64,000 bases of DNA from Kofleriaceae bacterium (GTDB lineage Bacteria > Myxococcota_A > Polyangia > Haliangiales > Haliangiaceae), in the NCBI GenBank assembly GCA_046597055.1, contig JBKJLC010000297.1, positions 39,743 through 103,742 of the forward strand, written 5' to 3'. Shown here in pieces: positions 1 through 64,000 of the stretch. The position numbers and the translations under genes were made by a program. The number at the start of each line of letters is the position of its first letter. The stretch's first letter is position 1. The notes under the pieces are model-generated. The model was given only the letters and a program-made list of their open reading frames with translations, did not search any database and was not told the origin of the DNA.

Positions 1-1329
1 GGGGCGAGCCTCGACGACGCCGCGATCGCCCGGCTGCGCGCCGAGGGCCCGCCCGCGCTGGCCCGCCTGCTGGCCGAATCCGACCGGCTGGCCGGGGAGC
101 CGGCGCGCCAGGCCCTGGCCGCGACCATCGATCGGGTCGCCGGCCAGCGCTACGCGACCGAGTCGCGGCTGTACTGGTACACCGACCTCGAGGCGGCCAA
201 GGCGGTGGCGCGCGCGACCGGCAAGCCGATCCTGTCGCTCCGCATGCTGGGTCGGCTCGACCAGGACCTGTCGTGCGCCAACAGCCGGTTGTTCCGGACC
301 ACGCTGTACCCGGACGCGGCGGTGAGCCAGCTCCTGCGCGCGCAGTTCGTCTTGCACTGGTCGAGTGAGCGGCTGGTGCCCAAGGTGACGATCGACTTCG
401 GCGACGGCCGCCGCATCGAGTCGACCGTGACCGGCAACAGCGCGCACTACGTGCTCGATGCCGACGGCGCGCCGCTCGAGGTCCTGCCCGGGCTGTACGC
501 GGCGCCGGTGTTCGTCCGCGAGCTCGCGGCGGCGCGCGTCCTGCACGCCTCGCTGCGCGGCAAGGACGCGACCACGCGGACCCGCGTGCTGTTGGCGCAT
601 CATCGCGCAGCGGTCAATCGGCTCGAGGGGCAGTGGGACCAGCTCGGCAAGGTGCCGGTGATCGAGGGTGGGCGCAGGCTGCTGACGCCAGCGGGCGTTG
701 CCGACGTGCTCGCGCTCGCCCAGCGCGCCACCTTTTCGAAGGCGTACATCGAGGTTCCGCTGCTGAAGACGGTCGACGTCGGCGCCGATCCGGGCGCGCT
801 GCCTCGCGACGTGGCGCTGTGGGCGGAGATCGGCCAGCGCCTGCTCGGGGTCGGCGATCCTCCGGCGATGCCGCCCGGCGGCTTCGACCTGACGGGTTTG
901 GGGCTGGCGGCGAACCAGGTCGCCCCCGGTGCCACCGCGCGCGTCCCGACGCGGAGCCGGCGCCGTCCGATCCTCGACCGGTCGGCGCGGACGCTGGTGG
1001 AGCGCCTGATGGTCACCCCGGCTCCCGACGATCTCCTGAGCGACGAGGCCGCCGCGCGAGCGCTGGTGATCGCGCGGCTCGAGCAGACGATCCTCGCCGA
1101 CACCGCGCTCAACGAGGTCCGCCTGCGGCCGCTGATCCGCCAGCACCTGATCAACCAGCTCGAGACCTACGGCACGCTCGGCTTCGACGACGTCAACCGC
1201 TGGATCTACGACGTGGTGTTTCACACCCCGCGCGAGGACGCGTGGCTCGGGCTGGTGTCGAGCGACACCTTCACCGGCCTGCCCGCGGGTGGGATCGTGG
1301 CCGCGCAGAACGGACGGACACGCCTGTAG
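1..1329 (+). CDS. 5'-partial thioredoxin-fold protein with SelN-like motif
   Basis: Frame open from base 1 (GASLDDAAIARLRAEG...). Contains LYWYTDLEAAKAVARATGKPILSLRMLGRLDQDLSCANSRLFR, a Trx-like beta-alpha start with a single Cys. TAG stop at 1327-1329, 12 bp before the next gene. Confidence 0.7.
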   Translation, partial: GASLDDAAIARLRAEGPPALARLLAESDRLAGEPARQALAATIDRVAGQRYATESRLYWYTDLEAAKAVARATGKPILSLRMLGRLDQDLSCANSRLFRTTLYPDAAVSQLLRAQFVLHWSSERLVPKVTIDFGDGRRIESTVTGNSAHYVLDADGAPLEVLPGLYAAPVFVRELAAARVLHASLRGKDATTRTRVLLAHHRAAVNRLEGQWDQLGKVPVIEGGRRLLTPAGVADVLALAQRATFSKAYIEVPLLKTVDVGADPGALPRDVALWAEIGQRLLGVGDPPAMPPGGFDLTGLGLAANQVAPGATARVPTRSRRRPILDRSARTLVERLMVTPAPDDLLSDEAAARALVIARLEQTILADTALNEVRLRPLIRQHLINQLETYGTLGFDDVNRWIYDVVFHTPREDAWLGLVSSDTFTGLPAGGIVAAQNGRTRL

Positions 1330-1341
1330 TAGCCTGACGGC

Positions 1342-4332
1342 GTGAAGGTCATCGACCGGGCCCGCCTGGGCTTACGCGAGGGCGCCTCGGACAAGCTGTA
1401 CGAGGCCGACCTGGTCGAGGTGATCGCTGGGCAGTTCGTGGTGAACTTCCGGTTCGGGCGGCGCGGCGCCGCGCTCCGCGACGGCACCAAGACCGCTGTG
1501 CCAGTGCCTGAAGGCCGGGCCCGCGCGATCTTCGCCGCGCTGGTCGCCGAGAAGTCGGCCAAGGGCTACCAGCCGGTGGGCGTCGCCACCACCGCAACGC
1601 CGAGTCCGGCCGCGGCGCCCGCGAACCCCGGCAGCACCCACCAGGCGCTGCTGCACCGGCTGTGGCAGGGTCACCGCGGCGCCGGGCCGTTGCTGCCGGT
1701 GATCCGCCGGGTCGGCGAGCTCGGCGTGCGCGACGCCGAGCCGATCTTGCTCGAGCTGCTCGCCGCCAGCCGCACCAACGCCGAGGCGCCCGACGTGATC
1801 TGGCGCTACACGATCGTCGCCGCCCTGGCGCGGTGCGGATCGAGCGCGGCGGTGCCGGCGCTCGAGCGCCTGCCCGGCGATGGCGCCCAGCCCGATCACG
1901 TGCGCGACCTCGCGCGGCTCGCGCTCGCGATGATCTGGGGCGAGGCCGGCCGCGACCGCACCCGCGCGATGGCGCGCGCGCTGGTGCCACCGACGATCGC
2001 CGGCGATCCGTACCGGGCCGGGCCGACCAGCGCGACCGCCGGGGTCGAGGACCTGCTCGCGCGGGGGCGCACCGCCCAGGCCCGCGACGCGATCATCGGG
2101 CTCTACCTGCTCGACGACAGCGCCGCGCGCGCGGCGGTGCTGTCGGCGGCGCGCGGGCTGCGGCTGGCCGGCGGCGAGTGGCCGATCGTGCGCATGCTGA
2201 TCCGCGGCGCCGAGCTGCGCCGCGACGGCGAGCTGTCGGCCCTGCTCGCGCGACGGATCGAGGATCACCGGGGCGCCACGCCGTGCGGGCCGCGCACGCG
2301 GGCGTACTTTCGACGCCGGATCGCGCGGGTGCTGCGCCGGCTCGGCCAGCAAGGCTCGCCCGACTTCGTGGCGATGGCGGTGCCGCTCCTGCTCGGGTAC
2401 CGCGACGACGATGCCGGCGAGGTCATCACCGGCGCGTACGGCGCGACCTACGACCGGTTCGCGCGTTTTCACGCGCTCAACATGCTGCTGTACGCGCGGT
2501 CGTCGCGCTACCAGCCCGGCCACCACGGCGCCGCGACCTGGCGGTGCGCCCCGTCCTACCGGCCCGGCGGCCCGCCGCCGCGCGACCGCGAGGAGGCGTT
2601 CGGGCCGCTGTGGGACGCCGCGCCCGAGGCGCTGTGGCACCTGGTCCGCGCCGCTCGCGCCGAGCCGGTGGTGTACTTCGCGACCCGCGCGCTGCGCGAC
2701 CAGCGCGGGTTCGTCGCCGCGCTCACCGATGGCGCGCTGGCCGCGGTGCTCGCCGACGGCCACCCGCTGGCCCAGCGGTTCGCGTTCGAGGCGGTGCGCG
2801 AGCGTCCGCTCACGGCCGAGCTGGCCCGCGCCGCGCTGGCCAGCTCGGTGGACGACGCCCACGACTGGGTGCTGGCCTGGGTCGAGCGCCACCCGGACCT
2901 GGCGATCGCCGACCCCGCGCTGGTCGCCCTCCTGATCACCGGCCCGTCGACGCGGGTGCGCGACGGCGGAGTGGCGTTGGTCCGCGGGCGCGGGCTCACC
3001 GACGAGGTCGCGCGCAGCGCCGCGACCCGGGCCCTGGCGATCCTGCTCGGGCTGTCCGACACCCCCGAGGCCGCGGCGCGCGCCGCCGGCGCGGTCGCCG
3101 TGCTGCTGCGCGTGCTGGGCGCGCCGCTGCGCCGGCTGGGCGCTGACGTGCTGCGCGATCTGATCGAACATCCGCTGGCCGCGCTCGGCGAGCTCGCCGG
3201 CGAGCTCATCCTCGCGCACGAGCAGGCGGCGGGGCTCCCGACCGACCTCGCCACCCACCTGCTGGCCTCGCCGCACCCGTCGGTGCGCGCGCTCGGCGCC
3301 CGGGTGCTGGCCCAGACCCCGCCCGAGGTCGCCAAGGGCGATCCCGACGCCCTGGTGACCTTCGCGCTGTCCGGAAACGCCGAGCTGCGCGCCGGCACCC
3401 GCGCGCTGATCGGCGAGGTCGCCCGCCGCTGGCCCGAGGTCGGCCGCGCGATCGCCGACCTCCTGATCGACGCCCTCTTGACCGCCCAGCCCGCGGGCGC
3501 GCCGGCCCACGTGATCGCGCTGCTCCGCCACGAGCTCGCCGGGTGCCTGCCCGCGCGCGACGCGACCACCATCCTGCGCCTGTGCGGCGCGCTGTCGCCG
3601 CACGCGCGCGACGCGGGCGGCCTGCTCCTGCCCCAGCTCGGACCCGACGAGCTCGGCCTCGACGATCTGGTGCGACTCGCCAGCCACGAGTCGGTGCTGG
3701 TGCGGCAGGGCGCGTGGGCGCTGGCGGAGCAGGCCACGCCGCGGTGGAAGCTGGCCCCGGTCGCGCTGGCGCGCCTGTGCGACGCCAGCTGGGACGACAG
3801 CCGCGCCTTCGCGTTCGGCTTCGTGCGGCGCAGCTTCGACGCCGACGATCTCGCCCCCGACGCGATCATCGCGATGTGCGACAGCGTCCGACCCGCGGTC
3901 CAGGATTTCGGCAAGTCGCTGCTGCAAGAACACTTCCGCGGCGCGCACGCGGCGACCTACCTGATCCGCCTCGGCGAGCACCCGGCGCCGGGCGTGCAGC
4001 TGCTGGTGTCGACCTTGCTCGACGCCGCGCGCGGCGATCTGGCCCGCCTGCAGGCCCTGCTGCCGTACCTCTACACCGTGCTCGGCCAGGTCAACCGCGG
4101 CGGCGTGGCCAAGCAGCGCGTGCTCGCGTTCGTGCGCGCCGAGGCGACCGCGAGCGCGGCGTCGGCCCGGCTGCTGGCCCCGCTGCTCGATCACCAGTCG
4201 GCGACGATCGCGATCACCCAGAAGGCGCCGCTGATCGCGACCATGGTCGCGGTTCACGACGCGTATCCCGACGTCCCGCTGCCGATCGCGATCACGCCCG
4301 CGCGTCCGCACCGACCGGGCGGCCCGACGTGA
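1342..4332 (+). CDS. WGR-domain + HEAT/ARM-repeat protein (putative retron-associated)
   Basis: N-terminal WGR-like domain (LREGASDKLY...VVNFRFGRRG...EKSAKGY), then about 900 aa of Ala/Leu-rich helical repeats. Confidence 0.85.
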   Translation: MKVIDRARLGLREGASDKLYEADLVEVIAGQFVVNFRFGRRGAALRDGTKTAVPVPEGRARAIFAALVAEKSAKGYQPVGVATTATPSPAAAPANPGSTHQALLHRLWQGHRGAGPLLPVIRRVGELGVRDAEPILLELLAASRTNAEAPDVIWRYTIVAALARCGSSAAVPALERLPGDGAQPDHVRDLARLALAMIWGEAGRDRTRAMARALVPPTIAGDPYRAGPTSATAGVEDLLARGRTAQARDAIIGLYLLDDSAARAAVLSAARGLRLAGGEWPIVRMLIRGAELRRDGELSALLARRIEDHRGATPCGPRTRAYFRRRIARVLRRLGQQGSPDFVAMAVPLLLGYRDDDAGEVITGAYGATYDRFARFHALNMLLYARSSRYQPGHHGAATWRCAPSYRPGGPPPRDREEAFGPLWDAAPEALWHLVRAARAEPVVYFATRALRDQRGFVAALTDGALAAVLADGHPLAQRFAFEAVRERPLTAELARAALASSVDDAHDWVLAWVERHPDLAIADPALVALLITGPSTRVRDGGVALVRGRGLTDEVARSAATRALAILLGLSDTPEAAARAAGAVAVLLRVLGAPLRRLGADVLRDLIEHPLAALGELAGELILAHEQAAGLPTDLATHLLASPHPSVRALGARVLAQTPPEVAKGDPDALVTFALSGNAELRAGTRALIGEVARRWPEVGRAIADLLIDALLTAQPAGAPAHVIALLRHELAGCLPARDATTILRLCGALSPHARDAGGLLLPQLGPDELGLDDLVRLASHESVLVRQGAWALAEQATPRWKLAPVALARLCDASWDDSRAFAFGFVRRSFDADDLAPDAIIAMCDSVRPAVQDFGKSLLQEHFRGAHAATYLIRLGEHPAPGVQLLVSTLLDAARGDLARLQALLPYLYTVLGQVNRGGVAKQRVLAFVRAEATASAASARLLAPLLDHQSATIAITQKAPLIATMVAVHDAYPDVPLPIAITPARPHRPGGPT

Positions 4333-6395
4333 TCTTCCAGCACCGCTACGCCGGGACCTCGACGGTGCGCCAGGCCGACGACGCGACCGCGATGTCGTTC
4401 GCACCCGACCTCCTGCGTGCGCCGACCTACTTCCGCGGCCGGGTCACCCGCGCGCTCGAGTTTCGCGAGGCGATGAGCGCGCTGCACGACGTGGTGGTGG
4501 CCGACCTGCGCTTCGTGCCCAGGGACCGCACGTCGTACCTGGCGTGGCGCGAGCGCCAGGCTCACGTCGCGCCCGGCGCCGCGGCCGCGCAGCAGGCCGA
4601 GGTCGCGGCCGAGATGGCCCGGCTCGGCGCCGAGTTGACCGAGCTCGATCGCAAGCGCGCGGACCGCCACCGCGCCTTCCACGGCGCGCGCCAGCGCTAC
4701 TTCGACTACCTCTACCAGCGCGACCGCGACCTGTGGTTCAAGCTCGATCCGATCATCACGGTCCACCCCGACCAGGTGTTCTTCGAGTGCTTCTCGCGCG
4801 ACGAGTCGAGCTACGGCCGGCTGGCCGCCTCGTACGACGTCTTCGACCAGCTCGGCGAGCGGGCCAACGGCACCACCAACATCGACTACTCGCAGGGCCT
4901 GTACGACGAGTTCCAGAAGGTCCGCAGCTACAAGACGACCACGCTCGACATCGATCCGTCGGGCTTCGGCGTGGAGACCGCGCTGGAAGAGCGCTTCCGC
5001 GAGGTGAAGATCGACGTGCCCGACAGCTGGGTGCGCGGGCTGCTCCAGGTGTCGAGCGCGATGACGCTGCCGACCCACGTCGTCGATCTGCACCCGATGG
5101 ACGTCCACAACCTTTGCTTCGTGCTGCGCCGCAACCAGGAGCGGTTCGGGCCCCGCTCGCTGCGCTGGCAGCTCACGCCGGGCGCGCCGGCGACGGTCGT
5201 GGTCGAGCCGTGGGGCATCGAGCTCCGCTGCCCGCGCTCGATCTACCGGGGCGATCAGCCGGCCGAGATCCGCATGTGGGGCCGGCGCCGGCTCCACGTG
5301 CTCGAGCGGCTGCTGCCGCGCGCCCGCCGGGTCCGGCTGCACCTGCTCGGCACCGGCCAGCCCACGTTCTGGGTGGTCGATCTCGGCGCGCTGACGTTCA
5401 CGCTCGGCCTGTCGGGCTGGACCCGCAACGACTGGGCCCAGGCCAGCAACTTCGACTTGATGGCGGCGCGCGAGGACGTCGACCTCGACACCCAGGAGCG
5501 CGTGTTTGCTGCGCTCGGCAAGCACTGGCGCGCGAGCCCCGACACGCTGGCGAGCGAGCTGAACCTGAGCCGACCGATCGTCGCGTCGGCGCTGGCCGGC
5601 TGGGTCCAGTGCGGCCGCGCGGTCTACGACCTCGATCAGGGCGTCTATCGCAAGCGCGAGCTGACCGGCGCGCCGCTGCCGGTCGAGCGGCTGCGCTACG
5701 CCAGCGCCCGCGAGGCCGCCGCCGGCCAGCTGGTCCAGCAGGCCAAGATCGCGGTCGACGACGCCAGCACGGCCGATGGCGGCCTGCGCCTGGTCGGTCG
5801 GCTGATGCACCGCGACCGGCTGTTCACCACCGAGCTCGTGCTCGACGTCGACCGGCGGCTGGTCGCCGGCGAGTGCAGCTGCGACCACTTCGTCCGCAAC
5901 CGGCTGCTCCGCGGCCCGTGCGAGCACATGCTGGCCCTGCGCGCGGCCCACCGCCGCGGCGTGTCCGATCTGATCGACCTCGGCGACTACCAGGCGACGT
6001 GCCGCCAGGCGGTGGCGCACGCGACCACGCTGCGCGCCGGCGACCCCGCCGCCGCGGTGCGCGCGCTCACCCGCGCCGCGAAGCTGGTGCCAGCCGGCTC
6101 GCCCGAGTGGGCGCGCCTCCAGGAGGTGCTGGCCGAGACCCACCTCGCCGCCGGCGACCGGGCCACGGCACTGGCAGCCGCCGAGCGCGCGCTGCGCGTG
6201 GCGCCGACCAGCCCGCTCGCGTTGCGCATCCAGCGCGCGCTGCAGGTCGATCCGGCGGCCAGCGCGCCACCCGCCGCCCCTGCCGCGGACGAGCCGGTGG
6301 CCGCGCCGGAGCCGCCGAAGAAGCCCGGCTTCTGGCGCCGCCTGGTCGGGCGGTTCGGCAGCAAGAAACCCCCGCCCACCGACGAGTCGGCATGA
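4329..6395 (+). CDS. SWIM zinc-finger protein with C-terminal TPR-like extension (putative retron-associated)
   Basis: GTG start overlaps the WGR-gene stop (GTGA 4329-4332). Motifs LDPIITVHPD..FFECFSRDESSYG and PDSWVRG; SWIM motif CSC-x12-CEH. Confidence 0.85.
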   Translation: MIFQHRYAGTSTVRQADDATAMSFAPDLLRAPTYFRGRVTRALEFREAMSALHDVVVADLRFVPRDRTSYLAWRERQAHVAPGAAAAQQAEVAAEMARLGAELTELDRKRADRHRAFHGARQRYFDYLYQRDRDLWFKLDPIITVHPDQVFFECFSRDESSYGRLAASYDVFDQLGERANGTTNIDYSQGLYDEFQKVRSYKTTTLDIDPSGFGVETALEERFREVKIDVPDSWVRGLLQVSSAMTLPTHVVDLHPMDVHNLCFVLRRNQERFGPRSLRWQLTPGAPATVVVEPWGIELRCPRSIYRGDQPAEIRMWGRRRLHVLERLLPRARRVRLHLLGTGQPTFWVVDLGALTFTLGLSGWTRNDWAQASNFDLMAAREDVDLDTQERVFAALGKHWRASPDTLASELNLSRPIVASALAGWVQCGRAVYDLDQGVYRKRELTGAPLPVERLRYASAREAAAGQLVQQAKIAVDDASTADGGLRLVGRLMHRDRLFTTELVLDVDRRLVAGECSCDHFVRNRLLRGPCEHMLALRAAHRRGVSDLIDLGDYQATCRQAVAHATTLRAGDPAAAVRALTRAAKLVPAGSPEWARLQEVLAETHLAAGDRATALAAAERALRVAPTSPLALRIQRALQVDPAASAPPAAPAADEPVAAPEPPKKPGFWRRLVGRFGSKKPPPTDESA

Positions 6396-6874
6396 CGCCG
6401 CACCTGCGCGGCGCGGTGATCGCCCTCGTGCTGCTCGGCGCCGGGTGTCGCGACCGAGAGGTCACCCCGGCGGGGGCCGGCAAGGTCGAGCTGATCGAGG
6501 CGCCGGCCGCGATCGCGCTCGCGCCGGTGGTCGCCGGCGAGGTAGTCCGCGCCCGCGCCGACGGCAAGCAGCTGATCGTCTACGTCGGCGCCGCGTGGTG
6601 CGAGCCCTGCAAGTACTTCCACGACGCGGTGACGCGTGGCGAGCTCGACGCCGGGTTCCCGACCCTGCGGCTGCTCGCGTTCGACGCCGACCGCGATCAG
6701 GACGCGCTGCAGGCGGCGGGCTACGACGCGTCGATGATTCCGCTGTTCGCGGTCCCGGCTGCCGACGGCACCCCCAGCGCGCAGCGGATGCAGGGCTCGA
6801 TCAAGGGCCCCGGCGCGGTCGCCGAGATCACGCCGCGGCTGCGCGCGCTGCTCGCGGCCGCCGCCGCCCGCTGA
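6392..6874 (+). CDS. thioredoxin-family lipoprotein
   Basis: ATGA overlap with the SWIM-gene stop; signal peptide with lipobox LGAGC; active site WCEPC. Confidence 0.8.
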   Translation: MTPHLRGAVIALVLLGAGCRDREVTPAGAGKVELIEAPAAIALAPVVAGEVVRARADGKQLIVYVGAAWCEPCKYFHDAVTRGELDAGFPTLRLLAFDADRDQDALQAAGYDASMIPLFAVPAADGTPSAQRMQGSIKGPGAVAEITPRLRALLAAAAAR

Positions 6875-6888
6875 CCGGCGGCGAGGCC

Positions 6889-6918
6889 TTGCGCCGGCCC
6901 GGCGCGCTGGCTGATAGT
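6889..6918 (+). promoter_or_regulatory. candidate sigma70 promoter of retron ncRNA
   Basis: TTGCGC (6889-6894), 18-nt spacer, GATAGT (6913-6918). The predicted start site near 6924 coincides with the first base of the upstream inverted repeat. Confidence 0.45.
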
Positions 6919-6923
6919 CGCGC

Positions 6924-7155
6924 CGCGTGGTGGGTGTGCCTCGTGACCTTGCAACCCGGGCGGCGTTTCGCCGCTCTTGCGATCACGCCATGCATGCCTC
7001 ACTGGCTCGCTCAATACTGTGTGAAATCAGTGCCGTCGCACAGGTTCCGGCTGGGATCCCCTGCGGGAATCGAACGCAGCGCGACGGCACCGATTTCACT
7101 CGAGCCGAGACGATCCAGTCCCAGGAGTGAACGAAGGTAGGCGGCCCACCACGCG
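6924..7155 (+). ncRNA. retron msr-msd non-coding RNA
   Basis: Terminal inverted repeat CGCGTGGTGGG (6924-6934)/CCCACCACGCG (7145-7155); msr-like hairpin 6942-6987; msd-like 19-bp stem 7021-7039/7081-7099 (18/19 paired). Ends 24 bp upstream of a retron RT. Confidence 0.85.
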
Positions 7156-7179
7156 CCTTTTTCCGCTGACCTCATCCTC

Positions 7180-8586
7180 GTGCCCGACGACGCCCCCCCG
7201 CGCAATCGCAAGGAGCTGTACGAGCGCATCGCGCGCGGCGGCAAGGACGAGGTGATCGTCGAGGAGATGATCCGGCTCGGCTTCTGGCCGGCGGCCGGCG
7301 CCCTGCCTGACGATCCGGCCGACGAGCTGCGCCGACGCAGCGAGCTGGTCGGTCGGCTCGTCACGCTGCGCGACCAGGCCGGCCGGCTGCGCAATGCCGC
7401 GCAGCTCGAGCAGGACGCACGCGCCCAGCGGCTCGCCGACGCGCGGCGCAAGCGCGAGGAGACCAAGCAGCGCCGGCTCGCGATCCGCGCGGCCCGTCAG
7501 GTCGCGTGGCGCGAGCGCAAGACCCGCGAGATCGGCTACCTCGGCGCCGGCGTCTCGGCCGGGCTGGGCCCCGCGCGGCCGGGCACACCGGTGGCAACCC
7601 CGGGCCCCGAGCTCCCGGTCCTGCATACCGCCGCTGATCTCGCGGCGGCGATGCAGATCACCGTGGGCCAGCTCCGGTTCCTGGCGTTCGCCCGCGAGGT
7701 TTCGACCACCACCCACTACCGCCGCTTCACGATCCCCAAGCGCACCGGCGGCGAGCGCCTGATCTCGGCGCCCCGCGCGCGGCTGAAGGACGCGCAGCGC
7801 TGGATCCTCGCCAACGTACTCGAGCGGGTGGCGCTGGCCGAGCCGGCCCACGGCTTCGTCCGCGGCCGCTCGATCGTGACCAACGCGGTGCCCCACGTCG
7901 GCGCCGCGGTGGTCGTCAACGTCGACCTCAAGGACTTCTTCCCGACCGTCACCTACCGCCGGGTCAAGGGCCTGTTCCGCCGGCTCGGCTACGGCGAAGA
8001 GATCGCCACCCTGCTCGGCCTCCTGTGCACCGAGCCCGACGTGACCGAGACCGTGCTCGACGGCATCACCTACTACGTCGCGCGCTCGGCCCGGCACCTG
8101 CCGCAGGGCGCGCCGACCAGCCCGGCGATCACCAACGTCATGTGCCGGCGCCTCGATCGGCGCCTCGCCGGCTGCGCCGCCAAACATGGCTTCACGTACA
8201 CCCGCTACGCCGACGACCTGACGCTGTCGAGCAAGGACGCCGCGGCCCCGGTCGGTGCCGTGCTCGCGATCATCCACAAGGTCGCGGTCGGCGAGGGCTG
8301 GACCGTGCATCCCGACAAGGTCCGCGTGCTGCGCAAGGGCCGCCGCCAGGAGGTCACCGGCGTGATCGTCAACGAGCGCCCCGGCATCGCGCGCACCACC
8401 CTGCGCCGGTTTCGCGCGCTGCTCCACCAGATCGAGCGCGACGGCCCCGCCGGCAAGCGCTGGGGCGCCGCCGGCGACGTGTTCGTGTCGGCGCTCGGCT
8501 TCGCCAGCTACGTGGCGATGGTCGATCCGGCCCGCGGCGCCGCCCTGCGCGCCCAGGTCCTCGCCCTGCGCGCGCGCCACCGCTGA
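7180..8586 (+). CDS. retron reverse transcriptase (myxobacterial Mx162-like, long N-terminal extension)
   Basis: Region X NAVPH, DLKDFFP, LPQGAPTSP, YTRYADD, region Y RQEVTG. No maturase or endonuclease domain. Confidence 0.93.
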   Translation: MPDDAPPRNRKELYERIARGGKDEVIVEEMIRLGFWPAAGALPDDPADELRRRSELVGRLVTLRDQAGRLRNAAQLEQDARAQRLADARRKREETKQRRLAIRAARQVAWRERKTREIGYLGAGVSAGLGPARPGTPVATPGPELPVLHTAADLAAAMQITVGQLRFLAFAREVSTTTHYRRFTIPKRTGGERLISAPRARLKDAQRWILANVLERVALAEPAHGFVRGRSIVTNAVPHVGAAVVVNVDLKDFFPTVTYRRVKGLFRRLGYGEEIATLLGLLCTEPDVTETVLDGITYYVARSARHLPQGAPTSPAITNVMCRRLDRRLAGCAAKHGFTYTRYADDLTLSSKDAAAPVGAVLAIIHKVAVGEGWTVHPDKVRVLRKGRRQEVTGVIVNERPGIARTTLRRFRALLHQIERDGPAGKRWGAAGDVFVSALGFASYVAMVDPARGAALRAQVLALRARHR

Positions 8587-8589
8587 GCT

Positions 8590-8657
8590 GAGCGAAGCGA
8601 GCCGGCTCCGCTCCGTACCGATCGGGCCCGGGCTCCGGCCCGCGGCCGACCGATCGA
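8590..8657. repeat. dispersed REP-like palindromic repeat, family A copy 1
   Basis: Near-identical to 24912-24980; just after the RT stop codon. Confidence 0.75.
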
Positions 8658-8781
8658 GCTACGCCCACCCGATGGCCGGGCCATCGGCGCCATCCCATGC
8701 TCGCCCGGGTGCGCCGCCGGCGCTGGACCGTGGTCCGAGGCCACCGGCGGCGGTGAGCACCCGCGATGCTACGCTTCCGGC

Positions 8782-9555
8782 ATGGACCCGATCGACGCGC
8801 GCCATACCCGTCGCGACACGCTCGCGGTCGTCTTGACCGTGCTCGGCGGCGCGGCCTGGCTGAGCGCCCCGGTCGCCCTGCTGCTGCGCGACCTGCGGCT
8901 AATCCTGCCGGTGTGCACCATCGCCGGCTGCGCGATCGGCGCCGCCTGTGTCGCGTCGCTCGTGCCCCGCCTGTCCCGCACCACCGCGGCGGTGGCCGGC
9001 GCGATCACCCACCTGCTCGCCCGCGGCATCTTGATCCTGTGGGCCCTGGTGCCCGGCGGCGCGCTTCGCCCCGAGGATCTGCTGATCGCCCTGGCCGCGG
9101 CCGGCGCCGCCGCGGCCGGCGCCAGCGTGGGTGGCCGCGCCCCGCGTGGCCTGACCCTGCTGCTGGTGGCCGGGATGGTGTCGCTGGCGGTCGCCACCCT
9201 GGGCGCGGTGCTGCTCGGCGTGCTCCACCTGCTCGGGGGGGAAGCGCCCCTGCTGGGGACGTTCGGCTTCCTGCTGGCGCCGGTGGCCGGCGGGGTGGTG
9301 GCGGCCGCGTTGTTCCCGGAGATCAGCGCGGGCAAGGTGGCCGGCGGCTGGCTGGTGCTCGGCCTCGGGACCGCGGCCGTGGTCGCCGTCATCGCGCAGT
9401 CGGGCTTCTTCTTCGTCAGCGGCCTGCTCGCCGGCATTGTCCTGGGCGTGATGCCGGCCGGCCTGGGCGCGATCGGGGCCGGCGTGTACCGGACCCTGCG
9501 CCCGCGGCCGCCGGTCGACGTCACCCCGCTGCCGTCGGCGCGCGTGCTTCGCTGA
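8782..9555 (+). CDS. multi-pass membrane protein, unknown function
   Basis: About 8 hydrophobic segments; GC-rich third codon positions. Confidence 0.7.
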   Translation: MDPIDARHTRRDTLAVVLTVLGGAAWLSAPVALLLRDLRLILPVCTIAGCAIGAACVASLVPRLSRTTAAVAGAITHLLARGILILWALVPGGALRPEDLLIALAAAGAAAAGASVGGRAPRGLTLLLVAGMVSLAVATLGAVLLGVLHLLGGEAPLLGTFGFLLAPVAGGVVAAALFPEISAGKVAGGWLVLGLGTAAVVAVIAQSGFFFVSGLLAGIVLGVMPAGLGAIGAGVYRTLRPRPPVDVTPLPSARVLR

Positions 9556-9621
9556 CCCGCCGCGCGACCACCCGGCCGAAAAGTTGGCCCGGATCGAGAG
9601 CGTAGGCAGAGTGCGGGGGTA

Positions 9622-10884
9622 GTGCTCCCGTCGAGCATCCAGCCCACCATCGAACCTCCGAGCGACCGTCCCGCGCCCAGCGTCGCCACCCAGGCGCCGG
9701 TCGCCGAGGTCGCGGAGCGCCCCTACGACCTCCTGCTGCTCGGCACGGTCCTCGCGCTCCTCACGCTCGGCACGATCGAGATCTACGCCGCCACCGCCAG
9801 CCAGGCCGGCGCCCGCCGCGGCGACCCCGGCTTCTTCCTCGAGCGCCAGCTGGTGTTCCTCGTCCTCGGCGGCGTGGCCATGTGGCTCGGCGCGATCATG
9901 GACTACCGGGTGCTGCGCCGGCGCGCCTACCTCTTGCTGCTCGGCTCGCTGCTCGCGCTCGCCGCGACCCTGGCCATGCCGTCCCTCAACGGCGCCCGCC
10001 GCTGGCTCCTGGTCGGCCCGCTCTCGTTCCAGCCGGTGGAGATCGCCAAGCTCGCGCTGATCAGCTACCTCGCCTACTCGCTGTCCAAGAAGGCCGAGAA
10101 GGTGAAGACCTTCACGGTCGGCTTCGTGCCTCACCTGGTGGTGTGCTGCCTGATGATGGGCCTCTTGCTGCTGCAGCCCGATCTGGGCTCGTCGATCATC
10201 CTGGGCGCGACCACCCTGGTGATGCTGTTCGTCGCCGGCGCCCGCATCTCGTACATCGTCCTGGCGATGCTCGCGGGCGCGCCGATCGCCTACCAGCTCA
10301 TCGTGGGCACCCCGTGGCGGCTCCGGCGCTTCATGGCCTACTTCAACCCCGAGGCCTTCGGCGACCGCGAGGCCTACCAGATGGTGCAGGCCCACGTATC
10401 GCTCGGCTCGGGCGGCGCCACCGGCGTGGGCCTGGGCAACTCGCGCCAGTCGCTCGGCTACATGCCCGAGGGCCACAACGACTTCATCCTGGCCCCGATC
10501 GGCGAGGAGCTCGGCTTCCTTGGCGTCGCCCTGGTGCTGGGCCTGTTCATGGTCCTCATCTGGCGCGGCGTGCGCGCCGCCCTCGGCGCCCGCGATCCCT
10601 TCGGCGGCTACGTCGCCCTCGGCATCACGCTCATGTTCGGCCTCCAGGCCCTGCTCAACGTCGGCGTCGTCCTGGGCGTGGTCCCCAACAAGGGCATCAC
10701 CCTGCCGCTGGTCAGCTACGGCGGCACCTCGCTGATCGTCACCATGTTCCTGGTCGGCCTGATCCTCAACATCGGCCACCGCGCCGCCCCCGGCTCCCGC
10801 CGCCGCATCCTCGGCGGCCTTGGCGGCGCCCTGCGCAAGCCCCAGCGCGTCCGCGTCGTCGTCGGCCGCCCCGCCAACGCCTGA
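9622..10884 (+). CDS. ftsW: cell division SEDS protein FtsW
   Basis: NGARRW, SFQPVEIAK, LLQPDLGS, PEGHNDFI, GITLPLVSYGGTS. Confidence 0.93.
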   Translation: MLPSSIQPTIEPPSDRPAPSVATQAPVAEVAERPYDLLLLGTVLALLTLGTIEIYAATASQAGARRGDPGFFLERQLVFLVLGGVAMWLGAIMDYRVLRRRAYLLLLGSLLALAATLAMPSLNGARRWLLVGPLSFQPVEIAKLALISYLAYSLSKKAEKVKTFTVGFVPHLVVCCLMMGLLLLQPDLGSSIILGATTLVMLFVAGARISYIVLAMLAGAPIAYQLIVGTPWRLRRFMAYFNPEAFGDREAYQMVQAHVSLGSGGATGVGLGNSRQSLGYMPEGHNDFILAPIGEELGFLGVALVLGLFMVLIWRGVRAALGARDPFGGYVALGITLMFGLQALLNVGVVLGVVPNKGITLPLVSYGGTSLIVTMFLVGLILNIGHRAAPGSRRRILGGLGGALRKPQRVRVVVGRPANA

Positions 10885-10951
10885 GCCCGGCGCCGGTTCG
10901 CGCCGGCGCTCCGCTGCGTCCGGCCAGCCGACGCGGTGGTACGTCCGACGC

Positions 10952-11758
10952 TCAGGTCGCGACGTCCCGCGCGGCCGCTACCGACGAACAGAACGCGGCG
11001 AGCAAGGCCTGCCCCTCGTCGCCCCCCTGCTCGTGCGCGATAGCCACCAGATCGGCGCCCAGCCCGTGCCGCCAGCCGGCGTCTTGGTGCCACCAATCAG
11101 CGGCACCCGTCGCCGCCGGGGGCGCGAACGGGAATGCACCACGAGACATCAAGACGAGGCTCGCCCCGGCATGAAGGGCAACCAGGAACTCCTGCCTCGC
11201 GGACGTGGGCGGTTCGAGCTCGGTCAGGTCAGACACCTCGCCGAGGAGCGGATCCCCCAATAGCCCCCACGATGTTTGGGTCAGGTCGACACCCATTCGC
11301 CGTAGTGCACCGAACCGGAGGTCTTCGGACAGAAGCCGAACCTCGCCATCACGAGCAAGCGCCACGCCATTGGGACCCGCGCGCCAGACGGCGAGGACGC
11401 CGGTGGCGAGTGCCACCACCGCCATCACGGACGGCGTGGCTCGCTCCAACAATACAGCCTCGAACTGCCGCCAGACTTCGGCTCGCAGCGACGCGAGCAC
11501 CGCGCCAGCCTCGCGTTTCTCGTCCTCCAGGTCCAGGAGCTGGTCGACCGCGCGATCCAGAATGTCTCGAGCGCGGTGCTCAGCAACGCCTGCCGAAAGC
11601 GAGAGGGCCACAAGCAGCCGGCCGCGAGCACTGACCACCGTGGGCTGATGGAGATGCGTGAGCAGCCCCGGCACTGCCGGGACTCCCACATGGCCGAATC
11701 GAAACCCACCTTGGAGGCAGTGCCATGTGAAACCTGGCCTGCACGGCAGACTCGTCAT
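10952..11758 (-). CDS. degenerate PP2C-like (PPM phosphatase fold) protein
   Basis: GGAGG RBS upstream of ATG. Segment AVWRAGPNGVALARDGEVRLLSED resembles the PP2C motif hvGDSRaylxRdGexxxLTeDH but lacks the catalytic Asp. Lower GC than neighbours. Confidence 0.5.
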   Translation of the reverse strand: MTSLPCRPGFTWHCLQGGFRFGHVGVPAVPGLLTHLHQPTVVSARGRLLVALSLSAGVAEHRARDILDRAVDQLLDLEDEKREAGAVLASLRAEVWRQFEAVLLERATPSVMAVVALATGVLAVWRAGPNGVALARDGEVRLLSEDLRFGALRRMGVDLTQTSWGLLGDPLLGEVSDLTELEPPTSARQEFLVALHAGASLVLMSRGAFPFAPPAATGAADWWHQDAGWRHGLGADLVAIAHEQGGDEGQALLAAFCSSVAAARDVAT

Positions 11759-11867
11759 TTGCTTCCTCCAGCTCGCCAGCGGAGAGCGACGCCCGGGGAC
11801 GACCTCACCGGGAACCGCTGCGGCTGCAGCCGCGCCAGCTGAGGACGCCGCGGCCGATCTGTTGTTC

Positions 11868-11925
11868 GTGAAACACGGTGAAACACCTCTGGACAGCGTG
11901 AAACATTCGATACCGAGCTGAAACG
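11868..11925. promoter_or_regulatory. phased direct repeats GTGAAACA (candidate operator array)
   Basis: GTGAAACA at 11868, 11878 and 11898, CTGAAACG at 11918, in the divergent intergenic region. Confidence 0.5.
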
Positions 11926-11993
11926 ATCACCGCCTGGGAATTCAACCACAACGGCAACCTGCGGGCGGCACGACCAATGCAGTCAGGGTGTGA

Positions 11994-12413
11994 ATGGCAC
12001 TCGCGTTTCTCACCCCGCTCGCGGGCGGGGCCCTCATCGGCGTCGCAGCCTCGCTGCTGCTGATCTCATCGGGCCGGGTCGCCGGCATCAGCGGCATCCT
12101 TGGTGAGCTGATCGGCGTCTCGGTCGACCGCGGGTGGCGCGCCGCGTTCGTGCTCGGGATGCTGGTGACCGGGGTGATCGCCACGGTCCTGTGGCCGCAG
12201 GCGATCACCGCGTCGCCGGCGTCCGTGCCGGTGCTGGTGATCGCCGGCCTGCTGGTCGGGTTCGGCACCCGCCTCGGCGGCGGCTGCACCAGTGGCCATG
12301 GCGTGTGCGGGCTGTCGCGGCGGTCGCCGCGGGCGCTGGTCGCGACCCTGACGTTCATGGCCGCCGGCGTCGCCACCGTGGCGATCGTCCGCGCGGTCGG
12401 AGGTGGCTCGTGA
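11994..12413 (+). CDS. YeeE/YedE family sulfur transporter, subunit 1
   Basis: GRVAGISGI and [16 protein letters not shown] motifs. Confidence 0.9.
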
Positions 12414-12862
12414 CGGCGGCCGGCTCGCCCGCGGTGCGGCTCGCGATCGCCGCGGTCGCGGGCGTGCTGTTCGCGCTCGGGCTCCTGCTCGCGGGCATGA
12501 CCCAGCCGACCAAGGTGATCGGCTTCCTCGATATCACCGGCGACTGGGACCCGAGCCTGGCGTTCGTCATGATGGGCGCGATCGGCGTCCACCTGATCGC
12601 CTACTGGCTGATCCGCGGCCGCGCCGCGCCGCTGTTCGACGCGAAGTTCCACCTCCCGACCCGCCGCGACCTCGACCGGCGCCTGATCGCGGGCGCCGCG
12701 ATCTTCGGCGTCGGCTGGGGCCTCGCGGGCTACTGCCCGGGGCCCGCGGTGGTCTCGGTGGCAGCCGGCGGCCCGACCCTCGCGTTCTTCGCGGCGATGC
12801 TGGTCGGCATCGTCGCCCAGCGCGTGCTCGACCGGCCCACCGCCCGCGGCGAGGTCGTATGA
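12410..12862 (+). CDS. YeeE/YedE family (DUF6691-like) membrane protein, subunit 2
   Basis: GTGA overlap; [36 protein letters not shown]. Confidence 0.9.
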
Positions 12863-13758
12863 GCGCCACGCCCGCGATCGAAGCGTTCTTCGACCGGGTC
12901 ACCTCGTCGGTGACGTACGTCGTCCATGCCGGCCACGACGCGGTCGTGATCGACCCGGTGCTCGACTACGACCCGCAGGCGTCACAGACGTCGACCGCGT
13001 CGGTCGAGGTGGTCGGCCACTTCCTGCGCGCGCGCGACCTGCAGCTCCACTACGTGCTCGAGACCCATCCTCACGCCGATCACCTGTCGGCCTCGCAGTG
13101 GCTCAAGCGCCGCCACGGGGCCCGGGTCGCGATCGGCGCCGGGATCCGCCACGTGCAGGCGGTGTTCGCCGACCTGCTCGACCTCGGCCCGGACTTCCGC
13201 ACCGACGGCAGCCAGTTCGACCGGCTGCTGGTCGACGGCGAGGTCGTCACCGCCGGCGCGCTGGAGCTCGCGGTGCTGGCCACGCCCGGCCACACCCCGG
13301 CGTGCGTGTCGTACCGGATCGGCGACGCGATCTTCGTCGGCGACGCGCTGTTCTTGCCCGACTACGGCACCGCGCGCTGCGACTTCCCCAGCGGCGACGC
13401 CGACGTCCTCTACACGTCGATCCACGACCGGCTGTACACGCTGCCCGACGACACCCGCGTGTTCGTCGGCCACGACTACCAGCCCGGCGGCCGCGAAGTC
13501 GGCTGGATGACGACGATCGGCGCGTCGCGCCAGGGCAACGTGCAGCTGCACGCGGGCACCGCCCGCGACGCGTTCGTGCGCCTGCGCCGCGACCGCGACC
13601 GAACGCTCGCCGCGCCCCGCCTGCTGTACCCGAGCATCCAGGTCAACGTGAACGCCGGGCTCCTGCCCGCGCCGGGCGCCGGCGGCCGCCGCTACCTGTC
13701 GATCCCGCTCAACCTGTCGCAGCCGACCGAGGACGACGGCAGCCCGGTGCGCCGTTGA
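12859..13758 (+). CDS. MBL-fold persulfide dioxygenase (Blh/ETHE1-like)
   Basis: ATGA overlap; [37 protein letters not shown]. Confidence 0.88.
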
Positions 13759-14498
13759 CCGCCGTGGTGCTCGCGCTCGCGGTCCTGGTCGGCATCGCCC
13801 TCGGCCTGCTCGGCGGCGGCGGCTCGATCCTGACCATCCCGATCCTGACCTACGTGGCCGGGCTCGAGGCCAAGGTTGCGATCGCGACCTCGCTGTTCGT
13901 GGTCGCGGTCACCAGCAGCGTCGGCGCGGCCTCGCACGCGCGCGCCGGCCGGGTCCGCTGGCGCACCGGCCTGATGTTCGGCGCCGGCGGCATGGCCGGC
14001 GCCCACGCCGGCGGTCGCCTGGCGGGGTACCTGCCCGCCGACCTGCTGCTGAGCCTGTTCGCGGTCATGATGGCGGTCAGCGCGATCGCGATGCTGCGCG
14101 GCCGGCGCGCGATGGTCACGACCCTCACCGGCGATCGGCCTGGCCTCAAGCTGGTACTGCAGGGAAGTGCGGTCGGCGTGGTCACCGGCCTGGTCGGCGC
14201 CGGCGGTGGATTCGTGATCGTCCCGGCGCTGGTCATCCTGGGGCGGCTGCCCATGAAGGACGCGGTCGGGACCTCGCTGCTCGTGATCGCGATGAACGCT
14301 GTCTCCGGCCTCACCGGCTACCTCGGCCACGTCGACATCGACTGGCCGCTGGCGCTCTCGGTCACCGCGGCCGCGGTCGCCGGCAGCCTGGTCGGCACCC
14401 GCCTGGCCAGCCGGGTGCCGCAGGAGTCGCTGCGCCTCGGGTTCGGCTGGTTCGTGATGGCGATGGCGGCGTTCATCCTCATCAAGCAGCTGGCCTGA
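13755..14498 (+). CDS. TauE/SafE sulfite exporter family protein
   Basis: TTGA overlap; GLLGGGGSILTIP, GLVGAGGGFVIVP, AVGTSL. Confidence 0.88.
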   Translation: MTAVVLALAVLVGIALGLLGGGGSILTIPILTYVAGLEAKVAIATSLFVVAVTSSVGAASHARAGRVRWRTGLMFGAGGMAGAHAGGRLAGYLPADLLLSLFAVMMAVSAIAMLRGRRAMVTTLTGDRPGLKLVLQGSAVGVVTGLVGAGGGFVIVPALVILGRLPMKDAVGTSLLVIAMNAVSGLTGYLGHVDIDWPLALSVTAAAVAGSLVGTRLASRVPQESLRLGFGWFVMAMAAFILIKQLA

Positions 14499-14612
14499 CC
14501 GGCGACGCCCCGGCGGGTCCCCGAAGGCGCCCCGACGGCGCCGGCGAGGGCGGTCGTTGACAAGGCTGGCGACCGAGGCGGAGACTGCGCGTCCCCGCCT
14601 CGAGGTCACTCC

Positions 14613-15188
14613 ATGCATCATCGCATCGCCGCTGTCGCGCTCTCGTTCGTTGCCGTGGTCGGCTGTGACGCCGGCCCCAAGCCCACTCCGATCGGGACCG
14701 GGAAGGTGGCCGCAGCCGCCCCCGCCGCCTCGACCGCGCCGACCACGACCCCGGGCGTGCCGGCCCCGACTGCGGCGACCGGCGCGCGCTTCGGCGCTGG
14801 CGTCACGCTGGCCACCTCGATGCCGATCGACCTGCTGCTCGCCGATCCCAAGGCGCACGTCGGCAAGTCGGTGCGGGTCGAGGGCCTGATCGTCGACGTG
14901 TGCCCCAAGCGGGGCTGCTGGATGGACCTCGCGGGCGCCGGCCCCGGCCAGAAGCTGCGCTTCAAGGTCACCGACGGCGACATGGTGTTTCCGGTCGACG
15001 CCAAGGGCAAGTACGCGGTCGTCGAGGGCGTGGTCGCGGTCAACGAGCTCACGCTCGAGCAGACCAAGGAGTACGTCGCGTACCAGGCCCGCGAGTACGG
15101 CGCCGCGATGGATCCCGCCGCGGTGACCGCTCCGATGTCGATCGTGCGGCTCGACGGGACCGGCGCGATGCTGCGCGACGCGCGCTAG
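14613..15188 (+). CDS. DUF4920-like lipoprotein
   Basis: Lipobox VVGC; VRVEGLIVDVCPKRGCWM. Candidate promoter TTGACA(14557)-N18-GAGACT upstream. Confidence 0.75.
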   Translation: MHHRIAAVALSFVAVVGCDAGPKPTPIGTGKVAAAAPAASTAPTTTPGVPAPTAATGARFGAGVTLATSMPIDLLLADPKAHVGKSVRVEGLIVDVCPKRGCWMDLAGAGPGQKLRFKVTDGDMVFPVDAKGKYAVVEGVVAVNELTLEQTKEYVAYQAREYGAAMDPAAVTAPMSIVRLDGTGAMLRDAR

Positions 15189-15190
15189 CG

Positions 15191-15748
15191 ATGGCCTGGC
15201 GGAAGTGGTTCCGCGCCCTGCACCGGGATGTCGGGTACCTGGCGGTCGCGCTGACCCTGGCGTACGGGCTCTCCGGCGTGGCGGTGAACCACATCGAGGA
15301 CTGGAACCCGAACTACCGCTTCGAGCAGACGTCGTTCGAGCTGGGACCGCTGCCGGCCGGCCCGCCCGACGCGCAGGCCGCGCACGTGGTCGCGCAGCTG
15401 CGGCTCGATCCGGCCGCGGTGCGCGGCCACTTCCTCGAGACCGATACCCAGCTCCGGGTCTTCCTCGATCAGGGCCAGGAGGTCCGGCTCGACGTCCGCA
15501 CCGGCCGCGGCCAGCGCAAGAGCATCACCACGCGCGCGGTGCTGTTCGAGGTCAACAGCCTGCACCTCAACAACCTCAAGGGCGTCTGGACCTACGTCGC
15601 CGACGTGTTCGCGCTGGCGCTGATGTTCCTCGCGGTCACCGGGGTCACCATGATGAAGGGCGATCGCGGCATCACCGGGCGCGGCAAGTGGTTCGTCGGC
15701 GCGGGCCTCGCGATCCCCATCGGCTTCATCGTCTACCTGTATCAGTGA
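15191..15748 (+). CDS. PepSY-associated TM helix domain protein
   Basis: WFRALHRDVGY...GLSGVAVNH, NSLH, terminal TM helices. Confidence 0.85.
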   Translation: MAWRKWFRALHRDVGYLAVALTLAYGLSGVAVNHIEDWNPNYRFEQTSFELGPLPAGPPDAQAAHVVAQLRLDPAAVRGHFLETDTQLRVFLDQGQEVRLDVRTGRGQRKSITTRAVLFEVNSLHLNNLKGVWTYVADVFALALMFLAVTGVTMMKGDRGITGRGKWFVGAGLAIPIGFIVYLYQ

Positions 15749-15769
15749 CAGTGACGGGCGCCGCTGCGC

Positions 15770-16978
15770 TCAAGGGGTCACGACGACCCGGGTGGCGCTG
15801 CGGCGCATGTCGACGTCGTGGGTAAAATACGACGCCATGTCGATGGCGAGCTCTGGATGCGTGCGCGCCCACGTCCAGTCGCGGTCCTTGGCATGGTCGA
15901 GCAAGATCGTCTCGGGGCCGACCTCGGCCGCGAGACCGGTCGGCAGGGTGAGCTGGCCGCGGCCCGGATCGGCCAGGAGGGTCCAGCGTCGCCCCGCGTT
16001 CACCGTGACCACGGTCGCCGCGGTCCCGGTCGGGATCGTCCAGCGGATGACACCAGCCTCGTTCACCGCCGTGATCGGCGGCAGGAAGGCGACGTCGTAC
16101 TCGAGGCCCGGCGTGGCAAACGCCTCCGCCGGCCGCGACCAGCGCGCCCAGCGCCGCCCGGCGAAGACCCACTGGGTGATCACGACGTCGAAGCCAGGGA
16201 CGTAGTCGACGTCCACGGTCGCGCGGCCGTCCACGGCGGGCACGGCGGCCTCCGCGCGGTCGAGACCGACGCTGTGGCCCCCGTGGCGGGCGCGGCGCGT
16301 GGACACCAGACGGCGAGCCAGTGGGGGGACGCCGACCAGCGTGGTCGTCGCGCGCGGCACCGGCATCCAGGGGCCGCCGACGGTGACGCTCCCACCCACC
16401 ACCAGCTCTCCCGGCGAAACGCTGTACACCCGCGCGAGATCGTGGACCGCCAGCACCGGCCCCGGACACGGCGAGGTGCTCACGCGATGCGGGTGGCGGT
16501 GGCTGGTCGCGTCGGCCTGCGATGCGCCACCGCCGCACGCGCTGGTCGTGAAGATCCGCCCGCCGGCGGGTGCCCCGGTGACGTTCACGTCGACGAGCCC
16601 GGCCAGCGGCGACACCGCCTCGCGCCCGGGCCCGGTGAAGTCGACCCGATCGCCATCCCGCACTCCGACCACGGTCGTCCAGACGAAGCCGGTCCCGAAC
16701 GGTCGGACCTCCGTGACCGAGCCGTCGTCGGGCAGCATGACGGTGGTCGCGCCGTCGGCATCGGCCAACAACTCGGTCAGCGGGCGCCCGGCAGCATCGT
16801 GCAGCGCGAGCGTGGTGCCGCGCAGGTTGGTGAGCACGGTCGCCGTGACCTCCGGCTCGGCGCCGGCATCAATCACGAGCGGTTCGCGTCCATCAGGGAC
16901 GTCCGGCGCAGCTCCCTCGGGACACCCGGCGAGCGCGAGCATGGACAGCAGGGGCACGAACCGAGCGCGGGACAACAT
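15770..16978 (-). CDS. putative lipoprotein, unknown function
   Basis: MLSRARFVPLLSMLALAGC signal peptide/lipobox; beta-rich body. Confidence 0.65.
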   Translation of the reverse strand: MLSRARFVPLLSMLALAGCPEGAAPDVPDGREPLVIDAGAEPEVTATVLTNLRGTTLALHDAAGRPLTELLADADGATTVMLPDDGSVTEVRPFGTGFVWTTVVGVRDGDRVDFTGPGREAVSPLAGLVDVNVTGAPAGGRIFTTSACGGGASQADATSHRHPHRVSTSPCPGPVLAVHDLARVYSVSPGELVVGGSVTVGGPWMPVPRATTTLVGVPPLARRLVSTRRARHGGHSVGLDRAEAAVPAVDGRATVDVDYVPGFDVVITQWVFAGRRWARWSRPAEAFATPGLEYDVAFLPPITAVNEAGVIRWTIPTGTAATVVTVNAGRRWTLLADPGRGQLTLPTGLAAEVGPETILLDHAKDRDWTWARTHPELAIDMASYFTHDVDMRRSATRVVVTP

Positions 16979-17179
16979 CGGCTCACGTTGCGGCCGGCGC
17001 GGTCCGCGCGCACCTCGAAACTGTGGCATCGGGCGGCGGGTCGCGGCGCTGCGTGCCGTCCCCACGGACCGACCTCGCAGCCCGGCGGTGGGCGCGGCCC
17101 GACCGACCGCCGCGCGGGTGGCGCCGACCGCCCCGCCAGAAACAAGCGTCGCCGTCGCAGCTGCGCTAGCGTGCGGGCC

Positions 17180-18267
17180 ATGCGACTGCTCATCGCCGGC
17201 GGTGGAACGGGCGGGCACCTGTTCCCGGGTGTGGCGATCGCCGAGGAGCTGCGGGCGCGCGATCCGGCGGCGACGGTGCGCTTCGTCGGCACCGAGCGAG
17301 GCATCGAGGCGCGGGTGCTGCCCGAGCTGGGCTGGGACCTGACGCTCATCCGGGTCTCGGGGCTGAAGACCGTCGGCGCGCTGGGCGCGGTGCGCGGCCT
17401 GTTCAAGCTGCCGCGCGCGCTGTGGCAGGCGCGGCGGGTGGTCAAGGAGTTCCGCCCCGACGTCGTGATCGGCGTCGGCGGCTACGCTTCGGGCCCGGTG
17501 GTGCTGATGGCGCGCCTGATGGGCCGGCCCACCGCGATCTGCGAGCAGAACTCGATCCCGGGCGTGACCAACAAGATCCTCGGCAAGGTCGCGCGCACGG
17601 TGTTCCTGTCGTTCGACGAGAGCCGCCGGTTCTTCGCGGCGGAGAAGGTCGTGATGAGCGGCAACCCGGTGCGCCGCGAGCTCGCGCGCAAGCTGCTCGC
17701 CGCCGGCGCCGCGCCGCGCCCCACCGCGGACGCACGCTCGGTGCTGGTGGTCGGCGGCTCGCAGGGTGCGGTCGCGGTCAACGCGCTGGCGGCCGCCGCG
17801 CTGGCCACGCTGGCGAAGACCCGCACGCTCCGCATCGTGCACCAGACCGGCGCCGCGGACCTCGACGCGACCGCGGCCCGCTACACCGCCGCCGGGGTCA
17901 CCGCCGACTGTCGCGCCTTCATCAAGGACATGGCGACCGCGTACCAGGATGCCGACGTGATCATCGGCCGCGCCGGCGCGACCACGGTCGCCGAGCTCGC
18001 GATCGCGGGCAAGCCAGCGATCTTCATCCCCTACCCGTTCGCGGCCGACAACCACCAGGAGCTCAACGCGCGCGAGATGGTGACCGCCGGGGCCGCGCTG
18101 TCGTTCCGCCAGGCCGAGCTCACCGCCGCCGGGCTGGCCGCCGCGCTGGCGCCGCTCCTCGACGACGACGCCACCCGGGTCAGAATGGGTGAGGCCATGC
18201 GGGCGCTGGCGCGCCCGACCGCCGCCGCCACCGTGATCGACTGGTGCCAGCAACAGACGGAGCGACC

Positions 18268-18271
<4 letters not shown>
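17180..18271 (+). CDS. murG: undecaprenyl-PP-MurNAc-pentapeptide GlcNAc transferase
   Basis: IAGGGTGGHLFP, GGYASGP, EQNSIPG, GNPVR, GGSQGA, RAGATT, HQELNA. Confidence 0.96.
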
Positions 18272-19599
<1,328 letters not shown>

Positions 19600-19603
19600 T
19601 CCG

Positions 19604-20290
19604 ATGACCGATGGCCTCGGGCCGGTCGCACCGGGTTGCTGGGCGGCGGTCGCCGACACCTTCCTCGACGAGTACTTCGCAGCGACGGTCAAGCCGCATC
19701 CGCCGTCACCGGCGCTGCTGCAGCGCTATCGCGACGCCAGCGGATCCGAGCTGGTCGAGCTCGCCGACCTGCTGGCCCATCCGCACCGCCGGCTGCTCGT
19801 CGCGACGCTGTACCGCCATACCGCCTACCTGCCTGGGCCGCTGGTGGAGCCGATGCTCGCCGCCGGGATCGAGGAGCCTGATCCCAGCTTCAACCGCGGC
19901 TATCTCGACCCGTGCCTCGACGTGCTGGGTGCGCCCGTGGTGCTCGAACGGCTGCTCGACGAGGTCGAGCACGGCGCGCACCCGGTGGGGGCCGCGCAGG
20001 CGCTCTACTGGGCGTGGGTGCGGGCCGCGCGCGACGGCGTCGACGTGTCCGCCTTGCGCCAACGCTCGCGCGTCCTCGTGCTCACCACCTTCGTCGAGCG
20101 CGACGACCTGCGCCTGCGCCGCATCCTCGTGGGGCGGCTGGAGCTCCACGATCCGGAGGTCTATCCACCGGCGCTGCGTCCGATGCTCGGCCGCGCGCTC
20201 GCGATCGGACGGGCGTGCGAGGACGCGGACGTCCGGGCCCGCATCGAGCTCCAGGCCGGGAACCTCGCCGGCCTCCGCACGCCTCGTTGA
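19604..20290 (+). CDS. hypothetical helical protein
   Basis: Protein-like composition; EPDPSFNRGYLDPC motif; starts 4 bp after pfk. Confidence 0.6.
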   Translation: MTDGLGPVAPGCWAAVADTFLDEYFAATVKPHPPSPALLQRYRDASGSELVELADLLAHPHRRLLVATLYRHTAYLPGPLVEPMLAAGIEEPDPSFNRGYLDPCLDVLGAPVVLERLLDEVEHGAHPVGAAQALYWAWVRAARDGVDVSALRQRSRVLVLTTFVERDDLRLRRILVGRLELHDPEVYPPALRPMLGRALAIGRACEDADVRARIELQAGNLAGLRTPR

Positions 20291-20315
20291 GGTCGAGCGG
20301 CGCCGCGCGCTGCCG

Positions 20316-21032
20316 TCAGTCACCGAAGCTGGACGCGCCGTCCCAGCGCATCGGCGCCTGCAGGTCCACGCCCTCGGCGCGCAGGCGCGGCGCATGGTCG
20401 GGCGCGATGCGGCGGAGGTCGGCCGGCACCACCCGATGGACCGGCAGCGCCGACCCGGTGGCCAGCTGGCGGAGCAAGGGCGGGAACGCGCGACAGTACG
20501 AACGCTGGACGCCGACCACCGTGGCCAGCTGCGCGTACGTGAGGATCTGCCCGGGCGGTACCTGCGCGATCACCGCGGCGACCCGGGCCTGCCAGCGCTC
20601 GGCCAGCGGCGGCTGGCGGTCGGGCTCGACCTCGACCGCGGCGCCGGGGACCAGCCGGCCGGAGGTGACGACCCGGGCCAGCCGGCCGCGGGTGGCCCGG
20701 ACCTCTCGTGCCAGGCCCGGTCGCACCCGCTCGAGCAGCGCGCACGACTCGCACGCCAGCGTGATGCGCAGGCGCACGTCGCCCGTGCGCAGCACGGTGC
20801 CCGACGGCAGCGCGTCGACGTCGCCCTCGACCACGAGATTGCCGCGCAGATCGCCGGCGGCCAGCCGCGCCGTCGCGACCACGGCGGCGCTCACCAGCAG
20901 CACCTGGCGCGGGCTCGCCGGGTCCTGGTTGCAGTCGTGGTCGAGCCCGAGCCCCGCCCGGGCCTCGGCGCTCGCCACCGTCTGCATCGGGCAGCGGTGC
21001 GCGGGCTTCAGGTGAATCGATCGAATCCGCAT
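20316..21032 (-). CDS. MOSC domain fused to alkyltransferase-like (MGMT/ATL) DNA-binding domain
   Basis: N-terminal RQVLLV, LRGNLVVEG, LRITLACESC (MOSC); C-terminal VPPGQILTYAQLA...LPVHRVV. Confidence 0.78.
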   Translation of the reverse strand: MRIRSIHLKPAHRCPMQTVASAEARAGLGLDHDCNQDPASPRQVLLVSAAVVATARLAAGDLRGNLVVEGDVDALPSGTVLRTGDVRLRITLACESCALLERVRPGLAREVRATRGRLARVVTSGRLVPGAAVEVEPDRQPPLAERWQARVAAVIAQVPPGQILTYAQLATVVGVQRSYCRAFPPLLRQLATGSALPVHRVVPADLRRIAPDHAPRLRAEGVDLQAPMRWDGASSFGD

Positions 21033-21366
21033 CGCGACACCGACCGGAGGCGGCCCGCGATCCGTAGCAGGTCTGGCGGCTGCGCCGAGCCATCCCGTCG
21101 GCGCCCGCGCGGCACATGCGGCGCACCGCACCGGCGCTGACCGCCGCGGGCGCAAGCCGGATGCGGAGTGGTCCCACCGGTCGGCACGGGGACCGCGCGG
21201 CGCGGCCTGCTTCCTGACGCCGGTTCGAGGCCCGCCCCGCGCGCGGCAATAACGTCGGGGGTGTAGGCGTTGATCTGACGTGGCCCAAGCAGCTGGAACA
21301 ACTCGTCTGGCCCCGTCACATCCGGAGCCCGCGCGGCGCTCTGGGTTTGATATGAAGGCCCCCGCG

Positions 21367-22785
<1,419 letters not shown>

Positions 22786-22854
22786 TCCGATGTGGGATCC
22801 GCGCCCCAGCTCCGCTCGGACTCGGATGGGTCGGGCCTCCGGCCTGGACGGCGT

Positions 22855-22904
22855 CCTTCGTCGGCGCCGGTCGCTCCGCACCGGGCTGCGCTCAGGACGA
22901 ACGG
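22855..22904. repeat. REP-like element, family B copy 1
   Basis: CCTTCGTC-hairpin-GCTCAGGACGAACGG; similar to 45496-45544. Confidence 0.6.
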
Positions 22905-22977
22905 CAGGGCTCGAGGTCCTCGGCGGACCTGACCGACACGCGGTCCCGACCCCGCCGCCGATCCTGGGAGAGCGGTC

Positions 22978-23970
22978 GTGACCGTCGCGGACGACGTCCT
23001 GATCGGCGACGAGCCGGTCGAGGGCGACGGACCGGCGATCGCGAATCCGCGGTCGGTGCTCGGCGGCGAGGCGCGGGCGGCGTTGCTGGCGCTGGCCGGC
23101 GAGGACGTGCGGTTCGACGAGCCGATGCGGCGGCACACCACCGCGCGGATCGGGGGGCCGGCCGACGCGCTGGTGCGGCCCTCGACCCGCGAGCGGCTGG
23201 AAGCGCTGGTGCGCTGGTGCGCCGAGACCGCCGTGCCGGTGACGGTGATCGGCGGTGGGTCCAACCTGCTGGTGCAGGACGCCGGCGTGCGCGGGGTGGT
23301 GCTGGCGACCGGCCGGCTGCGGCGGATCGAGCTGGCGTCCGCCACCGCGATCGAGGTCGAGGCCGGGGTGTCGACCGGCAAGGTGCTGTCGCTCGCGATG
23401 AAGCACGACCTCGGCGGCGTCGAGTTCCTCGGCGGCGTGCCGGGGTCGGTCGGCGGCGGGCTGATCATGAACGCCGGCACCTATCTCGGCGAGTTCACCA
23501 GCGTGACCCGCTGGGTCGAGAGTGTCCGGCTTGCGGACGGTGCCCGGGTCCGCCGCGACCACGCCGCGTGTGGCTTCCGCTACCGGGCCAGCGACCTGCC
23601 GGCGACCGAGATCGTGGTGGCGGCGCGGCTCGAGCTGCGGCCGCGGCCGCGGGCCGAGATCGAGGCCGAGGTGAAGGCGCTGCGCCGGCGCCGGGCCGAG
23701 CGCGAGCCGACCAAGGTGTCGTCGAACGGCTCGACGTTCAAGAACCCGGCCGGCGGGTTCGCCGGTCGGCTGATCGAGGCGGCCGGGTGCAAGGGCTGGC
23801 GCGAGGGCGACGCGGTGTGCTCGCCGGTGCACGCCAACTGGCTGGTCAACGTCGGCGCGGCCACCTGTGCCGAGCTGCTGGCGCTGATCGAACGCGTACG
23901 CAGCCGCGTGCGCGAGGTCCACGGCGTCGAGCTGGAGCTCGAGGTCAAGGTCATCGGAGACGCGACATGA
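22978..23970 (+). CDS. murB: UDP-N-acetylenolpyruvoylglucosamine reductase
   Basis: HTTARIGGPA, GGGSNLLV, PGSVGG, MNAG, GSTFKNP, HANW. Confidence 0.95.
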   Translation: MTVADDVLIGDEPVEGDGPAIANPRSVLGGEARAALLALAGEDVRFDEPMRRHTTARIGGPADALVRPSTRERLEALVRWCAETAVPVTVIGGGSNLLVQDAGVRGVVLATGRLRRIELASATAIEVEAGVSTGKVLSLAMKHDLGGVEFLGGVPGSVGGGLIMNAGTYLGEFTSVTRWVESVRLADGARVRRDHAACGFRYRASDLPATEIVVAARLELRPRPRAEIEAEVKALRRRRAEREPTKVSSNGSTFKNPAGGFAGRLIEAAGCKGWREGDAVCSPVHANWLVNVGAATCAELLALIERVRSRVREVHGVELELEVKVIGDAT

Positions 23971-24908
23971 TCGAACGATTTCGCGGCAAGCGCATCGCCG
24001 TCCTCCTGGGCGGTCTCTCGGCCGAGCGCGAGGTCGCGCTCAAGACCGGCGGCGGCGTGCTCGCCGCGCTGCAAGAGCTCGGCTACGACGCGATCGGGAT
24101 CGACTGGAAGCTGGGCACCTCGCTGCCCCAGCTGCTCGCCGACGCCGGCGCCGCGGTGGTGTGGAACGCGCTGCACGGGACCTACGGCGAGGACGGCGCG
24201 GTCCAGGGCCTGTGCGCCTGCCTGGGCCTGCCGTGCACCGGCTCCGGCATCCTCGCCAGCGCGCTGGCGATGGACAAGATCGCGAGCAAGCGCATCTTCG
24301 AGCACCACGGGCTGCCGACCCCGCGCTGGCGCACGCTGCCCGGCGCGGGCGACGGCCCGGACGATGGCAGCGACGGCCCGGCCGCGCTCGCCGACTGGCC
24401 GCTGCCGCTGGTGATCAAGCCGGCCGACGAGGGCAGCTCGGTCGGCGTCTCGGTGGTCGAGCACCGCGACGACGTCGCCGCCGCGGTCGCGCTGGCGCGC
24501 CGCTGCCACGGCCCGGTGCTGGTCGAGGACTACATCGCCGGCACCGAGGTGTTCGTCGGCATCCTCGACGGCGATGTGCTCGGCTCGGTCGAGGTGCGCC
24601 CGGCGACCCGGTTCTACGACTACGAGGCCAAGTACCTGCGCAACGACACCACCTACCTGGTGCCGCCCGAGCTGCCCGCCGACGTGGTCGCCCGCGCCAG
24701 CGCCCACGCGCTGGCCGCGTACCAGGCGCTCGGCTGCTCCGGCCACGCCCGGCCCGACCTGCGGATCGATCGCAACGGCGACGCCTGGATCCTCGAGGTC
24801 AACACCCTCCCCGGCATGACCGCGACCAGCCTGCTACCGAAGATCGCGAAGCACGCCGGCATGTCGTACCCGGCGCTGTGCGAGCGCATCCTGGCGTCGG
24901 CGCGCTGA
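23967..24908 (+). CDS. ddl: D-alanine--D-alanine ligase
   Basis: ATGA overlap; GGLSAEREV, LHGTYGEDG, EGSSVG, FYDYEAKY, EVNTLPGMT. Confidence 0.95.
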   Translation: MIERFRGKRIAVLLGGLSAEREVALKTGGGVLAALQELGYDAIGIDWKLGTSLPQLLADAGAAVVWNALHGTYGEDGAVQGLCACLGLPCTGSGILASALAMDKIASKRIFEHHGLPTPRWRTLPGAGDGPDDGSDGPAALADWPLPLVIKPADEGSSVGVSVVEHRDDVAAAVALARRCHGPVLVEDYIAGTEVFVGILDGDVLGSVEVRPATRFYDYEAKYLRNDTTYLVPPELPADVVARASAHALAAYQALGCSGHARPDLRIDRNGDAWILEVNTLPGMTATSLLPKIAKHAGMSYPALCERILASAR

Positions 24909-24911
24909 GGC

Positions 24912-24980
24912 GAGCGAAGCGAGGCGGCTCGGGTTCCGTACAGATCGGGCGCGGGCTCAGGCCCGCGGCCGACCGATCGA
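24912..24980. repeat. dispersed REP-like palindromic repeat, family A copy 2
   Basis: Near-identical to 8590-8657; just after the ddl stop codon. Confidence 0.75.
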
Positions 24981-25027
24981 AAGGGTGGGTGGGAAGCGAA
25001 TGCTTCACACCCACCGACCGCCGCAGC

Positions 25028-25831
25028 TCAGACCAGCGACGCCGAGTCGGCGTGCTCGGCGCCCCAGCCATCGTAGTCGCCGCCGAGCGGGAGAATCACG
25101 TCGAGGATCTCCTCGACGAACTCGTCGGCGCGATCCTCGGCCAGGTGGTCGACCCGGTGGAACTGCAGCGCCCAGCGCGGGCCGGCGTCGGCCTCGTCGG
25201 CGGCGGCCTCGGGCGCGACCGGTTCGCCGACATCGTCGGTGGTGAAGCCGACCGCGCGCAGGGCCGCGCCCGCCCGCTCGGCCTCGGGCTTCGAGGCGAA
25301 GTGCGCGAGGTGATCGATCGGTCGCGCCAGCGCGAGCGTGTCGCCGTTCTCGGCGAACACCGCCAGCAGCCGCCGGTTCATCATCGACTGGATCGAGTAG
25401 GCGTCGGGCGCGAGGAAGTCGAGGTACTGGCGCCACTCGGCGTCGTCGACCACCGCCCACTCCGGCGTGTAGCCGTCGGGCGGCGCGCCGGTCAGCGTGG
25501 GCAGGTCGTCGAGCGCGTCGCGGTGCGCAGCCGGCACGTACAGGAACAGCTGGGTGGCGCCGTCGTGAACGACCCGACCGGCGTAGATCGCGTCGAGCCG
25601 CTGCTCGAGCGCGTCGACGAACTGATCCTCGAGCGCACCCAGCGGCTCGAGCTCGCTGTTGTCGCGCAGGCCGTCCTCCCGCGCGGCCAGCATCGGCACC
25701 TTGATCTCGAGCAGGAGCGGATGGGTCGCGACCGGCGCATGCTCGCCGGCGGTGAGATCGAGGACGAACGACGCCGGCTTGCCGTCGATCGTCGCCACGT
25801 AGAAGTCGAAGTTCTGCTCCCAGCGCGCCAT
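25028..25831 (-). CDS. DUF695 / RraB-like domain protein
   Basis: WEQNFDFYVATIDGKPAS, GDTLALARPIDH, C-terminal GGDYDGWG. Confidence 0.8.
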   Translation of the reverse strand: MARWEQNFDFYVATIDGKPASFVLDLTAGEHAPVATHPLLLEIKVPMLAAREDGLRDNSELEPLGALEDQFVDALEQRLDAIYAGRVVHDGATQLFLYVPAAHRDALDDLPTLTGAPPDGYTPEWAVVDDAEWRQYLDFLAPDAYSIQSMMNRRLLAVFAENGDTLALARPIDHLAHFASKPEAERAGAALRAVGFTTDDVGEPVAPEAAADEADAGPRWALQFHRVDHLAEDRADEFVEEILDVILPLGGDYDGWGAEHADSASLV

Positions 25832-25886
25832 GCCCGGACCGTACGCCGCGGGCCCGGCTGGCACAACCGAGCGGCCAGCGCGCCCG

Positions 25887-27542
25887 TCAGCCGGCGGGCG
25901 GCTTGGCCGACAGCGCGGCGATCGCCGCATCGGCCGCGGCCTGGAGGCACGCGTTGGGCCGCGACGATCCGTAGCCGAGCACGCCGCCCCGCCGGCGGTT
26001 GCGCGCCCGCTTGAGCGCGGCCACCGCGCGCGGATCGCCGAGCGCGCGCAGCCGCGCGACCGCCGCCTTGCGCACCGGGCAGGTCTTGCCGTTCACGAGC
26101 ACCTGCAGCGCGGCCTGATAGGCATCGTCGGACGCCGGCGCTACCGCCGATGCCGATGCCGATGCCGATGCCGCTGTGGCGGCTGCTGCGGCTGCCGGTG
26201 CCGCTGCCGCTGCCGCTGCCGCTGCCGGTGCCGCTGCCGCTGCCGGTGCCGGTGCCGCTGCCGCTGCCGATCCCGATCCCGATCCCGGTCCCGGCCCCGC
26301 CGCCGCGTCCGGCCCCGCCACCGCCGACCCCACCGCCCCCGCCGCCAGCCCCCCGCCCGCCGCCCCGACCACCGGCGGATTCGACGCACTCGCGATCGCT
26401 GCGATCACCCCGACCACCAGCAGCCCGCCCACGCCCCACGCCGCGACCCGTCGCCGCTGCCCACGCTCGCGCGTCCACGGGAACGTCGCGTACAGCCAGG
26501 CCCGCATGCCCTCGGGTGGCGGCTCGGGCACCGCCGCCCGCATGGCGCTCACGGCATACGCGGCCGGCATCGGCACGCTCGGCGTCGGCTCCCCGAACCC
26601 GACCGCCAGCGCCGCGTGTGGCCACGAGCCCGAGCGCCCGCGCACGTCGTCGAGCGCGGCCGCGAACGCGTTGGCGTCGGCGAACCGGTCCTCCTTCTGC
26701 TTGGCCAGGCCCCGGCGCACGATCAGCTCGAGCATCTCGGGCACGACCAGGTCGGGCGCGACCTCGCCGAACCACGGTGGCTCGACCACCACGTGGGCGG
26801 TCAGCATCGCGATCGGCTCGCGGTCGGCGAACGGCGTGCGGCCGGTCAACATCTCGTAGAGCACGATCGATAGCGAGTACAGATCGCAGCGGCCGTCGAG
26901 CTCGCCGCCCAGCGCCTGCTCGGGCGACAGGTACGCCGGGGTGCCGACCACCAGCCCGACCCGGGTCACGTTGGCGTCGCCGCCATCGAGCGTGCGCGCG
27001 ATGCCGAAGTCGACGATCTTCGCGAAGTCCGGATCGTCCTCGTCCTCGACCAGGAAGATGTTGTCGGGCTTGATGTCGCGGTGCACCACCTGCTGCTCGT
27101 GGGCATGGGCGAGCCCGCGGGCGACGTGGCGCGCGATCGAGATCGCGTGCGGCCACGGGATCGGTCCGTCGCGATCGAGCCGGTCGCCAAGGGTCTCGCC
27201 GCGCAGGTGCTCCATGACCAGGTAGAGCGAGCCGTCCTCGCGGACGCCGAAGTCGGAGGTGGCGACGACGTTCTTGTGGACGACCCGGGCCGCGGCCTGG
27301 GCCTCGCGCTCGAAGCGCGCGAGCGCGTCGGCGTGCGCGCCGAGCTCGGGCCGCAGCACCTTGACCGCGACCACGCGGCCCATGCCGACATGCTCGGCCC
27401 GGTACACCGCGCCCATGCCCCCGAGCCCGATCCGCTCGAGCAGCCGGTAGCGCCCATCGACGATCGCGCCGAGATCGGGGTCGCTGGCATCGTCAGCCTC
27501 GGCCACCGAGGCCGGTGTCGACGTCGAGGGGGGGCCACGCAC
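25887..27542 (-). CDS. membrane Ser/Thr protein kinase (Hanks type); start approximate
   Basis: IGLGGMGAVY, VAVKVL, VHRDIKPDN, DFGIAR, GTPAYLSPEQ; TM helix; low-complexity linker. Confidence 0.92.
   Translation of the reverse strand: MRGPPSTSTPASVAEADDASDPDLGAIVDGRYRLLERIGLGGMGAVYRAEHVGMGRVVAVKVLRPELGAHADALARFEREAQAAARVVHKNVVATSDFGVREDGSLYLVMEHLRGETLGDRLDRDGPIPWPHAISIARHVARGLAHAHEQQVVHRDIKPDNIFLVEDEDDPDFAKIVDFGIARTLDGGDANVTRVGLVVGTPAYLSPEQALGGELDGRCDLYSLSIVLYEMLTGRTPFADREPIAMLTAHVVVEPPWFGEVAPDLVVPEMLELIVRRGLAKQKEDRFADANAFAAALDDVRGRSGSWPHAALAVGFGEPTPSVPMPAAYAVSAMRAAVPEPPPEGMRAWLYATFPWTRERGQRRRVAAWGVGGLLVVGVIAAIASASNPPVVGAAGGGLAAGAVGSAVAGPDAAAGPGPGSGSGSAAAAAPAPAAAAAPAAAAAAAAAPAAAAAATAASASASASAVAPASDDAYQAALQVLVNGKTCPVRKAAVARLRALGDPRAVAALKRARNRRRGGVLGYGSSRPNACLQAAADAAIAALSAKPPAG
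26146..26290. repeat. hexamer tandem repeat tract (GCCGAT/GCCGCT/GCCGGT/CCCGAT)n inside the kinase
   Basis: Visible tandem 6-mers encoding GSGS, AAAP and ASAS runs. Confidence 0.85.
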
Positions 27543-27674
27543 CGCCGCTAATGTACCGCGAACCCACCGGAACGCCTCGCGCAGACCGCGCGCCAGGGCC
27601 CGGAATGCCAGGTGTTTCACGAAGTCGGCGCACACCTCCCGGGCCTGTGGCACGCTCACCTCGTGCTCGCACGT

Positions 27675-27920
27675 GTGCGCTGGTTCGGCCTCACCGTGGT
27701 CGTGTCGCTCGGCCTGGCGGCGCCGGCCGAGGCGCAACTCTGGAAGCCCAAGAAGAAGCCGGCCGCCACCGCCGCGCGGCCGACCAAGGCCAAGCCCGCG
27801 CCCACCAAGGCCTCGGCCTCGGAGCGCCCGGCGCGCAAGGCCAAGAAGAAGCCGACCCGGCGCGCCCGCGCCGCGCCGCGCTTCGACGACGACCCGATCA
27901 TCGTCATCGAAGATCCATAG
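27675..27920 (+). CDS. small secreted Lys/Ala-rich protein
   Basis: Signal peptide ending AEA-QLWKPKKK; acidic C-terminal DDDPIIVIEDP. Confidence 0.55.
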   Translation: MRWFGLTVVVSLGLAAPAEAQLWKPKKKPAATAARPTKAKPAPTKASASERPARKAKKKPTRRARAAPRFDDDPIIVIEDP

Positions 27921-28054
27921 CGGCGTGCGGTGGCGTGCGGTGACGCGCGCACCTGAACGTCCGTGCACGGAGCAGATCCGGATCACCACAAAAGGGTGGT
28001 CAGGTCAGGTCGAAAAGTTGGCCGCGCGATCGGGCCATGCCTATTTCGCTGACG

Positions 28055-28972
28055 ATGGAGCGATCTCGCCGGGCGCCGAGGGGCACACCGACCCGTTTTG
28101 ACGAACCGCGGATCCCGCGGACGTCACGGCTCGTGCTGCGGCCCAACCGACGGCAGACGCAGCCGCTGCTCGCCCGGCTACCGAGCGCGCACGAGTGCGT
28201 CGACTGCTGTGGGCGCGCGCTCCGCCGCGCGGTCCCGGCGCTGGTCGCGCTGCTGTGCGCGGGCGCGATCGGCACCGGCGCGTGGGCCGGCTGGCAATTC
28301 CTGACCACGTCGCGCCACTTCGCGGTCAGCGCGATCGAGATCCGCGGCACCCACCACGTCAGCCTCGACGAGGCGCGCGCGCTCCTGCCGTTCGCGCCGG
28401 GCGCCAACGTCTTCCGCCTCGACACCGGCGCCGCCGAGGCCGCGCTGCGCCGCCACCCGTGGGTGGCCGACGCCCGCGTCCACCGCGAGCTGCCCGACAC
28501 CGTCGTGATCGAGCTGCGCGAGCGCACCGCGGCCGCGGTGGTCGCCGCCGACGGCCTCTACCTGGTCGACGCCACCGGCAAGCCGTTCAAGCGGGCCGAG
28601 CTCGAGCGCGGCGAGGCCGCCGACCTGCCGATCGTCAGCGGCGTCACCCGCCAGCTGTACGCCGAGGCACCCGCGGTCGCCGGCGATCGCGTCAAGCGCG
28701 GCCTGGCCGTGCTCGCCGCCTGGCACGGCGCGGCCCGACCGAACGCCGGCGAGGTCGCGATCGATGGCCGCGGCGCGACCGTCTACACCTGGGACGACGC
28801 CATCGCGGTGCGCCTGGGCGCCGCCGAGGGCCCCGCGCTGGTCGCCAGCCTGGCTCGCTTCGACGCGGCCTGGGCCGCCCTGTCTCCCGAGGAGCGGCGG
28901 CGCACCCGCGCCGTCCACGTCGACAACGACACCCGCTCCGATCTTGTCACCGTCTCGTTCACGACCAACTGA
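28055..28972 (+). CDS. ftsQ: cell division protein FtsQ
   Basis: TM helix followed by a POTRA-like region (FAVSAIEIRG...HPWVADARVHRELPDTVVIELRER); directly upstream of ftsA. Confidence 0.9.
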   Translation: MERSRRAPRGTPTRFDEPRIPRTSRLVLRPNRRQTQPLLARLPSAHECVDCCGRALRRAVPALVALLCAGAIGTGAWAGWQFLTTSRHFAVSAIEIRGTHHVSLDEARALLPFAPGANVFRLDTGAAEAALRRHPWVADARVHRELPDTVVIELRERTAAAVVAADGLYLVDATGKPFKRAELERGEAADLPIVSGVTRQLYAEAPAVAGDRVKRGLAVLAAWHGAARPNAGEVAIDGRGATVYTWDDAIAVRLGAAEGPALVASLARFDAAWAALSPEERRRTRAVHVDNDTRSDLVTVSFTTN

Positions 28973-28983
28973 GCCCGATAAAC

Positions 28984-30219
<1,236 letters not shown>

Positions 30220-30306
30220 CGCCCGCGGATCGCGGCGGCGACGAAAAAGTTGCCCCGCGCGATCCACCGCTTTCATATGGACTTCATCAACGGGGAGATA
30301 CGACCC

Positions 30307-31722
30307 ATGGCACTGATCGAATTCGACGACACCAACCACGCCAAGATCCTCGTCATCGGGGTTGGCGGCGGTGGTGGCAACGCCGTCAACACGATGATCT
30401 CTGGCAACCTCGACGGCGTCGAGTTCGTGGCGGCCAACACCGACCGCCAGGCGCTCGAGGCCAACCTGGCGCCGCACAAGATCCAGCTCGGCTCGGGGCT
30501 GACCAAGGGGCTCGGCGCCGGCGCCAACCCCGAGGTCGGGCGCCGCTCGGCCGAGGAGAGCATCCAGCAGATCGCCGACGCGATCTCGGGCGCCGACATG
30601 GTCTTCGTGACCTGCGGCATGGGCGGCGGCACCGGCACCGGGGCCGCCCCGGTGATCGCGCAGGTCGCCCGTGACTGCGGCGCGCTGACCGTCGGCGTCG
30701 TCACCAAGCCGTTCGGCTTCGAGGGCAAGAAGCGCGGCCGCCACGCCGACGACGGCATCGGCAAGCTCGAGGCCGCGGTCGACACGCTGATCGTGATCCC
30801 GAACAACCGGCTGCTCGCGCTCGCCGGCAACCAGATGTCGATGGTCGACGCCTTCCGCCGCGCCGACTCGGTGCTGCTGAACGCGGTGCAGGGCATCAGC
30901 GATCTGATGACCGTGCCCGGCCTCATCAACGTCGACTTCGCCGACGTCCGCACGATCATGTGCGACATGGGCCGCGCGCTCATGGGCGCCGGGGTCGGCT
31001 CGGGCAAGAAGCGGGCGATGGAGGCCGCCGAGATGGCGATCAGCTCGCCGCTGCTCGAGGACGTCAGCATCCAGGGCGCCACCGGCATCCTGATCAACAT
31101 CACCGGCGGCCCCGACCTGACCCTGCACGAGGTCAACGAGGCGTCGACGCTGATCCAGCAGGCCGCCCACGAGGATGCCAACATCATCTTCGGCTCGGTG
31201 ATCGATCCCAACCTCACCGACGAGGTCCGCATCACCGTGATCGCGACCGGCTTCGAGCGCGCGGCGCGGATCGCGGCCGCGCCGCCGCCGTCCGCGCCGA
31301 CCCCGGTCCGCCACCGCTCGTCGCAGCAGGTGACGATGCCGTACGACCACAACTCGGTGGTGACCAAGGAGTACCCGGCGACGATCATCCCGCCCGCCCG
31401 CAAGGCGTCCGGCGAGATCAAGGCGCAGGCCTTGGTGGTCGAGGACGCCGAGGTCGACGTCGACTGGGGCGAGGGCGACATGAACTCGGTCGAGCGGGCG
31501 CTGGCCGATCTGTCGGTCGACGAGCCGGTCCCCGAGTCGGAGTACACGGCGCGGCTGGCGATGGGCTCGGGCCCGTCGGTCGCCGACGCGGTGCCGTCGC
31601 CGATGCCGGAGCGCAAGCGGACCCAGCCGCCGCGGCCGAGCCTGCGCGGCATCCTCGGCGACGAGGTCGAGAGCGAGCTGGACGTGCCGACGTTCATCCG
31701 CCGCCACACCGCCTCGCAGTGA
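30307..31722 (+). CDS. ftsZ: cell division protein FtsZ
   Basis: [26 protein letters not shown]-terminal [18 protein letters not shown]. Confidence 0.98.
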
Positions 31723-31760
31723 CCGGTTTTCGTCGTACCTAGCCTGGCTTGACGTGTCTC

Positions 31761-31792
31761 GCGGGGAGCCCTCCGGCTCCCCGCCCGGTTTT
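31761..31792 (+). terminator. probable terminator hairpin after ftsZ
   Basis: 10-bp stem GCGGGGAGCC/GGCTCCCCGC, 4-nt loop, short T run after it. Confidence 0.5.
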
Positions 31793-31809
31793 CGGGTACG
31801 TTGGCCCCG

Positions 31810-32409
<600 letters not shown>

Positions 32410-32418
32410 GCGGCGCGG

Positions 32419-32673
32419 CTACAGCCCCGGCTCTTCGGCGTCGTGCGCGTGAGCGATCGCGGCGCGGACCTTGGGCTCCAGCCGCTCGAGCGCGACCACG
32501 ACCTTCTGCGCGTGCACGGCGGCGACCGCGTCGGTCGGGACGATGAAGTCGCCCGCGTTCTCGACGTACATCGTGAGGCTCCGGCCATCGGCCGCGACGT
32601 CGCGCACCGCGCCGAACGGATCCGCGCCGTCGCTGGTGTAGACCTGATACCCGACCTCGATGGCTTCGCGCAT
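32419..32673 (-). CDS. small hypothetical protein (PRC-barrel-like)
   Basis: GGAGG RBS; protein-like 84-aa ORF. Confidence 0.7.
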   Translation of the reverse strand: MREAIEVGYQVYTSDGADPFGAVRDVAADGRSLTMYVENAGDFIVPTDAVAAVHAQKVVVALERLEPKVRAAIAHAHDAEEPGL

Positions 32674-32749
32674 GGTCGCCTCCTGCGCCGAGTCTAGCGC
32701 CGGTCTCGGCGGTGGCGACCCGAGTTCGAGGGCGCCTGCGCGCCCGCGA

Positions 32750-33487
32750 TCACCAGGTCACGGCCAGCGTCGAGGTCACCAGCAGCGAGGTGTCGCGCGC
32801 AGGCGCCCGCATCACCACCGGCCCGGCGAGGCACTCGGTGCCGCGGCACTCGATGGTCGCGCCCATCGGCCGGCGATCCGACGCGGTGAGCTGCCAGCCG
32901 AGCTGCCAGCCGACCCGGGTCGGAAAGCCGCGCGGTTGCTCGAGCCGGTGATCGAGGTTGAGGCCGAACCCGAACACCGCGGTGGGGCGGCTGCCGTCGA
33001 TCGGAATCACCCGCGCCAGCTCGCTCGGCCGCGGCCGGGAGAAGTGATACCGCTGCTGGGCGAGGCCGGCCTCGGCGTAGAGCGCGAGCATGGAGTTGGC
33101 GCCGACCTGGCGGGGCCCCAGCCGGATCACGTCGGCCCGGCCCATGAGCCCGAGCCGCTGCAGGTAGCCGCGGCTCAGCGTCGACGGGCCCGGCTCCGAC
33201 AGCGCGGCGTACAGGTAGATGGCCTCGACGGTCAGGCGTCCGAACCTCGGACCGACCGCGAGGCTCGGACCGAGCGCGGTGTAGCGCTTGGCGTCGTGCA
33301 CGATGAAGCCGACCGCGCTGCCAGCGCGCAGGTTGGCGCCGGTGATGTCGTGCGGCTGGTAGGGATCTTCGACCCAGCTCGACGGTCGCGCCTGTGGCTC
33401 GTCGGCCCAGGCCGCGCTCGGGAGTGTGAATGCGAGCCACAGGGCAAACCCACCGCACCTCGCGTGCACGCATGCTTTCGCGGTCAT
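32750..33487 (-). CDS. putative outer-membrane beta-barrel-like protein
   Basis: Signal peptide (AAWA-D), alternating strands, terminal aromatic W. Confidence 0.6.
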   Translation of the reverse strand: MTAKACVHARCGGFALWLAFTLPSAAWADEPQARPSSWVEDPYQPHDITGANLRAGSAVGFIVHDAKRYTALGPSLAVGPRFGRLTVEAIYLYAALSEPGPSTLSRGYLQRLGLMGRADVIRLGPRQVGANSMLALYAEAGLAQQRYHFSRPRPSELARVIPIDGSRPTAVFGFGLNLDHRLEQPRGFPTRVGWQLGWQLTASDRRPMGATIECRGTECLAGPVVMRAPARDTSLLVTSTLAVTW

Positions 33488-33552
33488 GGACGGCCCTCCT
33501 CGACGGGTCCGCCGCGAAACTGCAGACGACGTGCCACGGCGGGCAGCGTCGG

Positions 33553-34398
33553 TCAGGCCAGGTCAGCGTCGAGCGCGGCCCGCATGACCGCGACCGGCGC
33601 CGCCAGCCCGGTCCACAGCGTGAAGGCGCGCGCGCCCTGGTGGACCAGCATGCCGCGGCCGTCGAGCACGGTCAGGCCGTACCCGGCCGCGCGCAGCAGC
33701 AGCTCGGTGCGCCGGTGATAGACCAGCGACACCACCGCCGCGGTCGGAGGCAGGCGCGCCAGCGGCACCGCCGCGGCCAGCTCGGCGTCGCTGGCCGGCG
33801 TCAGCCCGGCGCTGGTGGCATCGACCAGCAGCTCGGCGGTGGCGAGGTGGACCGCCAGCTCCGACCAAGGCCGCGCGTTCGCCCACGGCGACGCCGCCGG
33901 CCGCCGCGCGATCACGGTGACCGCGGCGCCCGCCGCGGTGAGCCCGGCCACCACCGCGCGCGCCGCGCCGCCACCGCCGAGCACGACCGCCCGCCGCGCG
34001 GGATCGATCCCGCCCTCGCGCAGCGCGTCGACGAAGCCATCGGCGTCGGTGTTGTGGCCGACGATCACGCCATCGTCGAAGACCAGGCAGTTCACCACGC
34101 CGATCTGGTCGGCCGGCGCCGTCACCGTCGCGCACAGGGCCCGCGCCGCCTCCTTGTGCGGCACCGTGATGCTGGCGCCCAGGCACCCGCACGCGGCGAG
34201 CCCGCGCACCGCGGCCGCCAGATCGGCCGGCGCGACCGGCAGCGCGACGAACACCGCGTCGAGGCCGGCGGCGGCGAACGCGGCGTTGTGCAACGCCGGG
34301 CTGCGCGAGTGCGCGACCGGCCACCCGAGCACCGCGCCGACCCGCGTCGTCGCCCGCACCGGGACCGGCCCCGCCAGCCGGGCACCCTCGACCGTCAT
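33553..34398 (-). CDS. aroE: shikimate dehydrogenase
   Basis: [39 protein letters not shown]. Confidence 0.94.
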
Positions 34399-35441
34399 GC
34401 GATCATCACGTCCTCGCCCTCCGCGGCGGCGGCCGCGAGCGCGCTGGTGGCGTCACGCATCAGGCGCGCGAACGACAGCTCGCCGCCGCCGACCACCCCG
34501 GCCACCCCGGCGATCACGCGGGCGACGTGGTTGTGGCCGGCGCCGCGCACCGGCGCCGACGCCGCGACCGCCGCGACGATCCGCTGCGCCACCAGCGCCG
34601 CGCTGTCGGCGTCGGTGTAGGGCAGGAGCACCAGGAAGCGATCGTCGGCGATCTCGACCGGGAGGTCGATGTCGCGGATCGCCGCCACCACCGCGGTGGC
34701 CGCGTGCACGCGCAGATCGCGCGCGACCTGGGCGCCGGCCCGGGCCGGCGCGATCGAGCGCAGCAAGCACACCGACAGCGGGTAGGCGTACCGGCGCGCG
34801 CGCTTGATCTCGAGCTCGAGCACCCGCTGGAACAGCTCGAACGGATGGAAGCCGGTGGTGGTGTCGGCCCGACCGACCCGCTCGAGACGATCGCGCAGCC
34901 GGACCTCGTTGCCGCGCGCGGTCAGCATGGTCGCGCGCTCGGCGGCCAGCTTGGCGGCCGCGAACATCACCGGGCCCAGCCGGTCGGCTTCGTGCGGGCG
35001 CAGCGCGACCAGGTCGGCGCCGGCGGCGTGCGCCTTCTCGGCGGCGATCCGGCCGGTCCCCGCCACTGCCGCCACCAGCACCGGTCGGCGCGGCTCGAGC
35101 GCGCGGGCGGCATCGAGCACCACCTCGCCGCCGGGCAGCCCGACCAGCACCACGGCGGGCATCGGCTCGGCGGTCAGCCGCGCGACCACCTCGGCCGCCC
35201 CGCCGGCCCCGGCGCTCGCGATCACCACCTCGTAGCCCCACGCGACCAGCGCGGCGCGCGCCTGCGCCAGCGCGCCCGCCGAGGTCTCGTGGATCGCGAC
35301 CGTCGCGCGCGGCACCGGCGTCAGCTCGGCCTCCTCGACCAGCTGGGCGTCGTCGATCGGGATCGACGTCCCCTCGCGCGCCCGGATCGCCTTGCGCACG
35401 CCGGTGCGGGTGCTGGCCCGCGGCCGCGCGCGTTCCGTCAT
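34395..35441 (-). CDS. degenerate receiver + degenerate GGDEF protein
   Basis: [43 protein letters not shown] (GGDEF motif replaced). Confidence 0.75.
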
Positions 35442-35526
35442 GGCGCCGACGTTACGGGCCAGCCCCGATCGGGGCAAGAACCGGCGGCCGGTTGCGGCCG
35501 CCGGCGCGGAGCCCTAGAGTCGCCCG

Positions 35527-38085
35527 ATGGAGCGGGACCGCAGGGGCCGGGGCGGCGGTGAGACCGGGACCGCGCGGCGCTCGGGCGCGGCCCCGGGCAA
35601 GCGTACGTTGACCGAGCGGTTGGGCCGGCGCTCGACAACGCCGGCCCAGCCGGCTGGCGAAGCCGCGGCTGGCGACATCGCCGGGGCCGCGATCGAGCAC
35701 AAGGGGAGTGGCGCCGCCGTGGATCCCGGCATCGCCAGCGCGGTCGCGGGGCAGGTCGGCCATGACGTCTCCGCGGCGCGGGTCCATGGCGACGAAGACG
35801 CGGCGGCGGCCGCCGATGCACTGGGCGCGCGCGCGTTCGCCTACGGCGATGACGTCTTTCTCGGCACCGGCGAGAGCCCGCACGACACAGCGCTGATGGC
35901 CCACGAGCTGACCCACGTCGCCCAGCAGAGCGGCCAGGCCGCCCGCGCCCAGCGCCAGGTCGAGGTCGGCGCGCAGGATCACCCAGCCGAACAGCACGCC
36001 GACGCGGTGGCCGCGCGGGTGGCGGATGGCGCCCCCGCGGCCACGCTGGTGGTCGCCGATGGCGCGACGCCGGCCGCGGGTCAGCTGACGCGCGCCGAGT
36101 TCCTCGCGCTGCTCCATGCCGAGGTGATCGCCGCCGCCAGCGACGCCCTGGGTCCGATGTGGTCGGTCGCCGGATGCCCCTACATCGAGCGCTGGTTCGC
36201 CCAGCACCAGGACACCGACGCGACCCAACTCGAGGCGCTGGCCCGACGGTACGCCGGGACCGGCGTCCCGCTGACCGCCCGCGACTACGTCGCTCCGATC
36301 TGCGCGCGGTTGCGCGGGGGCATCATCCGATGGCGCGATGGCGAGGACGTCGGCGCCGAGCTCGCCGCCGCCGGGCTGGGCGCGGCCGCCGACGCCGCCG
36401 GCACCGGGCCCGGGGCACCGGCTCCCGAGGGCGATGGCGACGCGTCGGTCCGCCGCGTGGTCGCCGAGCTCGGCACCGGCGACGCACTGGAGTCATCGGT
36501 GCGGGCCCGCATGGGCGACGCGCTCGGCGAGGATCTCGGGGACGTCCGGGTCCACACCGGGACCCCTGCCGCCCGCCTGGCAGCGCGCGAGGGCGCCGCC
36601 GCGGTCGCGGTCGGCAGCCACGTCGCCTTCGCGGACGGGCGCTACCAGCCAGGCGAGCCGGCCGGCGACGCGTTGATCGCGCACGAGCTGGCGCACGTGG
36701 TCCAGCAGCGCGGCGCGACCTCCGTCGATGCCGGCGGCGGCGACACCGCGCTCGAGAGCGACGCCGATCAGGTCGCGGTCGGGGCCGTCGCCCGGCTCTA
36801 CGGCGGGATGAAAGCCGCGGTCGGGCGATCCTCGGTGGCGATGAAGAGCGGCCTCGGCCTGCGCCGCTGCAACAGCTCGCAGACCAGCGCCCCGCGCGAT
36901 GCCGGCGCGATCGCGGGTGCGCCGGCGGCCCAGCTCACGCCGGTCGAGCGCGCGCTCGACGGCCAGGATCCCTTCACGGTCGCGCTCGCGACGCTGTCGA
37001 TCGGCGACTACGCCGCGCTCGCGCCCGCCGACCGCCAGCGCTGGATCGAGCGGTGGTCGCCCCGCGGCCACATCGACGAGCTGCTGGCGCTGATCCCGCG
37101 GGCCGACATCTCGGTCGGTGGCACGCACGAGGCGACCATCCGCGACATCCTCCAGCGCGTGCAGCGCGCGGGCGCGCTCGAATCGGCCCAGGCCAGCGGC
37201 CTGGGCGACCAGGCCGCGATGGCGCAGGCCCAGGCCACCCACATGCACACCGCCAACCAGGCGGCGGCCGCTGCCGCCGCGGCGCCCGGGACCACGCCGT
37301 CGGCCGCGGACGTGGCCGCCCAGCAGAGCGGCCAGGTCGCGGCCACCTCGATCGCACCGCAGACGGCGACCCTGACCCCGCAGCGCGAAGCCGCGGTCAC
37401 CGCCCAGGCTCACACCGCGGTCGCGACCTTCATCACCTGGGTTCACGGCGCGCACCCGACCCTGCCGATCACCGCCGCCAACTTCTCGATCGAGGTGCGC
37501 GGGGTGTTCGAACGTGGCGACGGCATCGTGGCCTATGCGGTCGCCGGCACCCCGCCCAAGGTAGGCGTGGGCGAGCCGTTCGTGCAGATGGTCACCGCCA
37601 ACCCGGCCTACGCCCTGCCGACGGTCGTGCACGAGCTGTGGGGGCACAACGAGTACGGCGAGTACGGCGCGCCGGGCGCCGAGTACGGGCTCGAGCTGTA
37701 CGATCAGGCCGCCGCGCTGATGCCGGGCTACACCCAGCCGGGTGGCGACGCGCGGACCTCCGAGCTCGACGCCTACGGCTACCAGGAGACCGAGATGTAC
37801 TCGCTGATGCGCGAGGTCGAGTACTACACGCCCAACGCGCCCAACCACGGGCACCTGGCGGACATGAACTACGACCCGATCCCGGCGATCCGCGACCGGG
37901 TCGAGAACATCGTCAACCAGTTCGAGCCGCGGGTGGCCAAGGCGCACTGCCGCGGTCTGTACCAGCGTTACAGCATCGAGCCGCGCATCGTACCCGCCGC
38001 CCTCGAGGCGTTCCGGGACGGCGTTCGCACCCACGTCCGCCCCCCGCGATTCACCCCCGCCGACGTCGCCGCCATCCTCCGATGA
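35527..38085 (+). CDS. tandem DUF4157 (eCIS-core-type) protein with C-terminal putative toxin domain
   Basis: PGKRTLT N-terminal motif; two HELxHVxQQ domains; C-terminal VVHELWGH motif. Confidence 0.85.
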   Translation: MERDRRGRGGGETGTARRSGAAPGKRTLTERLGRRSTTPAQPAGEAAAGDIAGAAIEHKGSGAAVDPGIASAVAGQVGHDVSAARVHGDEDAAAAADALGARAFAYGDDVFLGTGESPHDTALMAHELTHVAQQSGQAARAQRQVEVGAQDHPAEQHADAVAARVADGAPAATLVVADGATPAAGQLTRAEFLALLHAEVIAAASDALGPMWSVAGCPYIERWFAQHQDTDATQLEALARRYAGTGVPLTARDYVAPICARLRGGIIRWRDGEDVGAELAAAGLGAAADAAGTGPGAPAPEGDGDASVRRVVAELGTGDALESSVRARMGDALGEDLGDVRVHTGTPAARLAAREGAAAVAVGSHVAFADGRYQPGEPAGDALIAHELAHVVQQRGATSVDAGGGDTALESDADQVAVGAVARLYGGMKAAVGRSSVAMKSGLGLRRCNSSQTSAPRDAGAIAGAPAAQLTPVERALDGQDPFTVALATLSIGDYAALAPADRQRWIERWSPRGHIDELLALIPRADISVGGTHEATIRDILQRVQRAGALESAQASGLGDQAAMAQAQATHMHTANQAAAAAAAAPGTTPSAADVAAQQSGQVAATSIAPQTATLTPQREAAVTAQAHTAVATFITWVHGAHPTLPITAANFSIEVRGVFERGDGIVAYAVAGTPPKVGVGEPFVQMVTANPAYALPTVVHELWGHNEYGEYGAPGAEYGLELYDQAAALMPGYTQPGGDARTSELDAYGYQETEMYSLMREVEYYTPNAPNHGHLADMNYDPIPAIRDRVENIVNQFEPRVAKAHCRGLYQRYSIEPRIVPAALEAFRDGVRTHVRPPRFTPADVAAILR

Positions 38086-38774
38086 GCCGCGCCACGCTCG
38101 CGCTGTTCCTGTTGCTGGCGTGTCGCACTCCGGCGCGTCAGGAAGGCCACGACGACATGCCGACCTCCCCGCCCCCCGCGACTTCGCCCTCCGCCGACGC
38201 GGGCGCCGCCAGCGCCGACGGTGAGGTCGAGGCCCAGCTGCGCCTGGCCCTCGGCCCGCACGGCAGTGGTCCCGATCTGCGCGAGCGGGCGCGCGCGACC
38301 GACTGGCTCGTCGCCCACGCCGATCGCGCGTACCCGGTCGTCCTCGCCCGCGCGCGGACCGCCCCGGCGGCGGGCGGGCTGGCGCTGCTCGGACGCTTCG
38401 ACCGGGCCGAGTCGATCGAAGTCCTGGCCGCGATCCTCGAGCGCGGCGACCCGCTGGCGAGCGAGGCCGCGGTCGCGCTCGGCGCCGCGCGCGATGCGGC
38501 CGCGCTGGTCGCGCTGCGCCGGGCCGCAAGCCAGTCCGCGGAGCCGGTCATCGTGGCCGCGCTCGACGGCCTGCGGGTCCGCAAGGATCCCGCCGGCTGT
38601 GATGCGATCTTGCCCCGGCTGGCCCATGCGTCGGCCGAGGTGCGGTGGATGGCGGTGCACGCCGGCAGCGAGCTCGGCTGCCTCGACCGGACCACCCTCG
38701 AGGCGCTCGCGACCGACGACGCCGACGCGACCGTGCGCGACCTGGCCCGGCAGCGAGCCGGCACGACGCCGTGA
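38082..38774 (+). CDS. HEAT-repeat lipoprotein (candidate immunity protein)
   Basis: ATGA overlap; lipobox LLAC; HEAT-like repeats (EVRWMAV, TVRDLAR). Confidence 0.72.
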   Translation: MSRATLALFLLLACRTPARQEGHDDMPTSPPPATSPSADAGAASADGEVEAQLRLALGPHGSGPDLRERARATDWLVAHADRAYPVVLARARTAPAAGGLALLGRFDRAESIEVLAAILERGDPLASEAAVALGAARDAAALVALRRAASQSAEPVIVAALDGLRVRKDPAGCDAILPRLAHASAEVRWMAVHAGSELGCLDRTTLEALATDDADATVRDLARQRAGTTP

Positions 38775-38798
38775 CCCACGGCGCGTGCATCCCGCGCG

Positions 38799-40151
38799 CT
38801 ACTCGGCGTCGGTCTCGGTGACGGTCGCCCGGGCCCGCCCGCGCGCGAAGCGCAGCTCGAGCGCCGTGCCGGGCGCGAGCTGCGCCGCGTCGGTGACCAC
38901 GTGGCCGGCCGCGGTCGCCAGCGCGTATCCGCGCTGCAGCACGCGCAGCGGCGACAGCGCCTCCATGCGACCGACCACCTGGCCCAGGGTCGCGCGGCGC
39001 CGGTCGAGCACCTTGCGCATCACCGCGTGCAGCGCGGTCTCGCCCCGCTGCAGCTGCGCCCGGGCGGTCGCCAGCCGTGGCGCCGGGCTCTTCGCGCGCA
39101 GCCGCGCCTCGAGCCGCATCAGCTCGGCGCGGCGATGGGCGACCTGCACCCGCGGATGCGCGGACGCCAGCCGGATCTCGAGGCGGCGCAGCTCGGCGGT
39201 GCGGTGGGCGAGCCGCGCCGCGACCAGCCCGCGGGCCTGCTCGGCGATCCCGTCGAGCTCCTGCCGCGCGTCGCGCAGGCGCAGCGCCAGCTCGCGGCGC
39301 ATCCGCCGCGCCTCGGTCGCGAGCCGGGCGACCAGCTCGTCGCGCACCGGCACCACCAGCTCGCCAGCGCCGGTCGGGGTGGACGCCCGTCGATCGGCGA
39401 CCAGGTCGCACAGCGTGATGTCGACCTCGTGGCCGACCGCGCTCACCACCGGCACCGTACACGCCGCGACCGCGCGCACGACCCGCTCGTCGTTGAACGC
39501 GATCAGATCGGTCGTGGCCCCGCCGCCACGCCCGAGGATCACCACGTCGACGTCGGCCCGCTGCACCACCCGCAACGCGGCGACGATCTGCCCGGGTGCG
39601 CTGGCGCCCTGCACCACGCAGTCGGCGACCACGATCTGCGCCGGCGGGAACCGGCGCTGGATCGTGCGGATGATGTCGCGCAGCGCGGCGCCGGTCCGCG
39701 AGGTCACCACGCCGATCTTGCGCGGCAACATCGGCAGCGGGCGCTTGCGCGCCTCGGCGAACAGGCCTTCGGCCGCCAGCCGGCGCTTGAGCTCCTCGAG
39801 CGCCGCGGCCGCCTCCCCCAGCCCCGCCAGCTCGACATGATCGACGTAGAGCTGGAGCTTGCCGTCGCGATCGAACACGCCGAGCTTGCCGCGAACCTTG
39901 ACCCGGACCCCGGGCTCCAGCGTGAAGCGCAGCCGCTGTGCGCTGGTGCGCCACAGCACCGCGGGCATGCAAGCCCCGCGGTCCTTCAGCACGAAGTAGA
40001 CGTGGCCGCTGACCGGCCGTTTGACCTCGCCGGCCTCGCCCTCGATCCACAGGAGACCGAAGCGCTCGACCGCGGCATTGGCCCACCGCACCGCGTCGGG
40101 GACCGTGAGCGGACGTTCGCGCGAGGCCGGCTTCGGCGCGACGTCCGACAC
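38799..40151 (-). CDS. xseA: exodeoxyribonuclease VII large subunit
   Basis: SGHVYFVLKD, GRGGG, VVSAVGHEVD, RASTPT, LSPLRVLQRGYA. Confidence 0.95.
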   Translation of the reverse strand: MSDVAPKPASRERPLTVPDAVRWANAAVERFGLLWIEGEAGEVKRPVSGHVYFVLKDRGACMPAVLWRTSAQRLRFTLEPGVRVKVRGKLGVFDRDGKLQLYVDHVELAGLGEAAAALEELKRRLAAEGLFAEARKRPLPMLPRKIGVVTSRTGAALRDIIRTIQRRFPPAQIVVADCVVQGASAPGQIVAALRVVQRADVDVVILGRGGGATTDLIAFNDERVVRAVAACTVPVVSAVGHEVDITLCDLVADRRASTPTGAGELVVPVRDELVARLATEARRMRRELALRLRDARQELDGIAEQARGLVAARLAHRTAELRRLEIRLASAHPRVQVAHRRAELMRLEARLRAKSPAPRLATARAQLQRGETALHAVMRKVLDRRRATLGQVVGRMEALSPLRVLQRGYALATAAGHVVTDAAQLAPGTALELRFARGRARATVTETDAE

Positions 40152-40223
40152 GTGCTGACCCTACCGAGATGACACGAACCCTGCAACCCAGCCGGGTGGC
40201 GCGGTGTCGGATGAGACGATAGG

Positions 40224-41390
40224 ATGCCTGAAGTCGCCATGGCCGAGGATCGCAGGGACGTCGTCGCCACCCCGCCCGCGCCGCCCGAGTCGGGGGCGCC
40301 GCGGGGCAAGGACGAGCTGGATCCGGAGCTGATAAACCTGCGGCGCCCGGCGCCGCGGGTCGGCATGATCACCTCGGCCGCGATCGTCCTTGGCTGCATC
40401 GTCCTCATGATCCGGCTGCGCCACGACTTCGCGTTCGCGCGCGCGGCCGAGACCCCGCGCGCGGTCGCGATCGCCGACGTGGTCGCCGGCAAGATCGCCG
40501 ACGAGAGCTACGTGACGTTCGGCGCGCCGCTCGAGCGCGCGGCCGCGGTGCGCGCCCGCGTGACCGAGGCCAACGCGGGCACCCGGGTGGTCCCGGTGGC
40601 CGGCTCGGGCGACCGCCTGTGGATCGCGGTCCCCGGCGACGCGTGGACTCCGTACCAGCACGACGAGGTCGTCGCCGGCCGCCTGCGCGCGATGTCGGCG
40701 GTCCGCTTCGCCGAGGCGATCGCGGGCCACGTCGCGCGGGACCCATCGCCGCGGTTCGTCACCGGCGCCGAGCTGCGGCGAGCCCAGCTCGCCGCCGGCG
40801 CCGGCCCCGAGGTCGAGATCGTGGGCGGCGGTCGCCTCGCGGTGCGCACCACCGACGAGGTCGAGATCGTCGTGCCCGATCCGGCGGCGTCGATGGTGGT
40901 CGCCACCTTCAGCCCGCGGCTGCCCGACGTGGCGGCGTGGACGACCGCGCTGGCCAGCGCCGGCGTGATCGCGGCGGGCACCGCGCCGACCCGCACCACG
41001 GAAGATACCGCGCGGTGGGAGGTCCGCCGCGCGAGCACCGAGGTCGCGCAGGCGCTCGAGACCGCCGCCCTGTGGGGCGCGCGCGCCGAGCCGGCGACCG
41101 CCCGCTTCCGGGCACCGTGGGACCAGCTCGCCGTCACCGACGAGGGCGTGCGAGGGCCGACGGGCGTCATCCCGTGGAGCCTGGTCGATGTCGCCGCGAT
41201 CTGGGCCCCGCGCGCGGTGCCCGCCGACGCGCGGGTGCTGCTCGTCGACGAAAAGCCCGGCAACTACTGGTACTTGCCGCCGGTGTACGTCGGGCTGGGC
41301 CTGTTCGCGGTGCTGTTCACCTGGGCACTGGTCCTCGCGATCCGCCGTCACTTCTTCGACCAGCCCCGCGTCACGCCCGCGCGCGCCTAG
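40224..41390 (+). CDS. membrane protein with large periplasmic loop
   Basis: N- and C-terminal TM helices; alternative ATG at 40239. Confidence 0.7.
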
Positions 41391-41401
41391 CGCACCGAAC
41401 G

Positions 41402-41553
41402 GTTGAAACGTCTGCTGCGACGCGCATTTGCGGGCGCTGCCGGGCGTACGTTCGATGCGCTCCTCACGTAGGTGCACGACGCGCGTCGCGGCGCTTCGGG
41501 CGTGCGCCCGGCTCCGCCTCGCAACTGCGCCGTCTCGCGAAGACGTTCGCAAC
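41402..41553. repeat. about 150-bp imperfect palindrome (MITE/REPIN-like)
   Basis: Arms GTTGAAACGTCT/AGACGTTCGCAAC and GGCGCTGCCGGGCGTACG/CGTGCGCCCGGCTCCGCC pair in nested order. Confidence 0.6.
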
Positions 41554-41620
41554 GACGCACCGCCGCGGCGGCGAGGTCCTGCGTTCAGGCCGCCCGGGCG
41601 CGCGTGCTACAACGGCCGCC

Positions 41621-43138
41621 GTGACGCCGCCCTCGGTCCGACTCTACGACTCCCTGCACCGGCAGAAGGTCTCCTTCGAGCCGCTCGTCCCTGGCCAGGT
41701 CGGGATGTACCTGTGCGGCCCCACGCCCTACGCACCGGCCCACATCGGCCACGCCTACTCGGCGATCTGCTTCGACGTCATCCGGCGGGCGCTGGTCTTC
41801 CTCGGCTACCAGGTCACCTTCGTCCGCAACATCACGGACGTCGAGGACAAGATCATCCGCGCCGCCAACGAGCGCGGCGAGGACTCGCTGGTGCTCGCGG
41901 CCCGCTACGCCGACGCCTACAACGCCGACATGCAGCGGTTCGGCACGCTGCCGCCTGACCGCGAGCCGCGCGTGTCGACCCACATCGCGGAGATCATCGC
42001 GATCACCGCGCGCCTGGTCGAGCTCGGCAAGGCCTACGCCGTCGAGGGCGACGTCTATTTCGAGGTCGCGACCTTCCCCGCGTACGGCCGGCTGTCGGGC
42101 CAGTCGATCGACGATCTCGAGGCCGGCGCCCGGGTCGAGGTCGACGAGCGCAAGCGCGCGCCCCAGGACTTCGCGCTGTGGAAGACCGCCAAGCCGGGCG
42201 AGCCGTCGTGGGACTCGCCGTGGGGCAAGGGCCGGCCCGGCTGGCACATCGAGTGCTCGGCGATGTGCGTCGCCCACCTGGGGGAGACCTTCGATCTCCA
42301 CGGCGGCGGCAAGGACCTGGTCTTTCCGCACCACGAGAACGAGATCGCGCAGTCGCAAGGCGCCTACGGCGAAGGCACCTTCGCGCGCCACTGGCTGCAC
42401 AACGGCTTCCTGAACTTCGGCGGCGTGAAGATGTCGAAGTCGCTCGGCAACGTGTTCGGCTGCGCCGAGGTCGCCGCGGCCGCCGGCCCCGAGGCGGTGC
42501 GCTTCTTCTTCGTCTCGCACCACTACCGCTCGCCGATCGACCTCGAGGTCGAGGTGATCAAGGACGCCGCCGGCACCGAGACCGGCGTGCGCTTCATCGG
42601 CTTCGAGCCGGCCGACCGCCGCCTCGACTACTTCTATACAACGCTCAAGCGCATCGACGACTTCGTCGCCCAGGGCGGCGATGGCGGCGAGGGCGCGGTG
42701 GTGCCCGATGCCGACCTGCTGCCCGCGGCCGCGCGCGACGCGCTCGCCGACGACTTCAACGCCCCGGTCGTGGTCGCCGCGCTGGGCGAGGCCGCCAAGG
42801 TCGCCAACCGCTTGCTCGACGAGGGCAAGGGCCTCGACAAGGCGGTGCGGCGCCGCTCGCTGGCCCGGCTCGGCCGCGATCTGCGCGCGGTCGGCTGGTC
42901 GCTCGGCGTGCTCGGCGACGAGCCCGCCGCCTACCTCGCGGCCCGCCGCGATCGGCTCGCCCGCCGCCGTGGCATCGACGCGGCCCAGGTCGCGAGCCTG
43001 CTCACCGCCCGCACCGACGCCCGCAAGGCCAAGGACTTCGCGCGCGCCGACCAGATCCGCGGTGAGCTCACCGGCCTCGGCGTCGAGGTGCTCGACACCC
43101 CGGGCGGCAGCGACTGGCGCGTGATCGAAGCCGGCTGA
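41621..43138 (+). CDS. cysS: cysteine--tRNA ligase
   Basis: [34 protein letters not shown]. Confidence 0.97.
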
Positions 43139-43155
43139 GCCCTGGCGAGCTGTTT

Positions 43156-43428
43156 CTAGGCGGGCGGCGGCGCCAGCGCCAGCAAGCGATCGAGCTCGCC
43201 GCGACGATCGAGGTCGGCGAGGTCGGTGTAGCCACCGATCGCGCGGCCATCGATGAAGATCTGAGGAACCGTCCGACGCCCGGTGACCTCGACCAGCCAG
43301 CGGCGCCGGGTCGTATCGTTGGTGACGTCGTGCTTGTCGTACGCGAGGTTCTTCTGGTCGAGCAGCCGCTCGGCGCTCCGGCAGTAGCCGCAGTACGACG
43401 TGGTGTAGACGGTGATGCGGGCGCTCAT
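43156..43428 (-). CDS. grxC: glutaredoxin 3
   Basis: CGYC, RTVPQIFI, IGGYTDL. Confidence 0.9.
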   Translation of the reverse strand: MSARITVYTTSYCGYCRSAERLLDQKNLAYDKHDVTNDTTRRRWLVEVTGRRTVPQIFIDGRAIGGYTDLADLDRRGELDRLLALAPPPA

Positions 43429-44720
43429 TCCTCGCTCGTGTCCTCCGACAGGTACGCCAGTATGACCTCGTCGAGGCTGCGCTCCGAGATCAGATCGCCT
43501 CCGATGCCCTCGTGGGTGTCGCGGGCTCGGCGGATCTTGGAGACGCCGGGCGCGGGCGTTCCGACCTGCTTGGGTGGGCTGCCGACGATGACCGCCGGGC
43601 GCGAGACCACCACGCCGCCGGTGACGGGGCGGCCGCGCGGCGTGTGAGGCTGGGTTGGCGGCTTGGCCGCGGGCATCACCGGCGCTCGTGGCACCTGCGG
43701 CGGGACCGGGTCGGGTGCACCCGGCGGCAGGTTCGGCCGCGGGATCGTCGGTGCGGTGGGCCGGGAGACCGGGCCGCTCGTCGACGGCACCGGCGGCGCC
43801 ACGTTGCGCAGCGTGCTGGGCGAGGTCGCTGGCGCCGGCGCGGCCGCGCGCGGCACCGCCGGCACGCTGGTCGGCGGCTTCACCGTGGCCGGCGCCGACC
43901 GCGCCGGCGGCGCGCTTGCGGGTGCGGGTGCCGCGGCCTTGGGCAGCGGCTCGATCGGCGTGCTGGGGCGGCGGGTAACGCTGTACTGCCCCGCGGGCGG
44001 CGCTTGCTGGAGCCCGGGCGGCGCCGCCGCCGACGGCAGCGCCGGCGAGTGAATCTCGGCGACCTCGACCAACCCGGCCGTGGCCAGCTCGTCGTCGCCG
44101 ACCTCGGCCCCGTGGATCGCGTTGATCGCCTGGGACACCTCGCGCGGGCCCGCCGCCACCCGCGCGCCGAGGCGCTCGGTCGTGGGTCCCGGCTTCATCC
44201 ACGCCGCGACCCGCTCGGTCGGGGCCCGCCCCATGGTGTCGGAGGCGGCGGTCGGCGTGTCGTCGGAGGAGTCGAGGATCGTGGGGATGGGGTCGGTGCG
44301 CTCGCCCCGGTAGTCGTGCAACTCGGCCTCGGTGGCCGCGGTGGGCTCCGAGACCTCGATCGTGACCTCGAGCGGAACGCTGGTGTCGCTCTCCGAGCCG
44401 GCCCGCACCGGCACCGCGTTGCGCGGCAGCAGGCCGGGCACGTCGACGAGGTACGAGTCGATCTTCGCGTCGAAGGCGCCCCGCTTCAGATCCTTCATGG
44501 CGGCCTTGTGCTGGGCCTGCATGAGCGACTTCACGGACTCCTCGGCGGAGCCCGGGTCGTAGACCATCTTGCGCGACGACAGGATCGTCCCACCGTGGAA
44601 CAGGTGGGTGAAGACGTGCGGGTTTATGATGCCCGAGTCCTCGGTCTGCACATGGAACACAATGCCCCGGTAGCGGACGTTGTGGTTGTAGCCGAGGATC
44701 GGCGAACGCTTGGCGCTCAC
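43425..44720 (-). CDS. myxobacterial-type hypothetical protein with Pro-rich linker
   Basis: N-terminal GYNHNVRYRG..FHVQTEDSG domain; C-terminal LISERSLDEVILAYL. Confidence 0.8.
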   Translation of the reverse strand: MSAKRSPILGYNHNVRYRGIVFHVQTEDSGIINPHVFTHLFHGGTILSSRKMVYDPGSAEESVKSLMQAQHKAAMKDLKRGAFDAKIDSYLVDVPGLLPRNAVPVRAGSESDTSVPLEVTIEVSEPTAATEAELHDYRGERTDPIPTILDSSDDTPTAASDTMGRAPTERVAAWMKPGPTTERLGARVAAGPREVSQAINAIHGAEVGDDELATAGLVEVAEIHSPALPSAAAPPGLQQAPPAGQYSVTRRPSTPIEPLPKAAAPAPASAPPARSAPATVKPPTSVPAVPRAAAPAPATSPSTLRNVAPPVPSTSGPVSRPTAPTIPRPNLPPGAPDPVPPQVPRAPVMPAAKPPTQPHTPRGRPVTGGVVVSRPAVIVGSPPKQVGTPAPGVSKIRRARDTHEGIGGDLISERSLDEVILAYLSEDTSEE

Positions 44721-44856
44721 GGTCTCTCTACGTGCAACGTACCACGGTCCGTGGTTACCAAGGAGGTTGTAAACTCGCCCATTGGCTGGTACTCCAGCGC
44801 AGGGGCCATGGTGGCCCGCTACCGTCTACTGTCCTTTTACGGAAAGAGCCTTTCCT

Positions 44857-45447
44857 GTGTCGACCCCGGAAGTGCGGTTCGTCGAGCTGTTCAAGAGCTG
44901 GTTGGTCTCGCTGCCTCACGATCTGAAGATCGCGTTCGAGGCGATGGATGACGAGAACCTCCCGCGTAGCTCGCGCGAGATCGCCGTGGGCGCGATCATG
45001 TATGTCGTATCCCCAAACGACTTCGTCCACGATCGGAACGAAGCCGTCTCCAGCTTCGCCGATGACGCAGTCCTGCTCCGCCTCGCCCTCCGGGCGGTGG
45101 TGGCCAAGAGCGGAGAGGATGGCGAAGCCTTCCGCGACCGCTTTCCCGAGCTGTTCGACAACCTCGACAGCGACATCGACCTGTGCCGGTCGATCATGGG
45201 TGATCTTCTGCCCTGGCTCGAGGCCAAGGTCGAAAATCTCCACACCCAGACCCACAAGGGCAAGAAGCTCAAGCTGTACCTCGACGACGTCGAGGCGCGT
45301 GAGAGCCTGTACGAGGACGGCCTTGGCTTCCGGACCGATTATCCTGTCGACGACAAGATCATCGGCGACAAGCTGAAGAAGGTCTCCACCGTCACGGACA
45401 TGATGAAGCGGCGCCGGGCGGAAGAGCTCACGCGCGCCGTCAGCTGA
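44857..45447 (+). CDS. DUF1232/YkvA-like protein
   Basis: GAIMYVVSPNDFV...SFADDAVLLR; GTG start with purine-rich RBS. Confidence 0.7.
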   Translation: MSTPEVRFVELFKSWLVSLPHDLKIAFEAMDDENLPRSSREIAVGAIMYVVSPNDFVHDRNEAVSSFADDAVLLRLALRAVVAKSGEDGEAFRDRFPELFDNLDSDIDLCRSIMGDLLPWLEAKVENLHTQTHKGKKLKLYLDDVEARESLYEDGLGFRTDYPVDDKIIGDKLKKVSTVTDMMKRRRAEELTRAVS

Positions 45448-45466
45448 GGCCGGGCCGGGACCGCCG

Positions 45467-45580
45467 GCTCGGCGATCAGAGATCGACGAGCTCGACCTTC
45501 GACGGGCCCGGTGCGTTGCACCGGGCCTTGCTCAGGTTGCACGGACTTCGAGCTCGCCGATCAGAGATCGACGAGCTCGA
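45467..45580. repeat. 29-bp direct repeat (murI 3' end) flanking family-B REP-like element 45496-45544
   Basis: GCTCG(G/C)CGATCAGAGATCGACGAGCTCGA at 45467-45495 and 45552-45580, 28/29 identical. Confidence 0.8.
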
Positions 45581-46385
45581 AGCTCGTCACCGGCTCGCCC
45601 AGGAACCGGGGCGCCCACTCGTCGAGTCGCGACGTGTCAGTGGCGTACGTCTCGAGGCGGCCGACGTGGCTGCGCGGCGGCGGATCGCCGTGGACCGCGC
45701 CGGCCAGCGCGGCCGCGGCCGCCTCGGCCATGGCCGCGGCCGAGTCGACGATCGCGACGTCGTGGCCGGCGAGCTCGCGGGCGATCTCCGTGATCACCCC
45801 GCGCAGCAGCGGGTAATGGGTGCAGCCGAGCACCAGCGTGTCGATGGCCGGATCCCGGGCGAACAGCGCGCCCAGGTATCGGCGGACCACCGCGCGGGCG
45901 ATGTCGTCGTCGATCCAGCCCTCCTCGGCCAGCGGGACCAGGAGCGGGCAGGCCTGGGCCGTGATCACGGCCTGTGGCGATCGTGCGGTCAGGGCTCGCT
46001 CGTAGGCTCCGGACCGGATGGTCCCGAGGGTGCCGATCACGCCGATGTGGTGGCTCCGGGTCGATGACAGCGCTGCATCAGCACCCGGCTCGACCGCGCC
46101 GATCACCGGCACCTCGCTCGCGGCTCGCAAGGCCGGGAGTGCGTTGGCCGACGCAGTGTTGCAGGCGATCAGTACCAGCTTGACCTCCCGCGCGAGCAGG
46201 AAGCCTTGGCAGGTCAGCGAGTAGCGCTCGACGGTGCGGGCACTCTTGGATCCGTAAGGCACCCGCGCGGTATCGCCGAGGTACACGACATCCTCGCCGG
46301 GAAGTCGCGCACGAAGCGCACGCACGACCGTGAGCCCGCCTACGCCTGAATCGAACACACCGATAGGTCGCCGCGCTTGGCTCAT
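45561..46385 (-). CDS. murI: glutamate racemase
   Basis: [30 protein letters not shown]. Confidence 0.96.
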
Positions 46386-46502
46386 GTCAGCACGGGATAC
46401 AACGGACTGCCCACGCGACAGCGTCCACTGCCCGGAAACCGGACGGTGAGACGGTCTGGCGCAGCTGGCTGATCAATCTGCCAGGGCTGGGGAGTAGGAC
46501 GA

Positions 46503-46688
46503 CTACTTACGGCGGCGGAGCGACGCGGTCGTACGGGGCTGCCGCGCTGCGGCTTGCCGACCTTCGTAGATCCACAAAAGCTGTAAGAATGTGGCAGGCT
46601 TGTCACTCAGCTCGCGATAAAGCGCGCTGATGCCTGGGCACGTCTTCTCCGCCAACGGCAGGTGGCGAGTGGTGATACGGCCTTGCAC
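46503..46688 (-). CDS. possible small protein (61 aa)
   Basis: GTG-initiated frame ...CPGISALYRELSDKPATFLQLLWIYEG... in otherwise empty space; no clear RBS. Confidence 0.35.
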   Translation of the reverse strand: MQGRITTRHLPLAEKTCPGISALYRELSDKPATFLQLLWIYEGRQAAARQPRTTASLRRRK

Positions 46689-46782
46689 GTGACGCCGGGC
46701 TGAGCATGTCCTGTACCAAGCCGTCCGGGTCCGGGTCTTCTTGACGAAGGACACCCCGACCGGTACGTACCCTCGCTCCCTC

Positions 46783-48003
46783 ATGTCGTCGTCGTCGGCA
46801 GACGCCTCCGCGATTCTCCGGTACCCGCACAGCCCGGACACCGCGGCGCGGGTGCGTGCGTGGTCCGAGGCGAGCCCGATCCTGCTGGTCGACATCGCCG
46901 GAGCCATCGCCAGCGGCGGCGGCGAGTGGCCGGCCGAGGCGGTCACCGAGGCGGCCCAGGGCACGGTCGAGGGCCTGCGGACGGTCCCGCCCGCCGAGGT
47001 CCGGGTGGCGCTCGAGGCGATGCTGGTCGGCCGCGATGTCGACATCGCGCTCGAGTGGGTCCGCCAGATCGGGATGCTCGGCATCTTCTTCCCGGAGCTG
47101 GCCGCGACCGTCGACCTGGTCCAGGAGACCGGCCGTCAGCACAAGGATGTCTGGGCCCACACCAAGCAGGTCGTGAAGCAGGCGGTGCGCCGGCCGCTCC
47201 TGCGCTGGGCGGCCCTCCTGCACGACATCGGCAAGGTCCCGACCCGGACGTTCACCGACAAGGGCGTGCACTTCCACGGGCACGCCGAGGTCGGCGCGCG
47301 GATGTTCGACAAGGTCTCGCAGCGCCTGCCGTTCGACCGCGACCACCGCAAGACCATCCGGTTCCTGGTCAAGCACCACCTGCGCTCGAACCAGTACAGC
47401 GATCGCTGGACCGACAGCGCCGTGCGCCGGTTCCATCGCGAGATGGCGCCGCACCTGCGCGACCTGCTCGACCTGTCGCGCGCCGACATCACGTCCAAGC
47501 GGCCGGGCCGTCGCAAGCAGATCCTCGAGCAGATCTCGTCGCTGGCCGACCGCATGGACCGGCTGGCCGAGCTCGACGCCAAGCTGCCGCCGCTGCCGGG
47601 CGGGGTCGGCAGCGCGATCATGGACGCATTCCGGCTGACGCCGTCCAAGCTGATCGGCGACCTCAAGCGCCACCTGGAGCAGGCGGTCGAGACCGGGGCG
47701 CTCGAGCCGCGCCGCGAGGACGCGTACTACGTGGCCCACCTGGCTCGGGCTGGCCTGGTGCCCGGCTTCGATCCGGAGGAGGCGGCCCGCCTGGCCGCCG
47801 CCGGTGGGCTCGACGAGGGGGGTGCCCACGACGCCGACGCGCGCGAGGCCGCCGGCGACTACGACGACGCGCCGGCCGACGTCGCGCCGGTCGACGACGA
47901 CGGCGATCCCGCTCGACCGCGCGACGGCGTGCTGCCCTGCGGCGCGGATGGCGAGGCCGACGCCGCGCCCGGCGACGACGCGGGCCCGCCGCACGTGCAC
48001 TGA
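46783..48003 (+). CDS. HD-domain protein related to the C-terminal half of CCA-adding/poly(A) polymerases
   Basis: [42 protein letters not shown]; no nucleotidyltransferase head. Start approximate. Confidence 0.82.
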
Positions 48004-48044
48004 CGCCCACCCGAGACGGACCGGACGCCACCGGCGCTGGGGCG

Positions 48045-48524
48045 TCAGCGCGCGATCGCGAGGCCGAGGCCGAGGCCGACCGCGAGCCGGGTGTCGTCGA
48101 CGCCGTCGATCACGAGGTATGCCCCGAGACCGGCGGTCAGCGCGACCGGCACCCGCTTGAGCGGCCACAGGTAGGCGGTGACCCCACCGCCAACCACCGG
48201 CGCGGTCGGCCAGGCCACGCCGGCATCCGCGTGCACCACCAGCTCGAGCGTCGGCCGCGCTGCGGCCGCTCGCATTGCCACGCCGATGGTGACCTGGCCC
48301 TCGTCGAGGAACGGATCGACCGTCGCCCGGCGCACCGCGGCGTAGACCCCGTACCGGCGGGTCAGGTACGCCACCGCCTCGGCCGCCACCCGGCGGCGCG
48401 AGCCGCCTCCGGTGAGCGCCAGATCGCCGCTGGCCCCGAGGGCGCCGATCGGCCCGACCGGCTCGGCCGCCGCGCTCGCCGGGGTCGCGACCACGACCAG
48501 GATCGTCACCGCCAGGGCTCTCAT
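48045..48524 (-). CDS. small exported beta-stranded protein
   Basis: Signal peptide; start overlaps the FlhA-like stop. Confidence 0.65.
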   Translation of the reverse strand: MRALAVTILVVVATPASAAAEPVGPIGALGASGDLALTGGGSRRRVAAEAVAYLTRRYGVYAAVRRATVDPFLDEGQVTIGVAMRAAAARPTLELVVHADAGVAWPTAPVVGGGVTAYLWPLKRVPVALTAGLGAYLVIDGVDDTRLAVGLGLGLAIAR

Positions 48525-50401
48525 CCGACGTCGATCCTTCCCTGCGCGCGCACGGTGACGCCCGCGCTCAGCTCGTGCGGCGCCACCACCGCGATGCCCG
48601 GCAACTCCGGATCCAGCACCGTCTTCAGGTGCCGGCGCACGTCACCCGACACCAGCACCACGCCACGCTCGCCGACCGCCTTGCGCACCGCGCGCACGAT
48701 GTCGCGCACCAGCTCGGGCTCGAGCGCGACGATCGCGCCGGCGTCGCGCGCGATCACCGCGCCGCGCACGGCGTCCTCGATCATCGGGTCCACCGTCCAC
48801 GCGGCGAGCTGCCCGCGCGGCGCGACCGCGCCGCTGATCGCCCGCTGCAGGTGGCCACGCGCGACCTCGGCCAGGGCGCCGGCATCGCGCCCGCCCCCGG
48901 CCGGCGCCTGGGCCAGGCCCTCGAGCACCGCGGCCAGGTCGCGCACCGACACCCCCTCACGGACCAGCCGGCGCAGCACCTCGACCAGCACCGGCAAGGG
49001 CGCGACCTTCGGCACCACCTCGCGCACCAAGGCCGCCTGGCCCGGACCCAGCTCGTCGAGCGCGGCCTGCACGCCGCTCGACCGGACCAGCTCGGACGCG
49101 TGGCGCCCCAGCGCGTCGTCGACCACCGCCCCCAGCTCCCGGGCCCGCGCCACCGGCAGCGGCACCCAGTCGACCGCGACGCCCCACAGGCGCAGCTCGA
49201 CCTCGCTGGCGACGACCGCCGCATCGCCGCGCAGGCGCACGCCGGGCGGCCGCACGCCGGTGCGCTCGAACAGCCGCTGGCGCGACGCCGCCAGCACCGC
49301 CTCGATGGCGTCGTCGCCGGCGAGCGCACGCGCGACCTCGGGCGCGACCGCGAGCTCGATGCCGTCGTCGACCGCCGCCAGCACCGCGCCGGCCCGCGCC
49401 ACCACGCCATCGCGGTCCTCGCCGGCCCGTCGCCGCGCCGCCGGCCGGGCCCGCGCCACCAGCCCGATCGCGCCGGAGACCGCCGCGAGCACGAGGAACG
49501 GCACCGCCGGCAGCCCCGGCACCAGGCCGAGCGCGACCAGCAGCACCGCCGCGGTCAGGAACGCCCGCGGCTCGGCGCCGAGCTGGGCCGCGATGTCGTC
49601 GCCGATCGCGCGCTCGCCGTCCGGCGACGCCACCCGGGTCACCACCAGCGCGGCCGCCAGCGCGACCAGCAGCGCCGGCAGCTGCACGACCAGGCCATCG
49701 CCGATCGACAGGATCGCGTAGGTCTCGACCGCGGTGCGGGCGTCCATCCCGCGCTCGGCCATGCCGATCGCCATGCCGCCAGCGAGGTTGACGACGACGA
49801 TCAGGATCGCCGCGATCGCGTCACCTTTCACGAACTTCATCGCGCCGTCGAGCGCGCCGTACAGCTGCGACTGCCGCTCGAGCGCGCCGCGCCGGCGGCC
49901 GGCCTCGGCCGCGTCGATCGCCCCGGCGCGCAGGTCGGCGTCGATCGCCAGCTGCTTGCCGGGCAGGCCGTCGAGGGCGAACCGCGCCGCGACCTCGGCG
50001 ACCCGCTCGGCGCCGCGCGCGATCACGAGGTACTGCACGATCGTGATGACGGCGAACACGACCAGCCCGACCACCAGGTCGCCCTGGGCGACGAAGTTAC
50101 CGAACGCCTCGACCACCGCGCCGCCGTCGGCCTCGGCCAGGATCCGCCGGGTGGTCGACACGTTGAGCCCGAGCCGGAACACCGTCGAGACCAGCAGCAC
50201 CGCCGGCAGCGTGGTCAGCCGCGCTGGCGACGACGCGTAGACCGCCGACAGCATGATGACGACCGCCGAGGTCAGGCTGAGCGCGAGCAGAAGGTCGATC
50301 GCGAACCTTGGCAGCGGCACCACCATCATCGCGACCACGCCGACCACCACGACCGCCAGGCCGAGATCGCCCCACCCGCGCCGGATCGAAGGACCTGTCA
50401 T
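48521..50401 (-). CDS. FlhA/SctV (LcrD) family type III export gate protein, divergent
   Basis: FRLGLNVSTTR, ERVAEVAARFALDGLPGKQLAIDADL, YGALDGAMKFVKGDAIA, LSIGDGLV, LVREGVSVRDL. Confidence 0.9.
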   Translation of the reverse strand: MTGPSIRRGWGDLGLAVVVVGVVAMMVVPLPRFAIDLLLALSLTSAVVIMLSAVYASSPARLTTLPAVLLVSTVFRLGLNVSTTRRILAEADGGAVVEAFGNFVAQGDLVVGLVVFAVITIVQYLVIARGAERVAEVAARFALDGLPGKQLAIDADLRAGAIDAAEAGRRRGALERQSQLYGALDGAMKFVKGDAIAAILIVVVNLAGGMAIGMAERGMDARTAVETYAILSIGDGLVVQLPALLVALAAALVVTRVASPDGERAIGDDIAAQLGAEPRAFLTAAVLLVALGLVPGLPAVPFLVLAAVSGAIGLVARARPAARRRAGEDRDGVVARAGAVLAAVDDGIELAVAPEVARALAGDDAIEAVLAASRQRLFERTGVRPPGVRLRGDAAVVASEVELRLWGVAVDWVPLPVARARELGAVVDDALGRHASELVRSSGVQAALDELGPGQAALVREVVPKVAPLPVLVEVLRRLVREGVSVRDLAAVLEGLAQAPAGGGRDAGALAEVARGHLQRAISGAVAPRGQLAAWTVDPMIEDAVRGAVIARDAGAIVALEPELVRDIVRAVRKAVGERGVVLVSGDVRRHLKTVLDPELPGIAVVAPHELSAGVTVRAQGRIDVG

Positions 50402-50462
50402 CGCGCGCGGTTATCGCCCATCGCCATGACACACGGCGCGCCGGGCCGGCGCGCCCGGCGGC

Positions 50463-51413
<951 letters not shown>

Positions 51414-51558
51414 GACGTGCGATCACGCCACACCCGGGCCGCGGGCGCAATGCCGGCCGGGCGCCGCCGAGGCTGCCGCGGCCGCCAACGCGCGGCCCGT
51501 GCGGGCCCGGCAAAGGTCCGTTCTTCGGCGGCACCGACTGCCATGCTACGCTCTGGCG

Positions 51559-52701
<1,143 letters not shown>

Positions 52702-52714
52702 CAGCGGCTGCGGG

Positions 52715-53236
52715 TCAGGCGCCCGGCTTGACTTCGAACCTCTTCAGCTTGGCGTTGATGCGGAGGTAGAGGTCGTCGGTCTTGCCGACCACCCAGCCCG
52801 GCATCTGCGGGTCGTCGGGCGTGAGCGGGAACGGCGCCGCGTAGCCGTCGCGCATCTGCTGCGCGCGCGGGATGACCTCGACCGCGTAGGCGCCGGCAGC
52901 CTCGGTCATGCGGACCTCGAAGCCGAGCATGATGCTGCCGTCCTGGCCGATCACGCCGCTGTCGCCCGCGGCCTTGTCCTCGTAGGTGCCGTCGGGCTCG
53001 TGCCAGCGCGCCTCGGTCGCGATCAGCCCGGCCGCGGCATCGGCCTGGCGGACCTTGTACTTGTCGGCGACCGCGTCGACCACCGCGCGGAAGACCACCG
53101 ACGGCTCGGCGCGGTAGGTGGCGGTCTTCGCCTGGTTGATCTGACCCGACGACGGCCCGCACCCGACGGTGCCGAGCGACAGCGCGGCGACGAACACCAG
53201 ACCCACGATCCCGAGACCCCGACGGAAGAGCAGCAT
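52715..53236 (-). CDS. putative lipoprotein
   Basis: Signal peptide with lipobox-like TVGC. Confidence 0.7.
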   Translation of the reverse strand: MLLFRRGLGIVGLVFVAALSLGTVGCGPSSGQINQAKTATYRAEPSVVFRAVVDAVADKYKVRQADAAAGLIATEARWHEPDGTYEDKAAGDSGVIGQDGSIMLGFEVRMTEAAGAYAVEVIPRAQQMRDGYAAPFPLTPDDPQMPGWVVGKTDDLYLRINAKLKRFEVKPGA

Positions 53237-53347
53237 GCCTCTGCGTACTGAACCGCGCCGGCGGAGTCAAATGTCGAATCCGGCAATCCCCGGCGCCGCC
53301 TTGACGTGCCATCACCCGAGGGTTCGTGCTACCTCGGAGGCGGTTCG

Positions 53348-54603
<1,256 letters not shown>

Positions 54604-54607
<4 letters not shown>

Positions 54608-55269
54608 CCGCCGACCCGCTGCGCCTGGCCCTGCCCAAGGGCCGGATCCTCGAGGAGGCCGCCGCGATCTTCGCGCGCGCCGGTTACGATCTCAGCCCGG
54701 TGTTCGGCGACAACCGCCGCCTGGTCCATGACTGCGGGCGGTTCCGGGTGCTGGTCCTGCGCAGCTCGGACGTGCCGACCTACGTGGCGCACGGCGCCGC
54801 CGACCTCGGCGTGTCGGGCTCCGACGTCCTCGACGAGGAGGGCCGCGACCTGTACGAGCCGATCGACCTCGGCATCGGGCGATGTCGCATGATCGTCGCC
54901 GAGCGGGCCGACGCCCGGCTCGACGACCGCTCGCCCATGCACGTCCGCTACGCGACCAAGTACCCGCGCACCACCCGCGAGTACCTGCGCCGCAAGGGCC
55001 TGACCGCCGAGGTCATCAAGCTGTCGGGCGCGATCGAGCTCGGGCCGCTCACCGGGCTGTGCGACCGGATCGTCGACATCACCCAGACCGGCGAGACCCT
55101 GCGCCAGAACGGGCTGATCGAGGTCGACCGGGTCGGCGAGGTGTCGAGCCGGCTGGTCGTCAACCCCGCGGCGATGAAGCTCGAGGCCGCCGCGATCGGC
55201 GAGCTCCTGGCCCACCTGGAGGCCGCCCTGGCGGCCCCGCAGGCGAGCATCGCCGCGCGAACGGTGTAA
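54604..55269 (+). CDS. hisG: ATP phosphoribosyltransferase, short form
   Basis: [32 protein letters not shown]; no C-terminal regulatory domain. Confidence 0.93.
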
Positions 55270-55283
55270 GCTCCGGCCGAATC

Positions 55284-55976
55284 GTGTCGAACGACTTGCG
55301 GGCATTCGTCGCCGAAGAGATCCGCCTGCATCCGCGGGTGGCGTACCAGGGCGTGTTCGCTGGGGAGTCGGCCGCCGCCCAGATCGCGGCCTCGCTGCCG
55401 CCGCTGCCGAGCTTCCGCCAAGAGTACGCGGGCGCGATCGCGATCGTCGACTGGGACCACAAGCTCCCGTCGGCCTCGCTCGCCCTGCGGATCTACGGCT
55501 TCTACAGCGACGAGACCCTCGAGGCCGGCATGGAGGCCTACGACGACCGCCTGGAGCAGATCGCCGAGCGCGACCGGTATCCGGAGTTCGACGTGCCCGA
55601 CTTCGATGCGCTCGCCGCCGACGAGGCCTACGAGATCGAGCTGTCGCCGGCGGGCATCGTCGGTCGATGCCGGCTGACCTCGGCGTGGCGCCGCACGATC
55701 GCCTCGGCCGACGCCGCGGCCTCGGTCGCCTTGGCATCGAAGAGCTCGGAATTTCAGAAGCTTCTCGCCTCGACCGGTCAGCGTCCGGCCTACCTGGGCG
55801 ACCTCGAGGCGGTGTCCTGGACGCCGCCGTGCGAGTCGCAGCATGCCCGCTGGACGCTCGACGTCTGGTACCTGCTCGCGTTCGACGGTCGGATCGGCTC
55901 GGGCCGCAGCTTCCTGGTCGATCTCGTCGATAACCAGCTCGTCACGACCCGCGACTTCTCGGTCCGCACCGGCTGA
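55284..55976 (+). CDS. hypothetical protein
   Basis: Protein-like frame with typical codon bias after hisG. Confidence 0.7.
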
Positions 55977-56002
55977 ACGAGGTGGCGCGGGCCGGCGCCG
56001 CC

Positions 56003-56395
56003 TCACAACGCGTCGTACGCCGGCCGCCAGAAGTCGCAGGCGGCGGCGCGGACACCGATCGCCGTCGACAGATCGGCGTCGATCATCAGCGCCGGGTCGG
56101 TGGAGGTCCACCGCGGCCAGGCCGGCGTGGTCGCCGGATCGCCGGTGCGCGCGAACCGGGTCCACGCATCCTGCATCGCGGCGGACACCGCGAGATCGGT
56201 CGCGGTCGGCGCGTACGGCTGGCCCTGGATCAGCAACGCCTCGAAGGTCCCGAACACGAACGGCACGTCGAGCCCGTGTACCGCGCCGCGCGGGCTCGGG
56301 TCGTCGTACTGGAAGAAGTAGCGGTAGACCGGCGCGGTCTGGCCGGCCTCGGCCGCCCGCGCGATCTCGCGCGACGGGCACACGAAGCGGAAATC
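56003..56395 (-). pseudogene. 3' remnant of a type-B carboxylesterase
   Basis: DFRFVCP...VYRYFF...GAVHGLDVPFVFG...WTRFARTGDP is the C-terminal part only; no GxSxG; begins right at the lipB stop. Confidence 0.75.
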
Positions 56396-56396
56396 C

Positions 56397-57087
56397 CTAC
56401 GCCAGCGCGCGGCCGAAACAGCTGGCCAGCTCGCTCGCCAGCCGGTGCTTGACGGCGGCCATCGCCAGGTCGGTGCCCGTGCCCAGCTCCGCCGCCATCG
56501 ACGTCATCACACCCGACTCGAAGCCGCACGGATTGATGCGGCCGAAGTAGTCGAGATCGGTGGCGACGTTGAGCGCGAGGCCGTGAAACGTGACCCAGCG
56601 CCGGCACGCGATCCCGAGCGAGCAGATCTTCTTGCGGCCACCGCGCCGTCCGTCGAGCCACACCCCGGTCGAGCCGGCCTCGCGCCCGGCCAGCAGCCCG
56701 AAGGTCGCGAGCGTCCGGATCACCGCCTCCTCGAGGTTGCGCAGGAACCGGTGCAAGTCGCGCTCGCCCTCGGCGAGCAGGAGGATCGGGTACCCGACCA
56801 GCTGGCCGGGGCCATGATAGGTCACGTCGCCGCCGCGCTCGACCTCGACGACCTCGACGCCGCCGGGCGCGAGCACGTTGGCGCCGGCCTCGCGCCGGCG
56901 GCCGAGCGTGATCACGTGCGGGTGCTCGACCAGGATCAGCGTGTCGAGGCCGGCGCCGCCCTTGCGCGCCTCGACCAGCGCGAGCTGCTCGGCCCACACC
57001 TCGCGGTAACCGGCCACGCCGAGGTCGACGACCCGCAGCGGCGGCAGGCCCGGCTCCGACCGCACCGGTGGCGCGCCCGCGGCGAGG

Positions 57088-57101
<14 letters not shown>
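56397..57101 (-). CDS. lipB: octanoyltransferase
   Basis: EHPHVITLG, RGGDVTYHGPGQLVGYP, KICSLG, HGLALN, INPCG. Confidence 0.95.
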
Positions 57102-58497
<1,396 letters not shown>

Positions 58498-58539
58498 CTG
58501 AGAAGTGTGACAACAAGGCACACGCAGGGCAACACCCAG

Positions 58540-58554
58540 GCAGCACTTTTGCCA
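58540..58554 (-). promoter_or_regulatory. candidate sigma-54 promoter
   Basis: Minus strand TGGCAAAAGTGCTGC fits GG-N10-GC, in an AT-richer region upstream of the EBP gene. Confidence 0.45.
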
Positions 58555-58715
58555 CGTTGCTGTAAAAGCATCAGCATTTCTGCCGGGTTTCGGGGCGATC
58601 CGCGGCGTACAGCGGGAAGAAGTGTCGCTGGCAGCGTCACCCCCTGGCCCGCCGGACTGACGGTTCCACCCGTCTCCGCCGGAGCCCGCGCCAGCCTCAG
58701 ATTGCTCGCGGCGAC

Positions 58716-59375
58716 TCAGGTTGGCAGGTCGACGCACCAGCGCAGCGCGCTGCGGGTCTCATCCCAGCCCCGTTCGTCGATCTCCAGGTACGGAACCTCG
58801 ACCGTGACGACCTCGAGGCCGCGGTCATGGCCGTACTTGGATCCGAACGATCCGGGCGTCGGGTACCCGATGTCGCCGCTCGCGGGATACCCGGCGAGCC
58901 GGCCCATCTCCTCCGCGAGCTCGCGGCCGCGGCCATCCCAGTTCATGACCTTGTAGGTCGCGTGCAGCGCGATCAGCCGCTCCGCCCCGGTGCGCTCGAT
59001 CAGCTCGACCAGCGCGCGCGTCTCGGGCTCCGACTCGGCGGTGGCGCCCGGGTGGTAGCCACCCGGATGGGTCGCGGTCCAGTTGGCCGAGGCGAAGTTG
59101 CGATTGAGGTCGACGTCGTGGGCGTTGTTCTTGGTGCCCGCGAGCAGCCCGTCGACGTTGACCGCCGGGATGATCCAGGTCTCGCGCCCCGGCGGCCGGT
59201 CGAGCAGCTCCTCGATCAGGCGCTGCGCCTGCACCGCGGTGACCGGCTCGTCGCCGTGCAGCGCGCCGAAGATCACCGCCGGCGGCCGGCGCTTGGCGTA
59301 CTTGGGCGGATGGAACACGATCGCCTCGATCGGACGACCGTTGACGGTGGTGCCGACGACGGCTTCCTTGCGCAC
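58716..59375 (-). CDS. mpaA: murein peptide amidase A-like M14 zinc carboxypeptidase
   Basis: HGDE, VNVDG, DLNRNF, SEPET, LIALH, GYPTPGSFG. Confidence 0.8.
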   Translation of the reverse strand: MRKEAVVGTTVNGRPIEAIVFHPPKYAKRRPPAVIFGALHGDEPVTAVQAQRLIEELLDRPPGRETWIIPAVNVDGLLAGTKNNAHDVDLNRNFASANWTATHPGGYHPGATAESEPETRALVELIERTGAERLIALHATYKVMNWDGRGRELAEEMGRLAGYPASGDIGYPTPGSFGSKYGHDRGLEVVTVEVPYLEIDERGWDETRSALRWCVDLPT

Positions 59376-59466
59376 GCCGGACCCTACCGCGGCCGTGGCC
59401 GTGATTCCTTCGAATCCCGGTCTCCCTTTCGCCCGGCCGCGGCCTGGATACCGCGACCGAGCCGGG

Positions 59467-61326
59467 TCAGGAGTGCTCGAGGTTCTTGCCGAACAGCGTC
59501 GCCAGGCCGTACCCGATGAACGCGGACCACGCGGCCGCCACCGGCTCGAACACGGGGAGCATCGCGGGCGGCGCGGTCGCCCCGGCCGCCGCCGCCTGCG
59601 CATGCGCGGCCGCGGCCAGCGCCGCCGCCTCGCCCGGCATCCCCGCCCACTGCGAGAGCAGCGTGGCGTTGGTGGCGCCCTTGACCGCGTCGGCCAGGTG
59701 GCCGGCGACCAGGAGGCCGGTGTACCCGACGATCACGGAGCTCAAGATCACCAGCCAGGCGAGGACCTTGGCGCCGCCGGTCGACGGCGCCGGGATCCAG
59801 ACCAGCAGCGACAGCGCCGCCAGGACGAACGGCACCAGCTGGACGATCGCGACGACCTTCAGCTTGCCCGGGGCGCCGGAGATCCCGTCGATGAGGCCCT
59901 TGATCGCCGGATCACCGCCGCCCTCGGGCACGACGTAGAGCACGATCACGCACAGGGCTCCGACGGTGGTCAGAATGCGCGGCAAGATCTGCGCGCGATA
60001 CTCGTGGCGCAGCAGCAGCCCGGTGACGAGGGTGACCGCCGCAAGAAAGCCCACCAGCACCTGCCAGCGGAACTCCGGGGCGTCCTTGAGCGAGGTCACC
60101 AGCCCGAGGACGACCGGGGTCAGCCCGAGCACCGCTGCCAGCGCGCCGCGCGGCACGTTGGCGAGCGGGACCAGCCCGAACACGAGGGCGAGGATGGCGG
60201 CCGCGCTGACGTAGATCAGCTTGAACTTGCCGAGCGCGTCGATGCCGTCACTGGTGAGCGCGTCCCAGCGGAACGTGAGCGGCTCGATGCTGAACGGCAC
60301 CGCGCCCGCGAGCAGCAGCACGATGCCGAACGCGATCAGCACGATGCGGAGGCCGTCCTTGTACGGCTCGACCGGGGCGCCGACCCGCGCCGCGGTTCGC
60401 GAGGCGAGATACGGCGGGTTCATCGGCCCGGGCTGGCCCGGATGATTCATGGGGCCGTGGCCCATCGGGCCCTGATGCGGCGGACCGCCGGGATAGCCCT
60501 GCGGCGGACCGCCGGGGTAACCCTGCGGCGGACCGCCCATCGACCCGGGCGGCGGACCGCCGATCGACCCGGGCGGCGGACCGCCGGGATAACCGTGCTG
60601 CGGACCGCCCATCGGCGGACCGCCGGGATAACCATGCTGCGGACCGCCCATCTGGTGCGGGCCGCCGGGATAGCCGGGCGGCGGCCCCATCTGTCCGGGC
60701 GGCGGACCCATCGGACCGCCCATCGGCGGCGGCGGGCCGCCCATGTTCCCGGGCGACGGACCACCCATCGGGCCACCGCCGTAACCCTGCGGACCGGGCC
60801 CCATGGGACCCGGCGCCATCATCGTCGCCGCGCCGCCGCCATGTTGAGGCGCCATCGGCCCCGGACCCATCGGTGGCGGCGGACCGCCCATCGGTCCCGG
60901 CGCCATCATCGTCGCCGCGCCGCCCGCGCCGTGCCCCATCGGACCGGGCCCCATCGGTGGCGGCGGGCCGCCCATCGGCCCCGGGGGCTGGATCGGCGCG
61001 GCCGCGAACACGGTCTTGGCAGCCGAGGCCGCCGGCGCAGGCAGCGTCGCCATCGGCGTATGAGCGGACGGCGCCGGGATCGTGGCATGGGGGGCCATCG
61101 ACGCCGGTGGACCGGCCGGCGCGGGCGCCGCGGGCGGGGGGGCCCCTACGCCCGGCGCGGGCGAGTGCCCCTTGGCCTGCATGTCCTTCAGGAGATCGCT
61201 CGCCTGCCAGCCCATCACCGTCTTCGCTTGCGCGGACGCGGGGACGGGCGGCTGCTTGGCTCCGCAGAACACGCAGTGGAGCGCCGGGTCCGGCAGGTCC
61301 TTCGCACAGCTCGAGCACTTCTTCAC
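59467..61326 (-). CDS. zinc-ribbon + Gly/Pro/Met-rich repeat + multi-TM membrane protein
   Basis: CSSC...CVFC; GGPP repeats; about 8 TM segments; GGAG RBS. Confidence 0.8.
   Translation of the reverse strand: MKKCSSCAKDLPDPALHCVFCGAKQPPVPASAQAKTVMGWQASDLLKDMQAKGHSPAPGVGAPPPAAPAPAGPPASMAPHATIPAPSAHTPMATLPAPAASAAKTVFAAAPIQPPGPMGGPPPPMGPGPMGHGAGGAATMMAPGPMGGPPPPMGPGPMAPQHGGGAATMMAPGPMGPGPQGYGGGPMGGPSPGNMGGPPPPMGGPMGPPPGQMGPPPGYPGGPHQMGGPQHGYPGGPPMGGPQHGYPGGPPPGSIGGPPPGSMGGPPQGYPGGPPQGYPGGPPHQGPMGHGPMNHPGQPGPMNPPYLASRTAARVGAPVEPYKDGLRIVLIAFGIVLLLAGAVPFSIEPLTFRWDALTSDGIDALGKFKLIYVSAAAILALVFGLVPLANVPRGALAAVLGLTPVVLGLVTSLKDAPEFRWQVLVGFLAAVTLVTGLLLRHEYRAQILPRILTTVGALCVIVLYVVPEGGGDPAIKGLIDGISGAPGKLKVVAIVQLVPFVLAALSLLVWIPAPSTGGAKVLAWLVILSSVIVGYTGLLVAGHLADAVKGATNATLLSQWAGMPGEAAALAAAAHAQAAAAGATAPPAMLPVFEPVAAAWSAFIGYGLATLFGKNLEHS
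60478..60975. repeat. coding tandem repeats (GGCGGACCGCC core) encoding GGPP(QGYP/PGSM) units
   Basis: Multiple visible copies within the CDS. Confidence 0.75.
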
Positions 61327-61507
61327 TGAGAGTCTCCCTGGGTGCGCGTCCTGCTGATCAGCATCCGTCACCACGCGCGCCGCCGCGAAATGTGGGTCTA
61401 TTCCGCCCCCGTTCGCCACCGGTGTCAATCGACCGCGATGTAAACCGCTGGCACTCCTCCGACGGAAAAGGCCTGCACCACGCGGTCCCCGACGCTACAA
61501 TTTCCGC

Positions 61508-63337
<1,830 letters not shown>

Positions 63338-63476
63338 GCCCGGGTCCGTCGGTCGACGGCGCCCCCGCGCTGCGCCCCCTGCGGGACGCGGCCCGGGGGC
63401 GTTCCTGCGTCCGGGCCCGCGGCGCCTGAGCCGGCGCCAGGGCGCAGGGTGCGCGAAGACCGGCTATGCTGCCGCC

Positions 63477-63980
63477 GTGACCGCCCCCGCCCCGCGCAGC
63501 CATCGCATCGTCGTCGCGCGCGAGCAGTACAAGTTCTCGTGCGCGCACATGACCGTCTTTCCCGACGGCACCAAAGAACGGCTGCACGGCCACAACTATC
63601 AGATCTCGATCGCTCTCGATGTGGAGCGCATCGATCTGCCGGCGATGATCCCCTTCGCGCAGATCAAAGGTTCGCTGACCGAGCTGTGCGCGGCGTGGAA
63701 AGAACGCGTGATGCTCGCGGAGAAGAACCCGCACTTCGTCGTGGCCCGTGAAGATGCCAAGGAGATCGACTTCACGCTGTGCGGTGATCACTATGTCCTG
63801 CCGCGTACGGACGTGCTGATGCTCCCCATCGACAACATCTCGGTCGAGGCGCTCGCCGCGCACGTGGCCGAGCTGCTGCTCGCGAAGCTGGGGCGCGTCC
63901 TGCCGCCGCACGTCCGCACGCTGACCGCCACCGTCGAGGAATCGCCGGGGCAGGGCGCGAGCTGCACGCTGACCTTGTAG
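63477..63980 (+). CDS. 6-pyruvoyl-tetrahydropterin synthase / QueD family protein
   Basis: FSCAH, LHGHNY, VEESPG. Confidence 0.85.
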   Translation: MTAPAPRSHRIVVAREQYKFSCAHMTVFPDGTKERLHGHNYQISIALDVERIDLPAMIPFAQIKGSLTELCAAWKERVMLAEKNPHFVVAREDAKEIDFTLCGDHYVLPRTDVLMLPIDNISVEALAAHVAELLLAKLGRVLPPHVRTLTATVEESPGQGASCTLTL

Positions 63981-64000
63981 GAACGGCGTGTGCGGGAAGG

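What the first reader, a model, noticed from the sequence alone, without database searches (positions are those of the whole stretch)
6889..7155. Unannotated msr/msd RNA with resolvable architecture and its own promoter
Seen: an 11-bp perfect inverted repeat at 6924-6934/7145-7155, extendable by TGCCT(6937-6941)/AGGCG(7139-7143) around a bulged G6936. An msr-type hairpin runs CGTGA..GCAA..GGGCGGCG-TTT-CGCCGCTC..TTGC..TCACG (6942-6987). The msd stem is GTGAAATCAGTGCCGTCGC/GCGACGGCACCGATTTCAC; its single A-C mismatch becomes a G-T pair in the cDNA. Outer pairings are GGCTCG(7004-7009)/CGAGCC(7101-7106) and TCACT/AGTGA, and the 41-nt head carries a sub-hairpin CTGCG/CGCAG. Inference: branching G at 6936 (alternatives 6938 or 6943), msDNA of roughly 140-150 nt with a branched head, transcribed independently of the upstream operon.
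Basis: partly seen in the sequence, partly recalled or inferred. Interest (0 to 1): 0.8.

Follow-up and report, generated by a model that had tools for sequence, protein, structure and literature searches.

The report
Mx162-type retron RNA gene

Summary
Window 6920-7162 (+) is a real retron ncRNA (msr-msd) just upstream of a type XIII retron RT (7180-8586; PADLOC RT_XIII 7e-174). Both type XIII accessory genes lie upstream: WGR-HEAT/ARM at 1342-4332 and SWIM at about 4335-6395. A covariance model found the same RNA next to homologous RTs, 78 matches in 72 sources. 90.1% of cells pair against 57.7% when shuffled, and 63 of 70 pairs show compensatory changes. Conserved: a1/a2, the GGGCGGCG hairpin and the long msd stem. 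Not conserved: CGTGA/TCACG, TCACT/AGTGA and CTGCG/CGCAG; GGCTCG/CGAGCC loses to a covarying rival helix. The invariant G is G6951 (72 of 72 rows with a letter). It sits right after a covarying inner a1/a2 helix (6946-6950/7134-7138) and faces the near-invariant G7133. Divergent relatives carry GAGC or TAGC there, the published priming contexts. Predicted msDNA is about 134-144 nt, starting opposite G7133. The promoter is plausible but weak. New member of a known kind.

The parts
1342..4332 (+). Accessory gene: WGR-like plus HEAT/ARM repeat protein of type XIII retrons
   Evidence: PADLOC WGR_XIII 2.2e-243, residues 1-987 on profile 1-970 of 973
4335..6395 (+). Accessory or effector gene: SWIM zinc-finger protein of type XIII retrons. 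The start is approximate; it lies in the frame of ORF 3543-6395.
   Evidence: PADLOC SWIM_XIII 3.1e-213, residues 265-804 of the 950-aa ORF. A CxC...CxH motif is visible in the translation.
6401..6874 (+). Small thioredoxin-like putative lipoprotein gene (LLGAGC lipobox-like, WCEPC) wedged between the SWIM gene and the ncRNA. Membership in the retron is unknown.
   Evidence: Translation. Weak Pfam Thioredoxin_7 match, 2.8e-4, below the cut-off. Absent at this place in L002, where the ORF just upstream of the ncRNA (3187-5724; not itself scanned against PADLOC) ends 10 nt before the ncRNA match.
6889..6918 (+). Promoter-like element: TTGCGC (3 of 6), 18-nt spacer, GATAGT (4 of 6). Predicted transcript start about 6924-6926.
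   Evidence: Read; not called by the consensus scan. The same TTGCG...GATAGT arrangement occurs in close relatives. 13 of 75 homologs carry a sigma-70-like pair here against 0-3 of 75 at shifted anchors.
6924..6950 (+). a1, composite 5' arm: 6924-6935, bulged G6936 and T6937, 6938-6940, unpaired 6941-6945, 6946-6950
   Evidence: Helix 1 is 93.0% paired with 14 of 14 pairs compensatory; helix 2 is 87.4% paired with 5 of 5 pairs showing some compensatory change. Coordinates mapped.
6951..6951 (+). Predicted branching (priming) guanosine, in the context CTT-G-CAA
   Evidence: G in 72 of 72 rows with a letter (75 full-length rows). It lies immediately 3' of covarying helix 2. The aligned motif is GAGC in Archangium-like loci and TAGC in other Myxococcota loci. 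Published priming contexts are TAGC, CAGC and GAGC (Simon 2019, passages).
6958..6976 (+). msr hairpin GGGCGGCG-TTT-CGCCGCTC
   Evidence: 99.2-99.3% paired, 4-5 of 8 pairs compensatory
6978..6994 (+). Possible second msr hairpin (weak)
   Evidence: Only 59-64% paired
6990..7133 (+). msd, the template for the msDNA. It is copied from G7133 leftwards. The stop at about 6990-7000 is inferred. It contains the lower stem 7001-7011/7108-7119, the upper stem 7021-7039/7081-7099 and the apical region 7040-7080.
   Evidence: Helices 6, 8 and 9 are 93.6-96.9% paired and almost all pairs are compensatory. G7133 is G in 73 of 75 rows. The DNA fold of the reverse complement gives -39.7 kcal/mol, z = -5.09.
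7134..7155 (+). a2, the 3' arm pairing with a1
7158..7162 (+). T-run directly after a2
   Evidence: A T-rich stretch follows a2 in 50 of 75 homologs against 8 of 75 at a control offset
7180..8586 (+). Retron reverse transcriptase, type XIII, 468 aa with an N-terminal extension of about 180 aa
   Evidence: PADLOC RT_XIII 7e-174. Pfam RVT_1 5.4e-22 at residues 185-396. NAVPH, VTG and YADD are visible in the translation.

Best explanation
The stretch is the msr-msd gene of a type XIII (Mx162/Sa163/Ne144-like) retron.

Proposed mechanism, step by step:
1. An RNA of about 232-243 nt (about 6924 to 7155-7162) is transcribed, either from a weak promoter at 6889-6918 or by read-through from the upstream genes.
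2. It folds so that a composite a1 (6924-6950) pairs with a2 (7134-7155).
3. The RT encoded at 7180-8586 recognises the msr part (hairpin 6958-6976).
4. The RT uses the 2'-OH of G6951 to prime DNA synthesis on G7133.
5. It copies leftwards through the long msd hairpin and stops near 6990-7000.
6. After removal of the template RNA, a branched RNA-DNA molecule remains, carrying a hairpin msDNA of about 134-144 nt.
7. This molecule presumably works together with the SWIM and WGR-HEAT/ARM proteins encoded upstream.

Shown here: the family assignment of all three proteins, the conserved and covarying RNA structure, and the invariant G at the inner end of a1.
Inferred: priming at G6951, the two ends of the msDNA, the promoter, and any role in defence.
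For: Proteins: RT_XIII 7e-174 and WGR_XIII 2.2e-243; SWIM_XIII 3.1e-213. The retron RT motifs NAxxH, VTG and YADD are in the translation.

RNA conservation: RNAalifold on a plain MAFFT alignment of 8 upstream regions gave 70 pairs, 30 of them compensatory, including the inner helix ACCTT/AAGGT. Model R1 found 58 full-length + strand matches in 52 sources: 91.1% of cells paired against 61.2% shuffled (0 of 500 shuffles reach it) and 36-44% when slid. Model R2 found 78 matches in 72 of 81 sources: 90.1% against 57.7%.

Branching G: G6951 is G in 72 of 72 rows with a letter. G6936 is a gap in 74 of 75 rows. The pair next to the G (6950/7134) reads UA 58, AU 11, GC 3, CG 1, other 2.

Compensatory motif pairs, read from raw rows: CCTT-G/G-AAGG, CCGA-G/G-TCGG, CTGA-G/G-TCAG, TCTAA-G/G-TTAGA, CTG-G/G-CAG and TTA-G/G-TAA, and CUA-G/G-UAG.

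Literature: the priming G lies in or right after the inner end of the a1 stem, in TAGC, CAGC (Mx162, Sa163) or GAGC (Mx65) (Simon 2019, passages). Type XIII includes Mx162, Mx65, Sa163 and Ne144 and has a published ncRNA consensus (Mestre 2020, Table 1 passages and section 16).
Against: - No experiment bears on this locus; branching, msDNA ends and transcription are all inferred.
- The context TTGC is not among the priming contexts listed for characterised retrons.
- A4 and A5 were fitted to the model's structure, so pair counts lean towards it.
- G6951-C6980 and C6952-G6979 can also pair (91.4% paired, no compensatory change). The G might therefore be held in a helix.
- Fold energy does not distinguish the strands.
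- The window's promoter match is weak and was not called by the scan.
- I could not align a named Mx162 record, so the link between the experimentally mapped G and this column rests on motif and position only.
Confidence: 0.8

Rival explanations
1. The a1/a2 stem ends at 6934 (or 6941), the bulged G6936 (or 6938 or 6943) is the branch point, and the msDNA of 140-150 nt starts around 7140-7143.
For: In this one sequence G6936 is bulged between two helices in the MFE fold. The retron rule 'G at the end of a1' fits if only the 11-bp perfect repeat counts as a1.
Against: G6936 is absent from 74 of 75 homologs. 6938 is G in 33 of 75 rows and covaries as a paired base. 6943 is G in 10 of 75 rows. 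The stem continues inward through a covarying helix to 6950/7134.
Confidence: 0.06
2. The branch point is G6945, in the unpaired stretch 6941-6945. It aligns with the G of CAGAC or TAGAC in the closest relatives, a CAGA- or TAGA-like context.
For: Close relatives L002-L009, L023 and L043 carry CAGAC or TAGAC at the aligned place. CAGA is the priming context of Ec67.
Against: That column is G in only 25 of 75 full-length rows. It lies in a bulge, not at the inner end of the stem, and five more pairs follow it.
Confidence: 0.05
3. The RNA is conserved, but in this genome the retron is inert, or the structure serves only as a leader or attenuator of the RT gene (a1/a2 followed by a T-run) and no msDNA is made.
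For: A T-rich stretch follows a2 in 50 of 75 homologs, so the long-range stem resembles a terminator. No RNA or msDNA data exist for this organism.
Against: All parts are intact. The RT frame is open for the full length with its catalytic motifs. The family includes the retrons in which msDNA was discovered. The msd stem keeps pairing while its sequence changes freely, as expected of a template hairpin.
Confidence: 0.05

Closest known systems
Retron-Mxa1 (Mx162) of Myxococcus xanthus and Retron-Sau1 (Sa163) of Stigmatella aurantiaca (type XIII, RT clade 10)
   Same: The RT family is the same and has the N-terminal extension. The ncRNA lies directly upstream of the RT. It has a long composite a1/a2, msr hairpin(s) and one long msd hairpin. 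The precursor is of similar size: about 232-243 nt here against 241 nt reported for Mx162. The host is a myxobacterium.
   Different: The priming context here is TTGC, against CAGC reported for those two. The predicted msDNA is shorter, about 134-144 nt against 162 and 163. Sequence similarity to the Myxococcaceae-like ncRNAs is low: R1 missed them and only R2 found them. I could not fetch a named Mx162 record to align.
Type XIII retron system as defined by Mestre et al. 2020 (RT + ncRNA + SWIM/DEDE protein + WGR-HEAT/ARM protein)
   Same: All four components are present and in one orientation. A type XIII ncRNA consensus is already published (Table 1 and section 16).
   Different: A thioredoxin-like lipoprotein gene (6401-6874) sits between the SWIM gene and the ncRNA. 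It is not there in relative L002. I did not see the paper's Figure 2B or Figure S1, so I cannot say how closely their consensus matches mine.
Retron-Eco1 (Ec86) and other enterobacterial retrons
   Same: The general layout is shared: a1/a2, priming G at the inner end of a1, msr hairpins, msd hairpin and a downstream RT.
   Different: The RT clade, accessory proteins and ncRNA sequence all differ. The msd is much longer and a1/a2 is composite. No Rfam family matches.

Membership tests
Retron ncRNA (msr-msd), type XIII | Lies next to and on the same strand as a retron RT of clade 10 / type XIII | tested here: met
   The ncRNA ends at 7155-7162 and the RT starts at 7180. RT_XIII 7e-174.
Retron ncRNA (msr-msd), type XIII | Terminal inverted repeats a1/a2 that pair in the transcript | tested here: met
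   14 of 14 pairs compensatory, 93.0% paired over 77 distinct rows
Retron ncRNA (msr-msd), type XIII | Conserved guanosine at or just after the inner end of a1, in an NAGC-like context | tested here: met
   G6951 is invariant (72 of 72 rows) and directly follows helix 6946-6950/7134-7138. The context is TTGC here and GAGC or TAGC in relatives. The TTGC context is not on the published list.
Retron ncRNA (msr-msd), type XIII | One to three msr hairpins and one long msd stem-loop | tested here: met
   Hairpin 6958-6976 is 99% paired. The msd stems are 94-97% paired with compensatory change. A second msr hairpin is only weakly supported.
Retron ncRNA (msr-msd), type XIII | 2'-5' branched msDNA is actually produced | not testable with these tools
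   Only assembled contigs of public runs were on hand
Retron RT | RT domain with YxDD, plus the retron-specific NAxxH and VTG motifs | tested here: met
   RVT_1 5.4e-22. NAVPH, VTG and YADD were read in the translation. The motif definitions come from Mestre 2020 and Simon 2019 passages.
Type XIII retron system | Linked SWIM/DEDE protein and WGR-HEAT/ARM protein | tested here: met
   SWIM_XIII 3.1e-213; WGR_XIII 2.2e-243
Rfam RNA families | A match at gathering score to any curated family | tested here: not met
   0 matches in the whole window. The only weak match is mir-734, 18.1 bits against a gathering score of 100, E = 0.85, which I read as chance.

The most novel reading that the evidence does not exclude
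Most type XIII retrons may prime from a G in a TTGC context that faces a near-invariant template G. That configuration is not among those validated so far. The a1/a2 stem plus U-tract may also act as a terminator or attenuator that sets the ratio of ncRNA to RT message. In some lineages the same RT may be served by tandem arrays of two or three ncRNAs, each with its own a1/a2 and usually its own msd stem, so that one RT would make several different msDNAs.
Probability: 0.3. Interest if true: 0.5.

Novelty: new member of a known kind. Interest (0 to 1): 0.2.

Why it matters
For this window it gives a correct annotation of an otherwise unannotated RNA gene and completes a four-part type XIII retron. 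More generally, the 78-sequence alignment fixes the likely priming G and the first template base for a retron type that is widespread but barely studied at the bench. That makes a clean mutational test possible: G6951 against G6936. The finding itself is ordinary for retron biology. The family, its gene neighbourhood and a consensus ncRNA were published in 2020, and its founding members in the 1980s.

Tried and rejected
- Rfam. Gathering scan of the whole window: 0 matches. Permissive scan of 6850-7250: only a chance mir-734 match.
- Consensus promoter and terminator scan of 6500-7500: 0 promoter-like and 0 terminator-like sites.
- Sequencing runs. No RNA holder is listed. All 19 runs are kept as assembled contigs, so starts, ends and depth of an RNA or msDNA cannot be read.
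- Named Mx162 record. The single genome-contig scan kept the best 80 of 201 relatives, none named Myxococcus xanthus. The 14 control genomes of the genome search do not ring for Myxococcus. No direct alignment to the experimentally mapped retron was therefore made.
- Retron census preprint (PMC10849725): no passage on type XIII or Mx162 outside the reference list.
- Earlier notes of this scan: nothing near this place.
- One paper look-up failed on a badly formed search term and was repeated correctly.
- Literature search for natural tandem ncRNA arrays ('two ncRNAs', 'tandem ncRNA', 'multiple ncRNAs', 'two msr-msd', 'second ncRNA' together with 'retron'). One retron paper came up, and its passage concerns injected guide and retron RNAs, not natural arrays. 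This one search does not show that such arrays are unpublished.
- Rejected helices. GGCTCG/CGAGCC loses to 7001-7011/7108-7119.

Full report
**What is in the sequence.**
- a1/a2 at 6924-6934/7145-7155: 11 nt, perfect.
- The extension 6937-6941/7139-7143 around G6936.
- The hairpin 6942-6987.
- The msd stem 7021-7039/7081-7099: 19 nt with one A/C mismatch.
- The smaller pairings.

The 241-nt RNA folds far better than shuffles (z = -5.28, 0 of 200). So does the opposite strand (z = -6.25). An 11-bp perfect inverted repeat alone is not unusual in this GC-rich stretch: 41 of 300 dinucleotide shuffles have one. The case therefore rests on context and comparison.

**Context.** The ORF at 7180-8586 is a retron RT.
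- Pfam RVT_1 scores 5.4e-22 at residues 185-396.
- PADLOC RT_XIII scores 7e-174.
- NAVPH, VTG and YADD are in the translation.

Upstream, on the same strand, lie three genes:
- A WGR-HEAT/ARM gene at 1342-4332 (WGR_XIII 2.2e-243).
- A SWIM gene at about 4335-6395 (SWIM_XIII 3.1e-213).
- A small thioredoxin-like putative lipoprotein gene at 6401-6874.

The long ORF 4544-6874 is mostly a GC-rich artefact. Only its last 157 or so codons look like a gene.

Mestre et al. 2020 define type XIII as exactly this set of proteins. They list Mx162, Mx65, Sa163 and Ne144 as its characterised members and state that it has its own ncRNA consensus (Table 1 passages and section 16). This is therefore the family in which msDNA was first found.

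**Comparison.** The RT has 201 relatives among candidate stretches of one-genome-per-species contigs. The best 80 were kept. They come from Myxococcota, Acidobacteriota, Bacteroidota, Cyanobacteria, Planctomycetota and Betaproteobacteria.
- A plain MAFFT alignment of 12 upstream regions already shows blocks of identity flanking a stem whose sequence changes freely.
- RNAalifold on 8 of them gave 70 pairs, 30 compensatory.
- Model R1 found 72 matches, 6 of them short minus-strand echoes of the hairpin. At a stricter threshold it found 58 full-length + strand matches in 52 sources.
- On that alignment 91.1% of cells pair, against 61.2% shuffled (0 of 500 shuffles reach it) and 36-44% for slid partners.
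- Model R2, built from it, found 78 matches in 72 of 81 sources, including Archangium-like loci that R1 had missed.
- On the R2 alignment 90.1% of cells pair against 57.7%, and 63 of 70 pairs have compensatory change.

These alignments are fitted to the model, which favours its structure. The first consensus, however, came from a structure-blind alignment.

- Supported: a1/a2 (93.4%), the three middle pairs of the extension, the GGGCGGCG hairpin (99.3%) and the msd stem (95.9%).
- At background level: CGTGA/TCACG (41.5% and 44.2%), TCACT/AGTGA (47.0%) and CTGCG/CGCAG (42.0%).
- GGCTCG/CGAGCC (77.4%, almost no compensatory change) competes with 7001-7011/7108-7119, which is 93.6% paired with 8 of 9 pairs compensatory.
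- GC(A)/(T)GC at 6951-6953/6978-6980 can pair in most rows, but without any compensatory change.

**The branching G.**
- G6936 and T6937 are an insertion peculiar to this window. Column 6936 is a gap in 74 of 75 full-length rows.
- 6938 covaries as a paired base. 6943 is G in 10 of 75 rows.
- The a1/a2 stem continues inward after a 5-nt unpaired stretch (6941-6945), as ACCTT 6946-6950 with AAGGT 7134-7138.
- The pair next to its end reads UA 58, AU 11, GC 3, CG 1, other 2.
- Raw rows show matched changes: CCTT-G with G-AAGG, CCGA-G with G-TCGG, CTGA-G with G-TCAG, TCTAA-G with G-TTAGA, CTG-G with G-CAG, and TTA-G with G-TAA. One search adds CUA-G with G-UAG.
- The base right after this helix, G6951, is G in all 72 rows that have a letter there. 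The base facing it, G7133, is G in 73 of 75 rows.

Simon et al. [quoted passage not shown] They give the context as TAGC in most retrons, CAGC in Mx162 and Sa163, and GAGC in Mx65 (passages). The aligned motif is GAGC in the Archangium-like loci and TAGC in other Myxococcota loci. It is TTGC here and in most of my set.

I therefore place the branch at G6951, with about 0.8 confidence. No named Mx162 record could be aligned, so this remains an inference.

**Ends of the msDNA.** With G6951 priming on G7133, the DNA 5' end is the complement of G7133. The stop is not predictable from sequence. It should lie between the msr hairpins (the last ends at 6994) and the lower msd stem (which begins at 7001), because the 3' ends of msr and msDNA overlap by a few bases; the overlap is 8 in Mx162. 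That gives about 134-144 nt. The reverse complement of 6990-7133 folds as DNA into one long hairpin (-39.7 kcal/mol, z = -5.09).

**Promoter.** TTGCGC (6889-6894), 18 nt, GATAGT (6913-6918) matches 7 of 12 consensus positions and was not called by the scan.
- Close relatives keep TTGCG, 17-18 nt, GATAGT or CGTAGT at the same distance from a1.
- In those relatives the first hexamer lies inside the end of the upstream ORF, so coding constraint may explain part of its conservation.
- Massilia-type loci have clear TTGnnn, 16-18 nt, TATACT pairs at the same place.
- Over all rows, 13 of 75 carry a sigma-70-like pair here against 0-3 of 75 at shifted anchors. The window itself fails that test.

A promoter just upstream of a1 is thus plausible for the family and weakly supported here. 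Independence from the upstream genes is open.

**Public reads.** Nineteen runs hold part of 6400-8600, all as contigs. One soil run holds the whole stretch with two differences and may be the source of the assembly. One run, guessed but not recorded to be RNA, has a single 164-nt contig equal to 6964-7127 and nothing else of the 2.2 kb. I report what it covers. It does not show transcription.

**Distribution.** RT_XIII is found in 10 of 12 other genomes of the same genus that were searched. The ncRNA model matches in 11 of 151 genomes sampled across the phylum, under stricter filters.

**Verdict.** This is a real, intact and correctly oriented retron msr-msd of a known type. Its branch point, several minor helices and the certainty about the promoter are not.

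Noticed in passing
L014 100-331 and 413-642; L031 5447-5691 and 5712-5942; L034 888-1120 and 1308-1538; L015 5049-5294, 5320-5558 and 5584-5821; L022 5389-5637 and 5733-5981; also L097 1123-1382 and 1501-1764: Two or three full-length type XIII ncRNAs stand in tandem upstream of one RT in 5 of 72 sources with a match, plus one locus from the phylum search. Copies share the scaffold (73-93% identical) but have different a1/a2 arms (5-21 of 28 positions identical). Most also differ in the msd stem (17-34 of 44-45 positions identical); one L015 pair is identical at 45 of 45. One literature search found no description of natural arrays.
   Followed up: partly
window 7158-7162 and the same place in homologs: A T-rich run directly follows a2 in 50 of 75 homologs against 8 of 75 at a control offset. 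With the long-range a1/a2 stem it resembles an intrinsic terminator placed between the ncRNA and the RT start.
   Followed up: partly
window 6401-6874: A thioredoxin-like putative lipoprotein gene (WCEPC motif, lipobox-like LLGAGC) sits 6 nt after the SWIM gene and 50 nt before a1. Relative L002 has no such gene there.
   Followed up: partly
window 6964-7127: A run whose library text says metagenomic RNA-Seq (the kind is a guess) holds one 164-nt contig identical to this part of the ncRNA and nothing else of 6400-8600. It is not evidence of expression.
   Followed up: no
window 7044-7050 and 7071-7076, and aligned columns: The tip of the msd hairpin carries sequence motifs (TTCCGG ... TCGAA) that are conserved across phyla while the stem below varies freely. 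This may be a recognition element in the msDNA or its template.
   Followed up: no
L068 4766-5001 and ORF 5017-7098: In Archangium-like loci the ncRNA lies about 1 kb upstream of the part of the RT that aligns to this window's RT. The RT frame is open from right after the ncRNA (693 codons), which implies a much longer N-terminal extension.
   Followed up: partly
window 6859-6866 / 6876-6883: A perfect 8-bp GC-only inverted repeat brackets the stop codon of the thioredoxin-like gene. No T-run follows it.
   Followed up: no
window 9622-10884: An FtsW/RodA/SpoVE family gene (Pfam 4.3e-99) lies about 1 kb downstream of the RT, so the retron sits among housekeeping genes.
   Followed up: no
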